Shown: piece by piece, positions 1 to 61,551 of the stretch
Layout of the letters: every line of letters begins with the position of its first letter
Position numbering within the stretch: position 1 is the stretch's first letter
Assembly (NCBI GenBank): GCA_001917855.1
Contig: MNEU01000063.1
Location: forward strand, 1-61,551
Origin: Armatimonadetes bacterium 13_1_40CM_64_14
GTDB lineage: Bacteria; Sysuimicrobiota; Sysuimicrobiia; Sysuimicrobiales; Kaftiobacteriaceae
Direction of reading: 5' to 3'
Length of the DNA: 61,551 nt
The notes under the pieces: model-generated
What the model was told of the DNA's origin: nothing
The model's input: the letters and a program-made list of their open reading frames with translations, nothing else
The model's database searches: none
Program-made: the position numbers and the translations under genes

Positions 1-375
1 CTCGGCGCGTTCCAGGGCGGCCTGGGGCAACCGCCGGTGTTGCTGTATACGAAGTCCGTGTTGGACGGGGTTTCCTCGGTCGCGATCGGCGCCACACTCG
101 GCCCCGGGGTCTTTCTGTCAGCGGGGACGATTCTTGTCTATCAGGGTGCCCTCACGCTGCTGGCGTCCTCGGCGCAGACGTTGATGACCCCGGACGTGAC
201 CCGCGAGTTCACGGCGACGGGGGGGTTACTCGTGCTCGGGGTCGGCATCACCTTGTTGGGCCTCCGTCCGATTCGGGTCGGCAATCTGCTTCCGGCGTTG
301 CTCGTGGTCGTCGTGCTGACCTCTCTTCTTCCGACGCTCACCTCTCTCGCCCGATCCTTCTCGATCCTCCCGTAG
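1..375 (+). CDS. DUF554-family integral membrane protein, C-terminal part (5' end outside window)
   Basis: Frame is open from nt 1. KSVLDG..S.AIGATLGPGV...YQGALTLLA pattern and hydrophobic helices are typical of DUF554/YdfK-like proteins. Confidence 0.6.
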   Translation, partial: LGAFQGGLGQPPVLLYTKSVLDGVSSVAIGATLGPGVFLSAGTILVYQGALTLLASSAQTLMTPDVTREFTATGGLLVLGVGITLLGLRPIRVGNLLPALLVVVVLTSLLPTLTSLARSFSILP

Positions 376-510
376 GCAGGCCTGTGCCTTGACCCGGAAC
401 TCCTGTGACCATGTCGAGAGTCTGGGCGCGATCGGGTCGGCCTGGACTGTCTACCGGAGGATAAGGTTCTGATTTCGTGGAAGCCCACAGTCGTCAGCCG
501 CGCTGAGTCA

Positions 511-1209
511 GTGTACAGGTGGGGCGCAGTGTGGTTTCGCGACCGCCAAGACGCGGGAGAGCAGCTGGCGGCGGCGCTGCGGCCGTATCGCGAGCGCCAG
601 CCTTATGTGCTTGCCATCCCGCGCGGGGGCGTGGTCGTCGGCTACGTAGTCGCGAAGGAGCTAGGGGCCCCGCTGGATGTCATCGTGCCTCGCAAGCTCC
701 GTGCGCCGGGAAACCCGGAGTTGGCGATCGGGGCCGTCGCCCACGACGGCACTGTCTACCTAGATCAGGCCCTCGTGAGTTCCCTGCGGGTGGATGAGGA
801 CTATCTGCGGCAGGAGGCCTCGGAGCAGACCGAGGAGATCCGGCGGCGTATGCGTTTGTACCGCGGTGATCGCCCCCTCCCGGATCTGGCCGCGCGGACT
901 GCCATCGTAGTCGACGACGGGATTGCCACCGGGGCAACCATGATCGCGGCCCTGCGGGCCGTGCGGGGCATGCGTCCGCAGCGGGTTGTGGCGGCTATCC
1001 CCGTCGCCCCACCGGACGGGGCCCAGCGGCTCGGCGGGGAGGCGGATGACGTCTTCTGCCTCCACCGGCCGATGATGTTCTATGCCGTCGGACAGTTCTA
1101 TGACGACTTCGCGCAGACCACCGACGACGAGGTCATTGCGCTCCTGCGCCGTCGCGAGGTGGAACGTGCTGCCGGAGGCGAGCAGGCGAGCTCCGGACCG
1201 GACCGGTGA
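511..1209 (+). CDS. phosphoribosyltransferase-family protein
   Basis: N-terminal FRDRQDAGEQLA motif and PRPP-binding loop VVDDGIATGATM. Start could be the GTG at 511 or the one at 529. Confidence 0.7.
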   Translation: MYRWGAVWFRDRQDAGEQLAAALRPYRERQPYVLAIPRGGVVVGYVVAKELGAPLDVIVPRKLRAPGNPELAIGAVAHDGTVYLDQALVSSLRVDEDYLRQEASEQTEEIRRRMRLYRGDRPLPDLAARTAIVVDDGIATGATMIAALRAVRGMRPQRVVAAIPVAPPDGAQRLGGEADDVFCLHRPMMFYAVGQFYDDFAQTTDDEVIALLRRREVERAAGGEQASSGPDR

Positions 1210-1252
1210 CGGCATGCGGTCTGCGTGGCACAATTGATAGCGCGGTTTCCGT

Positions 1253-2362
1253 ATGACGATGGTCACGACGCACCCGAAGCACACAAGCCTGTTTGCCCTG
1301 CATCGCGCCGCGGGGGCGCGCATGATTGAGTTCGGCGGCTGGGAGATGCCCGTACAATACACGAGCATCGTGGAGGAGCACCGGAGTGTGCGCACGGCGG
1401 CAGGGTTGTTTGATGTCTCCCACATGGGCGAGATCGAGATTACCGGACCGGGTGCGCTTGAGTCTGTGCAGCGATTGATTCCAAATGATGCGAGCCGATT
1501 GGCCGTGGGGCAGGGTCTGTATTCCCCGATGTGCACGCCGACGGGCGGCATTATCGACGACCTGACGGTGTTCCGCCTTGGCGACCAGCGATTCTACTTC
1601 GTGGTGAATGCCGCCCGCGTCGAGGTGGACTTCAAATGGATCGCCGAGCACACGCGCAACGCCGTCGCGGACAACCGGTCCGCGGACCTCGCCCTCCTGG
1701 CCCTGCAAGGACCCAGGGCGGCAGAGATTCTCCAAGCGCTCACGCCAGCGGATCTCTCGGCGTTGGCATACTTTCACGCCGCCGACGGCGTCACGGTCGC
1801 CTCCCGTCGGTGCCTCCTGTCGCGGACAGGCTACACCGGCGAGGACGGGTTTGAAATCGCCTGTGCGTGGGACGACGCCCCCGCTCTGTGGACGGCGTTG
1901 CTCGAGGTGGGCCGCCGCCACGGCGCGGTGCCGGTTGGGCTGGGGGCCCGGGATACCCTACGGCTGGAAGCGGGCTATATGTTGTACGGCAATGACATCG
2001 ACGAGACGACGTCGCCTCTGGAAGCGCCGCTGGCCTGGACGGTCAAGATCGAGAAGGGCGATTTTATCGGGCGTGACGCGCTGCTCGCCCAGAAAGCCAG
2101 GGGCGTGGATCGGAAGTTCGCCGGGTTTGAGATGATCGATCGCGCCATCCCCCGCCAGGGCTACGAGTTGCAGGCCGACGGTCGGCGCGTCGGCCGGGTG
2201 ACTAGCGGGACGTTTGGCCCTTGGGTGAATAAGAGCATCGGCATGGGATACGTGCAGCGCGCGATGGGCCAGCCGGGAGCGCCCCTTCACGTGGAAGTCC
2301 GCGGCCGTCTTCACACCGCGCGCATCGTCAAGTTGCCCTTTTATCGGCGGGCGACGAGCTGA
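1253..2362 (+). CDS. gcvT: aminomethyltransferase, glycine cleavage system T protein
   Basis: Motifs WEMPVQY, FDVSHMG and GYTGEDGFE. First gene of a gcvT-H-PA-PB cluster. Confidence 0.95.
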   Translation: MTMVTTHPKHTSLFALHRAAGARMIEFGGWEMPVQYTSIVEEHRSVRTAAGLFDVSHMGEIEITGPGALESVQRLIPNDASRLAVGQGLYSPMCTPTGGIIDDLTVFRLGDQRFYFVVNAARVEVDFKWIAEHTRNAVADNRSADLALLALQGPRAAEILQALTPADLSALAYFHAADGVTVASRRCLLSRTGYTGEDGFEIACAWDDAPALWTALLEVGRRHGAVPVGLGARDTLRLEAGYMLYGNDIDETTSPLEAPLAWTVKIEKGDFIGRDALLAQKARGVDRKFAGFEMIDRAIPRQGYELQADGRRVGRVTSGTFGPWVNKSIGMGYVQRAMGQPGAPLHVEVRGRLHTARIVKLPFYRRATS

Positions 2363-2402
2363 GCGCCGCGCATGCGGGCGCTAGTCGCGAGGGGAGAGGT
2401 TT

Positions 2403-2786
2403 ATGTATCCTAAGGACCTACGGTACTCCTCGGAGCATGAGTGGGCCCGCTCCGAGGGCGACCGCGTGCGGGTGGGCATTACCAAGTTTGCGGCGGACCG
2501 CCTGACAGACGTAGTCTTTGTGGAACTCCCGGCACCGGGGACGAAGGTCCAGTACATGCAGCCGTTTGGCGTGGTTGAGTCGGTGAAGGCGGTGTCTGAT
2601 CTGTACGCTCCCGTGACCGGGACGGTCGTCGAGGTCAACACAACGCTGAAGGAAACTCCCGAAGTGGTCAACACGGATCCCTACGGGAAGGGCTGGATGA
2701 TTCTCGTGCAACCCGATAACCCGAAGGAGATGGACCAGTTAATGCCGGTGGACAAGTACCTCGCTGTGATTGGGGAAAAGGCGTGA
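2403..2786 (+). CDS. gcvH: glycine cleavage system H protein
   Basis: 127 aa with lipoyl-lysine motif VESVKAVSDLY. RBS GGAGAGG lies upstream. Confidence 0.95.
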   Translation: MYPKDLRYSSEHEWARSEGDRVRVGITKFAADRLTDVVFVELPAPGTKVQYMQPFGVVESVKAVSDLYAPVTGTVVEVNTTLKETPEVVNTDPYGKGWMILVQPDNPKEMDQLMPVDKYLAVIGEKA

Positions 2787-4171
2787 CAGCACGCAGCAAG
2801 AGCGTCGACGTCGCGGTGCGGGCCCAGCACAAGTACATTCCGGCGACGGAGTCCGAGCGCGAGGAGATGCTCAAGACGGTGGGTGTCTCGAGCGTCGAGG
2901 AGCTGTTCGCAGACATTCCCGCCGCTGTCCGCTTAGGCCGTCCCCTCCAGTTGCCCCCCGCCCTCAGCGAGCCGGAGTTGATGGCCCACATGCGGACGCT
3001 GGCCGAAGCCAATCTCCACAACGATCGAGCTGTGTGTTTCCTCGGCGCGGGCGCCTATGACCACTACGTCCCCAGCGTGGTCTGGCACCTCGCCGGTCGC
3101 GGCGAGTTCCTCACCGCCTACACGCCCTACCAGGCTGAATTGATGCAGGGCGAGTTGCAGGCGGGCTATGAGTACCAGAGCATGCTGTGCGCGTTGACCG
3201 CGATGGATGTGGCGAATGCGTCCATGTACGATGGCGCCTCCGCAACGGCCGAAGCGGCCGTGATGGCCAAAGACCTGACCCACCGCGACGAGGTGCTGAT
3301 CAGCACCGCCGTCCACCCTGAATACCGGCAGGTGCTGCACACCTACACCGCTCCGCTGGGGATTCACCTCCGGGAGGTTCCCTATCGCAACGGGATCACG
3401 GATCTGGGTGCGCTAGCGCAGATGCTCTCCCCGCGTACCGCGGGAGTCTTGATCCAACACCCCAATTTCTTTGGCGCTTTAGAAGATGGGGCCGCGGCGG
3501 CCGACCTCGCGCATCGTGCGGGCGGCCTGCTGATGTGCGCCGTGGCCGACCCCTTGTCGCTCGGAGTCCTGAACCCCCCCGGGGCCTGGGGCGCGGATAT
3601 CGTGTGCGGCGAAGGCCAGCCCCTCGGCGGCCACCTCAACTTCGGCGGCCCGTATCTGGGCATGCTCGCGACGCGCCAGGAGTTCATCCGCCGCATTCCG
3701 GGTCGGCTGGTGGGGGCCACCGTGGACACTGACGGAAGGCGCGGGTTCGTGCTGACCCTGCAGACCCGCGAGCAGCACATCCGCCGTGAGAAAGCTTCCA
3801 GTAACATCTGCACCAACGAGGCCCTTCTGGCCCTGGCCGCGGCGATCTACATGGCCGCTCTGGGCAAGAGCGGATTCCAGAAAGTTTCTGAACTCAATGT
3901 GCGCAAGGCCGCGTACGCGAAAGAGGTCATCACGGCTATCCCAGGATTTCGTCTCGCGTTTGATTCCCCGACGTTTCACGAGTTCGTCGTCCGGACACCC
4001 CTGCCGCCCGAGGAAATTAACCGCCGGCTGCTGCCTCGCGGAATCCTGGGTGGCGCGCCACTGGGGCGGTGGTATCCGGACTTGAGCGATGCCTGGCTGC
4101 TGTGTGTGACCGAGCAGCGCACACGCGCCCAGATCGACGAGCTCGCCGCACAGTTGGAGAAGATGCGATGA
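2783..4171 (+). CDS. gcvPA: glycine dehydrogenase (decarboxylating) subunit 1
   Basis: GTGA overlap with the gcvH stop. [14 protein letters not shown]-terminus and GcvPA-length protein (462 aa). Confidence 0.93.
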
Positions 4172-5640
4172 GCCTCCGCTCGCGCGGCCGCGACTTCCCC
4201 CTGATCTTCGAACTCAGCGTCCCTGAGCGTGTGGGGTCGTCGTATCCATCTCCCGATGTGCCGCTGCGCCCCCTTGACGAGTTGATCCCCGCTCGTCAGT
4301 TGCGCGAGGAGGCAGCGGCGCTGCCTGAGGTCAGCGAGCCTGACGTCGTCCGGCACTACACCCGCCTGTCGCACCGCAACTTCAGTATCGACGAAGGCTT
4401 CTACCCGTTAGGCTCGTGCACGATGAAGTACAACCCCAAGGTCCACGAAGATGTCGCCGGCTTGCCTGGGTTCGCCCGGTTGCATCCGTACGCACCGGTC
4501 GAACATGCGCAGGGAGCGTTGCAGCTGATCTGGGAACTGGAACACCTACTAGCGGAGATCGGCGGGATGGATCGCGTGACGGTGCATCCAGCCGCCGGGG
4601 CGCACGGTGAACTCACCGGGCTCCTGATGATCCGCGCATACTTCCACGCGCGCGGCGAGGCGCGCACGAAAGTCATCGTGCCCGACTCTGCCCACGGCAC
4701 CAACCCCGCCACCGCGTCTATGGCTGGCTACCAGGTCGTCACCGTGAAGTCGGATGCGCGCGGCAATCTGGACGTGGATGCGCTGCGCGCGGTGATGGAC
4801 CGCTCTGTCGCAGCTATCATGCTGACCAATCCCAATACGCTGGGGCTCTTTGAAGAACGCATTCAAGACGTGGAGAGGATCATCCACGGCGGGGGCGGCC
4901 AGATGTACCTGGACGGGGCCAATTTGAACGCCGTGCTGGGAGTGGCCCGTGCCGGGGATCAAGGGTTTGATGTCATGCACATGAACCTGCACAAGACCTT
5001 TACAACCCCGCATGGAGGCGGCGGCCCCGGCGCGTGCGCTGTGGGGGTGAAAGCACACCTCGCGCCGTTCTTGCCGGTTCCGACCGTCGAACGCGTCGGA
5101 GAGCGCTTTGTGCTGGACTACGATCGGCGCCAGTCGATCGGCAAGCTGCGCGCGTTCTATGGTAACTTTGGGAACCTGGTGCGCGCCTACGCGTACATTC
5201 GGACCATGGGGGCCGACGGATTGCGCCAGGTGGCCGAGAGTGCCGTCCTCAACGCCAACTATCTTTTGGCGCTGCTGCGGGGAGCGTTTGATCTCCCCTA
5301 CGACCGGATCTGCAAGCACGAGTTCGTGCTGTCCGGACTCCGCCAGAAGCAGCAGTCTGGGGTCACGACCAAAGACATGGCCAAGCGCTTGCTGGATTAC
5401 GGGTTCCACGCGCCGACGATTTACTTTCCGCTCATCGTCGAAGAAGCGATCATGATCGAGCCCACGGAGACGGAAAGCAAGCGCACGATGGATGAGTTCG
5501 CCGACGCGATGCTCGCGATCGCGCGCGAGGCTCAAGACCGTAGCGAAGTCGTCAAGACCGCTCCGCATACTACCCCGGTCCAACGGCTGGACGAGGTCCG
5601 TGCCGCTCGCCATCCCGATCTGCGCTGGTCGCCGCGCTGA
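4168..5640 (+). CDS. gcvPB: glycine dehydrogenase (decarboxylating) subunit 2
   Basis: ATG at 4168 overlaps the gcvPA stop (ATGA). PLP-lysine motif MNLHKTF. The longer ORF from 4069 is an upstream extension in the same frame. Confidence 0.93.
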
Positions 5641-5650
5641 GCGCGCGCCT

Positions 5651-6589
5651 ATGGTCCCGATGATTTCCCTCGCGGATGTGCGCGCGGCTCTGGAGCGGAT
5701 CGCTCCGTACACGGTCCGCACGCCCCTGACGGCCCTGGCGGGCGGCCCGTGGCTCAAACTGGAATCCCTGCAGGTGACAGGCTCGTTCAAGGCCCGGGGC
5801 GCGTTCAACCACGTCCTCGCCTTGCAGGCGGAGTGCGCGGGCGGTGTCATCACGGCGTCCTCGGGCAATCACGGAAAAGCGATCGCCTACGTCGCCAAAA
5901 CGCTGGGGCTGCGGGCCGTTGTGGTGGTGCCCGAAGACGTCGTCGCCCCGAAAGCAGACGCCATCACTGCGCTGGGTGCGGAGCTGATCCGGCACGGCAT
6001 CTACTCCACCGAGCGCGTGGCGTACGCCCAGCAACTGGCCGCGCAGCGTAAACTGCACTACGTTCCGCCGTATGACGACCCGCTCATCATCGCCGGCCAG
6101 GGCACAGCAGGACTCGAAATGGTGGACCAGTGTCCGAACGTGGAAGTCGTCTATGTCCCGGTCAGCGGCGGCGGCCTGATCTCGGGGGTCGCCCTCGCGG
6201 TCAAGGCGCTGCGCCCTCACGCCCGGGTGATCGGAGTGGAACCCGCGGGTCTGCAGCGGTTCGCTCGCTCTCGGGCGGCGGGCAAGCCGGTTGTCCTAGA
6301 CGGGGGCGAGACGATTGCGGACGGACTGCGCGTGCTGACGCCTGGCAAGCTCACGTGGGAAGTGACCGCACGCACGGTGGACGGCTTTGTTTCGGTCACC
6401 GATCAGGAGATCGTCGCCGCCGCGCGCCGGGCGCTGTTGGATGTTCGCGTCGTCGTGGAGCCTTCGGGGGCTACCTCCGTCGCTGCGGCGCTGAAGGTGT
6501 CAAACGCGAATCCTGCGACAACGGTGGCGGTTGTGAGCGGGGGCAATGCGGAGCCAGACTTTCTGAAGCGCTTATTGGAAGCTGCCTGA
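5651..6589 (+). CDS. PLP-dependent serine/threonine dehydratase family protein (threonine ammonia-lyase / serine racemase-like)
   Basis: PLP-lysine motif GSFKARGA, SSGNHG, glycine loop VSGGGLISG. ATG at 5651 is chosen over the 5492 extension that overlaps gcvPB. Confidence 0.8.
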   Translation: MVPMISLADVRAALERIAPYTVRTPLTALAGGPWLKLESLQVTGSFKARGAFNHVLALQAECAGGVITASSGNHGKAIAYVAKTLGLRAVVVVPEDVVAPKADAITALGAELIRHGIYSTERVAYAQQLAAQRKLHYVPPYDDPLIIAGQGTAGLEMVDQCPNVEVVYVPVSGGGLISGVALAVKALRPHARVIGVEPAGLQRFARSRAAGKPVVLDGGETIADGLRVLTPGKLTWEVTARTVDGFVSVTDQEIVAAARRALLDVRVVVEPSGATSVAAALKVSNANPATTVAVVSGGNAEPDFLKRLLEAA

Positions 6590-6610
6590 CGAGGTCCTGC
6601 TGGAAGTTGG

Positions 6611-7141
6611 TCAGCCTTCTTCTGCGGTGACTGGGGAATGGGTGGACGCGGGGTCCCGATCGAGATAGCCGATGACGTCGCGCAGATCGCGAATGTCCAC
6701 CCCAGCTTGCAGTACCTGCACCGGTCCGACCGCGCGGCGCACCCGCCTGAGGTGGAGCGCGCGATCGTCGACGTAGAGAATCTCCTCAGGCCGCAGGCGC
6801 ACCCCTTCTTCGGATAACTCCCGTACGAGATCGCTCACCGTTCGCTCCTTGTACGGGTGGAATTCCACCTTGGGATGCACGAAGTAGTCACGCAGCCCCA
6901 GCGTTTCCAAGATGGCGGACGCGGGGGCGGGCTGATTCCAGCTGGCAATGGAGATCAAGATCCGACGTTCCCGCAGCGTGTCCAACAGCGCCCGCGCGCC
7001 GGGCTGGAGCGTAACGTGCACCCCAGTGGCGTCGGCCACAGTCTGTTCGTCGATGCGGGTAAACGGAGCGCGCAGCTCGGTCGCGTTGTGGTGGTCCCAC
7101 AGCGTGCGGTCCAAGTCGAGAATGACCAGCCTAACGGCCAT
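6611..7141 (-). CDS. HAD-superfamily phosphatase, MDP-1 (magnesium-dependent phosphatase-1)-like
   Basis: HAD motif I DLDRTLW, motif II ASWN, motif IV YVDDR. Its start overlaps the hisIE stop by 11 nt. Confidence 0.7.
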
Positions 7142-7754
7142 GGCGCCGCCGATCGAGTTCGGCGTACACGTCGTCGAGGGTCACCCCGCGTTCGAGGAGG
7201 AGCACTAGCGTGTGGTAGAGGAGGTCGGCGGTTTCTTCCACGAGCCGCTGATTGGTTTCGGCCAGCGCCGCGTGGATCACCTCACCGGATTCTTCCTGGA
7301 CCTTCGCGGCAATCGCAGCGCCTCCGCCCCGCAGCAAGGTGGCGGTGTACGACCCGTCGCGCATCTCCTCGCGGCGGCGCTCCAATCGTGCGAAGAGATC
7401 GCGCAGCCCATCAGCGGTCGGGGCGACGTCGGTCTCGCCTCCGGCGGCGAGGCCGCGGTAGAAGCACGAGCGGTGCCCGGTGTGACAGGCCGGGCCGCTC
7501 TGGTCGACCACCAGCAGCAGCGCATCATTGTCGCAATCGACGCGCATCTCGCGGACGCGTTGCGTGTGCCCAGACTCCTCCCCTTTGCGCCACAGACGTC
7601 CGCGCGACCGACTCCAGTACCACGCGTCCCCACTGTCGGCAGTGCGCTGGACAGCTTCTGCGTTCATGTAGGCGACCATCAACACTTCGCCCGTAGTTGC
7701 GTCTTGGGCGACGACGGGGACGAGTCCCTGTGCATCGTACTTCACAGCTAGCAT
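7131..7754 (-). CDS. hisIE: bifunctional phosphoribosyl-AMP cyclohydrolase / phosphoribosyl-ATP pyrophosphatase
   Basis: Cyclohydrolase motif [10 protein letters not shown] followed by a PRA-PH helical domain (KVQEESGEV...ETADLLYH). Confidence 0.93.
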
Positions 7755-7780
7755 GAAAAGCGCTCCTCGCTCGGCGTGGA

Positions 7781-9245
<1,465 letters not shown>

Positions 9246-9249
<4 letters not shown>

Positions 9250-9899
9250 GGTAAACTCGCGGTCCGCTCGGCGAGGGACGCGATCCACTCGATCGCCCCG
9301 CGCAACAGACGCTGCCCGGTTTCCGCACTCTTCTCCGGGTGGAACTGCACACCGGCGAGGTGGCCTCGCTGGATCACCGAGGGGAACTCCTCGCCATACG
9401 TGGTCGTGGCAATGACATCCCCTGCGTCGTCAGGACATACCACATAAGAGTGCACGAAGTACACATTGCTGCCATCTGCGACGCCATCCAGGAGCGGAGA
9501 GGGCTGCCGGATCGCGAGCTGGTTCCATCCCATGTGCGGGACCTTTAATCCGCTGGGTAGCCGCCTGACCTCTCCGGGCACCAGTCCCAACCCTATGGCG
9601 GTCGGGGATTCCTCGCTGCGCGCAAACAGCAACTGCATTCCCAAGCACACGCCCAGCAATGGAATGCCGTCTGCGACCTGCGCGCGGATCCAGTCCGGGA
9701 ATCCAGCGGCCTGCAGGCGTGCCATGGCCGCGCCAAACGCGCCCACCCCGGGGAGCAGGATCCCGTCCACGCGCTCGCCCGTCGGCGTCTGGGTCACCAC
9801 ACCCACCTCGGCTCCGGCCAGAGTAAGCGCCCGTCCAATGCTGCGCAGGTTGCCCGCCCCGTAGTCGATGAGGGCTACCCGCACCCGCGGCGATCGCAT
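9246..9899 (-). CDS. hisH: imidazole glycerol phosphate synthase glutaminase subunit
   Basis: IDYGAGNLRS motif and nucleophile elbow GVCLGMQLL, followed by the HSY catalytic region. Confidence 0.93.
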
Positions 9900-9902
9900 G
9901 TC

Positions 9903-10433
9903 CTAGAGCCTCCCCTTGCTCGACGGCACGGCCTGATCCACGACGCGTGTCGCCCGGTGCAGGACGACCCCGGTGCTCTTAAAGCCGGCTTCTAAGATGT
10001 GGTGCGCGTTGCGGCCGTGGAGTTGCAGCAGGTGTAGGGTCACTGCGGCGTTCGTCGTGAACGCGCGGAAGAACTCCTCCGCCAAGTCCGTGGCAAACGT
10101 CCCCAACATCGTCTGCTCCACTGTCAGTCCATAGTGCAGGTAGGCCCGCCCACTGATGTCCAAGGCGGCCAGCACCAGTGCGTCGTCCATCGGCGCATGC
10201 AGGGAGGCAAACCGCGCGATGCCTCGTCCGTCCCCCAGCGCAGCCTTGAAGGCCTGCCCCAACGTAATGCCGACGTCTTCTACGGTGTGGTGCGGCTCGA
10301 CCGCCAAATCGCCGTCGGCCTCGATGGTGAGGTCGAATCGGCCGTGCGTGGCAATCTGCAGAAGCATGTGATCGAAGAACGGGATGCCGGTGCGAATCGC
10401 GCGTTCGCCCGCCCCGTCCAGGTTGAGCACCAC
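9903..10433 (-). CDS. hisB: imidazoleglycerol-phosphate dehydratase (monofunctional); true start probably lies upstream of 10433
   Basis: Motifs IPFFDHML, HHTVED, HHILEAGFK. The conserved N-terminal T.ET.I segment continues in frame upstream of the first ATG/GTG/TTG (see finding). Confidence 0.9.
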   Translation of the reverse strand: MVLNLDGAGERAIRTGIPFFDHMLLQIATHGRFDLTIEADGDLAVEPHHTVEDVGITLGQAFKAALGDGRGIARFASLHAPMDDALVLAALDISGRAYLHYGLTVEQTMLGTFATDLAEEFFRAFTTNAAVTLHLLQLHGRNAHHILEAGFKSTGVVLHRATRVVDQAVPSSKGRL

Positions 10434-10480
10434 CCGGATCTTGGTCTCGGTGGTTTCATGGGTGACGCGGCCGATGCGCT

Positions 10481-11569
10481 CTATGCGGATCGCCCCCTCA
10501 CAGACGCGCGCAGCGCGTCGAGGAACTGGTTGTTTTCTGCGTGTGTCCCGACCGTGACCCGCAGGCAGTTTTCTAAGAGGGGTCCACGGGACACGTCGCG
10601 GACAAGCACCCCGCGCTCGAGGAGTCCTGCGAACACGTCTGCGGCGGGGGCGCGGGTGCGCAGCAGCAGGAAATTCGCCTGCGAGGGATACGTGGTGACG
10701 CCGTCAATTGCGCGCACGGCGTCTTCGAGACGTCTCCGTTCGGCGATGAGTGCTTCCACTCGGCCCGAGACGAGCTCGGGCCGCTGCAAGGCCACGAGCG
10801 CTGCCTCCTGGGAAAATACGTTCACGTTGTACGGCGGGAGGGCTTTGCGGACGGCCTCCAGCACCGCCTCACCGGCGATGATCCACCCCACCCGCACCCC
10901 GGCTAGCGCAAAGCCCTTGGAGAATGTCCGCACGATGGCCAGATGCCCGTACCGGGACAGATCGCCGACGAACGACGCCGCGGTGAATTGGGCGTAGGCT
11001 TCATCAATGACGACCAGCCCGCGCGCGGATTCCAGCACCGCAGTTAAGCTGGGCCGCGCAAACGCATTCCCGGTCGGGTTATTGGGGGACGCGATGATCG
11101 TCACCGCAACCTCGGGGGAGGAGACCGCGGCCACCATCGCCTCTGTATCGAGGGAAAAGTCCTCGCGCAGTGGCACGGCCTGTACGGTGGCGCCTCCGAT
11201 TACGGCCAGAGGAGCGACCATGGAATACCCGGGGGCGGTCACGACCACACGCCGCCCGGTCGCATACGTGCTGACCAGAGCCAAGATCGCCTCGTTGGAT
11301 CCGTTGGTGACGGCGATCATGGTGGGGCTAACGCCGCAAGACTCCGCGAGAGCCTGACGCAGCGCTTCAGAATCCACGGCGGGGTAGCGATTCCAGGGCC
11401 GAGCGGCCACGCGGCGGAGGACCTCGTCTTTAAGCTCGGGCGGCCAGTCCCACGGGCTCTCGTTCTGATTGAGTTTCACGAGGGCTTCACGGCGAAGGCG
11501 GTACGCCGTCAAGGCCTCGATCTCCGGTCGGGCACGCAGGCCGGATGTGGTGGGCATGCGTTGACTCAT
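10481..11569 (-). CDS. hisC: histidinol-phosphate aminotransferase
   Basis: Class II aminotransferase with PLP-lysine motif TFSKGFALAGVRVG. 4-nt overlap with the hisG stop. Confidence 0.9.
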   Translation of the reverse strand: MSQRMPTTSGLRARPEIEALTAYRLRREALVKLNQNESPWDWPPELKDEVLRRVAARPWNRYPAVDSEALRQALAESCGVSPTMIAVTNGSNEAILALVSTYATGRRVVVTAPGYSMVAPLAVIGGATVQAVPLREDFSLDTEAMVAAVSSPEVAVTIIASPNNPTGNAFARPSLTAVLESARGLVVIDEAYAQFTAASFVGDLSRYGHLAIVRTFSKGFALAGVRVGWIIAGEAVLEAVRKALPPYNVNVFSQEAALVALQRPELVSGRVEALIAERRRLEDAVRAIDGVTTYPSQANFLLLRTRAPAADVFAGLLERGVLVRDVSRGPLLENCLRVTVGTHAENNQFLDALRASVRGRSA

Positions 11570-12249
11570 CGGTCACCCTCCGCAGTGGGGCGAGTTGTCG
11601 GCGCGGCCGTCACCGGCGCGCGGATGGTGGCGGTGCGTTTCGTCTGCTCGACCAAAGGCTGCACCACAGCCGCCTTGGTCCGCAGGCTGACGCGGTTGAC
11701 CACGAGGCGGGCGCTGGACTGGAACACTTCAGCGACCTCGGCGAGAAGGTTGTCGCGCAGGGTTTGGCCCGTCATCACCAAATCGACGATCCCATCGGCG
11801 AGCCCCACGCGCGGAGCAAGTTCAACGGACCCGTGCAGATGGACGATCTCGACCGGTCGGCGTTCACGCTCGAAGAATCGCGCCGTGAGGCGAGGGTACT
11901 TTGTCGCGATGCGTAACAAGGTGCCGGGTTGGCGCCACCGCTCCTGCTGCGCTTCCGGCAGGGCCACTACCCCGCGGCAAGATCCAAATCCCAAATCCAC
12001 CAGTTCGTAGACGTCGCGTTCTTGCTCGAGCAGCATATCCTTGCCGACGATTCCCGCATCGGCCGCGCCTTGCTCGACGTACGTGAGGATGTCGGCCGGT
12101 TTGGCGATTAGTACACGTCGTCCATCGGAGGCGGGGAGGACCAAGGTGCGCTCCGTCGGCACAGCAGCGAGCCACCCCACGCGTTGGAGGAGGGCGCATG
12201 TGTCGGCAAACAGCCGACCGGTAGGAATCGCAAGCGTTAGCGGGTCCAT
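11566..12249 (-). CDS. hisG: ATP phosphoribosyltransferase, short (HisZ-dependent) form
   Basis: MDPLTLAIPTGRL start and ~227 aa with no C-terminal regulatory domain. Overlaps the hisZ stop. The ORF extension to 12591 lies inside hisZ. Confidence 0.9.
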   Translation of the reverse strand: MDPLTLAIPTGRLFADTCALLQRVGWLAAVPTERTLVLPASDGRRVLIAKPADILTYVEQGAADAGIVGKDMLLEQERDVYELVDLGFGSCRGVVALPEAQQERWRQPGTLLRIATKYPRLTARFFERERRPVEIVHLHGSVELAPRVGLADGIVDLVMTGQTLRDNLLAEVAEVFQSSARLVVNRVSLRTKAAVVQPLVEQTKRTATIRAPVTAAPTTRPTAEGDR

Positions 12250-13511
12250 TCGCTCACCCGGTCCCCAGACGGTGTGCCGAGGACAGCAATCAGCGTGGCG
12301 CGGTCCACCAGCCGCTGCGTCTCGGTGCGCATGTCCTGCAAGACGATCCCGTCGACTGTCATGCGCACGACCCACTGGTAGCTGTTCCGTTGTGCCGTGA
12401 TCGGCGCGTCGTCTGCCGCGCCGAGGATTAAGACGCTCACGCCTCGGCGCCGCAGGTCTGTTGCTATCTGGATCGCGTCTGAACGCTGCGACGGATCGGC
12501 GACCAAGACGACTGCGATGGAGACATCCCCATCGGTGGGGAGAACACTGAGCACCCGGTCGAGTCCCAGCGCGAACCCTGTAGCCGGACACTCGGCCCCG
12601 AACCGGCCGAGCAACGTGTCATAGCGGCCACCCCCCGCCAGTGGGTAGCCCGACCCGGCCCCGTATGCTTCAAAGACCACGCCCGTGTAGTAACTGAAGT
12701 CGCGGATGATACTCAGGTCAAACCGCACGATATCGGCCAGCCCATAGTCCCGCAGGCGTGCCATCAGAGTCTCGAGGTCCGCAAGCGCAGCGAGGCTGCG
12801 CGCGGAGGTCGCAAAGGGAGTGGCGCGGGTGACGGCATCGTCCCCGTGCAGATCCGGCAACAGCCGCAGCAAACCAGCGAGCGACGGGTCGGGGATGGCA
12901 TGCTCGATGCCGGCGAACTCTTTGCGATACAATCGCGCGCGAATCTCGTCTTGCGTATCGGCGGGCAGCGCGGCCAGCAAGTCGTCGAAAAAACCCAGAT
13001 GGCCGACGTGCACGACTGCATCAGGAACCCCAGCCCGCCGCAGACACGTCGCCGCGAGCGCGATGACTTCGGCGTCGGCGTCCAGGGTGCCCTCCCCCAG
13101 CAATTCCACTCCCGCCTGCGTGAACGCGCGTAGCTGGGTGCGCCCCTCATTCTGCCCCCGAAAGACGTCTGCCACGTACGACAATCGCAGCGGGCTCGCA
13201 GTTTGTGGCAGGAGTCGGGTGGCCGCCAGGCGCGCGATCGGCACGGTCATCTCCGGCCGGAGGACCAACAGTTCCCCACCGGTATCCACGATCTTGAACA
13301 GGTGATCTTGGATACCCGCACCGGCCCCGCGCACAATCGTCTCGAGGTACTCGACGGGGGGCGTGCGGACTTCAGCGTATCCCCAGCGCATGAACTCACT
13401 GCGCACGGAGGCAGCAAGGGCGCTGTGCCGCGCCGCCTCCGGCGCGGCGTAGTCGCGCACCCCGGCCGGCACCTGCTGCCACCGCCCATTCAGGGGAGAG
13501 CGGACGCGCAT
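12237..13511 (-). CDS. hisZ: ATP phosphoribosyltransferase regulatory subunit (HisRS paralog)
   Basis: 424-aa class II aaRS-like core, first gene of the his operon, paired with a short-form HisG. Confidence 0.88.
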   Translation of the reverse strand: MRVRSPLNGRWQQVPAGVRDYAAPEAARHSALAASVRSEFMRWGYAEVRTPPVEYLETIVRGAGAGIQDHLFKIVDTGGELLVLRPEMTVPIARLAATRLLPQTASPLRLSYVADVFRGQNEGRTQLRAFTQAGVELLGEGTLDADAEVIALAATCLRRAGVPDAVVHVGHLGFFDDLLAALPADTQDEIRARLYRKEFAGIEHAIPDPSLAGLLRLLPDLHGDDAVTRATPFATSARSLAALADLETLMARLRDYGLADIVRFDLSIIRDFSYYTGVVFEAYGAGSGYPLAGGGRYDTLLGRFGAECPATGFALGLDRVLSVLPTDGDVSIAVVLVADPSQRSDAIQIATDLRRRGVSVLILGAADDAPITAQRNSYQWVVRMTVDGIVLQDMRTETQRLVDRATLIAVLGTPSGDRVSEWTR

Positions 13512-13588
13512 GCTCTTTTCTCCTTTATCTAGGTAAAGTGGTAGTGTGAGAAACTGCAGATCAGCCTACCATGCTTGGCAGGCGGCTG

Positions 13589-13924
13589 TCAACGCGGGGG
13601 GCTGGCGGGGCGGGCCCCCAGGCGGCTGAGGACCAGGCGGTAGCCGTCGGCGCCATACTCGAGGAAGCGGCGGACCCGGCTGATCGTTGCACTGCTGGCG
13701 CGGACGCGCTGTTCAACCTCCTCGTAGGTGCGCCCGGTGAACAGCAACCGCGCGATCTCCAGCCGCTGGGCCAGGGCCTTCACCTCCCCGATGGTGCACA
13801 CGTCTTCGAGGAAGCGGTAGCACTCCTCAACGGTCTTCAGCGTGAGCAGAGCCCGGCACAGCTGGTCGACCTGCGCATCTTTGAGTTTCGGATTTACCGC
13901 GGGGCGACTGTGACTCGTGGGCAT
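13589..13924 (-). CDS. TrpR-like YerC/YecD family DNA-binding protein (candidate histidine-operon regulator)
   Basis: 111 aa with the pattern LLTLKTVEECYRFLEDVCTIGEVKALAQRLEIARLL..G.TY.E.....AS.ATISRV, typical of YerC/YecD. Sits directly upstream of hisZ on the same strand. Confidence 0.75.
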   Translation of the reverse strand: MPTSHSRPAVNPKLKDAQVDQLCRALLTLKTVEECYRFLEDVCTIGEVKALAQRLEIARLLFTGRTYEEVEQRVRASSATISRVRRFLEYGADGYRLVLSRLGARPASPPR

Positions 13925-14113
13925 GCCATACTCCCTTCGGCGCGCTCTACTCCTTCACTCTTGCAAGGCATCCCCCTCTGTTCGAGTCGCCTTCGGTGTG
14001 ATCCCCGAGCACATCGGAGCGCGGACCCCGGGCGAGCTCGCAGAACCGAGAAACGGGGCGAAATTGGGCGCTAGCGCGCGTGCGAGAGAGCCAGCATCCG
14101 ACAACGGCGGATA

Positions 14114-14127
14114 CGTACGAAAGTTCG
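14114..14127 (+). promoter_or_regulatory. putative LexA operator (SOS box) CGTACGAAAGTTCG
   Basis: One mismatch from the Gram-positive Cheo-box core CGAAC-N4-GTTCG. Lies in the yerC/lexA intergenic region. Confidence 0.5.
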
Positions 14128-14161
14128 GTATCATAGCATCCCTACGCGGCCTGCTTGGGCT

Positions 14162-14191
14162 TTGATAGTCGTACATACGTTCGCCTATTAT
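14162..14191 (+). promoter_or_regulatory. lexA promoter: TTGATA-N18-TATTAT with SOS box CGTACATACGTTCG (14170-14183) in the spacer
   Basis: The -35/-10 hexamers and the box are read directly. The -10 lies 19 nt upstream of the lexA ATG. Confidence 0.6.
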
Positions 14192-14209
14192 GGTGGCAGG
14201 GGTGAGACC

Positions 14210-14863
14210 ATGGCTGCTTCGCTTACTGATAGGCAGAGACAGGTTCTTGAGCACATCGCCGCATCCATCCGGCGCAATGGCATCGTCCCATCCGTCCGCG
14301 AGATCGGGCAGGCGTTAGGGATGCGCTCGCCGTCCACAGTCCACCAGCACCTCACCGCCTTGGAGCGCAAAGGGTACATCAAACGGGACGGCGACCGGAT
14401 GCGGGTGCTGGAGATTTTGGATCAGCGGATTCTTCTCGACGGCAACCTCGTGTCGCACCTGCCCCTCGTGGGGCGCGTGTCCGCCGGCGTGCCCATCCTG
14501 GCCGAGCAGAACATCGAGGAAATGATTCCCGTTCCCCGCACGATGGTTGGCTGGCAGGACGAGAACTGTTTCTTGCTGACGGTGCGCGGCGACAGCATGA
14601 TCGACGCCGGCATCCACGAGGGCGATATGGTAGTCGTCCGGTCACAGCCGAGTGCGGATCCAGGAGAGATTGTGGTGGCGCTGCTCGGGGAGGAGGCGAC
14701 CGTGAAGCGGTTGGCCATCCAGGACCAGCGCGTGTGCCTGATGCCCGCGAACCCGCGCTACAGCCCGATCCTTGACCACTTTGAGATTATCGGGAAGGTT
14801 GTGGGGCTCCTGCGCCGTTACGGGGGAAGCCGCATGCCGCGCCATGGCGCAGGACTCTCATGA
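14210..14863 (+). CDS. lexA: LexA repressor (SOS regulator, S24 self-cleaving peptidase)
   Basis: Winged HTH (LTDRQRQVLEHI..., SVREIG), Ala-Gly cleavage site (VSAGVP), catalytic GDSM Ser and VKRL Lys. Confidence 0.93.
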   Translation: MAASLTDRQRQVLEHIAASIRRNGIVPSVREIGQALGMRSPSTVHQHLTALERKGYIKRDGDRMRVLEILDQRILLDGNLVSHLPLVGRVSAGVPILAEQNIEEMIPVPRTMVGWQDENCFLLTVRGDSMIDAGIHEGDMVVVRSQPSADPGEIVVALLGEEATVKRLAIQDQRVCLMPANPRYSPILDHFEIIGKVVGLLRRYGGSRMPRHGAGLS

Positions 14864-15072
14864 GCGTCCGGGCGGTGGCGATCCGCGGGACGAAGTCGGC
14901 CCGGCTGCGTGTGCTGCCACGCACGCTATCCGCGCCGGCAGCAGAGACAACCTGGCGCCCTCGGCTCAGTTTGATGGCGCGGCTGCTGGATGACCACGAC
15001 CTCGTCAACGTGAAGCTGGTGTTGGTGACCCTGCTGCTCATTGTGGCGATGGCATTGGAGGTGCCCTGGTAG
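14860..15072 (+). CDS. small Arg-rich protein with a C-terminal transmembrane helix (70 aa), hypothetical
   Basis: ATGA overlap with the lexA stop and TAGTG overlap with the next start. Very high GC3 in this frame. C-terminal VKLVLVTLLLIVAMAL helix. Confidence 0.5.
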   Translation: MSVRAVAIRGTKSARLRVLPRTLSAPAAETTWRPRLSLMARLLDDHDLVNVKLVLVTLLLIVAMALEVPW

Positions 15073-15554
15073 TGGTTCACGCCGTGCAAGTCTACACGTG
15101 TGTGACCACGCGAGATGGACGCGCCGCGCTTGGCGTGGTGATCCGCGACGTGGATGGCCAAGTGCTGCGCGTCAGCGGCCGCGCCATCGGAGACGCATCC
15201 CTCGAGGTCGCTTCCTACCGCGCCGTCTTGCACGGTGTCTGGCGCGCTAAACGGTTGGGTGCGCAGCGCGTGCGGGTCTTCACCGAGAATCCCGAGATCG
15301 TCGCGCAGCTCGAGGGCCACGACGAGGTGCCGGCGGACTTGATCGGCCTGTATCTGCAGACGAAAGCCATGCTGAATGCGTATCGGTGGAGTCGTGTTGA
15401 GCTGATCGTCCGGGACCTCAATGCCGACGCCGCGCTCGCGGCGGCGGGATCCTTAGAGCAGGCGACGGCACCGACGGGTGCCGCAGACGAGGATGACCTG
15501 GACCTGCCCTTGTGGCGCTGGGCGGAGGACGCAGCCGCCGGCGCGAGCCGCTAG
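15072..15554 (+). CDS. RNase H-like (RVT_3 / RNase HI fold) domain protein, catalytic residues apparently degenerate
   Basis: Pattern ..GVVIRD..G......IG...........YRAVLHG...A..LG...V.V.TE...IV.QL.. resembles the RNase H-like domain family. Start is coupled to the upstream small ORF. Confidence 0.6.
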   Translation: MVHAVQVYTCVTTRDGRAALGVVIRDVDGQVLRVSGRAIGDASLEVASYRAVLHGVWRAKRLGAQRVRVFTENPEIVAQLEGHDEVPADLIGLYLQTKAMLNAYRWSRVELIVRDLNADAALAAAGSLEQATAPTGAADEDDLDLPLWRWAEDAAAGASR

Positions 15555-15673
15555 CGCCCCGTTAGCGTAATTCTTTCTCCATTGCATAGATCGCGAATCC
15601 GTGCCGGACCCATCGTGCGTCGCGTGCACAGGGACTCCCGCTGGGAAGTGGAAATCCCGGGGCGGAGGCAGCG

Positions 15674-16195
15674 ATGGACACGGCCGCGATCCAACCGCTC
15701 CTGGATGAAGGCGAACGCCTGTTGGAGCGTGGCGACCTCGAAGCCGCCGAGCGAACGTTTCGCCGCGCCGTGCTCACCGCACCGGACTCCGCTGTTGCCC
15801 ACAGCAAACTCGGAGTCGCGCTGGCTCAGCAGGGCCGAGCCGATGAGGCGATTGCAGAATTCACCACAGCCGTCGCGCTCCAACCCACCTACGCGCCAGC
15901 GTACAGCAACCTCGGCAACGTCTACCGCGAAGAAGGCATGCTCGCCGAGGCGCTGGCGGCTTACGAACGGGCCTTAGCGATCGATCCCGAGTACTGGATC
16001 GCCCACAGAAACCTCGGCATTCTTTACAAGCAAATGGGGCGGCTCGTGGACGCGGTCGAACACTTCAAGAAGGCCACACGACTGTCCGTGCGGCCCCCGA
16101 CCGACACCGCCAAGCGGCGGGGCTGCTTAGCTGCGCCGGCAGTTCTCCTCGCAGGTGTGGTGCTAGCGGCCGCGCTTGCGCGCCACCTGCTGTGA
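15674..16195 (+). CDS. TPR-repeat protein with a C-terminal membrane anchor
   Basis: About four 34-residue TPR units (A..Y.NLGNVY...G...EA...YERAL..DP) and a hydrophobic tail LAAPAVLLAGVVLAAALA. GGAGG RBS. Confidence 0.75.
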   Translation: MDTAAIQPLLDEGERLLERGDLEAAERTFRRAVLTAPDSAVAHSKLGVALAQQGRADEAIAEFTTAVALQPTYAPAYSNLGNVYREEGMLAEALAAYERALAIDPEYWIAHRNLGILYKQMGRLVDAVEHFKKATRLSVRPPTDTAKRRGCLAAPAVLLAGVVLAAALARHLL

Positions 16196-16243
16196 GAGGC
16201 GATGGGGAGTCTCCGCCGCTTCTCGGCTCCGCTACAGTCAGGT

Positions 16244-16684
16244 CTACTTGGTACTGAGGCACGTCTTGCGATACCATTCCTCAGCGTATTTACGATCGTA
16301 TGCCTTATCTGGAGGCAATTGTACCCTGCCCGCCAACAGATCTCCCACGAACTTACACGACGATAGAAGAAGATCCCGAGCAAATTTTTGTAGATTTGCT
16401 ACTTCGGCGCGAATTGCGGGGTCCGCGCAGGTGACGGCTATCGTGTCAAATGGAATCTTCAGTACGCCGCTTGAAGAGCCCTCGTACTCTATTATCATGA
16501 TCTTGTTCCCGTTAGCATCAAGAGCGGTGCCAACCTGATGGACTTCCGTCCCTTCAGGCAGATGGTAATCCCCACAAATGGCTCCTGGGAGGACAGCGGC
16601 CGAGCCTGGAGTGTTGAGCATAACGCCAATGGCAACGCCGACTGCCGCGGTCACCTTAAGCACGCCCCACTTTCCTCCGCGCAT
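16244..16684 (-). CDS. hypothetical secreted protein (signal peptide, 4 Cys), in a low-GC islet
   Basis: ATG at 16684 preceded by GGAGAGGTG. N-terminal KWGVLKVTAAVGVAIGVML..GSAA signal-like segment. I recognise no family. Confidence 0.55.
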   Translation of the reverse strand: MRGGKWGVLKVTAAVGVAIGVMLNTPGSAAVLPGAICGDYHLPEGTEVHQVGTALDANGNKIMIIEYEGSSSGVLKIPFDTIAVTCADPAIRAEVANLQKFARDLLLSSCKFVGDLLAGRVQLPPDKAYDRKYAEEWYRKTCLSTK

Positions 16685-16957
16685 CGTCACCTCTCCCTGA
16701 TCCAATTTGGCCTAATTGCCTTCCACTCTTCTCTTGATGAACCAGAGATCGCTAGCCGCGCCCCACTGGTCCAGACAACCCCGACCGAATACGCCTGCAT
16801 CGGGTAGGCTCGGTGCACTAACCCATGCAGGTTGTAATTCGCCGCGTTAGGTCCAGCAACCAGGAGTGACGGTACGCCTTTGATGTGGGGAGGCCCTGAA
16901 TTCTTGAACGCAGGGAAACGGGAGCACATCCTGCCGGAAGCTTTCGTGCGGTTATTG

Positions 16958-17323
16958 TTAGCCTCTCATGAAGTTTCTGTAGGCGAGCAGGTCAAAGTAA
17001 ATGGTCAGCTTGGCCAGTCTTCCGTCCTTAATCTCCCAGACTTCGGCGACATCTTGCCGCATCTTTTGTCCCTTCGGATTCACATAGTCGTAGCCGACCA
17101 CTGCGCAAGCCCTCTCACCCTCTGCAATCATTTGCTTTACTCTTACTCCCTCCACTCCCTTGAGGAACGGAACGAACGACTGAATGACGGCCGTTTTCCC
17201 TGTTGCGTTTAAGGTCTGGGACGCGTCAGAAAAAACAGCGTCGGTGGAGTAGAGGTTTTGCCATTTGTCGTCTTTTCGATCCAAGCTATCATAGTAACTT
17301 TGGACGAGTTCCCTGGTTGACAC
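16958..17323 (-). CDS. SnoaL-like / NTF2-fold (ketosteroid isomerase-like) protein
   Basis: 121 aa with the pattern ELVQSYYDSL...D......L...DAVF...........G...I..F and EVWEIKDGRLAKL, typical of SnoaL_2 proteins. Confidence 0.7.
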   Translation of the reverse strand: MSTRELVQSYYDSLDRKDDKWQNLYSTDAVFSDASQTLNATGKTAVIQSFVPFLKGVEGVRVKQMIAEGERACAVVGYDYVNPKGQKMRQDVAEVWEIKDGRLAKLTIYFDLLAYRNFMRG

Positions 17324-17616
17324 CGGTCTTCACCTTGTGGATTTCTTTTGATCCCAGATTACATCGTCTGATGTCATTTTGTCAGACCTTGCTCGCGCTC
17401 GCCTCCAAGAGGAGCGACCTGACGGGTGCGTCAGGGTTTGGCGTCATCGTTCCGAACGGTTCCCAGGATGGCGACCGCCATGCGCTCAGGGTAAGGTAGT
17501 TCAGGGACAACTAACCTCCCCGGGCCCGAGCAAATGGGCCTCTGTCCGTTCGCGCGACTGCGTTTCAGACGGGAAGGGCGGTGTTGGAAGCAGGACAACT
17601 TTTGTGCGAAAGCTAG

Positions 17617-17643
17617 TTGACGCTCAAGGGTGCGCGGTATAAT
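17617..17643 (+). promoter_or_regulatory. candidate sigma-70-type promoter of trxA (TTGACG-N15-TATAAT; alternative -35 TAGTTG at N18)
   Basis: Hexamers read directly, 83 nt upstream of the trxA ATG. Spacer length is suboptimal. Confidence 0.35.
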
Positions 17644-17725
17644 GCGGTGGCGGCCTCAGGGAATAGGGCTGGTGGCGAATCCGTTCCAAGAAGTGGCGCA
17701 GGATCGTCCGTCAGGAGGTTAGGAT

Positions 17726-18064
17726 ATGGCAAAGCCAGTGCACGTGACAGAACAGGATTTCGAGACACAGGTCCTGAAAGCGCAAGAGCCTGTGCTGGTA
17801 GATTTCTGGGCGGAGTGGTGCGCGCCGTGCCGGATGATTGCCCCGATCGTCGAGGATCTGGCGCAAGAGTATGACGGTAAGGTGAAGGTCGCGAAGGTGG
17901 ACGTCGACGAGGCCAGCGGTATTGCCAACCGCTACGGGATCATGAGCATTCCCACCCTGGCGATCTTCAAGGGTGGCGAGATGGTGGAGCGCTTGGTGGG
18001 CTACTTGCCCAAGCCGGAGCTGAAGCGGCGGCTGGAGCGCACACTCGGGGCAACGGTTAGCTGA
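17726..18064 (+). CDS. trxA: thioredoxin
   Basis: 112 aa with VLVDFWAEWCAPCRM active site (CAPC variant of CGPC) and cis-Pro IPT. AGGAGG RBS. Confidence 0.93.
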   Translation: MAKPVHVTEQDFETQVLKAQEPVLVDFWAEWCAPCRMIAPIVEDLAQEYDGKVKVAKVDVDEASGIANRYGIMSIPTLAIFKGGEMVERLVGYLPKPELKRRLERTLGATVS

Positions 18065-18093
18065 TCGGCAGGGCGGGCAGGCTCGGCAGCCAT

Positions 18094-18126
18094 GTGGGTG
18101 GCATCCCCAAGCGGGGTGTCACCCAC
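18094..18126. terminator. GC-rich hairpin between convergent trxA and trxB (possible bidirectional terminator)
   Basis: GTGGGTG...CCCCaagcGGGG...CACCCAC nested inverted repeat. No clear U-tract. Confidence 0.4.
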
Positions 18127-18144
18127 ACGCATTTCACGGAGTGT

Positions 18145-19101
18145 CTAGGAGGAGGTCTTTGAACGGTGCGCCGGGAGGGCCATGTCCCCTTGGCGCTGTA
18201 ACCAGCGGTCGGCGTCGATCGCGGCCTCGCACCCATACCCAGCAGCCGTGACGGCCTGCCGGTAGGTGTGATCGTGCACATCGCCGGCCACGAAGACACC
18301 TTCGACGCTAGTGCTGGACCGCTGCTTACGGGTGATGTAACCGTTGTCGTCCATCTCCAGCTGCCCGCGGAACAAATCCGTGTTGGGGCGGTGGCCGATG
18401 GCCACGAAGACCCCGTCCACCGGGCGTTCCACGATTTGTCCGGTCTTCAGGTTCTTAAGCTTCGCGGCGTGGACTTTCCCATCGCCCACAAGATCTGCCA
18501 CGGCGTGGCTCCACAGAAAGCTGATGGTCGGATTGGTCCGGGCGCGCTCAGCGAGAATCTTGCTGGCCTTCAGCTGATCCCGCCGGTGTACGACCGTGAC
18601 CGATTGCGCCAGCTTGGCGAGATACAGCGCTTCTTCCATCGCGGTGTCGCCGCCCCCGACCACCAAGACGTCGCGCCCGCGGAAGAAAAAGCCGTCGCAG
18701 GTGGCACAGGTGCTGACCCCGCGGCCCAGCAGTTGTTGCTCCCGCGGGAGACCCAGCAGTTTCGCTTTGGCGCCGGTGGCGATGATCAACGCTTGGGTTT
18801 CGTGCGTTTGGCCGTTTGCGCTGGTGACACGAAAGGGGCGCTGCGTGAGATCGACCGCCGTCGCGTCCTCGTTGATGAACTCCGCGCCAATCCGTTCGGC
18901 CTGCGTGCGCATCGCCGCCATGAGAGTAGGGCCGAGAATGGGATCGGCGAATCCCGGGTAGTTTTCGACATCGGTCGTCAGCATCAACTGCCCCCCCGCC
19001 TCGGCCCCGGCGAAGACCAGAGGGTGCAGAGCGGCCCGCGTCGCGTAGATGGCGGCGGTCAACCCGGCCGACCCAGATCCTAACACAATGACTTGGCGCA
19101 T
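18145..19101 (-). CDS. trxB: thioredoxin-disulfide reductase
   Basis: FAD motif VLGSGSAGLTAA, redox-active CATCDG, NADPH motif GGGDTAMEEA. ATG at 19101 preceded by AGGTGA. Confidence 0.93.
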   Translation of the reverse strand: MRQVIVLGSGSAGLTAAIYATRAALHPLVFAGAEAGGQLMLTTDVENYPGFADPILGPTLMAAMRTQAERIGAEFINEDATAVDLTQRPFRVTSANGQTHETQALIIATGAKAKLLGLPREQQLLGRGVSTCATCDGFFFRGRDVLVVGGGDTAMEEALYLAKLAQSVTVVHRRDQLKASKILAERARTNPTISFLWSHAVADLVGDGKVHAAKLKNLKTGQIVERPVDGVFVAIGHRPNTDLFRGQLEMDDNGYITRKQRSSTSVEGVFVAGDVHDHTYRQAVTAAGYGCEAAIDADRWLQRQGDMALPAHRSKTSS

Positions 19102-19220
19102 TGGAATCACCTGCACTGTTTAGAACGTTGGGGAGGACGGGCACTATTCCCCCCCGCCTCAGCGGTGGCCGAGGGGAGGGTTCGCCAGGGATGGGGCCCT
19201 CCCTCGCCCGAGGAGGCGAC

Positions 19221-19258
19221 CTTGACAATATCGCTGTCAGGATACTTGACAATGTCAG
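19221..19258 (+). promoter_or_regulatory. HAIR-like inverted repeats (putative HspR operators) overlapping -35-like TTGACA hexamers
   Basis: CTTGACA-N7-TGTCAGG (19221-19241), same 7-N7-7 layout as HAIR CTTGAGT-N7-ACTCAAG. Second copy CTTGACAATGTCAG (19245-19258). Possible -10 TACAGT at 19269-19274. Confidence 0.5.
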
Positions 19259-19283
19259 TGCCGGTGAATACAGTGAAAGTGGA

Positions 19284-19610
19284 ATGAGTCGCGTCCGGTC
19301 TCGCAACAACAACGCACCTGTCTACGTGATCAGTATCGCTGCGGATTTGCTGGGCCTGCACCCTCGGACGTTACGGATCTACGAGGAGAAGGGGCTGGTG
19401 CAGCCGGCGCGGCGCCACCAACAGCGGTTGTACTCGGACCGCGACCTGGAGCGGGTGCGGATGATTCGGCACCTGACCCAGGAGGTGGGACTCAATTTAG
19501 TCGGTGTGCGGTTGGTCTTAGAGATGTACGAGCGGGTGGAGTACCAAGGGTCGAAGGATGCGGTCTCGTGGGTATTCGAGCGTACAATGCGAAGGAGGCG
19601 AGCACCATGA
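19284..19610 (+). CDS. hspR: MerR-family heat-shock repressor HspR
   Basis: MerR HTH (YVISIAADLLGLHPRTLRIYEEKGL..P.R......LYS..DL.R...I..L). Heads a chaperone cluster. ATG at 19284. Confidence 0.85.
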   Translation: MSRVRSRNNNAPVYVISIAADLLGLHPRTLRIYEEKGLVQPARRHQQRLYSDRDLERVRMIRHLTQEVGLNLVGVRLVLEMYERVEYQGSKDAVSWVFERTMRRRRAP

Positions 19611-20050
19611 GCCTGATTCGGTGGGATCCATTTGATGACCTCGCGTCTCTGCGCGAGTCGATGGACAAGCTGTTCGACGAGCTGTTCACACGTCGGCCGC
19701 GGGGCCAGGCGGAGTTGGCCTGGGCGCCCGCCGTCGAGGTGTTCGAGACCGAGAACGACGTTATGGTGAGAGCTGAGCTCCCGGGGATTGACCCGAAGAA
19801 CGTCGAGATCACCGTCACACAGGACACGCTGACGCTGAAGGGCGAGGCGAAGCTGGATCGAGAGGACAAGGCCCGGAACTACTACCGGCGCGAGCTGCGC
19901 TATGGCTCGTTCCTGCGTTCGATCCAACTGCCGAGCGACGTGAAGGGTGATCAGGCGACGGCGTCCTACAAGAACGGCATCTTGGAGATTCGGGTGCCCA
20001 AGAGCGAGCGGGCCAAGCCGAAGAGCGTCAAGGTCGAGGTTGCAGAGTAG
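19607..20050 (+). CDS. Hsp20/alpha-crystallin family small heat-shock protein
   Basis: ATGA overlap with the hspR stop. Alpha-crystallin domain ending in the GILEIRVPK motif. Confidence 0.9.
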   Translation: MSLIRWDPFDDLASLRESMDKLFDELFTRRPRGQAELAWAPAVEVFETENDVMVRAELPGIDPKNVEITVTQDTLTLKGEAKLDREDKARNYYRRELRYGSFLRSIQLPSDVKGDQATASYKNGILEIRVPKSERAKPKSVKVEVAE

Positions 20051-20188
20051 CGCGCCCGAGGCCGTGCCCGACCTGCCGTCGGTGGTAGACGATCTGCCCA
20101 CGGCAGGCCGGGGACGGCAGTGTGCTGATGAAGATCCAGGGCGGGACCGCTCAGAGCGCCCGCGACAGACAGAGAGGAGTTACCCACG

Positions 20189-22099
20189 ATGGGTAAGGTC
20201 GTTGGCATTGACTTAGGCACGACGAACTCCGTGATCGCGGTCGTCGTCGGGGGCGAACCGCAGGTGATCCCCAACGCCGAAGGGAGTCGCCTCACGCCGT
20301 CGGTCGTCGCTTTCACGAAGACGGGGGAACGCTTGGTGGGGCAGATGGCCAAGCGGCAGTCAATTCTCAATCCCGAGAATACCGTCTACTCGATTAAGCG
20401 CTTCATGGGGCGGCGGCTCGCGGAGGTCGAGACCGAGCGCAAGATGGTCCCCTATAAGGTCGAGGAAGGCCCCAATGGCATGGTCGTGGTGCGCCTCCCG
20501 GCGGCCGGGAAGACGTTTACCCCCGAAGAGATTTCATCCATGATCCTGCAGAAGATGAAGGCGGATGCGGAGGCGTACTTGGGCGAGCCCGTCACGGAGG
20601 CCGTGATCACAGTGCCCGCCTACTTTAACGACGCGCAGCGCACCGCCACGAAAAACGCCGGCGAGATCGCCGGACTGAAAGTCCTGCGTATCATCAACGA
20701 ACCGACGGCCTCCTGCCTGGCCTACGGGCTGGACAAGAAGACCGCCGAAACGGTGCTGGTCTTCGACTTAGGCGGCGGCACCTTCGACGTCTCCATCTTG
20801 GAGATCGGCGACGGGGTCTTCGAAGTCAAGGCCACCAATGGCGACACGCACCTGGGAGGCGACGACTGGGACGAGCGGATCGTCCACTGGCTGGCCGACC
20901 AGTTCAAGCGCGAGCACGGCATTGACCTGCGGCAGGACCGCCAGGCCCTCCAGCGGCTGCGCGAGGCCTCCGAGCGGGCGAAGGTCGAGCTCTCGACGGT
21001 GGCGCAGACCACCATCAACCTGCCGTTCATTACCGCGGACGCGAACGGTCCCAAGCACCTGGACTACGTGCTGACCCGCGCGAAATTCGAGGAGATGACG
21101 GCGGAGCTGGTGGAACGGTGCATCGCCCCGTTCAAGCAGGCCCTCGCGGACGCGAAGATGACCGAGAAGGATCTCGATCAGGTCATCCTGGTCGGAGGGG
21201 CGACCCGCATGCCGATGATTCAGGAGCTGGTCCGTCGGCTGACCGGCAAGGAGCCCAACAAGGAAGTGCACCCCGACGAGGTCGTGGCCGTCGGCGCAGC
21301 CATTCAGGCGGGCGTGCTGGCCGGTACCGTGCGGGAAGTCGTGTTGCTGGACGTCACCCCCCTGTCGTTGGGTGTGGAGACGCTGGGCGGTGTGATGACT
21401 CCCCTCATTCCTCGCAACACGACCATTCCAACGCGCAAGGCGGAGATCTTCAGCACCGCGGTCGATGGTCAGACCCAGGTGGAGATTCATGTCCAACAGG
21501 GCGAGCGGCCCATGGCGCGGGACAACCGCACGCTGGGCCGATTTATCCTCGATGGCATTCCGCCCGCGCCGCGGGGCGTCCCGAAGATCGAGGTGACGTT
21601 TGACATCGATGCCAACGGTATCCTCGACGTCAAAGCACGGGATACGGCCACGGGCAAGGAGCAGTCCATCAAGATTACGGGGAGTTCGAGCCTCGGCAAG
21701 ACCGATGTGGACCGGATGGTCAAGGAGGCCGAAAAGTTCGCCGAGGAAGACCGCAGCAAGCGCGAGATCGCCGAGGCGCGCAACCGGGGCGATTCACTCG
21801 TCTACCAGACGGAGCGCATGCTGAAAGAGGTCGGCGAGAAGGTAACCTCCGATGAGCGTCAGCGTGTCGAGACCAAACTCAAGGAGCTCAAAGATGCCCT
21901 CGGCAGCGACGACATGGCGAAGATCACCCGCGCCATCGACGAGTTGCAGCAGACCAGCTTCAAGCTGGCTGAGGCGATGTACGCGAAGGCGGGGGCAGGG
22001 GCAAGCGGTCCCGGCAGTGGGTCCAGCGGACCAGCCGGGGGCGCCAAGCCGGGGGATGACGTCATCGACGCCGACTACAAACGCAAGGATGACAAGTAA
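20189..22099 (+). CDS. dnaK: molecular chaperone DnaK (Hsp70)
   Basis: [28 protein letters not shown] motifs. 636 aa. Confidence 0.98.
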
Positions 22100-22144
22100 C
22101 TGGCACGGATCGCGCGGGGGCGCCCCCGCGCGGTGAGGTGAGGG

Positions 22145-22687
22145 ATGGACGACCGTCAGGATAAACAACCCACGGCCCGCGACGATGCGCCGGAGGCCGC
22201 CGCGCCGGCGTCCGACGAGCAAGTGGCCGAGTTGCGTAAGCTGGCCGCGGGCTATAAGGAACAGGCCGACCGCAACTGGCAGCAGTTCCTCCATGCCGCC
22301 GCGGACCTGGAAAACTATAAGAAGCAGGCCGCGCGGCTGCGCGAAGACGCGGTCCAGCGTACGCGGCAGTCGTTGCTGGCCGTCATATTAGACGTCGTCG
22401 ACGATCTCGAACGAGCGCTAGAGCACAGTCCCACCACAGACCCTGACCAGATCGTGGCGGGCATCCTCATGAGCCACCGCAAGATCGTCGACGTGTTGGC
22501 GTCTCTGGGCGTCCGACCGATGAATACAAAAGGACAAATGTTCGACCCGCGCTATCATGAAGCGGTTGACGTCGTCTCCCACACGGAGCACGGCGTCGAG
22601 CCGGGGACGATCGTTGAGGAACTCCGGCGAGGATATTTCATGAATGGCGACGTCTTGCGGCATGCCCGGGTGAGGGTGGCGAAGTGA
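22145..22687 (+). CDS. grpE: nucleotide exchange factor GrpE
   Basis: Position after dnaK. Coiled-coil N-terminal region plus FDP..HEA....... C-terminal domain. Confidence 0.93.
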   Translation: MDDRQDKQPTARDDAPEAAAPASDEQVAELRKLAAGYKEQADRNWQQFLHAAADLENYKKQAARLREDAVQRTRQSLLAVILDVVDDLERALEHSPTTDPDQIVAGILMSHRKIVDVLASLGVRPMNTKGQMFDPRYHEAVDVVSHTEHGVEPGTIVEELRRGYFMNGDVLRHARVRVAK

Positions 22688-22724
22688 TCGCCGGGCCACA
22701 CGGCCCGCGCTCGCCCAGAGAACA

Positions 22725-23714
22725 ATGGACTTCAAAGACTACTACAAAGTGATCGGGGTCGACCGGGGGGCGACCCCACAGGCGATTAGCTCCGCGTTCC
22801 GCAAACTCGCGCGCAAGTACCACCCCGACGTGAACAAGACGCCCGGGGCGGAGGACAAATTTAAGGACATCAACGAGGCGTATCAGGTCCTGGGCGATGC
22901 CGACCGGCGCGCCCGCTACGACCAGATGTACGAGGCCTACCAGCACGGAGGGATGGACTGGCAACAGGCCTTCGGGCGTGGCGCGCAGCAGACCCCCGGC
23001 GGCTGGACAGTGACCTTCGGCGGAGATGCAGCCGGGTTAGAAGATCTGCTCGGTGGGCAAGTCAGCGACTTTTTCCGACAGTTCTTTGGGGGCGATGTTG
23101 TCGGTCAGCGGCCGGGCGGCGTACGCTCGGCCGCCGGTCGAGGCCGCCGGGGTTCGGTGGACCTCGAGGAGATGATGCGGCCTGGGCCTCCCCCCCCGCA
23201 GGCCGAAGCCCCGATGACGGTGACCCTGGAAGAAGCCCTGGCCGGTGCGCAGAAGTCCGTGGCCATTCAGCTCAGCGGGAAGACGCGCCGGTTTGACGTC
23301 ACGATCCCCAAAGGCGTCCGTAGCGGTCAGAAGATCCGGCTCCCCGGAGCGCTGGATGGCGAGGATCTCTACCTGACGGTGGAGGTCGCTCCGCATCCGT
23401 ACTTTGAGCGGCGCGAGGATGACCTGATCATCGAGGTGCCCGTAACCCCGTCCGAGGCGGTGCTGGGCGCGACGATCGAGGTCCCCACACTCGAGGGAAA
23501 AGTAGAGATGACCATCCATCCGAGCACGCAGAACGGGCAGGTGTACCGCCTGCGGGGGCAGGGGATGCCCCGCCGCGATGGACAGCGCGGGGATCAACTG
23601 GTGCGGATCAAAGTCGTCCTGCCCACCAAGGCGTCTGCGCGCGAGAAGCAACTTTATGAGGAACTCGCCAAGCTGCGATCGGACAATCCCCGGGCGCAGC
23701 TGGGGCGGAAGTAA
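22725..23714 (+). CDS. J-domain co-chaperone without Cys-rich zinc finger (CbpA/class II DnaJ-like)
   Basis: J domain DYYKVIGV...KYHPD with HPD tripeptide. No CxxCxGxG repeats. DnaJ C-terminal beta domains. Confidence 0.85.
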   Translation: MDFKDYYKVIGVDRGATPQAISSAFRKLARKYHPDVNKTPGAEDKFKDINEAYQVLGDADRRARYDQMYEAYQHGGMDWQQAFGRGAQQTPGGWTVTFGGDAAGLEDLLGGQVSDFFRQFFGGDVVGQRPGGVRSAAGRGRRGSVDLEEMMRPGPPPPQAEAPMTVTLEEALAGAQKSVAIQLSGKTRRFDVTIPKGVRSGQKIRLPGALDGEDLYLTVEVAPHPYFERREDDLIIEVPVTPSEAVLGATIEVPTLEGKVEMTIHPSTQNGQVYRLRGQGMPRRDGQRGDQLVRIKVVLPTKASAREKQLYEELAKLRSDNPRAQLGRK

Positions 23715-23745
23715 CGTTTAAGAGCAACAGGAACGGAGTCCGACC

Positions 23746-26373
<2,628 letters not shown>

Positions 26374-26555
26374 CCCGTCTCTTCCTCACGGTCGTCGCGA
26401 GCGGAGCGTCCGTGCTGGTGGGGGAGATCGTCGCCAGCTCCATCAGCGCACCCCCGTCGTCGGGATTCCATCTGCATCAGCCTGATCGAGCGTCGTGCTC
26501 AGTTTCCGACGGACCTCTATAATGGAACTATCCCTCCGAGAGCATTGGTGGCGGC

Positions 26556-26813
26556 ATGGCGGTCCTGAAGCTGTACCTGGGGGACGTGGTCCAGACGCGC
26601 AAGACTCACCCCTGCGGCAGTGATCAATGGAAGATTGAGCGTCTGGGCGCCGATGTGGGCATTCGCTGCCTGGGATGCGGCCGCTATGTGCTGATGGAGC
26701 GGGTGAAACTGGAGCGCCGGATTCGGCGGTTTGTCAGCCGCCCCAACGCGGCCGCCGGCCCCACCGCAGCACCGATGAGTAACGGTGCGTCCGGCGGGGC
26801 AGAGGCACAGTGA
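26556..26813 (+). CDS. DUF951-family small protein (YyzM-like)
   Basis: Pattern GDVV..RK.HPCGS..W...R.GADV...C..CGR.V...R..LE..I conserved in DUF951. Confidence 0.7.
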   Translation: MAVLKLYLGDVVQTRKTHPCGSDQWKIERLGADVGIRCLGCGRYVLMERVKLERRIRRFVSRPNAAAGPTAAPMSNGASGGAEAQ

Positions 26814-26814
26814 A

Positions 26815-29800
26815 ATGAAAAAGTACAACCTCTACAGCTGGGCCGTGGGAGTCGCGGGCTGGGTCGTCCTGTTGCCCCTGCTCCTCGGGACGCCCCTTCC
26901 GCCACTTCCTCGGCTGGCGACCTTCGCCGCGCTGGCCGTGGCGTCCAAATGGTTGATGGTCCCCCTGCCGCGGGGGGGCTACGGGTCGGCCGGCCTCGCC
27001 GTGGTCTCGGCCGGGTTGGCGCTTCTGGGGCCGGTGTACACGGCGTTAGTCATGAGCGTCGGCGTGGTGATCGGCAACGGCCTGTTCCACCGTCGGCCTT
27101 CCCTGACGACGATCTTTAACAGCGGCCAGAACATTCTCGCTGTCATCGCCGCGGGCCTCATCTTTTCACTAGTGGACCCCAGCACCCCCGGGCTAAGAGG
27201 ACCTCTGTACACAGGGCATAGTGATCCCTTGGTTTTCGCGGCGTTTCTCGCCGCCGTGCTGACGTGCAACGTGACGAGTAATCTCCTAGTCAGTGGGCGC
27301 GTCGCGCGTCGGCGTGGTGTCCCCGTGCTGAGCGTCTTCAGTGGCAGTCTCGTCTGGGAGGCCGCCAACGATCTCGCCTTTGCCGGCCTGGGACTGGTGC
27401 CCGCGCTCATCTATGCGAAGGCTTTGGCCGTTGAGGCGATTGTCCTGACGATCCCGCTGGTCCTCATCGGCTACGTGCTGATGCTGACGACGACCCGGGA
27501 GCAAGCGCACCGGGAACTGGAGGTCATCGAGCGGATCGGGCGGGCCTCAATCAGTCTGGACCTGGAACACCTTTTCCAAACGATGTACGACAATATCCGG
27601 CAGCTGATGGCGGCGGACGTTTTCTACGTGACTCTCTATGACGCCGAGCGCGACACCCTGACCTATGAATTCTTGATGGATTCCGGGGACCGCTTTCCCC
27701 GACAGACGCAGCCGCTGACGGATGACGTCCGGGCGATCCTCAGCGGTCGGACGCCGCAGCTCCTCCAATTGACCTCCCGGGATCTGGCCACTCCCAATCG
27801 CTTGCCGCGCGTGGGCCACGCCGACCGGAGAAGCGCCTCGATGGTGTTTGTGCCTGTCCTGCGCGGTGAGCAGGTTCTTGGGTTGCTCTCCGCGCAGAGC
27901 TATGTCCAAGACGCCTACGGCTCGCGTGATGTCCATCTCATGGGCACCATCGCCGCCCAGGTCGCCGGCGCAATCGACAACGCCCGATTGTTTGACACCA
28001 GCACGCGGAGCGTCAAGCACCTGACCAGCCTGCAACGGTTCGCCAATGCGATCGCCGGCAGCCTGAAGATGGACGATGTGCTGGCCGCCATCGTGGACGG
28101 CGCCCGTCAGGTGCTCGGGGTCGACTGGTGCGCCATTTACCTGGGAAACGAGAAACAAGGACTGACAGACGTCTACGCCCACGGTCTTTCCCCCGAGATA
28201 GTGGGAGCCATCCAACGCCTCGTGGGGATGCCCCTCGCCAATCTGCCGCTCGATTTTTCCAAGCCGGCGGTGGTCGAAGACGCCGAACACGATCCCCGTC
28301 TCGCCGCCTTGCGGAAGATGGTGCTCAAGGACGAGGCCGCCACGCTGGCCGACGCTTGGCAGACGATCAAGACGATGGCGTCCCTGCCGCTGCTGTACCA
28401 AGGGGCGATGATGGGGGTGCTGGTCTTTTACCACACTACCCTCCGCTCTTACAACGCCGAGGACCTCCGCTTGGCGCAAGCCATCGCCGATCAGGCGGCC
28501 ATCGCCGTGAAGAACTCGACCCTGCTCACAGAAGCCCAGCAACATGCCGCAGAAGTCAACCTCATGAACCGGGTCCTGAGTACAGTGACCAGCACGATGG
28601 ATATCGACAGCATGCTGCGCCGCATCGTGGAGGAGGTCTCCCAGCGGTTCGGGTACACGCATGTCAGCATTCACCGCGTGGACGGCGACTTCGTGGTCCC
28701 CCAGGCGCAGGTGGGGTACCGGGAGATCGCCGATCGCATCCCGCTCAGCAAGGGTGTGCTCGGGCGGGTCGCCCGGACTGGGACGGCCGCGTTGGTCCCC
28801 GACGTGAGCCAGGACCGCGACTACGTCGCGGCGGACCCCACAGTGCGCAGTGAGGCGGCCGTGCCGATCAGCGCGGACAACCGCGTGCTGGGCGTCCTCA
28901 ACGTCGAGGCAGATAGCACCCGTCGGCTCGGGGAATCCGACTTGGCGGTGTTGCAGTCGCTAGCGGGCCAAATCGGGGTGGCGCTGCACAATGCCACGCT
29001 GTTTGCCGAAGCTCAGCGATCGCGCGACGAGATCACCGTGCTCTACGATGCCGCAAAGGCGATCAGCAGCACCCTGGAACTGGAGTCGGTGCTCAACAAC
29101 CTCGTGCACGTGACCTGTCAGGCATTCGGGTACGAGCAGGGGGCGATTCTATTGGTGGACGAGCGCAGCGGGGATCTCGTGGTGGAGGCCACCTATGGGT
29201 ACGCACCGGGGACCCGCGGCTACCGCATTCCAGCCGGCAAAGGCATCACGGGCGCGGTGTACCGGACCGGCAAGCCTGAGAGCGTGGCGGACGTCCGCCG
29301 CGACGCGCGTTACATCGGTATCACCCAGCGCGTCATCTCCGAGATTGCGGTCCCGTTGATCAGTGAGGGGCGGGTCAATGGGGTGTTCAACCTCGAGAGC
29401 ACGCGGCGCGCCGCGTTTGGCCCCCGGGACTTGCGCATCCTCCAGGCGCTGGCGGGCTATGCCACAATCGCCATCGAGAACGCGCGCCTGTATGAGAAGA
29501 CCAAGCAGATGGCGATTACCGACGGCCTTACCGAACTCTACAACCATCGCTACCTGCACGAAACGATGGAACGCACCCTGGAGCGGTGTCGGCGGGATGA
29601 TCGGCCGTTGTCGGTCATCATGTTGGAGATCGACAGCTTCAAGCGGTACAACGACACGTACGGGCACCAGCGCGGAGACGATGTATTGCGCAACGTCGCT
29701 GAGCTACTCCGCAAAGGAAGCCGCACGTCTGATCTCGTGGCGCGTTACGGCGGCGATGAATTCATGATCGTGCTCCCGTATACCTCAAAGGAGACCGCGT

Positions 29801-30030
29801 CCGAAATCGCGGAGCGGTTGCGACGCGCGGTTGAGGCGTATCCCTTCCTGCTCGGGGAAAACATCGTGTCCTCGGTCACGCTCAGCGTGGGTGTCGCCGC
29901 CAACCCCGACGATGGCGCCACGGTGGACGCGCTCGTCGACGCCGTGGACCGGGCGCAGTACACCGCCAAACGCTCAGGCGGCAATAAAGTGAGCGTCGCC
30001 CACTCGGTCAAGGAGACCGCGACCGGGTAG
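26815..30030 (+). CDS. membrane-anchored multi-GAF diguanylate cyclase (GGDEF with I-site)
   Basis: About 250 aa of N-terminal TM helices, several tandem GAF-like modules, then a C-terminal GGDEF domain (RYGGDEFMIV) with RTSD five residues upstream (RxxD I-site). Confidence 0.85.
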   Translation: MKKYNLYSWAVGVAGWVVLLPLLLGTPLPPLPRLATFAALAVASKWLMVPLPRGGYGSAGLAVVSAGLALLGPVYTALVMSVGVVIGNGLFHRRPSLTTIFNSGQNILAVIAAGLIFSLVDPSTPGLRGPLYTGHSDPLVFAAFLAAVLTCNVTSNLLVSGRVARRRGVPVLSVFSGSLVWEAANDLAFAGLGLVPALIYAKALAVEAIVLTIPLVLIGYVLMLTTTREQAHRELEVIERIGRASISLDLEHLFQTMYDNIRQLMAADVFYVTLYDAERDTLTYEFLMDSGDRFPRQTQPLTDDVRAILSGRTPQLLQLTSRDLATPNRLPRVGHADRRSASMVFVPVLRGEQVLGLLSAQSYVQDAYGSRDVHLMGTIAAQVAGAIDNARLFDTSTRSVKHLTSLQRFANAIAGSLKMDDVLAAIVDGARQVLGVDWCAIYLGNEKQGLTDVYAHGLSPEIVGAIQRLVGMPLANLPLDFSKPAVVEDAEHDPRLAALRKMVLKDEAATLADAWQTIKTMASLPLLYQGAMMGVLVFYHTTLRSYNAEDLRLAQAIADQAAIAVKNSTLLTEAQQHAAEVNLMNRVLSTVTSTMDIDSMLRRIVEEVSQRFGYTHVSIHRVDGDFVVPQAQVGYREIADRIPLSKGVLGRVARTGTAALVPDVSQDRDYVAADPTVRSEAAVPISADNRVLGVLNVEADSTRRLGESDLAVLQSLAGQIGVALHNATLFAEAQRSRDEITVLYDAAKAISSTLELESVLNNLVHVTCQAFGYEQGAILLVDERSGDLVVEATYGYAPGTRGYRIPAGKGITGAVYRTGKPESVADVRRDARYIGITQRVISEIAVPLISEGRVNGVFNLESTRRAAFGPRDLRILQALAGYATIAIENARLYEKTKQMAITDGLTELYNHRYLHETMERTLERCRRDDRPLSVIMLEIDSFKRYNDTYGHQRGDDVLRNVAELLRKGSRTSDLVARYGGDEFMIVLPYTSKETASEIAERLRRAVEAYPFLLGENIVSSVTLSVGVAANPDDGATVDALVDAVDRAQYTAKRSGGNKVSVAHSVKETATG

Positions 30031-30039
30031 CACACGTCT

Positions 30040-31131
30040 GTGGCCCTCACCGTCGGCATCGTCGGGCTCCCGAATGCAGGGAAGTCGAGCCTCTTTAACG
30101 CGCTGAGTCGGGCGGGCGCGGTGGTCGCCAGCTATCCTTTCACCACGATCGGGCCGTACCACGGCGTTGCCCCGGTTCCAGATCCGCGTCTCGCCGCCGT
30201 CGCCTCCGTCACGCACCCCGACCGGACGATTCCCGCCACCGTGGATTTTGTGGACATCGCCGGACTAGTCCGAGGGGCGGCGCGCGGGGAGGGCTTGGGC
30301 AATCAGTTCCTGGCCCACATCCGGGAGGTCGATGCCCTCGCCCATGTCGTCCGCTGCTTTCCCGCACCTGATGTCCCGCATGTCGAGGGTGCGCTGGATC
30401 CGGTCCGCGATCTCGAAATTGTGGAGACCGAGCTCGCGCTGGCGGATCTGGCGGTCGTGGAGCGAGAGCTGGAGCGCGCGCGGACGCGGGTCAAAGCGCA
30501 CGACCTCTCCGCGCCGGGCGATGTCGCGGTGTTGGAGGAGGTCGCCGCCCATCTGCAACGAGGAATACCCGTTCGACGCCTGCCGCGTGATGCGCACCGT
30601 GACACCCTTCTACTCCCGCTGCGGTTGCTGACGGCCAAGCCGGTCGTCTATGTCGCCAACGTCGACGACGCCGACCTCCCGGCGGCTCTGTCGGCCACCG
30701 CGGTAGGCGGGTACGCGGACGCGCAGCACGCCCCGCTGGTCACCTTGTCGGCCAAGCTGGAGGCCGAAGCCGCGGAGCTGTCGGAGGGTGAGGCCGCAGA
30801 GTTCCTGCGTGCGTACGGCATTGCGGAGCCGGGGCTCCTCCGGCTGATCCGGCTGGCGTACGAGATGCTCGGGTTGGTGACGTTCTTTACGGCGGCCTCG
30901 AAGGAGGTCCGGGCGTGGCCCGTGGCCCGGGGCACCACGGCCCCGCGCGCGGCGGGAAAGATCCACACCGATATGGAGCGCGGATTCATCCGCGCCGAGG
31001 TCATCGGCTGGGAGGTACTGGTGAAAAGTGGATCGCTTCTCACCGCGCGCGACCGCGGCCTCGTGCGGCTGGAGGGCAAGGACTACGTGGTCCAAGATGG
31101 CGATGTGATACTGTTCCGTTTTGCTGTGTAA
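30040..31131 (+). CDS. ychF: redox-regulated ribosome-binding ATPase YchF
   Basis: GIVGLPNAGKSSLFNAL P-loop, DIAGLV, and C-terminal TGS-like domain ending DGDV..FRF. Confidence 0.93.
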   Translation: MALTVGIVGLPNAGKSSLFNALSRAGAVVASYPFTTIGPYHGVAPVPDPRLAAVASVTHPDRTIPATVDFVDIAGLVRGAARGEGLGNQFLAHIREVDALAHVVRCFPAPDVPHVEGALDPVRDLEIVETELALADLAVVERELERARTRVKAHDLSAPGDVAVLEEVAAHLQRGIPVRRLPRDAHRDTLLLPLRLLTAKPVVYVANVDDADLPAALSATAVGGYADAQHAPLVTLSAKLEAEAAELSEGEAAEFLRAYGIAEPGLLRLIRLAYEMLGLVTFFTAASKEVRAWPVARGTTAPRAAGKIHTDMERGFIRAEVIGWEVLVKSGSLLTARDRGLVRLEGKDYVVQDGDVILFRFAV

Positions 31132-31198
31132 TCCCGCCCGGAGCAGATCTGCGGGCAGAGTAGTTCGGACGCGGCACCTCCCCAACCCCATAGTTTGG

Positions 31199-31207
31199 TG
31201 CTATAAT
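31199..31207 (+). promoter_or_regulatory. extended -10 element TGcTATAAT upstream of rpsF
   Basis: Read directly. No good -35. Leaves a ~125-nt structured leader before the rpsF start. Confidence 0.4.
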
Positions 31208-31334
31208 TTCCTGGCCCGTGGAGGCAATCCGCGGGATTTTGTTGTCTGCCCCTACAGAAATGGGGCGCCCCGCCTCTGCGGGGGGCCTTGCTTGAGGCGA
31301 GTGGTATACTGGGGCCGTCCTCCGGAGGTATGCA

Positions 31335-31649
31335 GTGCCCAGTTACGATCTGGTCTATATTGTTCGGCCCGATTTGGAGCCCGATGCCTTGAAGGCGGTC
31401 ATTGACCGCGTCGGCCAACGCATCGTGGACCGCGGTGGCAAGATCGACGCCACAGACGCGTGGGGGAAGCGGCGCCTGGCGCATGTCATCCGCAAGCAGC
31501 GGGAAGGCGTGTACGTGCAGACGCGCTTCACGATTGCCCCCGAACAGGTAGCGGAGATCCGTCACCAGGTCGCCCTGAGTGAAGAGGTCCTCCGCAGTAT
31601 GCTCACCATTGCTGTGGGCAAGCATCACCAGTACCAGGGGCCCCCGTAG
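31335..31649 (+). CDS. rpsF: 30S ribosomal protein S6
   Basis: YDLVYIVRPDL..., WGKRRLA..I motifs. GGAGG RBS, GTG start. Confidence 0.93.
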   Translation: MPSYDLVYIVRPDLEPDALKAVIDRVGQRIVDRGGKIDATDAWGKRRLAHVIRKQREGVYVQTRFTIAPEQVAEIRHQVALSEEVLRSMLTIAVGKHHQYQGPP

Positions 31650-31726
31650 CCGCTGCCCCCGCGAATCCCCCGGCACCTTCTCCGTCCCTCGCTGGATCGC
31701 CGAAACCGACGGAGGCTTAGCGCGGC

Positions 31727-32131
31727 GTGCTAAACCGGATCATCTTGATCGGCCGGCTGACACGGGACCCCGAACTCCGCTACGTCCCAAGCGGCCAGCC
31801 GGTGGCGGGATTCACCTTGGCCGTCGATCGGCCGTTTGTGAACCAGCAGGGCGAACGGGCCACGGACTTCATTGATATCGTGGCGTGGAGGAAACTGGCC
31901 GAACAAGTGACGCAGCACCTCAGCAAGGGAAGGCTTGTGGCTGTTGAAGGGCGGCTGCAAATCCGATCGTACGAAACGCAGGATGGACAGAAGCGCAAGG
32001 TGGCCGAGGTAGTGGCCGACGCTGTGCGGTTTCTCGATCGCAAGGGGACGACGACCCCCGAGCCCGCGTCCCCGGAGACGGCGGAAGTGGGGACGGAGGC
32101 CGCGGGACCACAAGAGGACGTACCCTTCTAA
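31727..32131 (+). CDS. ssb: single-stranded DNA-binding protein
   Basis: MLNRIILIGRLTRDPELRY OB-fold start and acidic tail ending EDVPF. Confidence 0.93.
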   Translation: MLNRIILIGRLTRDPELRYVPSGQPVAGFTLAVDRPFVNQQGERATDFIDIVAWRKLAEQVTQHLSKGRLVAVEGRLQIRSYETQDGQKRKVAEVVADAVRFLDRKGTTTPEPASPETAEVGTEAAGPQEDVPF

Positions 32132-32157
32132 CGAATCGCAAGATGGGGAGATAGCGA

Positions 32158-32424
32158 ATGCCTGATCGTGACCGTCGTGGCAAATCGCAAGGGAAGAAAG
32201 AGTGGCGCGGGCGCCGGCCCAAGCGACGCAACTGTACCTTTTGCGGTGAGAAGGCCACATTCATTGACTACAAGGACGTCAACCGGCTGCGGAGGTTCGT
32301 CACCGAACGCGGCAAGATTCTGCCCCGGCGGGTGTCCGGAAACTGTGCGCGGCACCAACGCGTCTTGGCGACCGCGGTCAAGCGGGCCCGGGAACTCGCG
32401 CTGTTGCCCTATACCGCGGAATAA
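32158..32424 (+). CDS. rpsR: 30S ribosomal protein S18
   Basis: C.FC......IDYKD...L..F....GKILPRR.SG.CA.HQR motif. Confidence 0.93.
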
Positions 32425-32528
32425 CAGGCAGCGCGGCCGCTGCGCTCGTCCTCTCAGCGTTTGTTCGTGATAGGTGCCGACCTCGCTTTTACGCGTCAGC
32501 TAGTCCCACGTGATAAGGTGGTCCTGAG

Positions 32529-33635
32529 GTGTCTGTGATGGCGCGGCCTGTGCCTGTCCGTGGTTTAACCGAAGGTGCCGTGCTGGCTGTCGTCGTGGCC
32601 GTGTTGGCCGTCGCGGCGACGTACATCCCGCTCGCGGGAGCGGCGGCATTTTTTCTGTGCCCGCTGCCCCTCACTGTCCTCACAGTCCGGCACGGCCTGC
32701 GCGTAGCGTTGCTCGCGGCGGCGGTCGCTGCTGCCATCGGGACGATGGTGGGCGGCATTCTCATTGGGTCCAGCATCACGGTGGCGTTTGCGCCCTTAGG
32801 GCTCGCCATGGGCATTGGTATCAGGCGGGGTTTGTCGTCGACAGGGATTTGGTTGCTCACCTCGGCCGTGTCGGCAGTGTCCACGGTTGCCAGCGCTCTC
32901 CTAGCACTATTGGGTATTGGGCAGGACCCTCGCCGCCTGCTGGCGCAGATCATCGAGGAATCCGCCCGGAACCAGCAGTCGGTGGTCCAGCTGTATGAGC
33001 GCCTGGGCATCTACACAGCCGATGTGCGCCAGGCGGTCGCACAGACGGAGCAACTCATGAGGCTGTTGCCGTGGTTGCTGCCATTCTTGCTCATCGGGAG
33101 CGTGGCGGTGATCGCCTACCTGAATCTCTTGGTGGGACGACCAGTCCTGCGCCGCCTGCGCATAGACGTGCCGGCCTTTCCTCCCCTGTCGACGTGGCGG
33201 GTCCCGTCGTGGTTCCTGTGGACGCTGCCCGTTGGCATGCTGCGCCTGATCCTCTCCGGCGCGGCCTGGCCGCCCCGCCCCATCCCGGAGGCGACGTTGC
33301 GGGTGTTATCCCCGGATCACGTCGCGGCGATTGTCGGGCCGGCGGTCGTCCGCTATCCGCTCCTTGAGGCGGCAGGGATGAATCTTGTGATGCTCGCCCA
33401 GGCGGTGTTCTCCCCGCTGGGGCTGATCACGGGATGGGTCTTGATGGAGCGTTACAACGTCCCCGGGTGGTATCGTTGGTTCCTGATCTTCCTGGCAGTC
33501 ACATCGCCGATGCTCACCCTCGTCGCACTCTTTCTGGGGTTAGCCGATGCATCGTATGACCTGCGGTCTCGATGGCGCCAGATCGCAGCCGCATCGGCAA
33601 CACCCGCGCGCGATCCCGCGGGGAGACGACCATGA
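32529..33635 (+). CDS. DUF2232 / YybS-like polytopic membrane protein
   Basis: Multi-TM protein in the conserved position between rpsR and rplI. AAGGTGG RBS 7 nt upstream of the GTG start. Confidence 0.65.
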
Positions 33636-34078
33636 AGGTTCTCCTCCTTCAGGATGTCAAAGGGCTGGGCGAGCACGGGACGGTCAAGGAAGTGAAGGAT
33701 GGCTATGCCCGCAACTACCTCCTTCCGCGTGGGCTGGCCCTGGAAGCGACCGCAGGGAATCTGCAGCTGCAGCAGCGGCATCAACAGGCCACCGAGCAGC
33801 GGGTGCAGCGGACACAAGAAGAGATGCGAGTAGTGGTGGCCGCCTTGGCCCAGGCGGTCGTGGAACTGCGGGCCAAGGGGGGCGAAGGCGGGCGGCTGTT
33901 TGGTTCGGTCACCGCCGACGACATCGCCCAGGCACTGGCCGCACGAGGGTTTGCGATTACGAAGAAGCAGATCGAACTGAACGACCCCATCAAGACCGCC
34001 GGGTTTTACACAGTACCCGTGCGAGTGGGGCCGGGGGTCGTGGCCCGCGTTGACCTCAACGTGATTGCCACGCCATGA
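33632..34078 (+). CDS. rplI: 50S ribosomal protein L9
   Basis: [40 protein letters not shown] overlap with the yybS-like stop. Confidence 0.93.
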
Positions 34079-36060
34079 CTACGCGTTCGGCCAAGGCCGT
34101 GCGGCAGGTCAATCCCACGGGGAAGGTCACCAGCCGGGAATCTCTGAAACGGAAGGCCGCCGCTCTCTTCGGGGTCCTCGGCAGCCTGCTGGGGCCTGAG
34201 CGTCTAGCGCGTCGCGCGGATAAGGTCGGGGCGCGGGTGTTGATGAACAGCCGACAGGTCGGACGGCGCGTGCTCGCCCTGCAGCGGTTGATCTACGAAG
34301 ACGCCTCGTTATCCACCGTCCCGCGCGAGAGCGAGATCCCCGCCGTCTTAGACGACCTGCAAGAGCGCGTGGCCGATCTCATGGCGCGGAAGACGGTGGA
34401 AGACGAACTCGACCGCCGCGTCGCCGATCGCATGCGCGAACGGCAGGATGAATATCTGCGCGGGCTGCGCAGGCAGGTGCTGCAAGAGACCGGGGGACCC
34501 GAAACCGAGGTGACCCGTCGCAAGCTGGCGGAACTCCAGCAGCTCGAGCAGGTCCGCGTGGCGCGCACCGCCCTCGAAGCGCTGCGGCCGCGGCGCCTGT
34601 CGCAGGTCGTGGGCCAGGAACGGGCGGTGCGCTCCCTGCTGGCCAAGCTTGCCGTGCCGGTTCCGCAGCACGTGATCCTGTACGGCCCGCCCGGCGTCGG
34701 CAAGACCACGGTGGCGCGCTTGGTTCTGGAGGAAGCGAAGAAATTGCCGGGCAGTCCGTTTGGCCAAGCGGCACCGTTTATCGAGGTCGACGGGTCCACG
34801 CTGCGGTGGGATTCCCGTGAAGCCACCAATCCGTTGCTGGGGTCCGTGCACGATCCCATCTACCAAGGTACGCGGCGGGAGTTCGCCGATCTGGGAATCC
34901 CGGAGCCCAAGCTCGGACTCGTCACCAAAGCGCACGGCGGGGTTCTGTTTGTTGATGAGATCGGAGAGCTGGACGCTGTGCTCCAGGCGAAACTCTTGAA
35001 AGTGCTCGAGGACAAGCGGATCTACTTCGAGTCGTCGTACTTCGACCCGGACAACCCTAGCTTGCCGGCGTACATTCGCAAGCTGTTTGCTAGCGGGGCA
35101 CCCGCGGACTTCCTCCTCATCGGGGCGACGACCAAAGAACCCGAAGAGATCAGCCCGACCCTGCGCTCGCGGTGTTCCGAGGTCTTCTTCGACCCGCTGT
35201 CGCAAGAAGATATCCAGAAGATCGTACGGCAGGCTGCGCGCCGGCTGGGGGTGGAGACGGGCCCCGAGGTCCCCGGGGTGATCAGCGACTACACGATCGA
35301 AGGCCGCCGGGCGGTCAATATGTTGGCCGATGCTTATGGGGTGGCGCTGTACCGACGGCTCGGACGCGCGCCGCGAAACGCCTCGCGTAATCGGCACGCG
35401 CGCCCATCAGGCGGGGGGAGGCGGCCGCGCATCATGGTGGCCGATCTCTTCGAGGTCATCCGGTCCGGACGGCTCGCTGCCAGTACCCCGGTGAAGGCCT
35501 CCAGCGTCGCCGAGGTCGGTAAAGTGTTTGCCCTGGGCGTCACCGCGTATGTGGGGTCGGTGATTGAGATCGAAGCGACGGCGTTTCCCGTCGGGAAGCG
35601 CCAGCGCGGGGCGATTCGTTTTAATGAAACCGCCGGGACCATGGCCAAGGACTCCGTGTTCAACGCTGCGTCGGTCATCCGGAAAGTCACGGGGGTGGAT
35701 GTCGGCAACTACGACATCCACGTCAACGTCATTGGCGGTGGGTTGATTGACGGTCCCAGTGCTGGCCTAGCCGTCGTGGTGGCGATGCTGAGCGCTGTCC
35801 AGCGCCAGACCGTTCGGCAAGATGTGGCGATGACGGGCGAGGTGTCGATTCAAGGGAAGATCAAGCAGGTGGGGGGGATTCCGGAAAAGATCTACGGCGC
35901 CCGCCAGGCCGGCATGCGCAAGGTGATCATCCCGGCCGAGAACAAGACGGACGTGCCCTCAGATGTGAAGGGAATCAGTGTGGTGCTGGCCTCCACCATT
36001 GAGGAAGTGATCCCTCATGTCCTGGGGCAACCGCAGAAGCGGCCGACCCCGGCGTCCTAA
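34075..36060 (+). CDS. Lon-family ATP-dependent protease (LonC-like, no Lon N domain)
   Basis: AAA+ Walker [10 protein letters not shown] and Walker [10 protein letters not shown]. Lon proteolytic domain with Ser in DGPSAGLA and Lys in [10 protein letters not shown]. Confidence 0.85.
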
Positions 36061-36192
36061 CGCCGGGTCATCCCGTTTCCCCAGGTTATCCCCAGCAAAT
36101 TTCGCCTAGTATCCCCCGAAATTGGCCCTTTACCCACAAGGTAATCAACAGCCCGAGTTGTGAATTTTAAGCAGTCATCCAGCCCGTACGCC

Positions 36193-36222
36193 TTGACAGG
36201 CGTACATTTGTTCGCGTACTAT
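36193..36222 (+). promoter_or_regulatory. dnaB promoter: TTGACA-N18-TACTAT with SOS-box-like CGTACATTTGTTCG (36201-36214) in the spacer
   Basis: Read directly. Same spacing and layout as the lexA promoter at 14162-14191. Confidence 0.55.
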
Positions 36223-36254
36223 GCAATCGCCAGCACCGAACGGAGGTTCGCTGA

Positions 36255-39200
36255 GTGTCGATTCCCACTTCCTCCATTGAACGGGTTCCCCCTCAGAACC
36301 TGGAAGCTGAGCAGGGGGTGCTCGGTTCGATGCTGCTGGACCGCGACGCCATCGCGCGTGTCGTGGAACTCGTCCGCTCCATCGACTTCTACCGGGATGC
36401 CCACCGCCGCATTTACGACACCATTGCAGAACTGTTTGAGCGCGGGGAGCCCGTGGACCTCATCACCGTCACCGATCGCCTGCGCGACAAAGGGCAGCTG
36501 GATGACGTCGGGGGGGCGACCTACGTGACCGCGTTGCTCAACACCGTCGCCACCGCTGCCAACGTGGAATACTACGCCCGCATCGTGCTTCAAAAGTCGA
36601 TGCTCCGCCAGCTCATTACGGCCGGGACCGAGATCGCCCACCTGGGGTTCGAAGGCGAGAATGACGTAGAACTGCTGGTCGATCGCGCGGAGAAGCTGGT
36701 CTACAGCATCGCCAACCGCCGCTTGATTCAGGAGTTTCTGCCGATTCGGGAGATCCTCAAAGAGAGTTTCGAACGCATCGACCGCCGCTACCAAGACAAA
36801 GGGACCGTCACCGGCGTGGCAACGGGGTTCACGGATATCGACCAGCTCACCAGTGGCTTGCAGCCTGCCGACCTGGTCATTGTTGCCGCGCGGCCGGCGA
36901 TGGGGAAGTGCCTGAAGTACGATGCGGAGATCGTGGACGCGCGCACAGGAGAAGTCTGCACGATCCAGGAGATCGTGAGCCGGCGGACAGCACAGTTGTG
37001 GACGCTCGATGCGCAGGGGCGGCTGCACACAACGACCCCGTCGCAATTCGTCGATGACGGGATCAAGCCGGTGTACCGGGTGCGGACCGCCTCCGGGCGC
37101 GAGGTGGAGACCACGCGATCGCATCCGTTCCTGACCCCGTCCGGGTGGAGACCGCTCGCCGAGGTGGCGGTGGGGGACCTGATCGCGGTGCCCGCGCGTC
37201 TGGCGGTCTTCGGCGACAACGACTTGCCGGCCTATGAGGTGAAATTGCTGGCCTATCTGTGCGCAGAGACGATGCCGACCTCCCCGGGGCTCGCGCACGA
37301 CTATGCCGACGCCGTTGCGGTCGGGGAAGCGATTCGCGCGGCGACCAAACCAGCCTCGCATCCTGCAGATAAATCAGCGTCGCTGCCGGCGGCTCCTACC
37401 TACCATCCGATCCGAGGTGCGGCGGTGCCGGAAGCCGTGGGCATGCTGCTGGCGCGCCATCGGGCGCTGGCCGGTCCCGCGCAGTCCCGGGCGATTCCTG
37501 GTCTCGTGTTCACGTTACCCCGCGCCAAGCTCGCACTCTTTCTCTCGCGGTTACTGGCATGCACGGGAGGCGTCGAGACCGAGCAGAGCGAGGAAAACGC
37601 CGCAGACATGCAGGTGGCCGTACGCTGCGCGGTGCCGTCGCCGCGAATGGCTCGACAGATACAACATCTGCTGCTGCGCTTTGGCGTCGCATCGACGGTC
37701 CAGGGAACCGCTCTTGCAGCCACGGGTGTGCACGCCCGCATGCTATTGCGCGAAGTCGGGGTCATGGGGTGGGAGCGGCTGCGGACCTGGGCGCGTCATG
37801 ATCAGACCCAGTTGCTGGAGACTCCGGATATTCTGTGGGATCCAGTTGCGACCATCGAGTATACGGGCGACGTCCAAGTGTACGACCTCACAGTGCCCCA
37901 GACCCACAACTTCATAGCCGGCGACGTGTGCGTCCACAACACGACGTTTGCGATGAATATCGCGCAGCATGCCGCGATTCACTATCAAGTCCCGTGCGCC
38001 ATCTTCAGCCTGGAGACGTCCAAAGAACAGCTCGTGCAGCGCTTCCTGTGCGCAGAGGCGGAGGTCGACGGCAGTAAGTTGCGCACGGGATTCCTGACCG
38101 ACGCCGACTGGCCTAAACTGGCCCGGGCCATGGGCCGGTTGTCGGAAGCGCCGGTGTTCATCGACGACTCCGCCACCATTTCGGTAATCGAGATGCGCGC
38201 CAAGGCTCGGAAACTGAAGGCGGAGCACGGCTTGGGGCTGATCGTCGTGGACTATCTCCAGATGATCCAATCCTACAAGCGCACGGAGAATCGCACCCAG
38301 GAAATTTCGGAAATCGCGCGCTCGCTGAAGTCGCTAGCCAAGGAACTCGACATCCCGCTGATCGCGATCTCGCAGCTGTCACGCGCGGTGGAGGTGACCG
38401 GCACGAGGCGGCCGATGTTGTCACATCTTCGTGAATGCGTGACTGCTGATACAGTCGTCTGGGATGCCGATACGGGACGGCGGTGGACGGTTGGAGAACT
38501 AGCCGCTAGGCGAAGCTGGCCGCGGCTGCTGTCGCTAGATTCCCGTGGCAGACTCATCCCTGTTAGGCCAGCGAGTGTTTTTGAGAAGGGCGAAAATGAG
38601 GTTTTCGAGGTGAGAACCAGCACGGGTAGGCGGCTGAAAGCCACGGCTAATCACCCTGTTCTGACCCCTGACGGCTGGAAGAAGATCCATGAACTACGCC
38701 CCGGATCCCTTCTTGCTGCGGCTCGTCGCCTGCCTGTGTTCAACCGGGTGGGGGCAACCATAACCGCTGGTCGCGCCAAGGTTCTTGGTTATCTCATTGG
38801 GGATGGCAGTTATAAGCGCCATAATAGCGTCTCATTTTGTAGTTCTGATCGCCTTACGTATGAAGATTGTGTTGCAATTGCTGAGGGTGAATTCGGCATC
38901 GTCTCCAGGCATCGACCAGTAAGAGGGATTCCTGTAGCAGCGTTCGTTGCAATCTATCCGTACGCGGGTAGCGTAATGCGTGGCCGACGTTTCGGGAATC
39001 CGCTTAAGTCGTGGCTCCGGGAGTTAGGAGTAGAGGGACAAATTTGTTATACGAAACGGTTCCCGCACCAAATCTTCGACCAAGTCGATGATTCGGGCGC
39101 GCGGGCCTTGCTGCGGGCGCTATTTTCGACCGATGGATGCCTTACACGTCGCAGGTACCGGAACGGGACCTTTCTTTGGTCACTTCATTATGACACTGTG

Positions 39201-39917
39201 AGCCATGGGCTCGCGGATGACGTGCGCGACCTGCTATTGAGATTTAAAATCGTCGCGCAGATGAGCTCAGGATACAAGAGCAAGGTTGCAAGAGTGCCTA
39301 TCTATCGGGTTTGCGTTGAGGACTCCCGCCATCTCGCCCGATTCTGTGAGCAAATCGGCATAGAGGGAAGAAAGCCGTTCCTTGTCGACGAGTGTGCCGC
39401 AGAGCTTGTAACTCGACGCTCCAAGTCCCAAGTTGATCGGTTGCCCCTCGCTGCGACTCGGGCACTGTGGGATCGGAAGGAGAGTCTGGGGCTATCATGG
39501 CGGGAGTTGGGTTTCAGACTTCAGACGGGGAAGACGCTGGACCGATCACGCGCTGCCATCTTGGCCGAACGCCTGAGGGCGAGTGACGTTCTGGAGCAGG
39601 CGACGAATGACATACTGTGGGATCGCGTAGTCGAAATCACACCAAGAGGTATCGAGCCAGTTTTCGATCTGGTCATGCCGGGCACGCATAACTTTATTGG
39701 GAACGGAATCGCCTGCCACAACAGCGGGGAGCTCGAGCAAGTCGCCGATCTTGTCCTATTTATTTACCGCGAAGACTACTACAACCCGGAGACCGAGAAG
39801 AAGAACATCGCCGAGCTCATCATCGCCAAGCACCGCAACGGCCCCATCGGGATGATAGAGTTGTTCTTCCACAAGGAGCACAGCCGCTTCGGGAACCTGG
39901 AAAAGCGGAGGGTCTAA
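36255..39917 (+). CDS. dnaB: replicative DNA helicase DnaB precursor containing two inteins (mature helicase ~447 aa)
   Basis: DnaB N domain (PPQNLEAEQGVLGSML). Walker A split as ARPAMGK|..|TTF. Motif RRPMLSHLRE|..|SGELEQVADLV split by the second insert. C-terminal IIAKHRNGP. Confidence 0.95.
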   Translation: MSIPTSSIERVPPQNLEAEQGVLGSMLLDRDAIARVVELVRSIDFYRDAHRRIYDTIAELFERGEPVDLITVTDRLRDKGQLDDVGGATYVTALLNTVATAANVEYYARIVLQKSMLRQLITAGTEIAHLGFEGENDVELLVDRAEKLVYSIANRRLIQEFLPIREILKESFERIDRRYQDKGTVTGVATGFTDIDQLTSGLQPADLVIVAARPAMGKCLKYDAEIVDARTGEVCTIQEIVSRRTAQLWTLDAQGRLHTTTPSQFVDDGIKPVYRVRTASGREVETTRSHPFLTPSGWRPLAEVAVGDLIAVPARLAVFGDNDLPAYEVKLLAYLCAETMPTSPGLAHDYADAVAVGEAIRAATKPASHPADKSASLPAAPTYHPIRGAAVPEAVGMLLARHRALAGPAQSRAIPGLVFTLPRAKLALFLSRLLACTGGVETEQSEENAADMQVAVRCAVPSPRMARQIQHLLLRFGVASTVQGTALAATGVHARMLLREVGVMGWERLRTWARHDQTQLLETPDILWDPVATIEYTGDVQVYDLTVPQTHNFIAGDVCVHNTTFAMNIAQHAAIHYQVPCAIFSLETSKEQLVQRFLCAEAEVDGSKLRTGFLTDADWPKLARAMGRLSEAPVFIDDSATISVIEMRAKARKLKAEHGLGLIVVDYLQMIQSYKRTENRTQEISEIARSLKSLAKELDIPLIAISQLSRAVEVTGTRRPMLSHLRECVTADTVVWDADTGRRWTVGELAARRSWPRLLSLDSRGRLIPVRPASVFEKGENEVFEVRTSTGRRLKATANHPVLTPDGWKKIHELRPGSLLAAARRLPVFNRVGATITAGRAKVLGYLIGDGSYKRHNSVSFCSSDRLTYEDCVAIAEGEFGIVSRHRPVRGIPVAAFVAIYPYAGSVMRGRRFGNPLKSWLRELGVEGQICYTKRFPHQIFDQVDDSGARALLRALFSTDGCLTRRRYRNGTFLWSLHYDTVSHGLADDVRDLLLRFKIVAQMSSGYKSKVARVPIYRVCVEDSRHLARFCEQIGIEGRKPFLVDECAAELVTRRSKSQVDRLPLAATRALWDRKESLGLSWRELGFRLQTGKTLDRSRAAILAERLRASDVLEQATNDILWDRVVEITPRGIEPVFDLVMPGTHNFIGNGIACHNSGELEQVADLVLFIYREDYYNPETEKKNIAELIIAKHRNGPIGMIELFFHKEHSRFGNLEKRRV
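36909..37940 (+). mobile_element. DnaB intein 1 (344 aa) inserted in the Walker A P-loop between GK and T; endonuclease region looks decayed
   Basis: Starts CLKYDAEIV. Block B TRSHPFLT. Ends YDLTVPQTHNFIAGDVCVHN followed by Thr. Central LAGLIDADG-like remnants LLAYLCAET and FLSRLLACTGG. Confidence 0.9.
38436..39722 (+). mobile_element. DnaB intein 2 (429 aa) inserted between LRE and SGELEQ; intact LAGLIDADG homing-endonuclease motifs; lower GC
   Basis: Starts CVTADTVVW. Block B TANHPVLT. LAGLIDADG motifs VLGYLIGDGS and LLRALFSTDGC. Ends FDLVMPGTHNFIGNGIACHN followed by Ser. Confidence 0.92.
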
Positions 39918-40133
39918 CGCACGCTTCCTCTTCAAGACCAGTCAGCGAGGAATGAAGCAAAAGATTATCGCGGCAAGGCCGTTGGAGCGAGGTGGCATAA
40001 TTCTCCCCTACCAGCCTGCGCGACCGTCGAAAGCTCCGGCTTAGATACCGCGTCGCAAATCCTCTGCGGAATGTCGATTTTTGCGTCCCCGCGTTCGACG
40101 TATTAGTAGATCTCGAGAGCACGAGGAGGCAGG

Positions 40134-40562
40134 ATGATGCGATTCATGGTGTTAGTCAAGGCCAACAAGGACTCAGAGGCGGGCATCCTTCCGAGCACAG
40201 AGCTCCTGACCGCGATGGGGAAGTTCAATCAAGAACTGGCGAAAGCCGGCGTGATGCTCGCGGGCGAGGGGCTCCACCCGAGCTCGAAGGGCGTACGCGT
40301 CAGGTTCTCCGGTGGGAAACCCACCGTGATCGACGGCCCTTTCACCGAGACGAAGGAGCTGATCGCCGGCTTCTGGCTCTGGGAGGTGAAGTCGATGAAA
40401 GAGGCGATCGAGTGGCTCAAGCGCGCTCCGTTCGGCGGGGGGGCCGAGGTCGAGATTCGCCAGGTGTTCGAGGCAGACGACTTCGGTCCTCAGTTCACTC
40501 CCGAGCTCCGAGCACAGGAGGAGCGCCTCCGCGCGCAGACGGCGAAGCGAGCGAAGCCATAA
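40134..40562 (+). CDS. YCII-related (DGPF-motif) protein
   Basis: Motif IDGPFTETKELIAGFWLWEV typical of the YCII/DGPF family. AGGAGG RBS. Confidence 0.8.
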   Translation: MMRFMVLVKANKDSEAGILPSTELLTAMGKFNQELAKAGVMLAGEGLHPSSKGVRVRFSGGKPTVIDGPFTETKELIAGFWLWEVKSMKEAIEWLKRAPFGGGAEVEIRQVFEADDFGPQFTPELRAQEERLRAQTAKRAKP

Positions 40563-40588
40563 TAGGCTAAACCAAAAGAGACGCGGCG

Positions 40589-41011
40589 ATGCGATTCATA
40601 ATCATCGTGAAGGCCACGAAGGACTCGGAAGCTGGCGTGATGCCTGAGGAGAGGGTGTTTGCCGCCATGGCGACCTACCACGAGGAGCTGCAGAAGGCCG
40701 GCGCGCTGCTCGATGCCTCCAGGCTGCAGCCGAGCTCCAAGGGCTGGCGCATCAAGTACTCCGGACAGAAGCGCACCGTGATCGACGGACCCTTTGCCGA
40801 GAGCAAGGAGCTCATCGCCGGTTACACACTCATCCAGGTGAAGTCCAGGGAAGAGGCGATGGCGTGGGCCAGGCGTTTCCCCAATCCCGCCAACCAGGAA
40901 GGCGAGATCGAGGTTCGCCAGCTGTTCGAGCTGGAGGACTTCGGACCCGAGCGAGTCAGTCGAACGCTTTGGGCAGGTGGGGGTCGGGACCTAGAAGGAG
41001 AAGTAGCATGA
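40589..41011 (+). CDS. YCII-related (DGPF-motif) protein, paralog
   Basis: IDGPFAESKELIAGYTLIQV. Collinear with the 40134 gene over its length by eye. Confidence 0.8.
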   Translation: MRFIIIVKATKDSEAGVMPEERVFAAMATYHEELQKAGALLDASRLQPSSKGWRIKYSGQKRTVIDGPFAESKELIAGYTLIQVKSREEAMAWARRFPNPANQEGEIEVRQLFELEDFGPERVSRTLWAGGGRDLEGEVA

Positions 41012-41151
41012 GAAGAGTCGTTGCGGGGCTGTTCATCTCGCTGCGCGGCGTGACAGCCTCGCGAGGGGAGTGAGTTGAAGAGGCTCAAGCTCGTAGGTTC
41101 GAAAACGACCAGCACAGGCGTGCTGATCGCTACCTACAAGCCTCGCTAGCC

Positions 41152-42435
41152 GTGACCACTTCCGATACACATCGTGCGATTGACGCAGTCTACCGGATCG
41201 AGTCCGCCAAGCTCATCGCTGGGCTGACGCGGATTGTGCGCGATGTCGGGCTGGCCGAGGATCTCGCCCAGGACGCGCTCGTCGCTGCGCTCGAGCAGTG
41301 GCCGGAGTCGGGCATCCCGGATAAACCGGGCGCCTGGCTCATGGCCACGGCGAAGCATCGTGCCATCGATCTCTGGCGCCGCAACACGCGGCTGGAACGC
41401 AAGCACGAGGAACTCGGTCGCGAATTCGAGATCCAACAAAAGATAGCTGCGATAGATCTGGACGCCGCAATTGATGATCCCGTCGGCGACGATCTCCTGC
41501 GCCTCATGTTCATCTGCTGTCATCCGGTGCTTTCGACCGACGCGCGGGTCGCACTCACCCTCCGCCTGCTCGGGGGCCTAACCACCGAGGAAATCGCGCG
41601 TGCCTTCCTCGTCCCGGTGCCGACCATCGCCCAGCGGATCGTCCGGGCCAAGCGGACCCTGACCGAGGCACGTGTTCCCTTCGAGATTCCTCACGGGTCC
41701 GACCTCGCCGCCCGCCTTGCGTCAGTGCTCGAGGTCATCTATCTCGTCTTCAACGAAGGCTACGCGGCGACCGCCGGTGACGCCTGGATGCGTCCTGAGC
41801 TCTGCGAAGAGGCGCTCCGTCTGGGGCGGATCCTGACCGGGCTTCTGCCAAAGGAGCCGGAGGTCTGGGGCCTCGTCGCGCTAATGGAGATCCAGGCATC
41901 GCGGCTAAGAGCACGAATCGACCCGTCGGGGGAGCCCATTCTCCTCCTCGAGCAAGACCGCGCTCGCTGGGATCAACTCCTCATCCGCCGCGGTCTCGCC
42001 GCGCTCGCGCGCACCGAGGAACTCAGCGGCGCACTCGGCCCGTACGCACTCCAGGCCGCGATCGCCGCCTGTCACTCGCGGGCGCGGACGCCGGCGGAAA
42101 CAGACTGGGCGCGCATCGTCGCGCTCTACGATGCGCTCGCGCAGATCGCGCCGTCACCCGTGGTGGATCTGAATCGGGCTGTGGCCGTCGCTATGGCGTT
42201 CGGTCCGGCCGCGGGCCTGGAGCTCGTTGATGCGCTGACGTCGGAGCCGTCGCTGGAGGGTTACCATCTCTTGCCAAGTGCGCGCGGTGACCTATTGACA
42301 AAACTCGCCCGATTCGACGAGGCGCGTGCGGAGTTCGAGCGCGCGGCATCGATGACGCGAAACACCCGCGAGCGTCAGCTGCTCCTCGATCGCGCCGCCG
42401 CGTGCGCGCGGGGATCGGCGGCGCCACTCCGGTGA
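41152..42435 (+). CDS. ECF-type sigma-70 family factor with long C-terminal (DUF6596/TPR-like) extension
   Basis: Region 2 (DLAQDALVAALEQWP) and region 4 HTH (LTTEEIARAFLVPVPTIAQRIVRAKRTL), then ~230 aa of helical extension. Commonly linked to YCII genes. Confidence 0.8.
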   Translation: MTTSDTHRAIDAVYRIESAKLIAGLTRIVRDVGLAEDLAQDALVAALEQWPESGIPDKPGAWLMATAKHRAIDLWRRNTRLERKHEELGREFEIQQKIAAIDLDAAIDDPVGDDLLRLMFICCHPVLSTDARVALTLRLLGGLTTEEIARAFLVPVPTIAQRIVRAKRTLTEARVPFEIPHGSDLAARLASVLEVIYLVFNEGYAATAGDAWMRPELCEEALRLGRILTGLLPKEPEVWGLVALMEIQASRLRARIDPSGEPILLLEQDRARWDQLLIRRGLAALARTEELSGALGPYALQAAIAACHSRARTPAETDWARIVALYDALAQIAPSPVVDLNRAVAVAMAFGPAAGLELVDALTSEPSLEGYHLLPSARGDLLTKLARFDEARAEFERAASMTRNTRERQLLLDRAAACARGSAAPLR

Positions 42436-42465
42436 ACCGGATAGAGTAGTGGAGGAGGCGAAGGG

Positions 42466-42858
42466 ATGACCAAATCGAAAAATACCGCCCTGCTTATCCT
42501 GCGCTTGATTACTGCAGTCATATTCGTGCAGGCCGCCTATGCCAAGCTGATGTTTTGGTCCGGCACACCCGAGGGCATGCCCGCAGGCGTGGCGGCTATC
42601 ATGAAGCTGCTCTCGATCGTTGAGCCGCTGGGCGCGACGGCGGTTCTCGTCGGATTTCTGACACCTTGGGCTGCCAGTGGGCTTGCTATCATCCTGGTCG
42701 GGGCAATCTACGTCACGCAGTTCATCATGCAGATCGGTTTTGCGACGCCGACCGCGCCGGGCTGGAATTTTCCATTTGCGGTCCTTGGCGGCTGCATCGT
42801 GCTCATCGCGTTCGGAGCCGGCGGCTGGTCAGTAGATGCGAAGCTGGCTCGCCGATAA
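42466..42858 (+). CDS. DoxX-family membrane protein
   Basis: 130 aa with four hydrophobic helices and the LLILRL....F...A..KL pattern. Confidence 0.7.
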   Translation: MTKSKNTALLILRLITAVIFVQAAYAKLMFWSGTPEGMPAGVAAIMKLLSIVEPLGATAVLVGFLTPWAASGLAIILVGAIYVTQFIMQIGFATPTAPGWNFPFAVLGGCIVLIAFGAGGWSVDAKLARR

Positions 42859-42897
42859 GAGAGAATGCTCTCTGCCGTCTGGAACCGGGTGAGGGTA

Positions 42898-44628
42898 TCA
42901 ATCCCCGGAGCGAGCTAGTTCGTCCGCGACCGTGTCCATCAAAGGCGCAAGCGTTTCGTAATCGAACGAGAACTTCGCGCCAGCCGCTTCAAACAAGCGC
43001 GGCAGCGGTCTGGATCCGCCTAACGCCAAGGCCTGCCAGTAGCGCTCCACGGCCTCGCGGTGGTTGCTGAGGCTGTGCACCCAGATCTGCAACGCACCAG
43101 TCTCGGCGATGCCATATTCGATGTAGTAGAAGGGACTCAAGAACAGGTGTAGCTGGCGGTGCCAGGCGAAGTCCAGCGCTTCCTGGTATCCCGACCAGTC
43201 GACGACAGGGTTGAACCGCCGATATGTGTCGCCCCACATCCGCCGTCGCTCATCTCGAGTGTGGGTGGGGTGGGTGTAGACCCAGTGCTGGAAGGCGTCG
43301 ATCGTGGCGACCCACGGCAGGATGGTGACCGCATCTTCCAGGGTAGCGCGCACCGAGCGCTGATAGTCGTCGGGATTCCGATAGAAGACGTCCAGGTGGC
43401 GCGAGGCCAAAAGCTCCATGGACATCGAGGCAACCTCGGCGAACTCGTACGGCGTCGTGCGATAGTGAATCAAGGGTTGCTCGCGGGACGCGAACGTGTG
43501 AAACGCGTGCCCGCCTTCGTGCAGCATCAGGCGGATATCGTCGTCACGGCCGACGGCGTTGCCGAAGATGAACGGCCATCGCTTCTCATGTAGAGTGCTC
43601 TGGTAGCCGCCGGGAGCTTTCCCTTTGCGGCTATCCAGATCCAGCAGTTTCTCCTCCCACATGAAGTGAAACAGGTCTCCCAGGGACGAGTCGACCCTCC
43701 GGAACACCTCCTCAGTGCCGGCGATCAGCTCAGCCATCGTGGCAAACGGCCGCAGTGGCGGTCGGTGGCGGGGATCCACGAGCACATCCCACGGCCGCAG
43801 GCGATCGACACCGAGGAGGCGCTGGCGGTGTTCCAGGATCTGGCGGACCAGCGGGACGGTGGCGCGTTCGACCCCGGCGTGGAAGCGAAAACAGTCCTCG
43901 GGGGTATAGTCAAACCGCCGTCGACGTCGAAACGCGTAGTCCCGATAATTCTCAAAGCCGGCGTTGACGGCGATCTGGGTCCGCAGGGCCACCATCTTGT
44001 CGTACAGATCCTCGAGGGCGTCCTTGTCCTGAAGCCGCCGGGCGGTGACCAGTTCCCAAACCTCCTGGCGCACGGAGCGGTCGGGTTCTTCCAGGTGTTT
44101 GGCCGCCTGGGGGAGCGTGAGTTCCTCGCCGTGGTAACGGACGGTCATCGCGCCGGTGCGTTTCTGGTAGTCCTTCATGAACAGCGCATCCTGGGTTTCC
44201 AGAGGGACGTTGGCGTCCCGGTAGAGGGCCACGTCGTTCTCCACGATGCGGTCCATCACTCCATAGAGGGCCATTGGCAGAAGCCGACGGTACGGCATGG
44301 CGAGGTAGAGAGTTTCTAGCGCATGCCACTGCGGCTTCACCCTGGGCTCGATGTGCTCGATGAACTCCTGGTAGGCGGCCTCCCGCGCCGCGTCGTCCGT
44401 CTGCCTGGTCATCGCAATGTAGCGCGTCGCGCGCTCTTCGGCGATCGCGGCCGACAGTTCCGAGATGTCGGCCAGCCACGCCTCCAACTCCTCCACTGAG
44501 GTGATGGCCCGCTCCCGTAGCGCGCCAAACAGCGGTTCGATCTGCGCCCAGTCGCCCATGTCCGCGTCCCGGGGAACGAACTCACGGGGAAAAGCCCGGC
44601 GCGGGTCAACCTGCACTAGGTTTTGCAC
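42898..44628 (-). CDS. M3-family oligoendopeptidase (PepF-like)
   Basis: Zinc motif LHEGGHAFH (HExxH) with downstream EVAS; ~576 aa, typical of M3B peptidases. Confidence 0.85.
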   Translation of the reverse strand: MQNLVQVDPRRAFPREFVPRDADMGDWAQIEPLFGALRERAITSVEELEAWLADISELSAAIAEERATRYIAMTRQTDDAAREAAYQEFIEHIEPRVKPQWHALETLYLAMPYRRLLPMALYGVMDRIVENDVALYRDANVPLETQDALFMKDYQKRTGAMTVRYHGEELTLPQAAKHLEEPDRSVRQEVWELVTARRLQDKDALEDLYDKMVALRTQIAVNAGFENYRDYAFRRRRRFDYTPEDCFRFHAGVERATVPLVRQILEHRQRLLGVDRLRPWDVLVDPRHRPPLRPFATMAELIAGTEEVFRRVDSSLGDLFHFMWEEKLLDLDSRKGKAPGGYQSTLHEKRWPFIFGNAVGRDDDIRLMLHEGGHAFHTFASREQPLIHYRTTPYEFAEVASMSMELLASRHLDVFYRNPDDYQRSVRATLEDAVTILPWVATIDAFQHWVYTHPTHTRDERRRMWGDTYRRFNPVVDWSGYQEALDFAWHRQLHLFLSPFYYIEYGIAETGALQIWVHSLSNHREAVERYWQALALGGSRPLPRLFEAAGAKFSFDYETLAPLMDTVADELARSGD

Positions 44629-44737
44629 TCTGGATCTCCTCCGACTGCCCTGAGGGGTTGTGCACGCTTGAAGCGGTAACAGTCATAGTTGCAGACGCTG
44701 CGGGGGAAATCCTCCTGCGTCGACCGAATATCGCCGC

Positions 44738-46000
44738 ATGCATGTTCGCCTCGCGGCCCTCGCTGCCGGGATCGGTGTGGTCCTGGCGGTGCCGCCGGCC
44801 GCGTTCGGTGGTGCGGCCCCGCAACTCGTCCTGTGGATGGAACCCTCGGCGAATCTGCCCACGCTGAGCACGCGCGCGGGCGTGGCCGCCGCCCTCGATC
44901 GCGCGAAGGCAGCCGGGGTCACCGTTGTAATCCCCGAAGCCAAGACCGCCTGGGGGTTCGTCACCTACCGCAGCGAGTTCGCACCCTCCATCGGTTCGTC
45001 GACGATTTCGCGGCCGTATCCCCCGGAGTACGCCGCGCCCGCGACATGGTATCCCGCCGACTACGACATGCTGCAGGTGATCATCGAAGAAGCGCACGCG
45101 CGCGGGCTGCAGGTTCACGCGGCTGTGAACGTCTTCGGCGAGGGCTACAATCCCGCCCAGGTCGGGACCCTCTTCGCGCATCCGTCCTGGCAGGCGCAGC
45201 ATGCGAGCTTCGTGTTGGGCGTGGTCCCCTCATCGCAAGTCGGACAGATCGCCTTCGCCAACCCGGCCCTACAGGAGGTCCAGCTCTACGAACTGGCGAT
45301 CATCGGCGAGATCCTCCAACACTACGCCGTGGACGGCATTGTGCTGGATCGGCTCCGCTATCCTGACATTACCGCTGACGTCTCAGATGACAGCCGTCAG
45401 CGTTTTGAACAGTGGCTGGGGCATCCAGTGGCGCACTGGCCGGATGACGTCGTACAGGTCGAGGACTACCGCACCCTCCCCGGTCCTCTCTCCCCTCAGT
45501 GGGCAGCGTGGCGCGCCAGCATTATCCAGAAGTTCACATACGCCGCCTCCGTTGTGGTGCGCAGGATGCGGCCGGACGTGGCCTTTGCCGCATACGTCGG
45601 GGGCTGGTATCCACTCTATTGGAACGAGGGCGTCAACTGGGCTGCTCCGGATGCTCCCCTGCCGATTTCCTGGGCCACGCCCCAGTGGCGGGAGGCCGCG
45701 ATCGCACCCTACTTCGACTACCTGATGGTGGGGTTGTACTATCCGGAAATCTCGTGGGTGGATGCCGTGCGCGAACACCTTCCGGTGTGGGCCAGCATCG
45801 AGGGCGGAGCGTACATGGCGCGGACGCTGACGGCGGGAGCCACGACCCCGGTGGGCAGCTTGCTCTTGCCCATGTACGAGGGGCAGCCAGAGGTGTTTCG
45901 TGCGGCGCTGCGCAGCCTGCGCCGGCAGAGCGGCGGCGTCATGCTATTTGATCTCGTGTTCGTGGAGCGTTACGGCTGGTGGGATCTCCTGCGACCCTAA
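44738..46000 (+). CDS. secreted glycoside-hydrolase-like protein (GHL10 / DUF187, YngK-like)
   Basis: Signal peptide, then the TIM-barrel-like pattern common to GHL10 proteins (GV..V..E.K...G...Y.S...P; DGIVLDR.RYP). Confidence 0.55.
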   Translation: MHVRLAALAAGIGVVLAVPPAAFGGAAPQLVLWMEPSANLPTLSTRAGVAAALDRAKAAGVTVVIPEAKTAWGFVTYRSEFAPSIGSSTISRPYPPEYAAPATWYPADYDMLQVIIEEAHARGLQVHAAVNVFGEGYNPAQVGTLFAHPSWQAQHASFVLGVVPSSQVGQIAFANPALQEVQLYELAIIGEILQHYAVDGIVLDRLRYPDITADVSDDSRQRFEQWLGHPVAHWPDDVVQVEDYRTLPGPLSPQWAAWRASIIQKFTYAASVVVRRMRPDVAFAAYVGGWYPLYWNEGVNWAAPDAPLPISWATPQWREAAIAPYFDYLMVGLYYPEISWVDAVREHLPVWASIEGGAYMARTLTAGATTPVGSLLLPMYEGQPEVFRAALRSLRRQSGGVMLFDLVFVERYGWWDLLRP

Positions 46001-46003
46001 ACG

Positions 46004-46378
46004 TCAGGGCTGCACCTTCAGCGAGGCGATCATACCGGCCTCTCGGTGCCCCGCCAGATCGCAGTAGATCGTGTGCGCGCCGGCCCGGAGCGTCACCGTC
46101 AGCTTCTCCGTCTTTCCCGGCAAGATCGATGCGATCTTGCCGACCGTTTTCTTGGCAGGGTCGTCTATGAGGAAGGTGTGCTCGATGGATCCGGTGTTTG
46201 TGACATCGAACTCCACCGCGCCCGGCGGCACCGTGATCTGCTTGGGCTCGTAGGCGAACTCAAAGGCCTTCACCTTGACTATCCGCGGCGCGGCCGCTGT
46301 GCCCCAGCGGGGCGAGAGCGCGAGGCCCACAACCAGAAGTCCTACTGCTAGTAGTGCGGCGCGTGATCGCTGTGTCAT
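46004..46378 (-). CDS. cupredoxin (type-1 blue copper protein-like) with signal/anchor peptide
   Basis: Copper ligand pattern H (SIEHTF) ... C-x4-H-x4-M (YCDLAGHREAGM). ATGA overlap with the upstream Mo-enzyme stop. Confidence 0.75.
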   Translation of the reverse strand: MTQRSRAALLAVGLLVVGLALSPRWGTAAAPRIVKVKAFEFAYEPKQITVPPGAVEFDVTNTGSIEHTFLIDDPAKKTVGKIASILPGKTEKLTVTLRAGAHTIYCDLAGHREAGMIASLKVQP

Positions 46379-47619
46379 GGTCGTATCGTCAGGGGGTGTC
46401 CGATCACCGCGTTGAACAAGTACCCCAGCTCATTGAAGGGCACCGTGGCAGGCTGCCGGTTTCCCTGCTCGTCGGTCGCCCGGGCCCGTAAGCTGTAGCT
46501 TCCGGGCTTCGCCTCCCACTCGAAATCCCACCGCACCCAAGCGCGGGGGATGTTGGGCTCGCGCAGCGTCGCCGTTTGCCACGTGATGCCGCGGTCGACG
46601 CTGTATTCCACGCGGGTGATCTTGCCAAAGGGCGACCAGGAGCGCCCGCGGATGGTCCGACGGCCCGCGGGCAACTCGCCATCCCAGGGCACCTCGAAGG
46701 CACTTTTCGGACTCTGGGTTGTCAGCACGGGACCCTTGGCTGGTGGGACGGGGGCGTAGTCGGGCCCGATGAGCACGTAGTTATCCGTATTCCACGGGGT
46801 GAAGAGCGGTTGCTCGGAGACCTCCAGGCGTCCGACCCATTTGACGTTCGCGACTCCTACCCAACCCGGAGCAAGCACGCGGACCGGGAAGCCGTGGTCG
46901 GGTGGCAGCGGCGATCCGTTCATGGCGTAGACGAGCAATGTATCGTCTTCGAGAGCCTTGGCGATCGACATCGGTCGGCGGACACGCAGTTCGTCCAGGC
47001 CTTCGGGCATGACATCTCGGGCCGTCTGCTTGAGCCCGGCGCGGTCCAAGACCTCTCGCAGGGGCACGCCCGTCCATTCGGCGACGCCGATCGCGCCGAG
47101 TTTCCACTGAGTGCCGGAAGCACGCTTTCCGTAGGCACCCTCAAAGAAGCTCCGGCCGTTCCCCGCGCACTCCACGTAGCGAATGACCGACGTCTCCGGC
47201 AGGCTCAAGATGTCGTCATAGCTGAGCTCCAGCGGGCGGGAGACACCCGAGCCCTCGACTTTGAGCCGCCATGTGCTGGCCTCGATGCGGGGCGTGCGGC
47301 TGTGGTCCCGCACAAAGAAGAGCTCGTTGGGGACGAGATACCCGCGCCCTGCCATGTTCTCCCACCGCATCTCCTTGTTGCTGGCGAAATCGTAGAACCA
47401 CTCTGGGGGCGTCGGTTTGACAATCAGATCAGCGGGCGCGGCTTGACTCCCATTTCCTGCGCGTCCGAGCGTGTCAGCGGCTGCCAGCGCCGCTGCGCTT
47501 GCGGCGAGCTGCAGAAAGCGCCGGCGGGAGACCCCTAGCGCGTGAGCTCGATGCCACGCAAGTTCGTCAGCGCGTGTCTGGAGGTAGAGGGCCTCATCAC
47601 GCAGGTCATCCTGTTTCAT
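46375..47619 (-). CDS. sulfite-oxidase-family molybdopterin oxidoreductase (SorA-like), Tat-exported
   Basis: Twin-arginine signal SRRRFLQLAASAAALAA, Moco cysteine motif YVECAGNGRS, and C-terminal Ig-like dimerisation domain. Confidence 0.82.
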   Translation of the reverse strand: MKQDDLRDEALYLQTRADELAWHRAHALGVSRRRFLQLAASAAALAAADTLGRAGNGSQAAPADLIVKPTPPEWFYDFASNKEMRWENMAGRGYLVPNELFFVRDHSRTPRIEASTWRLKVEGSGVSRPLELSYDDILSLPETSVIRYVECAGNGRSFFEGAYGKRASGTQWKLGAIGVAEWTGVPLREVLDRAGLKQTARDVMPEGLDELRVRRPMSIAKALEDDTLLVYAMNGSPLPPDHGFPVRVLAPGWVGVANVKWVGRLEVSEQPLFTPWNTDNYVLIGPDYAPVPPAKGPVLTTQSPKSAFEVPWDGELPAGRRTIRGRSWSPFGKITRVEYSVDRGITWQTATLREPNIPRAWVRWDFEWEAKPGSYSLRARATDEQGNRQPATVPFNELGYLFNAVIGHPLTIRP

Positions 47620-47713
47620 AGCACGCGCCTCCTGACCGCTGTGACATGCGCTCGTCGTCTCGAGGGTACCTCGACATTCGGTCCGCGCGGCGCGAGGTCC
47701 TGTGCGGGATCGG

Positions 47714-48505
47714 CTACTGCTCCTGGGCGATTCCCATGAGATGCATGCCGCTGTCGACGAAGATGGTATTGCCGGTTACCGCACGCGAGAGGTCGCTCGC
47801 CAAAAACACAGCAACATCGCCGACCTCCTCTTGGGTCACATTTCTGCGGAGGGGCGCCGTCTGCTCGGTCAAATCGCGCAATTTGCTGATGCCCTTCACC
47901 GCGCTGCTCGCCAGCGTCTTGATTGCGCCCGCCGAGATCGCGTTCACTCGGATCTGACGGGGTCCGAGCTCCGAGGCCAGGTAACGGACCTCCGTCTCGA
48001 GAGCGGCCTTCGCGACCGCCATCACGTTGTAGCCGGGGACGACCCGGTTGACGGCGTTATAGGTCATGGAGAAGATGCTGCCGCCCCCGGCGGCCGCGAG
48101 GAGCGGGGCGGCATGGCGGGCGACGGGGATCAGCGAGTACGCGCTGATGTCCAGGGCGAGGGCGTAGCCGCTGCGGGAAATCTCTGGGAACGGGCGCGCG
48201 AGATCCTCGCGGGTGGCAAACGCGATGCAGTGCGCGACGGCGTCCAGGCGGCCCCAGCGGTCCTGCAGGCCGGCAAAGACGGCTTGGACCTGCTCGTCGT
48301 TTTGCACATCGCAAGGGAACGTGGGAAACGTGGCGTGTCCGCCGATGGTGTCGAGCAAGGCGTCGAGGTTCTCTTTCAACCGCTCGCCCTGGTAGGTGAA
48401 CGCCAAGGTGGCCCCTTCACGGTGAAACGCGCTGGCGATGCCCCAGGCGATGCTGCGCTGGTTGGCGACGCCCATGATCAACGCTTGCTTGCCCTTGAGC
48501 AGCAC
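47714..48505 (-). CDS. fabI: enoyl-[acyl-carrier-protein] reductase (NADH) FabI
   Basis: GKQALIMGVANQRSIAWGIA N-terminus and Tyr-x6-Lys (YNVMAVAKAALE). Confidence 0.92.
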   Translation of the reverse strand: MLLKGKQALIMGVANQRSIAWGIASAFHREGATLAFTYQGERLKENLDALLDTIGGHATFPTFPCDVQNDEQVQAVFAGLQDRWGRLDAVAHCIAFATREDLARPFPEISRSGYALALDISAYSLIPVARHAAPLLAAAGGGSIFSMTYNAVNRVVPGYNVMAVAKAALETEVRYLASELGPRQIRVNAISAGAIKTLASSAVKGISKLRDLTEQTAPLRRNVTQEEVGDVAVFLASDLSRAVTGNTIFVDSGMHLMGIAQEQ

Positions 48506-48552
48506 ACCTCTTCCTCCTCAACGTGCGCCCGCGCGGGGAGGGACCTCCGGAT

Positions 48553-49494
48553 TTACCCCAATGCCTCGCGGGCCCGCTCGTCTGACTTGCGGATGTAGCG
48601 CATCAAACCCAGGACACTTTGCCGGACCGGCATGATGACCTCGTAGCGCGCCCGCGCACCCGGCCCGTCGCGGCGCGCGATCGCCTGGAGAGCATCCTCG
48701 CGCGCGCGGGCGATGATGCTGGTCTCGTCCTCGCCGGCGGCCATGGCGTTTTGCACAAAGTGCAGGTTCTGGTGGAGACTGTCGTCGAGTTGAGCCAGGA
48801 TGTCGTCTACTGCGTTGTGGGGGCCAAAGTGCGTGAGCAGCAAGCGTTTGGAACGGAGCCCGCGCACTTTCTGCAGCGAGTGCTCCCAGGCCGGGATGTC
48901 TAGTTCCGGCGGCGGCGTGGGAGCCCGCACGTAGTGCGAGCCAGGAAGCGCCACCCCCGCGAGATCTCCAGTGAAGAGATCTCCGGTGGTGCGATCCCAG
49001 TAGACGTGGTGATGCCGCGCGTGGCCTGGGGTATCCACGGCGGCCAGTCGGCGTCCGCCGAGCTGGACGGTCTCGCCATCTGCGAGCGCGCGGACCCGGT
49101 CAGCGGGAATGGGGATGACCTCGCCAAACAGCCGGCCCATGTCCTCGCCGTACAGCCGGGTCGCACTCGCGACGAGCTTGGTGGGATCGATCAGGTGAGG
49201 AGCTCCGATCGGATGCACGTACACCTGCAGGTGCGGGAACCGCTGCACGAGTGCGCCAGCGCCGCCTGCATGGTCGAGGTGGATGTGCGTGACGGCGATC
49301 GCCTGCAAGGCGGCGGGATCGAGGCCCGCCTCCCGCACACCGGCCAGCAAATTCTCCACCGTCGCGGTGGGACCCGTCTCCACCAATGCGGGCTGCGCGC
49401 CCAAGATCAAGTAGGCGCAGTCGACTTGGGCGGTGTTGTCGTAGTTGAGGTCGATGACGACGAGGTCATCGGCGATTTTTTGAATTCGGCTCAT
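48553..49494 (-). CDS. MBL-fold metallo-hydrolase
   Basis: HxHxDH motif (THIHLDHAGG) and downstream TPGH. Confidence 0.8.
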   Translation of the reverse strand: MSRIQKIADDLVVIDLNYDNTAQVDCAYLILGAQPALVETGPTATVENLLAGVREAGLDPAALQAIAVTHIHLDHAGGAGALVQRFPHLQVYVHPIGAPHLIDPTKLVASATRLYGEDMGRLFGEVIPIPADRVRALADGETVQLGGRRLAAVDTPGHARHHHVYWDRTTGDLFTGDLAGVALPGSHYVRAPTPPPELDIPAWEHSLQKVRGLRSKRLLLTHFGPHNAVDDILAQLDDSLHQNLHFVQNAMAAGEDETSIIARAREDALQAIARRDGPGARARYEVIMPVRQSVLGLMRYIRKSDERAREALG

Positions 49495-49709
49495 CTACTC
49501 ATTCGGGTGATGCGGCACGACTCTATGCCGCCGATGCCCACACCACGATACTACAGCTCCTCCGCGGATGCACGACCACCCCCTGCTGCGGCACCTGGGT
49601 GCATGTCGACGGCGGTCTGCACTGTCGCAGGAATCATCCGGGGGAATTCGAAGACTACAGGACCGTCCACTCTCTGGGCGGGCTCCCTACGCTAAAGGAG
49701 GCTATCGCC

Positions 49710-51287
49710 GTGCGAATCAGGTTTGTGCTTGCCATGGTGGTGATCGGGACACTGCTTGGACCCCAGATGTCGTCGCGTGCCGCTACAGCAGCGGACACAC
49801 TGGTGTACGTGAATGACATCAGCGACATGATTTCCCTTGATCCGGCGGTGGCCTACGAGTTCAGCGGGATCCTGGCCGCGACGAACATTTACGACACCCT
49901 GGTCGCGTTTGAAGGCGAAGACTTGACCACGCTCAAGCCGCGGCTGGCGCAGTCGTGGTTCATCCGCGACAACGGAAGCCGGTGGGCGGTCACGCTCAAA
50001 CTGCGGCCGGGGGTCAAGTTCAGCACCGGCCGTCCGGTTACGGCCAAAGCGGTCGCGTTCTCCTTTGACCGCGTCATCGCCTTGAACAAGTCCCCGGCCT
50101 TCCTGTTCAAAGAGGTCGCCGGGATGAATGAAGGCGACACGATTCCCGTCGGGACGGACACGGTCGTGGTGAGCCTCCCGAAGACGGCGAGCCCGCAAGC
50201 CTTCCTCTCCGTCCTCACGTTCACGGTCGCCGCTATCGTGGATCCCGACGAAGTGATGGCGCATCAGGTGGGAACTGATCGTGGAGAGGCGTGGCTGCGG
50301 AATCACTCCGCGGGCACCGGGCCCTACACGCTGGACCGATGGGATCCGGAGTCGCGCGTGGTGCTCGTGGCCAATCCTAACTACTGGGGGCCGAAACCCA
50401 ATCTCCCGCGCGTGATCATCTCGCATGTGCCCGAAAGCAGCACGCAAAAATTCCTGCTGGAATCGGGTGATGCGGACATCGCGGCCGATCTGTCCCCCGA
50501 GCAGGCGCGCGATCTGGCCACCAAGCCCAACGTCGCCGTTCAAAAGGGCAAGCTGTTGCAGCTCGTATACATCGGGATGAACGCCAAACTCCCTCCGCTG
50601 GATAATCCGAAAGTCCGGGAGGCTATTCGCGCCAGCATCGACTATGACGGGATCATCCGCAACCTGCTGCGGGGAGAAGCGCGTAAAGTCCAGACCATCG
50701 TCCCCGAAGGCCTCTTCGGCTTCAACCCCTCCGCGCCGTTCCAGCAGGATATCGCCCAGGCTAAGCGGCTGTTGCAAGAGGCCGGGAAAGGCGAGGGGTT
50801 CTCGATTGAACTGTTGGTGCCCACCGGACCGGCTCCCGGCGGGGTGAAGTGGGCGGACCTCGGGGCGAAAGTCCAAAGTGACCTAGCGCAGGTGGGCATC
50901 AAGGTGGAGATCAAGGAGACGGCGCAGGCGCAGCTGTTGAACGTCTACCGAGCCCAGAAAGGGCAGATGGTGATGATCTTGTGGGGACCGGACTTCCCTG
51001 ATCCGGACGGGAATGCTACGCCCTTTGCCGACTACGACGCAAAATCGCTCGCGTGGCGGAACCAGTACAGCGATGCCGACGCCGCCAAGCTGGCCAAGCA
51101 GGCCGCCCTGGAACCGGACCTCATGAAGCGTCAGGCGCTGTACCGCCAGCTCACCGAAAAAGTGCTCCACGAGGGTCCGTATGTGATTCTCTATCAACCG
51201 CTGAAGCGGTTTGGGCTGCGCGCGAACGTGTCTGGGTTTGTCTGGAACCCGATGGCATTTGCTGAGTTCCGCACCGTCAGCAAGTAG
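49710..51287 (+). CDS. ABC transporter substrate-binding protein, family 5 (peptide/nickel type)
   Basis: GTG at 49710 lies 8 nt after AAGGAGG. Signal peptide, then an SBP_bac_5 pattern (W..ANPNYWG.KP...). Confidence 0.85.
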   Translation: MRIRFVLAMVVIGTLLGPQMSSRAATAADTLVYVNDISDMISLDPAVAYEFSGILAATNIYDTLVAFEGEDLTTLKPRLAQSWFIRDNGSRWAVTLKLRPGVKFSTGRPVTAKAVAFSFDRVIALNKSPAFLFKEVAGMNEGDTIPVGTDTVVVSLPKTASPQAFLSVLTFTVAAIVDPDEVMAHQVGTDRGEAWLRNHSAGTGPYTLDRWDPESRVVLVANPNYWGPKPNLPRVIISHVPESSTQKFLLESGDADIAADLSPEQARDLATKPNVAVQKGKLLQLVYIGMNAKLPPLDNPKVREAIRASIDYDGIIRNLLRGEARKVQTIVPEGLFGFNPSAPFQQDIAQAKRLLQEAGKGEGFSIELLVPTGPAPGGVKWADLGAKVQSDLAQVGIKVEIKETAQAQLLNVYRAQKGQMVMILWGPDFPDPDGNATPFADYDAKSLAWRNQYSDADAAKLAKQAALEPDLMKRQALYRQLTEKVLHEGPYVILYQPLKRFGLRANVSGFVWNPMAFAEFRTVSK

Positions 51288-51290
51288 GAT

Positions 51291-61551: not shown

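Follow-up and report, generated by a model that had tools for sequence, protein, structure and literature searches.

A predicted lexA operon couples a tail-anchored microprotein to an RNase H-fold protein with a degenerate active site

In a 61,551-nucleotide contig of Armatimonadetes bacterium 13_1_40CM_64_14 (MNEU01000063.1, hereafter the window), lexA is followed by two uncharacterised genes: a 70-codon frame encoding a microprotein (sORF) and a gene for a protein of RNase HI fold that appears to have lost its active site (rnhL). The sORF-rnhL pair is a conserved unit that occurs with or without lexA. Since the pair is conserved and has no described function, it is likely a new damage-response effector, as judged from sequence. 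We favour for it a role as a membrane-tethered SOS checkpoint or adaptor. Features of the locus are collected in Table 1.

Table 1. The lexA-sORF-rnhL locus (positions count from the first letter of the window)
Feature	Position	Strand	Description
Distal LexA box (Cheo type)	14114..14127	+	CGTACGAAAGTTCG; exact CGWAC-N4-GTTCG match; predicted operator
lexA promoter	14162..14191	+	Sigma-70 type, TTGATA-N18-TATTAT; 10/12 consensus matches
Proximal LexA box	14170..14183	+	CGTACATACGTTCG; within promoter spacer; predicted operator
lexA	14210..14863	+	217 aa; ATG 14210, TGA 14861-14863
sORF	14860..15072	+	70 codons; predicted tail-anchored membrane protein, no named family
Shine-Dalgarno for rnhL	15057..15063	+	GGAGGTG, read directly from sequence
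rnhL	15072..15554	+	160 codons; GTG start; RNase HI fold (RVT_3), degenerate active site, acidic linker and LPLW tail
Terminator-like hairpin at rnhL stop	15549..15567	+	Consensus scan; weak
TPR gene	15674..16195	+	173 aa; predicted tail-anchored protein with three TPRs (TPR family matches); conserved neighbour

The three genes are packed without gaps. The lexA stop and the sORF start overlap by 4 nt (ATGA at 14860-14863), and the sORF TAG and the rnhL GTG overlap by 1 nt (TAGTG at 15070-15074). Both overlaps, and all positions given in a preliminary description that had claimed tight coupling of lexA, a small ORF and an RNase H-like gene, are present in the sequence. The Shine-Dalgarno sequence of rnhL occupies the codons for the conserved ..LEV.. 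end of sORF, with its last base 8 nt before the GTG at 15072. Given the overlapping frames and this ribosome-binding site within sORF, there is no space for an internal promoter. Logan contigs of 4-13 kb from a ~91%-identical relative (runs X15 and X16, the only ones flagged 'RNA?') are continuous across lexA, sORF, rnhL and the TPR gene, but they may well be DNA and so speak neither for nor against co-transcription.

The repressor at the head of the operon is intact. Its product scores 212.3 bits against TIGR00498 (equivalog cut-off 110.95) and matches both the N-terminal winged helix (PF01726, 3.1e-23) and the C-terminal S24 peptidase (PF00717, 7.6e-33). The translation also contains the Ala-Gly cleavage site (..GRVSAGVP..) and the Ser/Lys dyad (in ..RGDSM.. 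and ..ATVKRL..).

Upstream of lexA we located two LexA operators, predicted from their sequence and absent from the preliminary description. They take the form CGTAC-N4-GTTCG, a Cheo-type sequence whose left half has T in place of A, and the distal box lies 56 bp upstream of the proximal one. The window holds four CGWAC-N4-GTTCG sites against 0.37 expected, a count reached in 0/100 shuffles. In relatives, CGTACATA[CT]GTTCG or CGTACGTATGTTCG stands 32-42 nt upstream of the lexA start at 14 loci. Another locus, L008, carries a LexA box too, and L021 carries two. L001, L006 and L007 have an exact copy of the second, upstream box, and other relatives a degenerate one. TTGAT(A/G)...TATAAT-like hexamers flank the LexA box in all of the relatives' upstream regions inspected. 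With LexA boxes both enriched in the window and conserved in the relatives examined, lexA-sORF-rnhL is predicted to be a LexA-autoregulated SOS operon.

The gene order extends well beyond one genome. Every related locus that reaches far enough has lexA, sORF and rnhL in the same order (L001, L002, L004-L017, L019, L020 and L021), with the 70-codon frame conserved; L003 and L018 break off before lexA. This recurrence makes the arrangement more than chance. Synteny persists where rnhL has fallen to 31-40% identity and where the flanks differ, with his/yerC, gcvP/PALP or an M50 peptidase downstream. At L012, sORF and rnhL lie in one frame, separated by TAA. In two metagenome loci, L022 and L023, the sORF-rnhL pair occurs without an adjacent lexA, a finding absent from the preliminary description, which makes the pair a module in its own right.

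Where the operon ends is uncertain, because the terminator-like hairpin after rnhL is not conserved: in relatives, no hairpin with a U-tract was found at the matching position. The TPR gene that follows is possibly a fourth member. This conserved neighbour, which the preliminary description does not mention, was seen wherever the region after rnhL was translated in the window, L001, L002, L004, L017, L019 and L020; each time the protein is 170-176 aa long and closes with ..GCL and a hydrophobic helix. L021 has a TPR homologue after rnhL with a like end (..GCLSAGGVAVLL..). No TPR gene was found near the lexA-less pairs of L022 and L023.

The microprotein is predicted to be anchored in the membrane by its tail. 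As had been claimed from the sequence, it has an Arg-rich N-terminal part and one C-terminal transmembrane helix: residues 1-46 hold nine Arg/Lys against three Asp/Glu, hydropathy peaks at residues 48-66 (Kyte-Doolittle mean over 19 residues, 2.61), leaving just EVPW before the end of the chain. An AlphaFold2 model gives a single helix at residues 34-67, with a pLDDT of 85-97 over residues 41-70. There is no N-terminal signal peptide, and the bulk of the protein is predicted to be cytoplasmic, with about 3-5 residues beyond the membrane helix at the C-terminus. All sORF homologues (60-100 aa) share this layout. The protein runs from a disordered Arg/Pro-rich N-terminus through the motif WxRFxDDRxL[IV]x[LV]K to a single helix that closes with LEVPW. 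An additional feature, passed over in the earlier reading of this DNA, is the conserved DDR motif next to the membrane.

The partner protein combines a well-formed RNase H fold with a degenerate active site. RVT_3 (PF13456) matches rnhL with an E-value of 1.1e-12 and 48.4 bits, above the gathering threshold of 21.6. The AlphaFold2 model (pLDDT 86.5) has the five-stranded sheet and helices A, B, D and E of RNase H. Its best Foldseek matches are 4e19 (E 3.5e-13) and 3hst (8e-13), with target-normalised TM scores of 0.88-0.91 and an rmsd of 1.3-1.4. By sequence, 3hst is also the best match among solved structures (E 6e-16). HMM alignment to 3u3g, 4h8k, 3hst and 4e19 places C10, S48, E72 and A121 at the four DEDD positions. 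Ser48 replaces the Glu (ASYRAV versus AEYEAL/AEYRGL) and Glu72 stands at the third position (FTEN versus MDS). The preliminary description had aligned by eye and claimed changes at the first Asp, the Glu and the TDS site; the profile alignment bears this out, leaving no DEDD tetrad. The fourth position, Ala121, is lost as well, a change that description does not mention. Beyond the fold domain, and likewise missing from it, a disordered acidic linker and an LPLW tail are conserved (consensus x-[LM]-P-L-[WF]), with P146, L147 and W148 invariant or nearly so. The closest canonical neighbours, P0135-P0137, keep all of D-E-D-D and lack the LPLW tail.

Considering how a microprotein and a pseudo-enzyme could serve the SOS response, we propose that the operon hard-wires two uncharacterised effectors to their repressor, yielding a damage-induced brake on division or replication that acts through a pseudo-enzyme adaptor. 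We regard this as an evenly balanced proposition. DNA damage would lead to RecA-stimulated self-cleavage of LexA and derepression of the promoter, and a single mRNA would then supply LexA, the microprotein and the pseudo-RNase H in fixed ratio. The microprotein, held in the membrane, would expose its cytoplasmic WxRFxDDRxL[IV]xxK helix and dock the soluble pseudo-enzyme, which would act as an adaptor and not as a nuclease. Through its acidic linker and LPLW peptide, rnhL would in turn capture one more partner, with the beta sliding clamp, an FtsZ-tail-binding divisome protein and the adjacent tail-anchored TPR protein as candidates. The net result would be to restrain division and/or replication after damage until newly made LexA re-repressed the operon.

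A more specific form of this proposal would define a new kind of checkpoint, and we consider it unlikely. Here the microprotein, through its tail anchor, would keep a dead RNase H at the membrane, where the acidic linker and LPLW tail would sequester the beta sliding clamp, an FtsZ-tail receptor (FtsA/SepF) or the TPR neighbour, coupling damage to replication or division arrest. No SOS effector is known to work through a pseudo-enzyme adaptor at the membrane. Compared with the clamp motif QL[SD]LF, the tail agrees at the two Leu positions and the aromatic position, with D/E/S/A in place of Q. Against the adaptor proposal in either form, the tail has neither the Gln of that motif nor the basic residues found after the FtsZ C-terminal peptide. 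The window was searched for an FtsZ signature and for FtsZ-tail-like peptides to set beside LPLW, and none was found. Two further points weigh against a brake: basal co-expression with LexA is unusual for a toxic checkpoint protein, and known SOS division inhibitors are unrelated in sequence and act mostly through extracytoplasmic or purely intramembrane parts, whereas sORF has only 3-5 residues outside.

Constant co-production with LexA would follow if the pair modulated the SOS circuit itself and were not an effector. In the manner of DinI, RecX or DdcA, it might act on LexA cleavage or turnover, on RecA filament activity or on checkpoint recovery. Its place downstream of lexA gives both basal and induced expression, and a shared operon with translational coupling, as in the window's clade, implies a fixed ratio to LexA. 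Yet the pairs at L022 and L023 have no lexA beside them, and searches of Pfam, NCBIfam and PADLOC revealed no resemblance of either protein to known RecA or LexA modulators. We think this role distinctly improbable.

Being small, hydrophobic, single-helical and placed behind a LexA box, sORF also recalls the SOS-induced single-transmembrane peptides of E. coli (PMC3567139, PMC11575346). By this account sORF would promote dormancy as a membrane-depolarising toxin of the TisB/DinQ kind, and rnhL would neutralise or chaperone it; the strict pairing with a second protein is indeed reminiscent of a toxin and its antidote. The sORF proteins, however, are 60-100 aa long, with a charged motif conserved on the cytoplasmic side and an N-terminus that is long and disordered, in contrast to type I toxins of 27-29 aa. 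Nor is any antisense RNA or translational lock evident, and making a toxin constitutively, at a basal level alongside lexA, would burden the cell. We judge it distinctly unlikely that sORF is a toxin.

Could rnhL still act on nucleic acids? Through a non-canonical site it might cut or bind RNA/DNA hybrids (R-loops), processing or marking them at damaged forks where sORF localises it. The RNase HI fold is well preserved, most family members keep E or D as the third carboxylate, and an acidic residue usually stands at position 45, a helical turn ahead of the lost Glu. But across the family the first Asp has become S, C or A, the Glu S, A, T or L, and the fourth Asp A, so that no member examined, even at 31% identity, has an acidic residue at these three positions; in two divergent members even the third carboxylate is T or H. 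Loss of the first Asp by itself essentially inactivates RNase HI, as established by mutagenesis. With a pI of 6.8, the fold domain is not basic, and the nucleic-acid binding that had been suggested for the third protein thus finds no support. Retained nuclease or hybrid-binding activity is very unlikely, and the active site is degenerate family-wide, beyond the window genome.

The small ORF is itself a genuine gene: the frame is under purifying selection, in keeping with the earlier claim that it is truly coding. GC at its codon positions 1, 2 and 3 is 0.69, 0.47 and 0.84. Across relatives, variability at these positions is 0.39, 0.28 and 0.48, so that position 2 varies least and position 3 most, and dN/dS is 0.18-0.52, below 1 in 10/10 pairs. 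The peptide motifs persist while the underlying DNA differs freely, and a profile search recovered 157 clusters (50% identity) among 1.84 billion proteins. High-GC genomes do yield many long spurious ORFs, and several overlap here on both strands, but this evidence effectively refutes the notion that the 70 codons are a non-coding spacer or high-GC artefact between two true genes, lexA and the RNase H-like one, and we give it next to no credence. We separately considered whether the conservation could be a by-product of the antisense ORF at 14787-15320 and rejected this, since the least variable position is position 2 of the plus frame.

Together, these results define a conserved, unnamed two-protein module whose microprotein family alone comprises those 157 clusters. 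The preliminary description had not recognised the three genes as a known set; likewise, our literature search found no paper describing the lexA-sORF-rnhL module, no curated family describes the sORF-rnhL pair, sORF has no Pfam, NCBIfam or PADLOC match, and PADLOC assigns neither protein to a defence system. Throughout a clade of uncultured soil bacteria (Armatimonadota/ANGP1-labelled MAGs), the module is physically joined to lexA. Little is known of SOS regulons outside the model phyla, and the checkpoint proteins that they induce are unrelated from lineage to lineage. For these lineages, whose damage checkpoint is missing, the pair offers a concrete candidate. The rnhL family would also be a clear case of an enzyme fold reused, without catalysis, as an adaptor that bears a short linear motif. 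Public records label its relatives 'ribonuclease HI' or 'probable phosphoglycerate mutase', and these annotations, like 'reverse transcriptase-like', are misleading for the family.

Several known systems resemble parts of this operon. YneA, SosA, SidA and ChiZ are SOS-induced, small single-pass membrane proteins that block division (cf. PMC6051672, PMC4211646). Like these proteins of Bacillus subtilis, Staphylococcus aureus, Caulobacter and Mycobacterium, respectively, sORF is small, predicted to be single-pass and encoded beside lexA or behind a LexA box, and the Gram-positive members of the class share the Cheo-type operator. Unlike them, it has no similarity in sequence or domains, no LysM and no Pfam match, and it is tail-anchored by prediction, with almost nothing outside the membrane. 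It is also co-directional with and coupled to lexA instead of divergent, and it is always paired with the pseudo-RNase H. A role for sORF as a division inhibitor would be an analogy to this class, which is defined by function and not by homology.

The same mixture of likeness and difference holds for the rest of the operon. The rnhL protein shares its fold with the N-terminal RNase HI domain of Mycobacterium tuberculosis Rv2228c (3hst), the Halobacterium enzyme (4e19) and LC11 (3u3g/4h8k), at target-normalised TM scores of 0.85-0.91 and an rmsd of 1.3-2.1, and it has their LYxQxxAL helix. Those enzymes retain the full D-E-D-D and cut RNA/DNA hybrids, whereas rnhL has three of the four residues replaced (C/S, S/A and A), adds the acidic linker and LPLW tail, and lacks the phosphatase domain of Rv2228c. 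TisB and DinQ are likewise single-helix hydrophobic peptides under SOS control, as predicted for sORF, but they are 27-29 aa long, lack a protein partner and are under antisense-RNA control, whereas sORF has a cytoplasmic motif and a long N-terminal region. As in lexA-dinF of Escherichia coli, lexA comes first, has two operators through which LexA represses it (here predicted) and is followed by a gene for a membrane protein (also predicted here). DinF, however, is a large MATE transporter, whereas here lexA precedes a 70-aa microprotein and a putative pseudo-enzyme, and the operator is of the Cheo type, CGTAC-N4-GTTCG.

The lexA gene heads a predicted operon of three translationally coupled genes. 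The coordinates and overlaps in the preliminary description proved exact: a 70-codon small ORF (sORF) overlaps the end of lexA by 4 nt, and its stop overlaps by 1 nt the start of rnhL, a 160-codon RNase H-like gene, which leaves no space for internal promoters. The rnhL ribosome-binding site, GGAGGTG, falls within the codons for the conserved LEV end of the sORF product. A terminator-like hairpin at the rnhL stop in the window is not conserved, so transcription may continue into the next gene. The lexA product is a genuine LexA, scoring 212 bits against TIGR00498 (cut-off 111), matching PF01726 and PF00717, and retaining the Ala-Gly site, GDSM serine and VKRL lysine. This LexA extends ~14 residues (..YGGSRMPRHGAGLS) past the end of the S24 domain; the extension differs in length and sequence between relatives, and its DNA includes a weak SD and the start of the sORF.

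Features of the lexA operon, its neighbours and related loci (window coordinates unless a locus is named)
Feature	Position	Strand	Remarks
Second LexA-type box CGTACGAAAGTTCG	14114-14127		56 bp upstream
lexA promoter, sigma-70-type	14162-14191		TTGATA-N18-TATTAT
LexA-type box CGTACATACGTTCG	14170-14183		in promoter spacer
lexA	14210 (ATG) to 14861-14863 (TGA)	+	read from sequence
LexA C-terminal extension	14825-14860
sORF, 70 codons	ATG at 14860, TAG 15070-15072	+	ATGA overlap with lexA
rnhL ribosome-binding site	15057-15063
rnhL, 160 codons	15072-15554	+	GTG start shares one base with sORF TAG
GC-rich hairpin-like element	15637-15668		also in L001, L002 just before TPR genes
TPR gene	15674-16195	+
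dnaB promoter-spacer box CGTACATTTGTTCG	36201-36214		LexA-type
Second dnaB box CGAACGGAGGTTCG	36237-36250		over RBS
dnaB	36255-39917
Conserved upstream element GAAGGTTAAYNGRAGGTGAAGG	L022 3170-3300; L023 3160-3290; L024 270-320		upstream of sORF-rnhL pair

We predict that the lexA promoter is an autoregulated SOS promoter, by its likeness to the Gram-positive Cheo box, the established analogue for such an operator. The 61.5-kb window contains four exact CGWAC-N4-GTTCG sites where 0.37 are expected, and none of 100 shuffles reaches that number. Upstream regions of relatives likewise place a box within a TTGAT(A/G)...TATAAT-like spacer, 32-42 nt ahead of the lexA start, and the metagenome locus L021 has the same box-in-spacer layout. 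The remaining two exact sites lie within 36195-36255, at the start of dnaB, a replicative helicase gene with two intein-like insertions: one in the spacer of its TTGACA-N18-TACTAT promoter, the other perfectly palindromic. LexA control of dnaB, if so, would be unusual.

The sORF is a real gene, as the preliminary description had argued, and is under selection. We compared 20 loci, drawn from NCBI MAGs, JGI and Logan and carrying the labels 'Armatimonadota', 'Bacillati bacterium ANGP1' or 'bacterium'. Every locus fetched via the RNase H-like protein has the sORF in this position except L003 and L018, which are cut inside or just before it, so that lexA is not shown there. The triad is conserved even in loci whose RNase H-like protein has just 31-40% identity, and plain synteny does not explain the arrangement, since the neighbouring genes vary (his operon and yerC in the window, gcvP and a PALP enzyme elsewhere). 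Variability by codon position is 0.39/0.28/0.48 and dN/dS is 0.18-0.52 (Nei-Gojobori, ten pairs). Searched against 1.84 billion representative proteins, a 14-member profile finds 157 clusters (50% identity) at E<=1e-3; almost all are 35-105 aa long and match at the C-terminus.

The conserved core of the microprotein reads W-x-R-F-x-D-D-R-x-L-[IV]-x-[LV]-K, ~15 hydrophobic residues, then L-E-[VR]-[PV]-x; ahead of it lies a variable, Arg/Pro-rich N-terminus that often begins MSVRAVAVR. AF2 models residues 1-33 as disordered and 34-67 as one helix (pLDDT 85-97 over 41-70). This helix agrees with the C-terminal TM segment already proposed from sequence; together with the hydropathy peak at 48-66, which has four residues after it, it marks a tail-anchored protein whose juxtamembrane DDR motif is cytoplasmic.

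The rnhL product has an RNase H fold without the catalytic tetrad and appears to be a pseudo-enzyme. It matches RVT_3 (48.4 bits, cut-off 21.6), and its confident AF2 model (pLDDT 86.5, pTM 0.81) superposes on 4e19 (Halobacterium RNase HI) and 3hst (Rv2228c N-terminal domain) with target-normalised TM of 0.88-0.91 and rmsd of 1.3-1.4. We assigned the DEDD positions (Asp1, Glu, Asp3, Asp4) from profile-to-PDB alignments and an alignment including the nearest canonical relatives, P0135-P0137, which retain all four residues. The window protein has C10, S48, E72 and A121. Positions 1, 2 and 4 are non-acidic in all of ~40 sequences, including a more distant second flavour, so the degeneracy suspected in the window is family-wide; position 3 is E or D in most members and T or H in two. 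MAFFT offsets the Asp1 alignment by two residues, and Y8 and T9 are likewise non-acidic. The closest structural relatives are active type 1 RNases H, but rnhL has lost the defining DEDD and should not be filed as RNase HI; public records name it 'reverse transcriptase-like', 'ribonuclease HI' or 'probable phosphoglycerate mutase'. The family also conserves the helix GLYLQ[TA][KR]A[ML]LNAYR (partly common to Rv2228c), several arginines, an acidic linker that is disordered (pLDDT <50 at 133-141) and an invariant [LM]-P-L-[WF] motif.

The sORF and rnhL are strictly paired and together form the module. Four loci came out of a metagenome scan whose seed was the 'LERVV' flavour of the microprotein, each with the sORF directly followed by a dead RNase H-like gene; the [DE]LPLW tail is present on all three complete genes, L024 being cut before the gene end. 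L021 carries lexA (58% identical), two CGTAC-type boxes and a TPR gene; L022 and L023 have neither lexA nor a TPR gene within 3.5 kb. A conserved upstream element is common to L022, L023 and the short L024; its reverse complement (CCTTCAC..TTAACCTCC) recurs in L022 and L023 ~60-90 nt downstream, nearer the gene, as an inverted repeat. The element may form a structured leader or serve as operator for a different regulator. One protein, P0066 (123 aa, source 'src'), is an in-frame chimera of small protein 1-47 and roughly RNase H-like 86-160 that deletes the TM helix and most of the RNase H fold; either a natural deletion or an assembly error could explain it.

Downstream of rnhL, after 45-172 nt, every lexA-linked locus checked (window, L001, L002, L004, L017, L019, L020) encodes a three-TPR protein of 170-176 aa, and L021 has a TPR homologue there. 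The C-terminus of these proteins is ..GCL followed by a hydrophobic helix, which makes them tail-anchored as well. TPR domains commonly bind short acidic peptides, and we infer from this habit a candidate receptor for the rnhL tail. Translated homologues conserve ..R-x-G-C-L.. immediately ahead of the helix; it is unusual for a cytoplasmic TPR protein to be tail-anchored and to carry an invariant Cys at the membrane boundary. Just before the TPR gene start lies a conserved GC-rich hairpin-like element (ACAGGGA..CCCG..GGAAGTGGAAATC.CGG..GCGG), which may be a leader structure or regulatory site. Separately, two small sequencing runs under a single organism name rather than a metagenome label (X15, X16) contain long contigs ~91% identical to window 13900-16166, so public data may include a relative of this uncultured clade that has been cultured or enriched.

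Beyond anatomy and conservation, what we say of function is inference. DNA damage would bring co-production of the LexA-operon proteins; the pseudo-enzyme would dock on the microprotein at the membrane, its LPLW tail would capture a partner, and the outcome would be a temporary brake on division or replication. The tail is flexible and bears a conserved short linear motif. It matches the clamp-binding consensus QL[SD]LF at 3/5 positions and the FtsZ C-terminal peptide (D-I/V-P-x-F-L-R) at the D/E, I/V/L, P and aromatic positions, without the basic residues that come next in FtsZ; these likenesses do not choose between a clamp-type and an FtsZ-peptide-type partner.

Other readings are less convincing than such a brake. 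That the pair modulates the SOS circuit itself is unlikely; its place behind lexA would suit this role, but the occurrence of pairs away from lexA speaks against it. Slightly less probable is a TisB/DinQ-like toxin with a protein partner, which the single TM helix would fit, as would the constant presence of rnhL. A residual nuclease or R-loop binder is improbable: the RNase H fold would suit it, but the tetrad is gone, and at pI 6.8 the fold domain lends no particular support to the earlier suggestion of nucleic-acid binding. Selection on the sORF makes a non-coding artefact very hard to credit.

We rate the locus as an SOS lexA operon whose conserved cargo is new. The microprotein has no match in Pfam, NCBIfam or PADLOC and no curated family covers it, and a literature search returned nothing on the module. 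The chance that the cargo acts by a new mechanism is modest. In function, the locus most resembles the SOS-induced small membrane division inhibitors and the lexA-dinF operon.

Follow-up and report, generated by a model that had tools for sequence, protein, structure and literature searches.

The window, by which we mean the whole stretch of 61,551 nucleotides (61.5 kb) that was analyzed, carries on its plus strand at 36255-39917 a dnaB gene coding for a replicative helicase of 1220 aa, in which the Pfam families DnaB, DnaB_C, Intein_splicing (twice) and LAGLIDADG_3 are recognized. The protein contains two inteins, one inserted at the P-loop (GK|C) and the other carrying the LAGLIDADG domain. 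The dnaB gene of Mycobacterium tuberculosis also carries an intein. The GC content drops to 0.57 at 38000-40000 and at 16000-18000, compared with about 0.65 elsewhere in the window. The dip at 38000-40000 falls on the second intein of dnaB, the one with the LAGLIDADG domain, and the dip at 16000-18000 lies around small ORFs and genes for TPR and thioredoxin proteins.

Direct reading of the region upstream of dnaB gives the order TTGACA, gg, CGTACATTTGTTCG, cg, TACTAT. A promoter scan identifies TTGACA (36193-36198) as the -35 hexamer and TACTAT (36217-36222) as the -10 hexamer, both on the plus strand, and the 18-nt spacer between them is spanned by the sequence CGTACATTTGTTCG (36201-36214, plus strand), an exact match to CGWAC-N4-GTTCG which we refer to as operator O1. 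Transcription of dnaB would accordingly start near position 36229. The scan returned a single sigma-70-like site for each of the dnaB and lexA regions, with a score of 10/12 and a spacer of 18 nt (0.1 sites in shuffled sequences), and O1 overlaps the core elements of the only promoter predicted upstream of dnaB. An inverted repeat, GTACGCC-TTGACA-GGCGTAC (36186-36205), has the -35 hexamer at its centre and shares sequence with the left half of O1. It was flagged by the scan as terminator-like and was discarded, being kept only in the relative with 98% identity (L001). An Rfam search of the window gave no match.

Further upstream the same strand carries lexA (14210-14863), whose product is recognized by the Pfam families LexA_DNA_bind and Peptidase_S24. 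A full-length alignment to the E. coli LexA structures demonstrated that this protein keeps the cleavage site VSAG|VP, the catalytic serine in GDSM and the lysine in TVKRL. The lexA promoter (14162-14191, plus strand), again found by the promoter scan, is composed of TTGATA (14162-14167), gt, CGTACATACGTTCG (14170-14183), cc and TATTAT (14186-14191), and a distal box with the sequence CGTACGAAAGTTCG, also an exact match to the motif, is situated at 14114-14127 on the plus strand. Downstream of lexA and on the same strand follow an ORF of 70 aa from the ORF list (14860-15072), which has no family match, and an RNase H-like gene (15072-15554, Pfam RVT_3). The ORF overlaps lexA by 4 nt and the RVT_3 gene by 1 nt, and the three genes, which probably form one operon, are found in this order in every relative examined. 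The conserved order points to an SOS operon of which the gene for the RNase H-like protein is a member. Divergent from lexA there is a TrpR/YerC-like gene (13589-13924, minus strand).

LexA homologues are abundant at 69-95% identity. In seven relatives (L081-L085, L207 and L208) the lexA promoter consists of TTGAxx, 1-2 nt, CG[TA]ACATA[CTA]GTTCG, 1-3 nt and a -10 hexamer which reads TATAAT, TATTAT, TACTAT or TACAAT, and 30-56 nt upstream of this proximal box there is a second, distal one that deviates from the motif in no more than one position. Since the same operator occupies the lexA promoters of the window and of these seven relatives, we regard the motif as the site through which LexA regulates its own gene. 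No additional boxes came from further lexA loci of relatives, in which the gene neighbourhood is unchanged.

A first-pass annotation of this DNA had pointed out that the dnaB and lexA promoters share one layout, namely -35, 2 nt, a 14-nt box, 2 nt and -10, and that the box is one mismatch away from CGAAC-N4-GTTCG. The coordinates are exact and the two 30-mers are identical in 24 of 30 bases. Direct reading also confirms the single deviation of O1 from this core, a T for A at position 3. The boxes which it listed at 14114, 14170 and 36201 are all present, but it missed a second operator downstream of the dnaB promoter and an array of DnaA-box-like sequences upstream of it, both of which are described below. 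The exact motif CGWAC-N4-GTTCG occurs four times in the 61.5-kb window (14114, 14170, 36201 and 36237), compared with 0.37 expected occurrences, and this count was reached by none of 100 shuffles. All four sites fall at lexA or dnaB. When one mismatch is allowed, the number of sites is at the level of chance (9 compared with 4.5 expected). Because this count is not significant only the exact sites carry weight, and the one-mismatch sites at 19908, 22919, 31771 and 40084 were set aside, including the one at 40084, which is located upstream of a YCII gene and has its mismatch in the core. We also scored about 123,000 positions of the window with a position weight matrix built from the lexA operators of the relatives only, a small training set of five distinct sites. 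The lexA site of the window ranked first with 25.8 bits and O1 of dnaB second with 19.1 bits, followed by a site with 15.3 bits, so that O1 is the best match outside lexA.

The second operator of dnaB, O2, has the sequence CGAACGGAGGTTCG (36237-36250, plus strand). It is an exact match to the motif and at the same time a perfect Cheo-type dyad, CGAAC-N4-GTTCG. Given the predicted transcription start it would cover about +9 to +22 of the transcript. The Shine-Dalgarno sequence GGAGG (36242-36246) falls within its 4-nt centre and right arm, and only 4 nt separate the end of O2 from the GTG start codon of dnaB.

To find relatives of this locus we searched species-representative genomes with the N-terminal extein of DnaB. 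The search returned metagenome-assembled genomes at 98% and 84% identity and a group of eight at 69-74%, which includes Ca. Fervidifonticultor sextus and Ca. Fervidifonticultor secundus. All other matches were at or below 58%. The phylum of Ca. Fervidifonticultor is Ca. Sysuimicrobiota (previously CSP1-3), which is known from enrichment cultures only (PMC11604079), and the paper describing this phylum makes no mention of LexA or SOS (PMC11604079). The best 80 dnaB loci, picked by protein similarity and not by the motif, comprised 10 loci of this clade and 70 of other phyla. A box with at most one mismatch precedes the dnaB start by 45-54 nt in each of the ten clade loci and in none of the 70 loci from other phyla, where there was one weak match at -226. 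At every clade dnaB locus the box lies between a -35 of the TTGAC type and a -10 of the form TAnnnT, and in three more distant dnaB loci it abuts TATAAT.

The flanks around the clade dnaB promoters could not be aligned. In an alignment of 18 sequences with a mean column identity of 56%, the only invariant positions are T.GAC of the -35 hexamer, CG.AC.T..GTTC of the box, TA of the -10 hexamer and the G's of the Shine-Dalgarno sequence. A relaxed form of the motif was found in the 113 kb of the ten clade loci at the dnaB promoters only, apart from one intragenic site. All the clade sequence gathered, about 494 kb, shows the strict motif at the lexA and dnaB promoters and otherwise just at this same intragenic site. 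Some lineages have the canonical CGAAC form, either at lexA (L207) or at dnaB (L002 and L008-L010).

The size of DnaB varies within the clade, from 449 aa in the protein devoid of inteins over about 780-950 aa with one intein to 1027-1221 aa with two, and all of the genes carry the box. It had been proposed that helicase supply after DNA damage could be gated both by transcription and by intein splicing. A link between the inteins and the operator has to be rejected, as relatives with no, one or two inteins all keep the box. Transcription and splicing may both gate DnaB in this genome, not however as a co-evolved design.

We then scanned metagenomes with the pattern TTGA-N3-5-CGTACATNNGTTCG-N0-3-TANNNT, which fixes the promoter and the box and leaves the downstream gene free. 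At least 120 loci were found. Among the matches listed, the gene behind the layout codes for LexA in 24 cases, for DnaB in 17 cases and one distant case, for RadA in 13 and for UvrA in 11. A Zn-ribbon/KTSC protein follows in seven cases, a conserved non-coding leader in six and a YneA-like protein in five. ImuB/DnaE2 (three), RecA (two) and DinB, ParC and SRAP (one each) complete these matches, whose proportions are those of a sample. Since genes of the DNA damage response dominate although the pattern does not specify the gene, we take a box within the promoter spacer to be a signature of SOS promoters. The 17 dnaB loci of the metagenomes contain O1 by construction and are not independent evidence for it, but they are independent with regard to O2 and the DnaA boxes.

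The window itself contains no recA, uvrA/B, ruvAB or dinB gene. The two metagenome recA loci and the main radA group were considered as genes of the same phylum, but turned out to derive from Coriobacteriia and Ca. Dormibacterota, respectively. For the high-GC matches dinB (L133), imuB (L200) and imuB-dnaE2 (L140) we compared tetranucleotide profiles and performed BLAST searches for shared genes. The profiles did not discriminate (0.91 for an Armatimonadetes locus and 0.81 for the Coriobacteriia recA locus, compared with 0.79-0.93 for true clade loci), and the BLAST searches of these three matches revealed no overlap with clade loci. The SOS regulon of the clade is thus known at lexA and dnaB alone.

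Several of the metagenome loci deserve mention in their own right. In Ca. Dormibacterota (L098, L160, L187, L190, L196, L201 and L205) radA is preceded by a LexA box between -35 and -10, TTGACC..GCGTACATCTGTTCGGTAGGAT, which suggests that radA is a main SOS target in this phylum. Six loci (L103, L139, L153, L154, L164 and L166) share a LexA-type promoter, TTGACATCGTACATGCGTTCG[CA]ATAAAAT, followed by about 90 nt of conserved non-coding sequence, beyond which the sequences are unrelated and often run into contig ends or transposase-like ORFs. This leader may mark where a mobile element ends, or it may code for a small RNA induced in the SOS response. Directly behind the layout, seven loci with a GC content of 0.49-0.56 (L104, L107, L132, L141, L145, L156 and L173) code for the 152-159-aa protein with Zn-ribbon motifs and a KTSC domain, which is uncharacterised and a candidate SOS protein of another lineage. 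Finally, locus L169 (GC 0.71) displays a LexA-type promoter with two boxes, an ORF of 96 aa, repeats of the DnaA-box-like sequence GTCCACAG and then an intein-free dnaB, whose product is 50% identical to that of a clade member. It may represent a second lineage in which LexA, DnaA boxes and dnaB are linked.

The metagenome dnaB loci were not chosen for O2 and provide independent evidence on this operator. In 27 clade dnaB leaders we find O2 exactly in 19 and with one to three mismatches in four, and it is absent from L002 and L008-L010. The stretch from the -10 hexamer to O2 is not conserved across the clade, whereas the arms of O2 stay LexA half-sites.

Upstream of the dnaB promoter the window contains three co-oriented DnaA-box-like 9-mers between 36086 and 36150, TTATCCCCA (36086-36094), TTACCCACA (36130-36138) and TAATCAACA (36142-36150), all on the plus strand. 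In the corresponding 2.4 kb from ten clade genomes there are 13 such 9-mers with at most one mismatch to TTATCCACA, compared with 0.12 expected. All 13 are on the plus strand, i.e., in gene orientation, and the enrichment is more than 100-fold. DnaA-box-like 9-mers are also present in most of the metagenome clade loci, compared with 5 of 70 dnaB loci of other phyla. This distribution suggests that DnaA may also act on the dnaB promoter. We considered whether the array could be the origin of replication. The GC skew is positive on both sides of 36 kb without a switch, and reading of the sequence around the array revealed no AT-rich unwinding element. An oriC at the DnaA boxes of dnaB was rejected because of the missing skew switch. 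In the relatives gidB-parAB precedes lexA by about 10 kb, and the origin therefore falls outside the window. Because of the skew and of the position of gidB-parAB in the relatives, the array is probably a regulatory cluster of DnaA boxes in an origin-proximal region rather than oriC.

It had been suggested at the outset that an SOS-box-like operator is placed in the dnaB promoter so as to occlude RNA polymerase. The operator in the lexA promoter, its presence in all ten relatives, the layout found in the metagenomes and the intact LexA protein all speak for this proposal, and the reading of the dnaB box as a LexA-type operator positioned to block RNA polymerase is strongly supported by the comparative data. 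The best explanation appears to be that dnaB belongs to the LexA regulon across the clade of Ca. Fervidifonticultor relatives (Ca. Sysuimicrobiota/CSP1-3). We consider it likely that LexA binds to the dnaB promoter and that dnaB is derepressed upon DNA damage. A LexA dimer on O1 would keep RNA polymerase off the promoter, and a second dimer on O2 would add to the repression by cooperativity or as a roadblock. Upon DNA damage RecA filaments would induce the self-cleavage of LexA, O1 and O2 would be vacated and more DnaB would be synthesized, presumably in order to reload the helicase at collapsed forks. With an operator so close to the consensus inside the promoter of an essential gene, either the repression has to leak or transcripts have to come from elsewhere as well. 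As dnaB is essential, repression should be partial or a basal supply should be provided by read-through from the upstream DUF2232-rplI-lon-like genes.

One alternative accepts the binding of LexA and assigns to it another purpose. LexA and DnaA would chiefly cap the level of the helicase during normal growth, and derepression in the SOS response would be a side effect. The need of an essential gene for steady expression, the origin-proximal location of dnaB and the more than 100-fold enrichment of co-oriented DnaA-box-like sites just upstream of its promoter are compatible with such a growth ceiling, and dual control of one promoter by DnaA and LexA is known for E. coli uvrB (PMC6015884). On the other hand, cleavage of LexA would raise dnaB transcription anyway, and the participation of DnaA is deduced from its boxes. 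The anatomy expected is identical to that of damage-induced derepression, so nothing in our data separates the two; we nevertheless regard a ceiling on helicase levels as the main role of LexA here as unlikely.

For O2, it could be argued that the dyad acts in the mRNA and not in the DNA, as a hairpin with a 5-bp stem and a GGAG loop which modulates the access of the ribosome to the Shine-Dalgarno sequence. The dyad does flank the Shine-Dalgarno sequence exactly, and the pairing is predicted in the minimum-free-energy fold. Shuffled sequence, however, folds as well as the leader RNA (z = 0.07). Moreover the arms are always the LexA half-sites CGAAC/GTTCG and never arbitrary complementary pairs, and the variants CAAAC and CGCAC disrupt the pairing without compensating changes. 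On account of the half-site arms, the uncompensated variants and the folding at the level of shuffled sequence, O2 is better read as a DNA operator, and we consider the hairpin quite improbable.

It is also conceivable that the box shared by lexA and dnaB is the target not of LexA but of some other regulator, e.g., a helix-turn-helix protein linked to the cell cycle or to replication, which would control both genes without any damage response through LexA cleavage. Only two target loci are known in the clade, and the clade form CGTAC...GTTCG is asymmetric and one base off the canonical Cheo box, which would fit such a regulator. Yet the box is an exact or one-mismatch Cheo box with the canonical CGAAC in the lexA and dnaB promoters of some lineages, O2 is a perfect CGAAC-N4-GTTCG, and the box is found in the lexA promoter as autoregulation predicts. 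In other phyla the layout precedes recA, uvrA, radA, imuB and dinB, and the asymmetric GTAC/GTWC form is that of the published cyanobacterial LexA box. A regulator different from LexA is therefore in our view very unlikely. Lastly, the two promoters could resemble each other by coincidence, as strong sigma-70 promoters whose spacers happen to be alike. The chance-level count of one-mismatch sites (9 and 4.5 expected) would agree with this, but the idea is refuted by the conservation data and is hardly credible, considering the four exact sites where 0.37 are expected, the box in all ten relatives and in none of the 70 outgroup loci, the invariant spacer columns amid diverged flanks and the confinement of the motif in about 494 kb of clade DNA to the lexA and dnaB promoters and one intragenic site.

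Binding of LexA, as we propose it for O1 and O2, can be related to two described types of LexA box. The boxes published for B. subtilis (CGAAC-N4-GTTCG) and for cyanobacteria (RGTACNNNDGTWCB) both fit the motif (PMC3091678). With the Cheo box of the Gram-positive LexA/DinR, as present at lexA and recA of B. subtilis, our sites share the half-sites and the 14-bp dyad, and O2 is an exact match. The Cheo-box systems likewise have multiple boxes at lexA and operators overlapping the core promoter. They differ in the promoter-distal half, which reads GTAC in O1 and the lexA boxes of the clade and GAAC in the Cheo box. The replicative helicase of B. subtilis, named DnaC, is to our knowledge no member of the LexA regulon listed for that organism. 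With the cyanobacterial box (Mazon et al. 2004, quoted in PMC3091678) our sites have the asymmetric GTAC-N4-GTWC core in common, and CGTACATTTGTTCG fits RGTACNNNDGTWCB at all positions except the first base, which is C rather than R. The cyanobacterial box, however, belongs to a different phylum, and dnaB is absent from the text of the paper on the cyanobacterial regulon (PMC3091678). A promoter region combining LexA operators with DnaA boxes has its counterpart at E. coli uvrB (PMC6015884). The gene controlled there serves repair, the one considered here codes for the helicase, and the binding of DnaA is predicted from the sequence of its boxes.

The replicative helicase had been noted not to be a standard member of the SOS regulon. 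This is fair, but there is a precedent in M. tuberculosis, whose dnaB has an SOS-box motif and is damage-inducible, partly via RecA (Smollett et al. 2012, PMC3381160; Brzostek et al. 2021, PMC8151990). Literature text searches revealed no other documented case of a replicative helicase under LexA control. Both genes encode the replicative helicase and have a LexA-box motif in the promoter region. The site in M. tuberculosis is of the actinobacterial box type and corresponds to a weak or unconfirmed ChIP-seq peak with a signal below the threshold (PMC3381160; PMC8151990). Here, by contrast, a predicted near-consensus operator is placed exactly between -35 and -10 and a second box covers the ribosome-binding site. 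In addition the operator is conserved across a clade of another phylum. LexA control of a replicative helicase is thus rare and not new, and the present case is clearer than that of M. tuberculosis.

The LexA regulon differs in composition from phylum to phylum and hardly ever includes the replicative helicase. The dnaB operators described here do not reveal a new mechanism, but they provide a clean and conserved case, beside an array of DnaA boxes, in a candidate phylum with neither an isolate nor a described SOS system. If confirmed, they would define the LexA motif of Sysuimicrobiota as CGTAC-N4-GTTCG, intermediate between the Gram-positive and the cyanobacterial forms, and they would offer a simple, testable system of two sites within about 60 bp for studying how a stress repressor takes control of an essential gene of replication. 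They would also constitute the second and much clearer example, after M. tuberculosis, of a damage-inducible supply of the helicase. More tentatively, and with the odds rather against it, the LexA network of Ca. Sysuimicrobiota could be centred on replication and not on repair. The doubly operated dnaB would then be a core target whose promoter integrates DNA damage via LexA and the status of initiation via DnaA, and dnaB and the operon of lexA, the 70-aa ORF and the RNase H-like gene may be among very few targets of LexA. If this were true, the SOS response of these bacteria would be rewired such that it controls the capacity for fork restart directly.
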